Assembly: GCA_038042445.1 (NCBI GenBank)
Contig: JBBTED010000036.1
Location: 21,743-34,520, forward strand
From: Candidatus Firestoneibacteriota bacterium
GTDB taxonomy: Bacteria > Oederibacteriota > D2-FULL-39-29 > JBBTED01
DNA: 12,778 bases
Direction of reading: 5' to 3'
Shown here: one piece after another, positions 1 to 12,778 of the stretch
Layout of the letters: every line of letters begins with the position of its first letter
Position numbering within the stretch: the first letter of the stretch is position 1
Program-made: the position numbers and the translations under genes
The notes under the pieces: model-generated
What the model saw: only the letters and a program-made list of their open reading frames with translations
What the model was told of the DNA's origin: nothing
Databases searched by the model: none

Positions 1-129
1 GATGAAGAGTTAAGAAAACATATAAGTTATATTTTAAATAATTCAGTAAGAAAAGGGTTGGTTGATAACTGGGAGGATTATCTTTTTAAAGGGTCGTTGG
101 ATTTTGCGTTAGAAGAAATTATTGCATAA
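1..129 (+). mobile_element. 3' end of a REP-associated tyrosine transposase (RAYT, IS200/IS605 Y1 HUH family), truncated by the window start
   Basis: Frame 1 reads DEELRKHISYILNNSVRKGLVDNWEDYLFKGSLDFALEEIIA* (TAA 127-129). This resembles the RAYT C-terminal motif YIxxNPVxxGLVxxxxD(Y/W)xx(S), which includes the catalytic Tyr. A GTAG-type palindrome begins 4 nt after the stop. Only 42 codons are visible. Confidence 0.8.
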
Positions 130-133
130 AAAC

Positions 134-156
134 CGCAGGCTAAAGCCTGCGACTAC
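134..156 (-). repeat. REP palindrome copy 1 (GTAG-T-CGCAGGC-TTTA-GCCTGCG on the - strand), flanking the transposase
   Basis: + strand reads cgcaggc-taaa-gcctgcg-a-ctac: a 7-bp stem, 4-nt loop and GTAG foot on the - strand. The same unit recurs at 1842, 1894 and 2701. Confidence 0.85.
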
Positions 157-180
157 CAAGACAAAAATACAAATTTAAAA

Positions 181-456
181 ATGTTAAAAGAAAAAGATAA
201 AATAGGGCAGCATAAAAATGCTATTGGCAGGATTATTGAAGGGAATGCGTTTATTGTATTGCCTGAAAAAAATGTGTTGTGCAAAATTGATGAAACGGGG
301 ACTTTTATATGGCAGCAGTTGAATATTCCAAAGACTATAGAGGAATTAAAGATGGCTGTATGTGAAAACTTTGTGGTTGATGAAAAAACTGCGTATAAAG
401 ATTTAACGGATTTTATTGAATTATTGTTGGATAAGGAAATTTTAGAAATATTTTAA
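181..456 (+). CDS. PqqD-family peptide chaperone / stand-alone RiPP recognition element (RRE), 91 aa
   Basis: Size and pattern fit PqqD: three short beta strands (GRIIEGNAFIV..VLCKID), then ETGTFIWQQL..PKTIEEL...CENFVVDEKTAYKDLTDFIELLLDKEILE. It is adjacent to a radical SAM/SPASM gene. Confidence 0.9.
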   Translation: MLKEKDKIGQHKNAIGRIIEGNAFIVLPEKNVLCKIDETGTFIWQQLNIPKTIEELKMAVCENFVVDEKTAYKDLTDFIELLLDKEILEIF

Positions 457-461
457 AGACA

Positions 462-589
462 CTGGATTCCCGATTTGTCAGGCAAGATGCTTGACCTATT
501 GCATGTGGAAATGACACAAAAATGATTTTTTAACTTTTGTATGAATTATGATACAGTCGCAATTGCAAAATGGGGGTTATGAGACAATT
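462..589. repeat. Degenerate nested palindromic / REP / MITE-like remnants between the RRE and radical SAM genes
   Basis: An imperfect hairpin gtcaggca-aga-tgcttgac followed by ctat (477-499) sits between ctggattcccg (462-472) and ggaaatgac (507-515). Two related motifs, ttatgatacagtc (546-558) and ttatgagacaatt (577-589), follow. Each element is single-copy here, so the identity is tentative. Confidence 0.35.
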
Positions 590-598
590 TCTTAGGAT

Positions 599-1648
599 AT
601 GATTAAATTTGTTGAAGGAGAGCTTTGGGACGAGTTGCTTGAAGTTACACAGCAGAAAAACATACCTCTTTTTGCGATGTTAGAACTTACTTATGCTTGT
701 AATTTGAATTGTGTGCATTGTTACATACCGGATAAAAGCCATAATAATGATTTAACTACGGATGAAATAAAAAATATTATAGATGATTTGACAGATGCAG
801 GATGTATTTTTTTAACGCTAACAGGTGGAGAAGTATTTAAAAGGGATGATATTTGGGAGATACTGGAGTATGTGTATTTTAAAAAGTTTGCGTATCAGAT
901 TTTTACAAATGGTACATTTATTACAAATGAAGTAGTGGAAAAACTTAAAAATATTCATCCATGGGAAATAGGCATAAGCTTGTATAGTATGAACGAGGAT
1001 ATTCATAATAAAATAACAGGTGTGTCTGGATCTTTTAAAAAAACTGTCCAAAGCATACTAAATTTAAGAGAAAATAATATACCTGTTAGAATAAAAACAG
1101 TTTTAATGGAGCAAAATTTTGACGGGTATGAAGAAATACTAAAATTTGCTGATAAATTTGGAATAAAAGTGCATTTTGATTTTATCATTTCTCCTAAAAA
1201 CGATGGTGATAAATCACCTTTGAAATATAGGTTAAGTGAAGAAAAATATAAAATATTAATTTGTGATACAAGGATTTTTCCTGCGGAAAATGAGGCTAAA
1301 GAATCATCTAAAAAGGATAATATTTTGTGTCATGCAGGAAAAAATAGCTGTTCTATTTCTCCGTCTGGTGATGTGTATTCTTGTATTCAGATACCGGTAA
1401 AAGCTGGTAATATCAGAGAATCTTCATTTGTGGATATATGGAAAAATGGAAAAGTGTTAAATAAGATAAGAAAAATAACTGAAAATGAAGTTATATTATG
1501 TAATAATTGTTCTGTTGTTTCATATTGCAGTCGTTGTCCTGGACAGGCGTATATAGAAGATGGAAATATAAATGGACCGGCAAATATATTTTGTAGAATT
1601 GCAAAAATAAGGAAAGAGGAGGAAAAAATAAATGAAAGCAAAAATTAA
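599..1648 (+). CDS. Radical SAM/SPASM-domain peptide maturase (PqqE/AlbA-like), 349 aa
   Basis: CxxxCxxC motif (C34-NLN-C38-VH-C41), LTGGE, FTNGT and ISLYS..H...G..GSF core motifs. C-terminal SPASM cysteines: CHAG...GDVYSC...GNI...IW...CNNCSVVSYCSRCPG...C. Confidence 0.93.
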   Translation: MIKFVEGELWDELLEVTQQKNIPLFAMLELTYACNLNCVHCYIPDKSHNNDLTTDEIKNIIDDLTDAGCIFLTLTGGEVFKRDDIWEILEYVYFKKFAYQIFTNGTFITNEVVEKLKNIHPWEIGISLYSMNEDIHNKITGVSGSFKKTVQSILNLRENNIPVRIKTVLMEQNFDGYEEILKFADKFGIKVHFDFIISPKNDGDKSPLKYRLSEEKYKILICDTRIFPAENEAKESSKKDNILCHAGKNSCSISPSGDVYSCIQIPVKAGNIRESSFVDIWKNGKVLNKIRKITENEVILCNNCSVVSYCSRCPGQAYIEDGNINGPANIFCRIAKIRKEEEKINESKN

Positions 1649-1784
1649 AAAAGAAAAAAAAGTATATAAAAAGCCAAGCATAGTTTTTGAAAAAATATTT
1701 GAAACTTCTGCGCTTGCCTGTGGTAAATGTTCAAGTGGTCCTATTTCTCAGAAGGCTTGCAAGGGAAATCCAAAAACAAGTTGA
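1632..1784 (+). CDS. Putative RiPP precursor peptide, 50 aa: MKAKIKKEKKVYKKPSIVFEKIFETSALACGKCSSGPISQKACKGNPKTS (not in the ORF track)
   Basis: ATG 1632 to TGA 1782-1784, with AGGAGG at 1617-1622 (9 nt before the ATG) and a 17-nt overlap with the radical SAM gene. The Lys-rich leader carries YxxPxI, an RRE-binding-type motif, and the C-terminal part has three Cys (C30, C33, C43). Confidence 0.85.
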   Translation: MKAKIKKEKKVYKKPSIVFEKIFETSALACGKCSSGPISQKACKGNPKTS

Positions 1785-1809
1785 GAGGTTGTTCCATAAT
1801 TATGTTGTA

Positions 1810-1818
1810 TGGTATAAT
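1810..1818 (+). promoter_or_regulatory. Candidate extended -10 sigma-70 promoter (TGGTATAAT) upstream of the peptidase gene
   Basis: Exact TGnTATAAT at 1810-1818, with a weak -35 (TTGTTC, 1789-1794) 18 nt upstream. AT-rich context raises the chance of a random match. Confidence 0.45.
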
Positions 1819-1835
1819 TATCATTGTAAATTACA

Positions 1836-1922
1836 GTATTGGTAGCCGCAGGCTTTAGCCTGCGTATAGTACCAAGTCAGGCGGGAAAAAAATCGCAGGC
1901 TAAAGCCTGCGGCTACCAATAC
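1836..1922. repeat. Inverted REP doublet (REPIN/BIME-like): perfect 29-bp inverted repeats with a 29-bp spacer
   Basis: gtattggtagccgcaggctttagcctgcg (1836-1864) is the exact reverse complement of cgcaggctaaagcctgcggctaccaatac (1894-1922). Each arm has a GTAG foot and the internal 7-bp hairpin. Confidence 0.9.
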
Positions 1923-1962
1923 AAAATAAATACAAACCAATACATAACCAATACAAAATAAA

Positions 1963-2436
1963 TTGCAAAAAATGGAAAATCAAGAATTAAAACATAAATT
2001 AAAAAATGATGGGTATGCTTATATAAAGGTGCAGGGTGGAAGTATGCGGCCTTGGATAAAAAGTGGGAGTGTAGTTAAAGTGAATGCCATAGATACAGGT
2101 AGAATAAAAAGAGGAGATATTGTGTTGTATCAGGTGGAAGAACAATTTCTTGTGCATCGTGTTATAAAAATTCTTGTCCCTGCAAGTAGTAAGCAGGGAA
2201 ATAAATCTGAAAAAATATTTGTGATTGCAGGTGATAACAGGATAGATACTATAATTCATAAAATAAAAGAAGAACAGATTGTTGGTATAGTAAATTGTAG
2301 TTGCCGATTTATCGGCAAAAGTAGAATAAAGCGAATATTGGAATTATTTTTAGTTATGCCGATTCATTATATTTATATAATTGCGCGATTTATATGTTTG
2401 AATAAAAAATCCAATTCCCCCTTAGTCCCCCTTTAA
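1963..2436 (+). CDS. S24/S26-family peptidase (signal peptidase I-like, Ser/His type); start may be ATG 1972 rather than TTG 1963
   Basis: GGSMRP (catalytic Ser27), RGDIVLY, LVHRV (His65 at the general-base position), AGDNR and IVG boxes. There is no N-terminal membrane anchor, but a hydrophobic segment lies near the C-terminus. Confidence 0.85.
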   Translation: MQKMENQELKHKLKNDGYAYIKVQGGSMRPWIKSGSVVKVNAIDTGRIKRGDIVLYQVEEQFLVHRVIKILVPASSKQGNKSEKIFVIAGDNRIDTIIHKIKEEQIVGIVNCSCRFIGKSRIKRILELFLVMPIHYIYIIARFICLNKKSNSPLVPL

Positions 2437-2545
2437 TAAAGGGGGTAAAACCCTATTTCACTATGGAAATGATTCCATAGTGTATGGAAATGGTTCCATA
2501 GTTGTAGAGGTAAAATCCCCCTTAGTCCCCCTTTTTCAAAGGGGG
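2416..2545 (+). repeat. Two direct copies, exactly 100 bp apart, of a 30-bp hairpin repeat TCCCCCTTAGT-CCCCCTTT-NNN-AAAGGGGG
   Basis: Copies at 2416-2445 and 2516-2545 are identical except for the 3-nt loop (aat vs ttc) and have an 8-bp stem. The first copy supplies the last codons and stop of the peptidase ORF. Confidence 0.85.
2459..2502. promoter_or_regulatory. Tandem palindromes TATGGAA-N4-TTCCATA (x2, 21-bp period): candidate activator/operator sites
   Basis: Palindromes at 2462-2479 and 2483-2500; the first extends to cactatggaa-atga-ttccatagtg (2459-2482). They lie about 165-185 bp upstream of the predicted sigma-54 start site. The palindromes are certain; their function is inferred. 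Confidence 0.5.
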
Positions 2546-2627
2546 ATACAATTCATATGATTTGTCCTGATTTATCCTTTGTTTAAAAGGATTATTGAAG
2601 CAAAATAAAAAACATATTATGCAAAAG

Positions 2628-2644
2628 TTGGCACGATATTTGCA
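2628..2644 (+). promoter_or_regulatory. Sigma-54 (RpoN) -24/-12 promoter
   Basis: TTGGCACGATATTTGCA matches the consensus YTGGCACGRNNNTTGCW at every position, with correct GG-N10-GC spacing. It is oriented toward the giant ORF about 160 bp downstream. Confidence 0.85.
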
Positions 2645-2700
2645 TATAATATAGTAGTGGGGGAGAACTGTTTGGTAGTTGTAGTGGATTGAAAAAAAAT

Positions 2701-2729
2701 CGCAGGCTAAAGCCTGCGGTTACCAATAC
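2701..2729 (-). repeat. REP palindrome copy 4 (foot mutated to GTAA), right arm of a probably decayed doublet
   Basis: cgcaggctaaagcctgcggttaccaatac differs by one base from 1894-1922 and shares the upstream A-tract + t flank. ttggtagttgtag at 2672-2684 looks like a decayed left arm. Confidence 0.85.
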
Positions 2730-2763
2730 GTTTAGGATGACAAATATGACAAACCTGGTGAGA

Positions 2764-2792
2764 TTGACTTTTGGGGGAAATTGTATTATATT
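2764..2792 (+). promoter_or_regulatory. Candidate sigma-70 promoter TTGACT-N17-TATATT just upstream of the giant ORF
   Basis: -35 at 2764-2769 (5/6 match), 17-nt spacer, -10 at 2787-2792 (5/6 match). Confidence 0.55.
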
Positions 2793-2806
2793 ATATAGTA
2801 GAGGGT

Positions 2807-5800
2807 ATGAAAGTGAGAAATAAACTGTATTTCAAAGGTATATGTATTTCTTTTTTTCTTGCCTGGACAACTGTTCTGTTTGCAGGTACGAGAATTAAAA
2901 CAGTTGAGTATAGTTTTGGCAGTTATTACAGTGCTACTGATATTGCTACTGCTACTTCTTGGTCTCCTTCCAGTTTAACTTTATATATTCCAGAAAATAC
3001 AAGAACAATAAAATCCGCATATCTTGAATTTGAATGTAATACAATCGCAAATACAGCTGTTTCAAATATAGACATTATGTTTGATGCTGGTGCTTCTGCT
3101 TCTACTGTTCGTGATAGTATTACAGGAACTTATACTGCAATTACAGGTGAATGTATAAAAATTATTGCAAAAGCAGATGTAACGAGTTATTTAGCATCTG
3201 ATTTTGTTGGAACAACAAGCAAATTATATTCTGCATCAGTTACAGTTACAGGTCCTGGTACAAATGGTCATTCTTTAAAACTTTATATTACTTATGAATA
3301 TGGAGATACTTCAACAAGACAGATTAAAACTGTGAGATTTCCTCTTTTTTCTGATGTTAATATTGCAAGCAAATTAGCGGCAGTTGGAGCCGGAACTTAT
3401 AGTTTTACATACAATGCGGAAATCGCTGATTCAAATGTTGTTGTCCGTCAGCAGTGGTTTGAAATTCGTGGATACAGGCAATCCAGTGGTGTAGCTACAA
3501 ACAGTAGTATTAGTGTGAAGGTTCAAGGAGCAGTGACAGGTTCTAACACAATGACACTTCGCGGTGTATTAATTGACAGTTATGATTTTAGATTTCTTGA
3601 TCACCAGGGGAATACCGGTATTGAAGGATTTGCTATAAATACATCTCAGATTCTTGATATTACCAGAGTTCAGGGTAATACAAATTATTTGGGAGGAGAA
3701 TGTGTTGTTACTTATGAATATGATGATAGCTCTTTATGGAAAACAAAAACAGTCAGGTATTTTCTTGGACAGTTAATTAATGGTGGCGGTGGAAATATGA
3801 GCCAGAATATTTATTTGGGTGAATCTGGGATTGAAATTTTAAGAATGTATTCCCAGATTTATGGTTCTTTTGATTCAACAACAGCAACTAACTTACTTGT
3901 TGATTCATCTGTAAATGGATATTCTGTAACCCAAAGGGGATATTCATTACAAATAAGCGCTGCTTCTATATCAGGGTATACATTTTTCCACGATTTAGGA
4001 GAACAAAAAGCAAATTTTTTAAATGGCTCTCAGATTATTGTTGGAGTAAATAATGTTACAAATGCCGGTGGTCAGGGCACAGAACTTATAATCACTTACA
4101 AATATTCAGGTGAGTCTGCGGGCTATACAAATGATTACCGGGTTATTACAGGCCAGTCTGCAAATGGAACAGGCACAACATCCGCACAAACTTTTTCAGT
4201 ATATTTCCCAAGTTGGTATTCTCCACAGGATTTAGGTGTCCGAACTTTAAGAAGTTCGTGGTTTAGAGGAGATACTATAAGAAATGGCGCTACCGGCGAC
4301 CATACAACTACCCAGAATTTTAATGGTTTAAGTTCGCAGACAGTTACACATAGGACAGCAGTAGAATCATTTGCCGATTATGTCTTATATGGAAATGCAG
4401 GACAAATTACAACAAGCAGTGCTAATGCAACTGCTAATTATTCAATAAGTGTGAATACTGGAAGTTTTTCTGGTGTATCCGGAATTGTGTATACTTATGC
4501 AAAGCCACCAAATATTCCTACAAATTTAGCACAGTATAAATCTGATGGAACGACTTTAATTTCAACAGGGGTTTGGACAAATGAATCTACTGTTGTTTTG
4601 AAAATGACAATGACGAGTCCTCTGTCTTCTGATACTTTAACTCCGCAAATAGAAATTTTGCCTATTGGAACAGGTTTCACAGGAACACAAAATTATTCTG
4701 GTTCATTTGTGGCGTATTCAGGTTCTGGTGTTACAGGAACAGTGACAGTGACAGGACTTACTTCAGGAACGCAATATCACTGGCAGGCAAGAGTGTCTGG
4801 AACTAATGGTGTTGGTCCTTGGCAATCTTATCCAACACCTACTCCAAATGGTGAAGCAGAAGCAGATTTAGGAATTGATACGAGTAATCCCGGGATAACA
4901 GATACGCAAACAGGAGATGATACATGGAAGAATGTTTCTGGGACAGCATACAATGTTGATTTTTCTGATACAGGGAATTCGTTGTTATCTTATGCCCAGT
5001 ATACAGTATATTCAAATACAAATTTAACAGGGACAACTTTAAAAGATTGGACGAATATAGCGAGCAGTATAAATGCCTCTGATTATACGAATGATTGGGC
5101 TGTAGATTGGACGAGCTTACAACAAGGCACAAATTATGTGAGTGTTCGAGTGTATGATAATGCAGGGAATTGGGCAACACTTGTAGATCCGTTTTATATT
5201 AAAAAGGATGCAACAAATCCCGGTATAACAGATAATCAAACAGGAGATGATACATGGAAGAATGTTTCTGGGACAGCATACAACATAGATTTTAGTGACA
5301 CAGGGAATTCGTTGTTATCTTATGTACAATACACAGTATATTCAGGGGCAGGATTAACAGGTTCAACACTTAAAGACTGGACGAATATAGCGAGCAGTAT
5401 AAATGCGAATGATTACACAAATGATTGGCAGGTAGATTGGACAGCACTTCAACAAGGAACGAATTATGTATCAGTAAGAGTTTATGACAATGCAGGAAAT
5501 TCAGCAACACTTGTAGATCCATTTTATGTGAAGAAAGATACAACGAATCCTGTTATAACAGATCTTCAGACAGGAGATGATGTGTGGAAGAATGTTTCAG
5601 GAACGAGCTATAACATAGATTTTAGTGACACAGGAAATTCGTTATTATCTTATGCACAATACACAGTATATTCAAATACAAATTTAACAGGGACAACGTT
5701 AAAAGATTGGACGAATATAGCGAGTAGTATAAATGCGAGTGATTATACGACTGATTGGCAGGTAGATTGGGCGAGTTTACAACAAGGCACGAATTATGTA

Positions 5801-8800
5801 TCAGTGCGAGTTTATGATAATGCAGGAAATTCAGCAACACTTCTTGATCCATTTTATGTGAAAAAGGATGTAACAAATCCTGGGATAACGGATAATCAAA
5901 CAGGAGATGACACGTGGAAGAATACAAGTGGAACGAGCTACAACATAGATTTTACTGATACAGGGAATTCGTTATTGTCTTATGCTCAATATGTAGTATA
6001 TTCAAACACTAATTTAACAGGAAGTACATTAAAGGATTGGACGAACATAGCAAGCAGTATAAATGCGAATGATTATACAAACAACTGGCAGGTAGATTGG
6101 ACAGCACTTCAACAAGGAACGAATTATGTATCAGTAAGAGTTTATGACAATGCAGGAAATTCAGCAATACTTGTAGATCCATTTTATATTAAGAGGGATA
6201 CGAATAATCCGGGAATAGCAGATGTTCAATCTGGTGATGATACCTTCAAAACTGCTGGAGGAACGAATTATAATATCAATTTTTCAGATACAGGAGGTTC
6301 ATTACTTTCTTATGCCCAATATACTGTTTGGACAAATACAGAGCAAACAGGTGTGTTGCGCGTTGACTGGACGAATATAGCAAGCAGTATAAATTCAAAT
6401 GATTACACACAGGATTGGACCGTAGATTTTGCTTCGCTTGCACAAGGAACGAATTATGTATCAGTGAAAGTGTATGACAATGTTGGTAACTCGGCAACTT
6501 TAAATGATGTGTTCTATGTGAAAAGAGATACAAGTAAACCCGGTATAGTAGATACACAAACAGGTGATGACACATGGAAGAATTCATCAGGCACAAGTTA
6601 TAATGTTGATTTTAATGATAACCAGTCTTTATTATCTTATGTTCAGTATACTGTATTTTCAAACACAGCATTGACAGGAAGCACTTTAAAGGATTGGACA
6701 AATATAGCAAGTAGTATAAATGCGAGTGAATATACAGATAACTGGCAGGTGGATTGGGCGAGTGGACAGCAGGGAACAAATTATGTATCAGTTCGTGCGT
6801 ATGATAATATGAATAATTCAGACACACTTGCAGATGTGTTTTATGTCAAAAAAGATACAAACAATCCGACAATCACAGATAACCAGACAGGAGATGATAC
6901 CTGGAAAAATTCATCAGGCACAACTTACAATATAGATTTTTCAGATACAGGCGGTTCATTGCTTTCTTATGTGCAATATACTGTGTATTCAAATACAGGT
7001 TTGACGGGTTCTACACTTAAAGACTGGACAAATATTGCAAGCTCAATAAATGCGTCGGATTGGACAGACAATTGGCAGGTGGATTGGACGAGTTTGCAAC
7101 AGGGAACAAACTGGGTATCTGTGCGTGTGTATGATAATTCCGGAAATTGGGCAACACTTGTAGATCCATTTTATATCAAAAAAGATATAAATGTTCCGTA
7201 TGTAACTGATAATCAAACAGGAGACGATACTTATAGAAATTCATCAGGCACGAGTTACAATGTGGATTTTTATGATACAACTGGTGCAGAAAATTCACTG
7301 CTTTCTTATGTTCAGTATACAGTATATTCAAGTAGTAATATGACAGGAAGTACTTTGAAAGCATGGACAAATATAGCAAGCTCAATAAATGCAAGTGAGT
7401 GGACTTCAAATTGGCAAATAGATTTTTCAAGTTTGCAGGAAGGAACAAGTTATGTTTCAGTTAGAGTGTTTGATATTGTTGGAAATGGTGCAACACTTGT
7501 TGACCCATTTTATGTGAAAAAAGATGCTACACTTCCACAGGTTACAGATAATCAATTAGGTGATGATACCTGGAAAAAAACATCAGGGACTACTTATGAT
7601 ATAAATTTTTCTGATGCCGGAACTTCACTACTTGCGTATGCTCAATACACAATTTATTCAAGTCCGGGACAAACTGGTTCTACCTTAAAGGACTGGACGA
7701 ACATTGCCACAAGTATAAATGCATCAGATTATACAGATAATTGGCAGGTTGATTGGACAAGTTTGCAGGAAGGAACAAATTATGTGTCGGTGAGAGTTTA
7801 TGATAATGCAGGAAATTTTGCAAATTTGAATGATGTGTTTTATGTTAAAAAAGATACAAACAATCCAACAATCACAGATAACCAGACAGGAGATGATACC
7901 TGGAAAAATTTATCAGCCACAACTTATAATATAGATTTTTCTGATACATTATCTTTAATAAACAATGTGCAATATACAGTTTATTCAAATACAAATTTAA
8001 CAGGCTCAACCCTGATTGACTGGACAAATATAGCAAGCAGTATAAATGCGTCAGATTATACACAGGATTGGGCTGTGGATTTTGCATTGCTTCAGCAGGG
8101 AACTAATTATGTGTCAGCTCGTGTCTATGATAATTCTGGAAACTGGGCAACACTTCTTGATGTATTTTATGTGAAAAAAGATACAAGTGGTCCGACAATT
8201 ACGGATAATCAAACAGGTGATGATACCTTCAAAACTACAGGTGGCACTGTTTATAATATTGATTTCACAGACAACTTATCTTTGCTTTCTTATACACAAT
8301 ACACAATTTATACATCAAGTGGTTTAACTGGAACACAATTAAAAACATGGACAACTTTTGCAAGTAGTATAAATGCGAGTGATTACACGAATAATTGGCA
8401 GGTGGATTTTGGTGTGTGTCAGCAGGGAACAAATTATATTTCAGTTAAAGGTTATGATATTTCTGGAAATGTATCACAGACGAATGATATATTTTATGTT
8501 AAAAAAGATACAAACAATCCAACAATCACAGATAACCAGACAGGTGATGATACCTGGAAAAATTCATCAGGCACAGCTTACAATGTGGATTTTTCTGATG
8601 GAACATCTTTAATAGATACTATTCAGTATGCAGTTTATTCTAATACAAATTGGACAGGCACAACACTTATTGACTGGACAAATATAGCAACAGGTGTGAA
8701 TGCATCAAGTTATACGGACAATTGGCAGGTTAATTTTGCATCATTACAAGAAGGTACAAATTATGTTTCTGTTAAATTATCAGATTATGCAGGTTTGAGT

Positions 8801-11800
8801 AATACACTTGCAGATACGTTTTATGTTAAAAAAGATACAAATAATCCGGGTATAGCAGATAATCAGACAGGTGATGATACTGTTCGTTCTGTTCCTGGCA
8901 CAACATATAATGTGGATTTTTCCGATACAGGTAATTCGTTGTTGTCATATGCTCAATATACAGTATACTCGGGAACAAATTTTACAGGGACAACACTTAA
9001 AAACTGGACAAATATAGCGAGTAGTATAAATGCGAGTGATTATACTATAGATTGGAGTGTGGATTTCGGTTCATTAAATGCAGGTGCAACAAATTATGTA
9101 TCAGTGCGCACTTTTGACAATGCGGGAAATTCGGCAACACTTATAGACCCGTTTTATATAATAAAAGCAGCAGATCTGCCTTTAGTCACAGACAATCAAA
9201 CAGGTGATGATACATGGCGAACATCAAATACCGGAACCTACAATGTAGATTTTTCTTCTACAAGTGGATTTAATTTGGATTATTTTCAGACAAGAATAAT
9301 GACTTCAGCAAGCCAAGGTGGAAGCACTTTGCAGGATTGGATAACTGTTGCTTCAGGTATTGGAGCGATTGATTATACCAATAATTGGTCTATATTAGCT
9401 TCAACATGGTCAAGTTGTAATGAAGGCACAAATTATGTTTCTACTCGTGTGTATGATACTGATACACCAGTAAATTCTACAACTGTGAATGATGTATTTT
9501 ATGTGAAAAAAGATACGAGTAATCCGGGGATCACAGACAATCAAACAGGAGATGATGTATGGAGAACCGAAACACCTGGAACAACTACTTATAATGTAGA
9601 TTTTTCTGATACTACTTCTTTGCTTTCTTACGCTCAGTATACAGTTTATTCAAATACTAATTTCACAGGTAGCACTTTAAAAGATTGGACAAATATAGCA
9701 ACAAGTATAAATGCGTCAAATTATACAATTGATTGGCAGATAGATTTCGCTTCTTTGCAGCAAGGAACAAATTATGTGAGTGTTCGTGTTTATGATAATG
9801 CCGGTTTAAGTGCAACACTTGCAGATGTATTTTATGCGAAGAAAGATACTGATAATCCGGGGATCACAGATAATCAAACAGGAGACGATACATGGCGATC
9901 TACAAGTGGGACAACATACAATATAGATTTTTCTGATCCTGGAGTATCATTGCTTTCATACGCCCAATACACAGTTTATTCAAATACAAATTTAACAGGC
10001 ACTACCTTAAAGGATTGGACAAATATAGCAACAAGTATAAATGCATCAGATTATACAGATAACTGGCAGGTGGATTGGACTTCCTTACAGCAGGGAACGA
10101 ATTGGGTATCTGTTCGTGTGTATGACAATGCAGGAAATTGGGCAACACTGTTAGACCCATTTTATATAAAAAAGGATACACAAGGTCCGGTAGTTACAGA
10201 CAATCAGACAGGTGATGATATATGGAAAGATACTGCAGGAACAACATACAATATAGATTTTTCTGATTCATTATCTTTACTTAATAATGTTCAATATGCA
10301 GTTTATAGTGATACAGGCCTGACTGGTTCAACATTAAAAGACTGGACAAATATTGCTTCTGGTATAGGCGCAAGTGATTGGACAACAAATTGGCAGGTTG
10401 ATTGGGCTTCTCTTCAAGAAGGAACGAATTGGGTTTCTGTGAAGGCTTTTGACTACCAAAATAATTCTTCAACACTTGTGGATTCATTTTATATAAAAAA
10501 GGACACACAAGGTCCAACAATTACGGATAATCAAATAGGCGATGATACCTGGAGAAAATCACCTAATACAGTTTATAATATAGATTTCTCTGATACAAAT
10601 TCCCTGATTTCATACATTCAGTGGACAGCGTATACAAATACTGAGTTTACTGGTCTTACTCTAAAGGACTGGACAAATATAGCAACAAATGTTAATGCAT
10701 CATCTTATACAATAGATTGGCAGGTGGATTTTGCTGCTTTGCAGGAAGGCACAAGTTATATTTCTGTTCGCGCGTATGATAATCTTAATCACTGCACTAC
10801 ACTTATTGACCCATTTTATGTTAAAAAAGATGTTGGTTCACCACAGATTTCTGATGATCAGTTAGGTAGTGATATATGGATAAATTCATCAGGCACAACA
10901 TACAATATAAATTTCAGTGATATCGGCAATTCATTTCTTTCTTATGCCCAGTATGCGGTTTATTCTGATACAGGACAGACTGGTTCTACATTAAAAGACT
11001 GGACGAATATTGCAAGTTCTATAAATGCATCTTCGTATACAAATGATTGGCAAGTTGACTTTGTTTCATTACAGGAAGGCACAAATTATGTGTCAGTGAA
11101 GATTTTTGATAATGCAGGAAATTCAGCAACACTTATAGATGTATTTTATGTTAAAAAAGATGTAACTATTCCAAGTGTAACAGATAATCAGACAGGTGAT
11201 GATACCTGGAAAAAAATTGCAGGAACAAGTTATGATATAGATTTTTATGATAATCAGGGGCCAGCCGATAGGTCTAAATTATCTTATGTCCAGTATGCTG
11301 TTTATTCAGATACAGGGTTTACTGGTTCTACATTAAAAGATTGGACAAATATAGCAAGCTCTATAAATGATAATTCTTATACTACAAACTGGCAGATAGA
11401 TTTTGCAAGTGGGCAGGAAGGCACAAATTATGTTTCAGCACGTGTATATGACAATGCTGGAAATTCTGTAACACTTGCAGATTCATTTTATGTTAAAAAA
11501 GATACGCAAGGACCAACAATAACAGATAGTGAAACAGGTGATGATACGTGGAAGAATGTTTCAGGAACAGCATACAATATAGATTGGACAGATACAAAAT
11601 CTTTGCTTGATTATGTTCAGTATGCAATTTACAGTAGTATAAATCAGACAGGTTCAACCTTAAAGGACTGGACAAATATTGCTTCTGGTATAGGTGCGAG
11701 TGATTACACTACAAACTGGCAGATAGATTTTGCTGCATCAACAGAAGGATTTAATTATGTTTCTGTTCGCGGGTATGATAATTTGGGAAATGTTTCTACA

Positions 11801-12778
11801 CTTACAGATGCTTTTTATCTAAAAAAAGATACAGGATTGCCTTCTGGCATATGTTCACCGCAGTCTTATTCAAATCAATTAACTTTTAATGTGCCGTTTT
11901 CTGCATCAGATGCTGTTTCAGATATTTCTCAGGTGAAATTATATTATACAACAAGCTCAGGTTCTCCTTATGCGTGGACGAATTACGGTTCATTTATCAC
12001 AAGCCCTGTTTCATGGACTGCAGGTGGGCCTGGGAGTTATGGATTCAGAATAGTAGCTTTTGACAATGCAGGAAATACTGATGAAACTGATCCACCAGCT
12101 CCTGCAACATCTGTGGAGGGCACTACAATAATTGATACAACCTCTCCTTCTATAACAGACAATCAATCAGGAGATGATAATTGGAAAAATTCCAGTGGGA
12201 TGAGTTACAATATAGATTTTTCAGATACAGGTGGAAGTTTACTTTCTTATGCCCAGTATACAATTTATTCAGATACAGGTTTGACTGGTTCAACCTTAAA
12301 GGACTGGACAAATATAGCAACCAGTATAAATTCTGCAACTTATCAGGATAATTGGCAAGTAGACTTTGCAAGCTTGCAAACGGGCACGAATTATGTATCA
12401 GTCAGGGGGTTTGATAATTCCGGAAATTCAGCAACACTTGTGGATTCATTTTATGTGAAGAAAGATACAAGTGTTTCGGGAATCACAGATAACCAGACAG
12501 GAGATGATACATGGCGTTCTACAAGTGGCACGAGCTACAACATAGATTTTTCAGATACAGGTGGAAGTTTGCTATCTTATGTTCAATATGCAATTTATTC
12601 AAATACTAATTTAACAGGTTCAACATTAAAAGACTGGACAAATATTGCAATTAGCATAAATGCGAATGATTATACTGATAACTGGCAGGTTGATTGGGCG
12701 AGTTTGCAAACAGGAACGAATTATGTATCAGTTCGGGTTTATGACAATGCTGGAAATTCAGCAACACTTATAGACCCG
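2807..12778 (+). CDS. Giant secreted/surface repetitive Ig-like protein (putative adhesin), at least 3324 aa, 3' end outside the window; start may be GTG 2813
   Basis: Frame 2 stays in register from ATG 2807 to the last base. The ORF track lists no stop-terminated ORF in this frame, consistent with no internal stop. The N-terminus MKVRNKLYFKGICISFFLAWTTVLFA|GTRIK looks like a Sec signal peptide. The sequence is Thr/Ser/Asn/Asp-rich with tandem domains carrying DNAGN and D-T-x-x-P linkers typical of bacterial Ig-like repeats. Confidence 0.92.
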   Translation, partial: MKVRNKLYFKGICISFFLAWTTVLFAGTRIKTVEYSFGSYYSATDIATATSWSPSSLTLYIPENTRTIKSAYLEFECNTIANTAVSNIDIMFDAGASASTVRDSITGTYTAITGECIKIIAKADVTSYLASDFVGTTSKLYSASVTVTGPGTNGHSLKLYITYEYGDTSTRQIKTVRFPLFSDVNIASKLAAVGAGTYSFTYNAEIADSNVVVRQQWFEIRGYRQSSGVATNSSISVKVQGAVTGSNTMTLRGVLIDSYDFRFLDHQGNTGIEGFAINTSQILDITRVQGNTNYLGGECVVTYEYDDSSLWKTKTVRYFLGQLINGGGGNMSQNIYLGESGIEILRMYSQIYGSFDSTTATNLLVDSSVNGYSVTQRGYSLQISAASISGYTFFHDLGEQKANFLNGSQIIVGVNNVTNAGGQGTELIITYKYSGESAGYTNDYRVITGQSANGTGTTSAQTFSVYFPSWYSPQDLGVRTLRSSWFRGDTIRNGATGDHTTTQNFNGLSSQTVTHRTAVESFADYVLYGNAGQITTSSANATANYSISVNTGSFSGVSGIVYTYAKPPNIPTNLAQYKSDGTTLISTGVWTNESTVVLKMTMTSPLSSDTLTPQIEILPIGTGFTGTQNYSGSFVAYSGSGVTGTVTVTGLTSGTQYHWQARVSGTNGVGPWQSYPTPTPNGEAEADLGIDTSNPGITDTQTGDDTWKNVSGTAYNVDFSDTGNSLLSYAQYTVYSNTNLTGTTLKDWTNIASSINASDYTNDWAVDWTSLQQGTNYVSVRVYDNAGNWATLVDPFYIKKDATNPGITDNQTGDDTWKNVSGTAYNIDFSDTGNSLLSYVQYTVYSGAGLTGSTLKDWTNIASSINANDYTNDWQVDWTALQQGTNYVSVRVYDNAGNSATLVDPFYVKKDTTNPVITDLQTGDDVWKNVSGTSYNIDFSDTGNSLLSYAQYTVYSNTNLTGTTLKDWTNIASSINASDYTTDWQVDWASLQQGTNYVSVRVYDNAGNSATLLDPFYVKKDVTNPGITDNQTGDDTWKNTSGTSYNIDFTDTGNSLLSYAQYVVYSNTNLTGSTLKDWTNIASSINANDYTNNWQVDWTALQQGTNYVSVRVYDNAGNSAILVDPFYIKRDTNNPGIADVQSGDDTFKTAGGTNYNINFSDTGGSLLSYAQYTVWTNTEQTGVLRVDWTNIASSINSNDYTQDWTVDFASLAQGTNYVSVKVYDNVGNSATLNDVFYVKRDTSKPGIVDTQTGDDTWKNSSGTSYNVDFNDNQSLLSYVQYTVFSNTALTGSTLKDWTNIASSINASEYTDNWQVDWASGQQGTNYVSVRAYDNMNNSDTLADVFYVKKDTNNPTITDNQTGDDTWKNSSGTTYNIDFSDTGGSLLSYVQYTVYSNTGLTGSTLKDWTNIASSINASDWTDNWQVDWTSLQQGTNWVSVRVYDNSGNWATLVDPFYIKKDINVPYVTDNQTGDDTYRNSSGTSYNVDFYDTTGAENSLLSYVQYTVYSSSNMTGSTLKAWTNIASSINASEWTSNWQIDFSSLQEGTSYVSVRVFDIVGNGATLVDPFYVKKDATLPQVTDNQLGDDTWKKTSGTTYDINFSDAGTSLLAYAQYTIYSSPGQTGSTLKDWTNIATSINASDYTDNWQVDWTSLQEGTNYVSVRVYDNAGNFANLNDVFYVKKDTNNPTITDNQTGDDTWKNLSATTYNIDFSDTLSLINNVQYTVYSNTNLTGSTLIDWTNIASSINASDYTQDWAVDFALLQQGTNYVSARVYDNSGNWATLLDVFYVKKDTSGPTITDNQTGDDTFKTTGGTVYNIDFTDNLSLLSYTQYTIYTSSGLTGTQLKTWTTFASSINASDYTNNWQVDFGVCQQGTNYISVKGYDISGNVSQTNDIFYVKKDTNNPTITDNQTGDDTWKNSSGTAYNVDFSDGTSLIDTIQYAVYSNTNWTGTTLIDWTNIATGVNASSYTDNWQVNFASLQEGTNYVSVKLSDYAGLSNTLADTFYVKKDTNNPGIADNQTGDDTVRSVPGTTYNVDFSDTGNSLLSYAQYTVYSGTNFTGTTLKNWTNIASSINASDYTIDWSVDFGSLNAGATNYVSVRTFDNAGNSATLIDPFYIIKAADLPLVTDNQTGDDTWRTSNTGTYNVDFSSTSGFNLDYFQTRIMTSASQGGSTLQDWITVASGIGAIDYTNNWSILASTWSSCNEGTNYVSTRVYDTDTPVNSTTVNDVFYVKKDTSNPGITDNQTGDDVWRTETPGTTTYNVDFSDTTSLLSYAQYTVYSNTNFTGSTLKDWTNIATSINASNYTIDWQIDFASLQQGTNYVSVRVYDNAGLSATLADVFYAKKDTDNPGITDNQTGDDTWRSTSGTTYNIDFSDPGVSLLSYAQYTVYSNTNLTGTTLKDWTNIATSINASDYTDNWQVDWTSLQQGTNWVSVRVYDNAGNWATLLDPFYIKKDTQGPVVTDNQTGDDIWKDTAGTTYNIDFSDSLSLLNNVQYAVYSDTGLTGSTLKDWTNIASGIGASDWTTNWQVDWASLQEGTNWVSVKAFDYQNNSSTLVDSFYIKKDTQGPTITDNQIGDDTWRKSPNTVYNIDFSDTNSLISYIQWTAYTNTEFTGLTLKDWTNIATNVNASSYTIDWQVDFAALQEGTSYISVRAYDNLNHCTTLIDPFYVKKDVGSPQISDDQLGSDIWINSSGTTYNINFSDIGNSFLSYAQYAVYSDTGQTGSTLKDWTNIASSINASSYTNDWQVDFVSLQEGTNYVSVKIFDNAGNSATLIDVFYVKKDVTIPSVTDNQTGDDTWKKIAGTSYDIDFYDNQGPADRSKLSYVQYAVYSDTGFTGSTLKDWTNIASSINDNSYTTNWQIDFASGQEGTNYVSARVYDNAGNSVTLADSFYVKKDTQGPTITDSETGDDTWKNVSGTAYNIDWTDTKSLLDYVQYAIYSSINQTGSTLKDWTNIASGIGASDYTTNWQIDFAASTEGFNYVSVRGYDNLGNVSTLTDAFYLKKDTGLPSGICSPQSYSNQLTFNVPFSASDAVSDISQVKLYYTTSSGSPYAWTNYGSFITSPVSWTAGGPGSYGFRIVAFDNAGNTDETDPPAPATSVEGTTIIDTTSPSITDNQSGDDNWKNSSGMSYNIDFSDTGGSLLSYAQYTIYSDTGLTGSTLKDWTNIATSINSATYQDNWQVDFASLQTGTNYVSVRGFDNSGNSATLVDSFYVKKDTSVSGITDNQTGDDTWRSTSGTSYNIDFSDTGGSLLSYVQYAIYSNTNLTGSTLKDWTNIAISINANDYTDNWQVDWASLQTGTNYVSVRVYDNAGNSATLIDP
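4877..12778 (+). repeat. Intragenic array of 23 ~110-aa (327-345 bp) Ig-like repeats, the last cut by the window end, interrupted once by a different domain
   Basis: The DNQTGDDTW-type motif starts at 4901, 5231, 5561, 5891, 6221, 6551, 6878, 7208, 7547, 7877, 8204, 8531, 8858, 9191, 9536, 9869, 10199, 10526, 10853, 11183, 11525, 12158 and 12488. Approximate consensus: PGITDNQTGDDTWKNxSGTxYNIDFSDTGxSLLSYAQYTVYSNTNLTGSTLKDWTNIASSINASDYTxNWQVDWxSLQQGTNYVSVRVYDNAGNSATLVDPFYVKKDT. Confidence 0.95.

Follow-up and report, generated by a model that had tools for sequence, protein, structure and literature searches.

The window, the whole stretch of 12,778 nucleotides that was analysed, carries near its 5' end a four-gene radical-SAM peptide cassette (positions 181-2436), which is bordered upstream by a transposase-like fragment and downstream by the gene for a giant secreted protein. 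An ORF check returned four intact open reading frames, all on the plus strand, confirming that the cassette is real and that it consists, as a preliminary description of this DNA had it, of co-directional genes for a PqqD protein, a radical SAM/SPASM enzyme, a 50-aa peptide and an S24/S26 peptidase. The features are as follows.

1..129, plus strand: C-terminal end of an ORF resembling REP-associated tyrosine transposases (RAYT) (weak match to NCBIfam NF047646)
135..150, no strand assigned: REP hairpin GCAGGCT(AAA/TTT)GCCTGC (genome copy count)
181..456, plus strand: discrete PqqD-family RiPP recognition element (RRE), 91 aa (Pfam PqqD)
599..1648, plus strand: radical SAM/SPASM enzyme, 349 aa, without a fused recognition domain (Radical_SAM, SPASM)
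1617..1622, plus strand: Shine-Dalgarno sequence AGGAGG, ending 9 nt 5' of the peptide ATG (sequence read directly)
1632..1706, plus strand: predicted leader MKAKIKKEKKVYKKPSIVFEKIFET, with YxxP RRE-binding motif and FET cleavage motif (conservation, analogy with LPP)
1707..1784, plus strand: predicted 25-aa core SALACGKCSSGPISQKACKGNPKTS, then the stop codon (conservation)
1972..2436, plus strand: soluble Ser/His/Asp peptidase of S26B-like (archaeal/SipW) type, 154 aa counted from the ATG (TIGR02228)
2807..12778, plus strand: giant secreted repeat protein of over 3,300 aa, running off the contig end (ORF, signal-peptide-like N-terminus)

No transporter is found among the genes of the window, in agreement with the preliminary description; none of the further pathway genes that it suggested might lie upstream of the transposase was seen in the 10 kb upstream. 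When contigs from groundwater metagenome runs of three studies were compared with window positions 1-3000, parts of the locus, the peptide gene among them, recurred without differences. A sequence scan was uninformative for promoter-like sites (16, against 14.7 +/- 3.8 expected) and terminator-like sites (3, against 1.5 +/- 1.1 expected, two of them being REP hairpins on the minus strand).

The peptide ORF (1632-1784) has its own ribosome-binding site, AGGAGG, and overlaps the 3' end of the radical SAM gene by 17 nt. Judged by its conservation, the peptide gene is real, far beyond chance: homologous peptides occupy the same cassette in four of five related genomes of the same class, and a profile built from 25 members, searched against 1.84 billion proteins, gathered 907 representatives at E<=1e-3, with 322 of them at E<=1e-10. 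In the curated libraries the peptide matched no family of Pfam or NCBIfam and no PDB chain. The family signature comprises a leader Y..P....E.hFET, a core AL.CGK...C, and a Ser at the C-terminus; the Ser is present in 149 and FET in 124 of the 150 best representatives. In the window peptide the leader motifs are Y12-x-x-P15 and F23-E24-T25, with Y12, P15, and E24 conserved among the 25 family members, and its C-terminus reads ...PKTS. Across the 25 members the core does not vary at L28, C30, G31, K32, C43, or the terminal Ser, and in the 138 representatives with canonical spacing the core A, L, C, G, K, C, and S stand at 99-100%. By these alignments, conservation of the 22-25-aa core across phyla comes close to that of the leader (the commonest residue has a mean frequency of 0.64 in the core and 0.77 in the leader). 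The window core has three cysteines (C30, C33, and C43), two of them invariant across the family, and belongs to a 3-Cys CGKC subtype, found mainly in Elusimicrobiota, that makes up 11 of 84 motif-fetched peptides. The boundary between leader and core is placed after T25 by analogy with LPP and should be taken as predicted.

The PqqD protein matches Pfam PqqD (E 4.4e-12, 46.6 bits, cut-off 23.4) and aligns with the PqqD proteins of five related cassettes. Its best solved relative is the lasso RRE TbiB1 (5v1u; E 2.7e-7); against LppB (9x8z) it reaches only E 0.21. The radical SAM enzyme contains Radical_SAM (E 1.6e-25) and SPASM (E 6.1e-10) domains; its CX3CX2C cysteines (C34/C38/C41) and the seven SPASM cysteines (C244, C262, C301, C304, C310, C313, and C332) are invariant in the homologue alignment (A2), and its best solved relative is SkfB (6efn; E 5.5e-17). 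Comparison with the SPASM subfamilies, proposed earlier as a means of classifying the enzyme, placed it in none: no NCBIfam equivalog cut-off was reached, and the best match, NirJ2/AhbD, scored 167 bits where 500 are required. Because the enzyme matches no curated subfamily, thioether formation is a guess. A quick tree with long branches puts the 13 radical SAM enzymes whose partner peptides are of CGKC type together on one side of a branch with support 87; this grouping follows taxonomy and cannot serve as evidence of co-evolution.

The peptidase ORF (1963/1972-2436) matches Peptidase_S24 (E 2.9e-7) and, just above the cut-off, the archaeal-type signal peptidase I model TIGR02228 (52.6 bits, cut-off 51.85). 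Its GGSM...HR...GD motif and the residues S24, H62, and D88 are invariant in the homologue alignment. The protein has no N-terminal membrane anchor and ends in a hydrophobic C-terminal helix; its relatives are soluble proteins of 118 aa, and the C-terminal tail is kept in homologues with 73% and 56% identity. An AF2 model (pLDDT 72.6) gave SipA, SpsB, SEC11A, and LexA as best fold matches. A profile search returned 119 peptidase homologues, none of them labelled as Bacillota LPP-type or LppS-like, and the link to LppS is therefore one at family level only.

Two samples of loci document how these genes travel together. They were obtained with a narrower alignment and a degenerate DNA motif, a locus search with a single protein having returned no relative, and carry phylum or family labels of Acidobacteriota, Elusimicrobiota, Methylomirabilota, Armatimonadota, Planctomycetaceae, Binataceae, and one Pseudomonadota. 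In the first sample, 74 loci fetched via radical SAM homologues, 20 hold the peptide; the co-occurrence of peptide, PqqD, radical SAM enzyme, and S24/S26 peptidase, named as a check in the preliminary description, is borne out there, with the peptidase in 20/20 peptide-bearing loci, the kinase and PqqD each in 19/20, and the peptidase in 18/54 of the loci that have no peptide. In the second, 80 loci fetched by a degenerate DNA motif of the peptide, 76 hold a true peptide; among the 56 motif-fetched loci with at least 4 kb on both sides, a radical SAM gene is present in 37, the peptidase in 36, the kinase in 39, and PqqD in 42, so that about one third of the peptide genes (19/56) lie away from any radical SAM gene. 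The peptidase gene overlaps the peptide gene or lies within about 200 nt of it in most loci; in L019 the two are in frame.

We consider it probable that the cassette in the window is functional and is a reduced representative of a widely distributed, uncharacterised family of RiPP-type peptide-maturation cassettes, proposed to act as follows. The 50-aa precursor would be translated in coupling to the end of the radical SAM gene, and its YKKP leader motif would be bound by the PqqD protein. The radical SAM/SPASM enzyme would then modify the 25-aa core, most likely by forming at least one cross-link from C30 and C43 and, in this subtype, C33. In the presumed order of steps the soluble S26-type peptidase (S24/H62/D88) would next cut after F23-E24-T25, as LppS does in the LPP pathway (PMC13381572). 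Most relatives have two more enzymes that may decorate the peptide, an NTP_transf_5 enzyme and an HprK-like kinase whose probable target is the invariant Ser at the C-terminus. The earlier proposal of a PqqD protein and a SPASM enzyme combined with leader removal by a signal-peptidase-like enzyme thus gains support from gene co-occurrence and from the LPP precedent (PMC13381572).

The core chemistry could differ from that outlined above. Action of the radical SAM enzyme on the invariant C-terminal Ser or on Lys32, with the cysteines serving for disulfide formation or metal binding instead of forming thioethers, is an unlikely but arguable alternative modelled on MftC, which acts at the C-terminus of the mycofactocin precursor. 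The enzyme is similar over its full length to the mycofactocin maturase model TIGR03962 (residues 21-313, E 9.6e-42, 143 bits), no kinase-less locus, the window and L029 among them, departs from the C-terminal Ser, and the invariance of G31-K32 equals that of the cysteines. However, the TIGR03962 score lies under the cut-off of 265 bits, and NirJ2, AhbD, WgkB, and AlbA give similar scores below their own cut-offs, so that no reaction type is favoured; moreover, a kinase stands beside the peptide in most loci, and HprK-type kinases are known to target a C-terminal Ser (PMC6993621).

The set had been described as a near-minimal pathway; the comparison with relatives shows it to be a reduced form of a larger cassette and not a primitive one. 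In relatives the cassette is extended by the HprK-like kinase (in 5/5 related genomes); an NTP_transf_5 protein is frequent there, and some cassettes have an ABC exporter, the putative route of export. The kinase was not found in the window's genome, which is 90% complete, by protein query, five-member HMM, or tblastn; the copy in the window is a derived, kinase-less form. Neither the NTP transferase nor an MsbA-like exporter is in the window: an NTP_transf_5-like gene lies on contig C163, probably more than 25 kb downstream, and the sole homologue of a relative's ABC pair is on the unrelated contig C87. The kinase seems to have been lost at the spot now occupied by a REP/RAYT element, as the RAYT-like fragment (1-129; NF047646 E 8.6e-6, 25.7 bits, below the cut-off of 80) lies at the position where relatives carry the kinase gene; about 100 nt directly 5' of the fragment are N in L014. 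The REP hairpin has 114 copies in the 2.81-Mb genome and four in the window, the further ones at 1848-1863, 1895-1910, and 2702-2717, and summed depth is high at REP positions in the metagenome contigs.

As the kinase was not found here and is usual in relatives, the pathway here may be incomplete. We regard it as improbable that the cassette is a decaying remnant, four ORFs that make no finished product now that the kinase has been lost and REP/RAYT elements have moved in. Such decay would fit the failure to find a kinase present in 19/20 peptide-bearing loci and 5/5 related genomes, the RAYT fragment exactly at its position, the REP or other short repeats present in every intergenic gap, and the poor cleavage of unphosphorylated precursor by the LPP peptidase reported in PMC13381572. 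It is countered by four full-length ORFs with invariant catalytic residues, by the retained ribosome-binding site and overlap with the radical SAM stop, by other kinase-less loci (L029 in the sample fetched via radical SAM homologues and 17/56 motif-fetched loci), by close full-length homologues elsewhere (radical SAM enzyme 81%, peptidase 73% and 56% identity), and by a genome that is just 90% complete.

SipW is a dedicated signal peptidase for TasA. That the peptidase likewise serves the giant surface protein and not the leader is very improbable: its archaeal/SipW type, its hydrophobic C-terminal helix, and its position, in the window as in L015 and L065, directly 5' of a giant secreted protein are outweighed by the missing N-terminal anchor, the soluble 118-aa relatives, the tight linkage of peptidase and peptide genes in most loci, which holds also where the giant protein's N-domain family is missing, its presence in 20/20 loci with the peptide against 18/54 without, and the LppS precedent (PMC13381572).

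The giant protein is a recurrent neighbour of the cassette and only a candidate member of the pathway. In loci of Elusimicrobiota type the neighbour is a giant Ig-repeat protein with a common N-domain, and N-domains of this type lie beside the cassette or the peptide in L015, L065, L137, and L107 as well as in the window; outside the window's own contig, repeats of its giant protein occur on C163 alone, a contig whose first letters lie within a frame of 6,018 aa. Among the 19 peptide loci without a radical SAM gene, 12 hold a gene of one family of secreted proteins of 600-1,100 aa. An HMM of the acidobacterial big proteins did not match the window's giant protein, so the two families of neighbours are not demonstrably related. 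Many genomes also have extra precursor genes distant from the enzymes. On the reading of the locus as a working maturation cassette, it is possible, and put forward here tentatively, that the product is a conserved cofactor-like or structural peptide cooperating with large secreted surface proteins and not a variable antibiotic, and that a single set of enzymes acts in trans on several precursors, each of which would be matched with a surface protein and serve in a matrix or in adhesion. The conserved core, the giant secreted proteins, and the polysaccharide loci would then point to surface or matrix biology rather than antibiosis.

The cassette family appears unstudied. A literature search whose scope stopped short of bioRxiv supplements and subscription journals found no work uniting HprK kinase, radical SAM enzyme, and PqqD, none on SynChlorMet, and, as relevant LPP literature, a single paper. 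The closest known system is the LPP pathway of Bacillota, whose clusters encode LppA/LppB/LppK/LppS/LppN/LppD (Popov et al., Nat Commun 2026, PMC13381572). There, the archaeal-type signal peptidase LppS (S29/H68/D93) was shown by experiment to cut a YxxP...FET leader after T-1; it requires the recognition protein LppB, cleaves less when F-3, E-2, or T-1 (FET at -3 to -1) is mutated, and finds a poor substrate in unphosphorylated precursor. The supplement assigns Acidobacteriota peptidases with 'other' RREs to SSN cluster 3, left unstudied there. The window resembles LPP in its discrete PqqD-type RRE, in its precursor leader with YxxP and terminal FET, and in its soluble archaeal/SipW-type Ser/His/Asp peptidase, the predicted leader peptidase, whose S24/H62/D88 match LppS S29/H68/D93. 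Its relatives add the HprK-like kinase, the NTP_transf_5 enzyme, and the exporter, and the setting is likewise one of polysaccharides or surface structures, C163 holding the nucleotidyltransferase together with polysaccharide-type genes in synteny with L019. The window differs in a radical SAM/SPASM gene overlapping the precursor gene; 'radical', 'SPASM', and 'rSAM' have no occurrences in the main text of PMC13381572. With 22-25 aa the cassette core is short, and it is strongly conserved and bears Cys, where the LPP core is long and variable; core position +3 is Leu, against the phosphorylated Ser3 of LPP, and the invariant Ser is C-terminal. Compared with the LPP motif YxxPxVLxHQxIxFETxxS, the window leader is two residues shorter from P to FET and lacks HQ; the phyla are Acidobacteriota, Elusimicrobiota, and others instead of Bacillota, and the window's genome (90% complete) has no linked exporter and no kinase that was found.

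The phosphorylated lasso peptides paeninodin and pseudomycoidin (PMC6993621) share a B1-like RRE and a precursor ending in Ser and, with the window's relatives, an HprK-type kinase and an enzyme of NTP-transferase fold; the kinases PadeK and PsmK phosphorylate the C-terminal Ser, and PsmN adds hexoses. Unlike lasso clusters, the window has no ORF for a lasso cyclase or B2 cysteine protease and has a radical SAM enzyme and S26-type peptidase instead, and its PqqD protein scores far below the lasso models (NF033536, 29 against 80 bits; NF033530, 17 against 70).

The resemblance to SynChlorMet and GeoRSP that had been noted holds at superfamily level only, all scores being far under the cut-offs. 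An HprK-like protein, PqqD, and a radical SAM/SPASM architecture are shared with SynChlorMet, and all four Scm models match weakly (ScmD TIGR04248, 14.9 against 100; ScmE TIGR04250, 108 against 400; ScmF TIGR04251, 100 against 400; ScmC TIGR04249, about 11 against 125, scored on the relatives' kinase); the window has one radical SAM enzyme instead of two and adds the S26-type peptidase and a defined precursor. GeoRSP model TIGR04303 gives the enzyme 96.2 bits (cut-off 400). With sactipeptide and ranthipeptide maturases of SkfB, AlbA, and SCIFF/CteB type the enzyme shares a full seven-Cys SPASM domain and a presumed Cys-containing ribosomal substrate; the window RRE is a separate protein and not an N-terminal domain of the enzyme, and the scores are low (AlbA, 105 against 850; SkfB, 80 against 300; StsB, 88 against 625). 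The mycofactocin precursor carries a characteristic C-terminal motif; the window precursor ends differently, in ...PKTS, and the enzyme is under the MftC cut-off.

If the proposed mechanism is true, the cassettes define an unnamed peptide-modification family of 907 sequence clusters, and the kinase-less four-gene set would be a natural minimal system for the radical SAM and peptidase steps alone. Set beside the known systems, the family would be a new combination of modules, in which radical-SAM chemistry is coupled to the recently described module of the LPP and lasso pathways that removes the leader in signal-peptidase fashion and phosphorylates Ser.

In the window (contig C36, 21743-34520) the four cassette genes are co-directional, and their ORFs read at precisely the coordinates assigned to them in the preliminary description:

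181-456, + strand: PqqD-family protein of 91 aa (Pfam, E 4.4e-12)
599-1648, + strand: radical SAM/SPASM enzyme of 349 aa (Radical_SAM E 1.6e-25, SPASM E 6.1e-10)
1632-1784, + strand: peptide MKAKIKKEKKVYKKPSIVFEKIFETSALACGKCSSGPISQKACKGNPKTS, with AGGAGG and an overlap with the radical SAM gene
1972-2436, + strand: S24/S26 peptidase of 154 aa counted from ATG (TIGR02228, invariant triad)

The cysteines of the CX3CX2C motif (C34, C38, and C41) and the seven SPASM cysteines of the radical SAM enzyme are invariant among 11 homologues compared. None of the NCBIfam equivalog cut-offs is reached by the enzyme; its top scores are for NirJ2/AhbD (167 bits, cut-off 500) and MftC (143 bits, cut-off 265), and the WgkB, AlbA, ScmE/F, and GeoRSP models score lower. 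The enzyme is without an N-terminal recognition domain, and a discrete PqqD protein therefore makes sense. The peptide had been described as overlapping the enzyme's stop, and the two genes indeed share 17 nt; AGGAGG ends 9 nt 5' of the peptide ATG. The peptidase, on record as an identical 154-aa protein (P0279), finds its best curated match in the archaeal-type signal peptidase I family TIGR02228 (52.6 bits, cut-off 51.85), and its assignment as a Ser/His S24/S26 enzyme is borne out by GGSM (Ser24), HR (His62), and GD (Asp88), which are invariant in six homologues. An AlphaFold2 model of the peptidase (pLDDT 72.6) matches SipA, SpsB, human SEC11A/C, and LexA/UmuD. True signal peptidases have an N-terminal membrane anchor, which the window peptidase lacks; its hydrophobic C-terminal helix is kept in homologues at 73% and 56% identity. 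The cassette genes themselves are intact.

Among 40 relatives searched, five (genomes of the same class) hold an orthologue of the radical SAM enzyme, in the gene order HprK-like kinase, PqqD, radical SAM enzyme, S24/S26 peptidase, peptide; in four of the five the peptide is 54-59% identical to that of the window. A profile built from 25 peptides and run against 1.84 billion representative proteins gave 907 matches at E<=1e-3 and 322 at E<=1e-10. Lengths among the top 150 run from 48 to 141 aa, and the matched segment is mostly C-terminal; 149 of them end in Ser, and the core is preceded by FET in 124, by FEV in 10, and by FVT in 9. Among the 145 of these that fit the core pattern, the core is 22 aa long in 135 and carries two Cys in 144. 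The consensus from 138 peptides with canonical spacing is KPYQKPAFRYERVFET/MALSCGKVSPTQGQCRFNRKTS, in which Y, P, E, F, A, L, C, G, K, C, and S are each conserved at 99-100%. Judged by this conservation, the peptide is a real gene and a member of a large family. With a predicted core of 25 aa (CGKC..GP..Q..C), the window peptide is of a three-Cys subtype that accounts for 11 of 84 peptides retrieved by motif. In a quick, unfinished tree with long branches, one branch has all 13 radical SAM enzymes that accompany this subtype on the same side, a pattern that follows taxonomy, and the window enzyme clusters with its class relatives.

The co-occurrence of peptide, PqqD, and peptidase proposed in the preliminary description was found in samples drawn from both directions. 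A pattern scan with the radical SAM alignment yielded 74 loci from many phyla, which are not independent and have Acidobacteriota as the majority, and HMMs of the relatives were run on them. The peptide is present in 20 of the 74, accompanied by the peptidase in 20/20, PqqD in 19/20, the kinase in 19/20, and an NTP_transf_5 gene in 4/20; the peptidase also occurs in 18 of the 54 loci without a peptide of the window's family. For the reverse sample, a degenerate DNA pattern for FET..AL.CGK was run over genomes, giving at least 124 stretches, of which 80 loci were fetched; 76 contain a true peptide, and seven have two or three peptide genes. Where at least 4 kb is available on both sides (n=56), the radical SAM enzyme is found in 37 loci, the peptidase in 36, the kinase in 39, and PqqD in 42, which implies that about a third of the precursor genes are additional copies located apart from the enzymes.

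In one comparison locus (L019:2705-3196) the peptide and the peptidase ORF share a reading frame that no stop interrupts between the two, and the peptidase ORFs of two others (L017:1037-1480 and L018:1062-1544) have remnants resembling a leader at their ends (…MKKTLKTRKKPEKRG and …MKKAGKR); either peptidase and precursor are fused in some cases, or translation begins at an internal start. Loci of Nitrospiraceae (L056, L058, L062-L064, L066-L068, L073, and L074) and one locus of Verrucomicrobiota (L076) have a related architecture, with an HprK-like kinase, as many as three radical SAM/SPASM genes, and, in most, an S24/S26 peptidase. A peptide of the FET..AL.CGK family was not detected in these loci, which look like a sister system nearer the SynChlorMet layout.

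The surroundings of the window cassette differ from those of its relatives, and include the following features:

L014:5187-7508 (contig C36, upstream of the window): TMEM260-like/TPR protein of 773 aa, just upstream of the RAYT remnant
L014:7676-9805 (contig C36): B12-binding radical SAM protein of 709 aa, just upstream of the RAYT remnant
135-150, 1848-1863, 1895-1910, and 2702-2717: REP hairpins flanking the cassette gene units, with no ORF broken
2417-2431 and 2517-2531: CCCCCTTAGTCCCCC...GGGGG hairpin element, present twice
2807-12778: giant repeat protein, running off contig C36 after 3,336 aa
25618-51433 of contig C163 (same genome): NTP_transf_5-like gene, response regulator, ExeA-like ATPase, and further ORFs

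The kinase was not found in a search of the source genome (completeness 90.2%). Its position in the relatives corresponds here to the end of an ORF resembling a REP-associated tyrosine transposase (RAYT; window 1-129), which about 100 masked bases precede. The suggestion that further cassette genes might lie upstream of this transposase gained no support from the 10 kb upstream, which contain unrelated genes (a B12-binding radical SAM protein, the TPR/TMEM260-like protein, and an AAA ATPase); the relatives gave no sign that the first two are linked to the cassette. The genome (2.81 Mb) carries the REP hairpin GCAGGCT(AAA/TTT)GCCTGC at 114 sites. Four of these are in the 2.8 kb with which the window begins, next to the end of the RAYT-like ORF, and other short repeats occupy the gap between the PqqD and radical SAM genes and positions 2401-2600. 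In the 2501-2600 bin, the summed contig depth is above 16,000 for one groundwater run and in the thousands for the others, so that the CCCCCTTAGTCCCCC...GGGGG element is a very abundant short repeat common to many organisms there; the peptidase ORF ends within its first copy. Elsewhere in the genome, radical SAM/SPASM paralogues are clustered on contigs C159 (21241-24452; two, one with an in-frame TAA), C18 (1011-7590; three), and C88 (1197-2192), and C149 has a second PqqD-like ORF; the genome may contain additional peptide-modification loci.

The repeat unit of the giant protein is roughly 95 aa, as estimated by eye from the translation. Contig C163 opens within an open frame (1-18054) that codes for 6,018 aa of these repeats, which are confined to C36 and C163, and the NTP_transf_5-like gene follows the giant gene there. 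The genes 3' of it are syntenic with those after the cassette in L019 (response regulator 67% identical, ExeA-like ATPase 59%); the further ORFs of C163 were read as polysaccharide genes from sequence alone, the Pfam scan having covered their L019 counterparts. Shared repeats and synteny together indicate that C36 and C163 are probably adjacent, with a single gene, more than 9,300 aa long, probably split between them by the assembly; this gene would then part the cassette from its usual neighbours.

Large secreted proteins adjoin the peptide in other loci as well. L015 (54% identity), L065 (35%), L137 (39%), and L107 (40% over 260 aa) have a homologue of the giant protein's N-terminal domain next to the cassette or to the peptide. 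Acidobacteriota have a different one: a conserved secreted protein of about 620-1,100 aa adjoins the peptide gene; no Pfam match was found for four members tested, and no relatedness to the window's giant protein was detected. Of 76 peptide loci among L094-L173, 48 carry this protein, which in 20 of them lies immediately upstream in the same orientation; 12 of the 19 peptide loci without a nearby radical SAM gene have it. The same family occurs at L020, L023, L024, L026, L029, L031, L032, L035, L037-L039, and L042, and also at "orphan" peptide genes, for which maturation enzymes are absent within 6 kb.

The closest parallels are with the linear polyphosphorylated peptide (LPP) clusters of Bacillota, whose reported precursors have the leader motif YxxPxVLxHQxIxFETxxS (PMC13381572, Popov et al. 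2026). As described there, these clusters also encode a discrete RRE (LppB), an NTP-transferase, and an exporter; the HprK-like kinase LppK polyphosphorylates core Ser3, and the archaeal-type signal peptidase LppS (S29, H68, and D93) cleaves after T-1 only with LppB present. Mutation of F-3, E-2, or T-1 impairs this cleavage, and unphosphorylated precursor is cut poorly (PMC13381572). The window peptide shares YxxP and FET with the LPP precursors so described, and its peptidase has the same triad as LppS at nearly equal spacing; by analogy, the boundary between leader and core would follow T25. The setting of C163 and L019 likewise recalls the polysaccharide loci in which LPP clusters are reported to lie. 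Unlike the LPP clusters, the window cassette includes a radical SAM/SPASM enzyme, and none is mentioned in the main text of PMC13381572. The window family also differs from LPP in its short, conserved, Cys-bearing core and in its phyla, and the window peptide in having Leu at core position 3 and a spacer from P to FET that is two residues shorter. Acidobacteriota peptidases with "other" RREs appear as SSN cluster 3 in a supplementary table of the same report and are not pursued there.

Against solved RREs, the window PqqD protein matches the lasso RRE TbiB1 (E 2.7e-7) more closely than PbaB1 (0.095) or LppB (0.21). In phosphorylated lasso peptides, the C-terminal Ser is reported to be the target of HprK-type kinases, with PsmN placing hexoses on the phosphate (PMC6993621); on this precedent, the invariant C-terminal Ser is the likely kinase target in the window's family. 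By the features that define them, the LPP, SCM, GeoRSP, mycofactocin, and lasso families do not include the cassette; the likeness to SynChlorMet and GeoRSP noted in the preliminary description does not extend to membership, and the radical SAM scores are under the cut-offs. Its central proposal, a RiPP-type cassette with leader removal by a signal-peptidase-like enzyme, is upheld in essentials by the peptide family, the co-occurrence, and the analogy to LppS. On its gene content the cassette is a real RiPP-type system with a predicted S26-type leader peptidase, in which a recognition, cleavage, and phosphorylation module of the LPP/lasso kind is joined to a radical SAM/SPASM enzyme and to a core with conserved Cys residues.

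Follow-up and report, generated by a model that had tools for sequence, protein, structure and literature searches.

The window analysed here is a stretch of 12,778 nucleotides from a Candidatus Firestoneibacteriota bacterium, and the genes described below all lie on its plus strand. At its 5' edge is the 3' end of a REP-associated tyrosine transposase-like gene (1..129; NCBIfam NF047646, 8.6e-6, below the cut-off), the ORF of which extends further upstream in locus L030. This is followed by a gene for a discrete PqqD-family RRE of 91 aa that resembles lasso B1 proteins and LppB (181..456; Pfam PF05402, 4.4e-12), a gene for a predicted radical SAM/SPASM maturase of 349 aa (599..1648; Pfam Radical_SAM 1.6e-25, SPASM 6.1e-10), a small gene of 50 codons and a stop for a putative precursor peptide (1632..1784), and a gene for a soluble signal-peptidase-like protein of 157 aa of the Sec11/SipW type (S26B), the candidate leader peptidase (1963..2436; NCBIfam TIGR02228, 52.6 bits against a cut-off of 51.85). 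A giant repeat protein of more than 3336 aa begins at 2771 and, in the ORF listing, is still open at the 3' end of the window (12778); it is a neighbour that may or may not belong to the system. No exporter gene is found in the window.

Four copies of a REP-like palindromic element are scattered around these genes. The first (128..166; core CGCAGGCTAAAGCCTGCG) was recognised from the repeat families D2/D3 and the inverted repeats I3/I5. An inverted pair (inverted repeat I1) lies in the spacer between the peptide and peptidase genes at 1836..1926; its arms (1836-1864 and 1894-1922) are 29 nt each and 100% complementary, and a terminator-like hairpin was called there on the minus strand. The fourth copy, from the repeat analysis, is at 2695..2733. 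The transposase-like gene sits upstream of the PqqD gene, at the place where the cassettes of a sister family have a kinase gene.

The small gene starts with an ATG at 1632 and stops at 1782-1784. An AGGAGG Shine-Dalgarno sequence (1617..1622) can be read directly 9 nt 5' of the ATG, and the ORF overlaps that of the radical SAM enzyme by 17 nt. An earlier note on this DNA, made from the letters alone, had described the 50-aa ORF, its product, its ribosome binding site and the overlap, and all of these match the window sequence. Its CxxC-x9-C core pattern can also be read in the translation as C30-x2-C33-x9-C43, as can Y12-K-K-P15. By itself a 50-aa ORF carries little weight, because the AT-rich window holds 54 ORFs of at least 40 aa; whether it is more than a chance ORF running over the end of the radical SAM gene is decided by conservation. 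Close homologues share 76% and 70% identity with the product, and the 76%-identical one retains the same residues. Homologues are present in six of six genomes of the sister family, and a comparison of 10 sequences shows 15 invariant residues. Synonymous sites have reached saturation (pS 0.40-0.91), so that dN/dS could not be computed for most pairs, and nonsynonymous divergence is low (pN 0.04-0.30). On these substitution patterns, the coding sequence is under purifying selection. Public protein collections contain the identical sequence, labelled as a predicted or hypothetical protein, its ESM Atlas matches are 'hypothetical protein' clusters only (0.88-0.90), and scans of NCBIfam and Pfam gave no match to any model.

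The family is large. A profile search with the precursor finds 344 clusters of small proteins (clustered at 50% identity, E<=1e-3), and a search with a degenerate DNA pattern recovers at least 124 genomic loci. Most of these belong to Acidobacteriota and Elusimicrobiota; Armatimonadota and other phyla from soil and groundwater are also represented. Conservation of the protein over several phyla, together with the saturated synonymous sites, refutes the chance-ORF reading, which is left with a vanishingly small probability. The ORF at 1632-1784 is almost certainly a real RiPP precursor.

Gene linkage was counted within 5 kb of the peptide at 77 non-overlapping loci, from 80 retrieved of the at least 124; the enzymes at these loci were labelled with our own jackhmmer profiles. 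The full set of PqqD-type RRE, radical SAM/SPASM enzyme, peptidase and HprK/PEPCK-fold kinase is present at 47 of the 77. A radical SAM/SPASM gene is found at 50 loci (47 of them with the full set) and a kinase gene at 49 (the same 47, plus two with only PqqD, kinase and peptidase). The set of enzyme genes is constant across phyla; gene order varies. Extra orphan copies of the precursor occur at 20/77 loci, two or three peptides per locus at 7/77, and in one relative an ABC transporter adjoins the cassette. At locus L090, a long ORF that overlaps a second peptide copy was not taken as a fusion: it lies in another frame, and the peptide's own stop falls inside it. A DNA search of genome contigs with the radical SAM enzyme gave 137 pattern matches, none of which was confirmed as a related locus. 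No description of a radical SAM-bearing precursor family was found in the literature searched, motif strings included; in PMC10288494 the terms kinase, Acidobacteri, signal peptidase and phosphoryl occur zero times each. The precursor belongs to a large family of gene sets of this kind, which seems not to have been studied.

Residues 1-25 (1632..1706) form the proposed leader. It has a Lys-rich N-terminus, followed by Y12-K-K-P15-S-I17 (1665-1682) and F23-E24-T25 (1698-1706). These motifs are strongly conserved: among 229 family sequences, Tyr is kept in 226, Pro in 226, Phe in 214, Glu in 223 and Thr in 194. The RRE in the window has lasso_PqqD_Bac as its top NCBIfam match, below the cut-off. 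Against the PDB, the family profile matches TbiB1 best (2.3e-17), then LppB (9x8z_B, 2.6e-11), PbaB1 and TfuB1. LppB is the RRE of the system for Linear Polyphosphorylated Peptides (LPP) of Bacillota (LppA/B/K/S/N/D), described by Popov et al. (Nat Commun 2026; PMC13381572). Asp74 of the RRE is invariant in 36 sequences and Phe78 is also invariant in the family; they align with LppB D70 and F74, which grip the leader Tyr and Pro in the crystal structure (PMC13381572). According to the same paper, the LPP leader mutations Y-16A and P-13A reduce binding. The lasso-type YxxP docking motif that the earlier note proposed is thus supported, and by homology the leader YxxP very probably docks on the RRE. 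A natural 151-aa ORF that joins PqqD to the peptide (P0111) was folded: the RRE part has a pLDDT above 90, and residues 100-151, the peptide part of which has no alignment rows, are at 43-72 without secondary structure.

The peptidase family keeps G25, S27, M28, P30, H65, R66 and D91 invariant in 29 sequences, and S27, H65 and D91 are the predicted catalytic residues. The best PDB matches of its profile are SEC11C (5.7e-10) and then SEC11A. In the homologous LppS, a triad of S29/H68/D93 has been established by mutation (PMC13381572). LppS cuts its substrate after FET; F-3, E-2 and T-1 are needed, and mutants are cleaved less (PMC13381572). The leader/core boundary was drawn by analogy to LppA/LppS, and on that ground the cut probably falls after T25. 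The earlier note had ended the leader at ALA (A29), which is now the less likely site. It should be noted that A27-L-A29 agrees with the classical -3/-1 rule (211/229 sequences have Ala at -3, and all have Ala, Ser, Thr, Val or Gly at -1), and a cut there is the alternative; it was demoted because of where LppS cuts.

The proposed core, defined from invariant columns and core statistics, is thus residues 26-50 (1707..1781). It opens with S-A-L-A and contains C30-G-K-C33 (1719-1730), Q40-x-x-C43 (C43 at 1758-1760) and a terminal S50 (1779-1781). Three features are invariant in the family: C30-G-K32, C43, and a C-terminal Ser seven residues past the last Cys. C30 and K32 do not vary in 71 sequences. 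Among 214 distinct cores, the last residue is Ser in 211 and Thr in three; exactly seven residues follow the last Cys in 190, and a Gln stands three residues ahead of that Cys in 124. C33 is specific to a subgroup (68/214), so the three-Cys core of the earlier note is correct for the window and does not extend to the family. The same is true of its 'aromatic-free' description: residues 30-50 in the window have no Trp, Tyr, Phe or His (nor Asp or Glu), and only 53 of 152 cores lack aromatics, which are not conserved in the family. That note overlooks the terminal Ser, which is invariant, the kinase that relatives possess, and what kind of peptidase is encoded.

The radical SAM enzyme retains C34, C38 and C41 (CxxxCxxC) and seven SPASM Cys (244, 262, 301, 304, 310, 313 and 332), each in 44 of 44 sequences. 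SPASM enzymes that are paired with short Cys-bearing cores are typically thioether formers. The chances are about even that the chemistry here is thioether crosslinking from the Cys residues. What counts against it is that the enzyme scores below every curated NCBIfam cut-off, and that its best matches (NirJ2, AhbD, MftC and WgkB among them) include non-thioether enzymes and not sactipeptide maturases. In PDB profile scores, PqqE (1.7e-32) is nearly equal to SkfB (1.6e-33), a thioether-forming enzyme and the best match, with CteB next. The precursor might then be real, docked and trimmed in the same way, with the enzyme doing something else: epimerisation, C-C or C-O cross-linking, Cys oxidation, or MftC-like chemistry at the C-terminus, the Cys residues serving as a disulfide or metal site. 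The fixed C-x6-Ser-COOH tail and the invariant Lys could mark such a site. However, within the core only Cys, Lys and Ser side chains are invariant, and aromatic residues come and go; these points, and the thioether chemistry typical of SPASM enzymes paired with short Cys-bearing cores, leave non-thioether chemistry as the minority reading, with perhaps one chance in a few.

The same scores bear on whether the peptide could give rise to a redox cofactor that acts inside the cell, like PQQ or mycofactocin, as opposed to a secreted or surface-active peptide. Alignments to the MftC and PqqE models span almost the whole enzyme, the RRE is a stand-alone protein of the PqqD type, and the window has no exporter. 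The scores are nonetheless far below the cut-offs (MftC 143.3 bits against 265; PqqE 89.1 against 381), and the core lacks the residues used by the PQQ and mycofactocin pathways. The orphan precursors and multiple peptides per locus are typical of natural-product RiPPs, and one cassette lies beside a transporter. A cofactor precursor is accordingly quite improbable.

Most relatives also encode a kinase. An AF2 model of it (pLDDT 87) has ATP-PEPCK (1e-5) and HprK/P (1e-4) as its top Foldseek matches, and its best NCBIfam match is ScmC (1e-10). This gene is absent from the window, and neither a single protein nor a 9-sequence profile found it in the genome assembly, which is 90% complete. Absence of the kinase with PqqD, peptidase and radical SAM genes retained is seen at just two of the 77 related loci. 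In the LPP system, unphosphorylated precursor is cleaved poorly and a kinase-less mutant processes its peptide poorly (PMC13381572), so the copy in the window might be impaired. These facts, with the four REP-like copies around the genes and the transposase-like gene at 1-129, would suit a decaying or crippled cassette in which the peptide is either not produced or produced and left immature. Against this, none of the four ORFs is broken, the peptide, RRE, radical SAM enzyme and peptidase each retain all the residues that are invariant in their families, the ribosome binding site is strong, and a homologue as close as 76% has the same residues; the incompleteness of the genome also weakens the argument from the missing kinase. 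Decay is therefore improbable.

The favoured reading, by a modest margin over even, is that 1632-1784 encodes the precursor of a small Cys peptide which the neighbouring enzymes dock, cross-link and trim. By homology to lasso B1 proteins and LppB, the leader segment Y12-x-x-P15-x-I17 would lie as a beta-strand in a hydrophobic cleft of the RRE (181-456). The RRE would then hand the peptide to the radical SAM/SPASM enzyme (599-1648), which is expected to carry one radical SAM and two auxiliary clusters. Intramolecular thioethers, of the sactionine or ranthionine type, would most likely be formed from C30, C43 and, in the subgroup, C33, with C30-G-K32 and Q40-x-x-C43 as candidate acceptor motifs. 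The Ser-His-Asp peptidase (1963-2436) would take off the leader, most likely after F23-E24-T25 if it acts as LppS does. In most relatives the HprK/PEPCK-fold kinase would phosphorylate the C-terminal Ser, as in paeninodin-type lasso peptides; this is expected in kinase-bearing relatives because the sole invariant Ser is the C-terminal one. The window copy has no kinase, and its product would therefore be unphosphorylated. Points against this pathway are the REP elements and transposase-like gene in or beside the cassette, the lack of an exporter and of a kinase in the window, a YxxP-FET spacing two residues below the LPP consensus, and a Leu in place of the Ser3 of the LPP core.

A broader reading can be put forward only tentatively. 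An LPP/lasso-type module of leader, RRE and SpI-peptidase may have recruited a radical SAM/SPASM enzyme, giving a new RiPP class with small thioether rings of a novel kind, a three-residue Cys-Gly-Lys ring and/or a Gln-x-x-Cys ring, a C-terminal Ser that is (poly)phosphorylated in most lineages, and a product that works with the giant downstream repeat protein, which is of a surface type. The giant protein is encoded directly downstream in the window, in two sister-family loci and in at least five Elusimicrobiota-titled loci; orthologues lie immediately 3' of the peptide gene at L023 and L024 (about 60% identity) and at L064 (38% identity over about 2000 aa).

If the pathway is as proposed, the precursor family is an easily recognised marker of a RiPP pathway that has yet to be characterised. 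It would combine three modules not yet seen together, namely a lasso/LPP-type leader and RRE, a signal-peptidase-like leader peptidase and a radical SAM/SPASM enzyme, usually with a kinase as well. Signal-peptidase-like leader peptidases have been known from RiPPs only since 2026 (PMC13381572), and the LPP-type module would be extended beyond Bacillota. The system would also allow a clean test of one RRE serving three different enzymes. Because the core is short and its invariant residues are limited to Cys, Gly, Lys and the terminal Ser, a single co-expression experiment should suffice to solve its chemistry; the kinase-less copy in the window offers a built-in control for what phosphorylation does.

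Several known systems share parts of this gene set. SynChlorMet (ScmC/D/E/F) and GeoRSP also bring together a P-loop HprK-like protein, PqqD and radical SAM/SPASM enzymes, and the ScmD, ScmE and GeoRSP models are matched. However, the present cassette has one radical SAM enzyme, not two, and every score is below its curated cut-off (ScmC at most 41.5 bits against 125, ScmD at most 24.7 against 100, ScmE 108-110 against 400). Judged from NCBIfam names alone, the definitions of these systems include neither an SpI-like peptidase nor the present precursor. The terms SynChlorMet, GeoRSP and 'HprK-related kinase' have zero occurrences in the literature searched. Sactipeptide and ranthipeptide maturases (SkfB, AlbA, CteB) likewise employ a SPASM radical SAM domain architecture that works through an RRE on short cores containing Cys; NxxcB is also counted among them. 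The enzyme in the window has their CxxxCxxC motif and full seven-Cys SPASM domain, but scores far below the cut-offs of all curated sactipeptide maturase models in NCBIfam. The present RRE is discrete and not fused to the enzyme, and the set includes a kinase and an SpI-like peptidase.

Paeninodin-type lasso peptides (PadeK/ThcoK, PsmK/PsmN), as described in PMC9266682, share with the present family a B1-type RRE and a leader with [Y/W]xxP, as well as a kinase of the HprK-like kind that acts on a conserved C-terminal Ser, and a nucleotidyltransferase-like partner. The present system differs in lacking the macrolactam synthetase, the B2 cysteine protease and the Asp/Glu acceptor, and has a radical SAM/SPASM enzyme and an SpI-like peptidase instead. 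Pfam and NCBIfam name no lasso cyclase (Asn-synthetase-like C) and no transglutaminase-like B2 among the window ORFs (for the giant ORF, the scan covered the N-terminal 610 aa), as the earlier note had said of the cyclase. Its statement that the core offers no Asp or Glu for a macrolactam is also borne out: there is none after residue 24, and so none at core positions 7-9.

The closest described system is LPP, as set out in PMC13381572. Both have a discrete lasso-like RRE with a Tyr-anchoring Asp and a pocket-dividing Phe, a leader with YxxPx[hydrophobic] and FET, and a soluble, archaeal-type, SpI-like leader peptidase with Ser-His-Asp. Most relatives in the present family also share the HprK-like kinase, and some the PF14907 NTP transferase. 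Compared with the LPP leader consensus YxxPxVLxHQxIxFETxxS, the Tyr, Pro, hydrophobic residue at +5 and FET are all present, with FET two residues closer to YxxP; the Ser three residues past FET (the S3 phospho-acceptor) is Leu in 227 of 229 present sequences. The radical SAM/SPASM enzyme is fixed in the present family, whereas radical SAM is never named in the main text of the LPP paper. Whereas the LPP core is variable and linear, the present one is short, at 18-25 aa, and carries Cys residues and, at its C-terminus, an invariant Ser; the window copy has no kinase. That paper restricts LPP to Bacillota, and the present family is found in Acidobacteriota, Elusimicrobiota and others. Its Supplementary Data 1 does contain Acidobacteriota SpI+RRE pairs, one row of which is in SSN cluster 3 as 'RRE others' with no precursor assigned; these pairs may be members of the family described here.

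The peptide ORF is a real precursor gene. It runs from an ATG at 1632 to a stop at 1782-1784, and re-translation gives exactly the 50-aa product quoted in the earlier note. The strong ribosome-binding site and the overlap with the radical SAM (rSAM) gene claimed there are also confirmed: AGGAGG lies at 1617-1622, with a gap of 9 nt to the ATG, and 17 nt are shared with the 3' end of the rSAM ORF (599-1648). An ORF of this size is no proof in itself, as 54 ORFs of at least 40 aa occur in the window. The peptide matches no Pfam or NCBIfam model. A word-indexed protein search returns three proteins: the peptide itself and homologues at 76% and 70% identity. In the sister family of the same class, all six genomes carry it (seven copies, 53-60% identity); it was not found in the remaining families of the phylum, and carriers total 7 of 99 genomes, the window's own included. 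About 15 residues are invariant in ten sequences (M1, K9, Y12, P15, I22, F23, E24, T25, L28, A29, C30, G31, K32, C33, G36, C43, S50). The proportion of synonymous differences among these genes is 0.40-0.91 and that of non-synonymous differences 0.04-0.30; the ratio, where computable, is 0.08-0.45. In one sister-family genome, two peptide copies (L025 7995-8144 and L026 7998-8147) stand alone, each without a cassette enzyme in the surrounding 8 kb; they differ mainly at synonymous sites (dN/dS 0.08).

The family extends well beyond the phylum. A profile built from 10 peptide sequences, searched against 1.84 billion representative proteins, matches 344 clusters at E<=1e-3, of which 24 also pass E<=1e-10. 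The listing covers the 150 best clusters, and of 153 family proteins collected, 148 end in Ser. A degenerate DNA pattern for Y-x-K-P-x7-F-E-T-x2-L-x-C-G-K, run on a collection of species-representative genomes, finds at least 124 genomic stretches. Eighty loci were fetched; by record title, 63 are Acidobacteriota-type, 10 Elusimicrobiota and 2 Armatimonadota, and the rest are two Proteobacteria MAGs, one Planctomycetaceae, one Candidatus Firestonebacteria and one unclassified.

The cassette has a conserved gene set and a variable gene order. In the window, it consists of a discrete PqqD-family protein (181-456; Pfam PF05402, 4.4e-12), the rSAM/SPASM enzyme (Radical_SAM 1.6e-25, SPASM 6.1e-10), the peptide and a 157-aa S24/S26-type peptidase (1963-2436), all on the peptide's strand. 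ORFs of the other loci were labelled with our own jackhmmer profiles, which are seeded from the window and one sister-family locus and are not curated. Leaving out the overlapping loci L040, L091 and L114, 77 of the 80 loci remain. The earlier note had suggested looking for conservation beside SPASM genes, and this is borne out: 47/77 loci have PqqD, a P-loop kinase-like protein, peptidase and rSAM within 5 kb of the peptide. Lone peptide copies make up 20 loci and partial gene sets 10, several of these at contig ends; only two have PqqD, peptidase and rSAM with no kinase, as in the window. The order is PqqD-rSAM-peptide-peptidase in the window, typically kinase-PqqD-rSAM-peptidase-peptide in the sister family, usually peptide-peptidase-kinase-PqqD-rSAM in Acidobacteriota-titled loci and usually kinase-PqqD-peptide-peptidase-rSAM in Elusimicrobiota-titled loci.

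Three individual arrangements were also seen. In one sister-family genome (L022 2705-3199), no stop codon separates the peptidase ORF from the peptide ORF, and the resulting 164-aa open frame contains the peptide's own ATG. P0111 (151 aa) is a natural open frame in which a PqqD/RRE domain is joined to a C-terminal family peptide. In one sister-family genome (L023 8746-12212), three unrelated genes, one of them response-regulator-like, are inserted between the PqqD-rSAM and peptidase-peptide pairs.

Directly downstream of the window cassette, on the same strand, is an open frame (2771-12778) for a giant protein of more than 3336 aa with repeats of roughly 110 aa; its first 610 aa have no Pfam match. 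In two sister-family loci (L023 1-7623 and L024 5-5530), the gene directly downstream of the peptide encodes an orthologue of ~60% identity. Five Elusimicrobiota-titled loci (L037, L053, L056, L064, L108) have an open-ended ORF of 1596-2035 aa downstream of the cassette on the same strand. That of L064, an Elusimicrobiales locus (10238-16060), is homologous to the window's (38% identity over ~2000 aa); the other four share its position and do not match. The start of locus L044 (259 aa) is also homologous to the window ORF, at 40% identity. No comparable giant ORF stands out in the Acidobacteriota-titled cassette loci.

The genes of the cassette, their conservation and linkage, and their cofactor-binding and catalytic residues are established. 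In the rSAM family, the C34-x3-C38-x2-C41 motif and the SPASM cysteines C244, C262, C301, C304, C310, C313 and C332 are each present in 44/44 sequences; together, the motif and the seven SPASM cysteines imply two auxiliary clusters. The best solved relatives of the rSAM profile are SkfB (1.6e-33), PqqE (1.7e-32), CteB (5e-19) and SuiB (3e-18). The window enzyme reaches no curated NCBIfam rSAM model; WgkB is among its better matches (141.7 bits, cut-off 650). In the peptidase, G25, S27, M28, P30, H65, R66 and D91 are invariant among 29 sequences. With 52.6 bits, the window peptidase passes the curated threshold (51.85) of TIGR02228, the model for archaeal-type signal peptidase I, and it lacks a hydrophobic N-terminal segment; the profile best matches human SEC11C (5.7e-10) and SEC11A (9.5e-10), with bacterial signal peptidase I and LexA behind. 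The kinase-like protein of the relatives matches ScmC (1e-10) and HprK-related kinases A and B, all below cut-offs; its AF2 model (pLDDT 87, pTM 0.85) retrieves ATP-dependent PEPCK (1e-5) and HprK/P (1e-4) in Foldseek.

The window cassette has no kinase, and neither a single-protein search nor a nine-sequence profile found one in its genome, which is 90% complete. The window begins with the 3' end (1-129) of a REP-associated tyrosine transposase-like gene, and four copies of a REP-like palindrome with core CGCAGGCTAAAGCCTGCG lie at 128-166, 1836-1864, 1888-1926 and 2695-2733. Despite the missing kinase and the REP-like copies, all family-invariant residues of the window cassette are intact. 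Two of the copies form a perfect 29-nt inverted repeat (1836-1922) between the peptide and peptidase genes, which could act as an attenuator or mRNA stabiliser. Four overlapping copies of a 32-nt ACCAATACAAA-like repeat (1915-1978; 10-11 nt from start to start) begin just upstream of the peptidase ORF and extend into its start, and two G/C-rich hairpins of the form TCCCCCTTTAATAAAGGGGG, 100 nt apart, directly follow that gene (2413-2546). On another contig of the same genome (L029 1453-2847), a 371-aa ATP-grasp-like ORF directly follows another PqqD-family gene (82 aa); together they may represent a further RRE-dependent peptide system. The genome's sole PF14907 NTP-transferase gene (197 bits) is on another contig (L028 1390-2550), away from the cassette and adjoining a response-regulator gene.

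Core statistics cover 214 distinct cores; 25 of 239 sequences were set aside as having no anchor or a core outside 12-30 residues. The C-terminal residue is Ser in 211 and Thr in three. Exactly seven residues follow the last Cys in 190/214, Gln stands three residues ahead of it in 124, and Lys or Arg is third from the C-terminus in 167. Among 71 diverse members, C30, K32 and S50 are invariant and G31 and C43 at least 90% conserved. C33 marks a subgroup of 68 cores, the window's included; the other 146 have two Cys. Aromatic and acidic residues are not conserved, so "aromatic-free", as the earlier note put it, describes the window copy and not the family. The lack of aromatics in the window core nonetheless speaks against a cyclophane. 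Judging by enzyme class and by what is conserved in the core, the Cys residues would be the target of the rSAM, with thioethers the most likely product; the candidate ring motifs, C-G-K and Q-x-x-C, resemble the W-G-K motif of WgkB and the NxxC motif of NxxcB, respectively. In kinase-bearing relatives, the C-terminal Ser would be the phospho-acceptor, by analogy with paeninodin-type lasso peptides (PMC9266682).

Among described systems, the nearest to the cassette is that of the Linear Polyphosphorylated Peptides (LPPs), found in Bacillota and termed restricted to that phylum (Popov et al., Nat Commun 2026, PMC13381572). The LPP precursor motif is YxxPxVLxHQxIxFETxxS. RRE binding depends on Y-16 and P-13; in the LppB crystal structure, Y-16 forms a hydrogen bond with D70, and P-13 packs against V35 and F74 (PMC13381572). 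Against solved structures, the cassette RRE profile ranks TbiB1 (2.3e-17), LppB (2.6e-11), PbaB1 (2e-9) and TfuB1 (7e-9) above true PqqD (2e-6); the cassette RRE is akin to lasso B1 and LppB. D74 (window numbering), the only invariant column among 36 RREs, aligns with LppB D70, and F78 of the window with F74 (chain numbering offset 18, verified on eight residues named in PMC13381572). No other evidence in this analysis speaks as strongly for lasso- and LPP-like docking of Y12 and P15. Among 229 of 239 distinct sequences that fit the motif frame, Y and P are each kept in 226, F in 214, E in 223 and T in 194. The earlier idea of a YxxP precursor for an RRE was right, and homology predicts that this motif would dock on the RRE.

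LppS, a peptidase with an S29/H68/D93 triad, cleaves after the Thr of FET; the reaction requires LppB, and residues F-3, E-2 and T-1 are important for it (PMC13381572). By homology, the cassette peptidase would remove the leader in an RRE-dependent manner, cutting after T25. The boundary between leader and core given in the earlier note is therefore probably shifted. Two differences from LPP are clear: the spacing from YxxP to FET is two residues shorter, and the third residue after FET is Leu (227/229) instead of Ser. The LPP kinase polyphosphorylates core Ser3, and unphosphorylated precursor is poorly cleaved (PMC13381572). The main text of that paper makes no mention of radical SAM, SPASM, Acidobacteria or Elusimicrobia; its Supplementary Data 1, where the name Acidobacteriota appears 19 times, includes SpI proteins of that phylum adjoining an RRE, one row being placed in SSN cluster 3, "RRE others", without an assigned precursor (PMC13381572). 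These proteins may belong to the present cassette. As far as the literature searched reaches, this widespread cassette is undescribed; it is related to the LPP and lasso leader-RRE systems and includes an rSAM enzyme.
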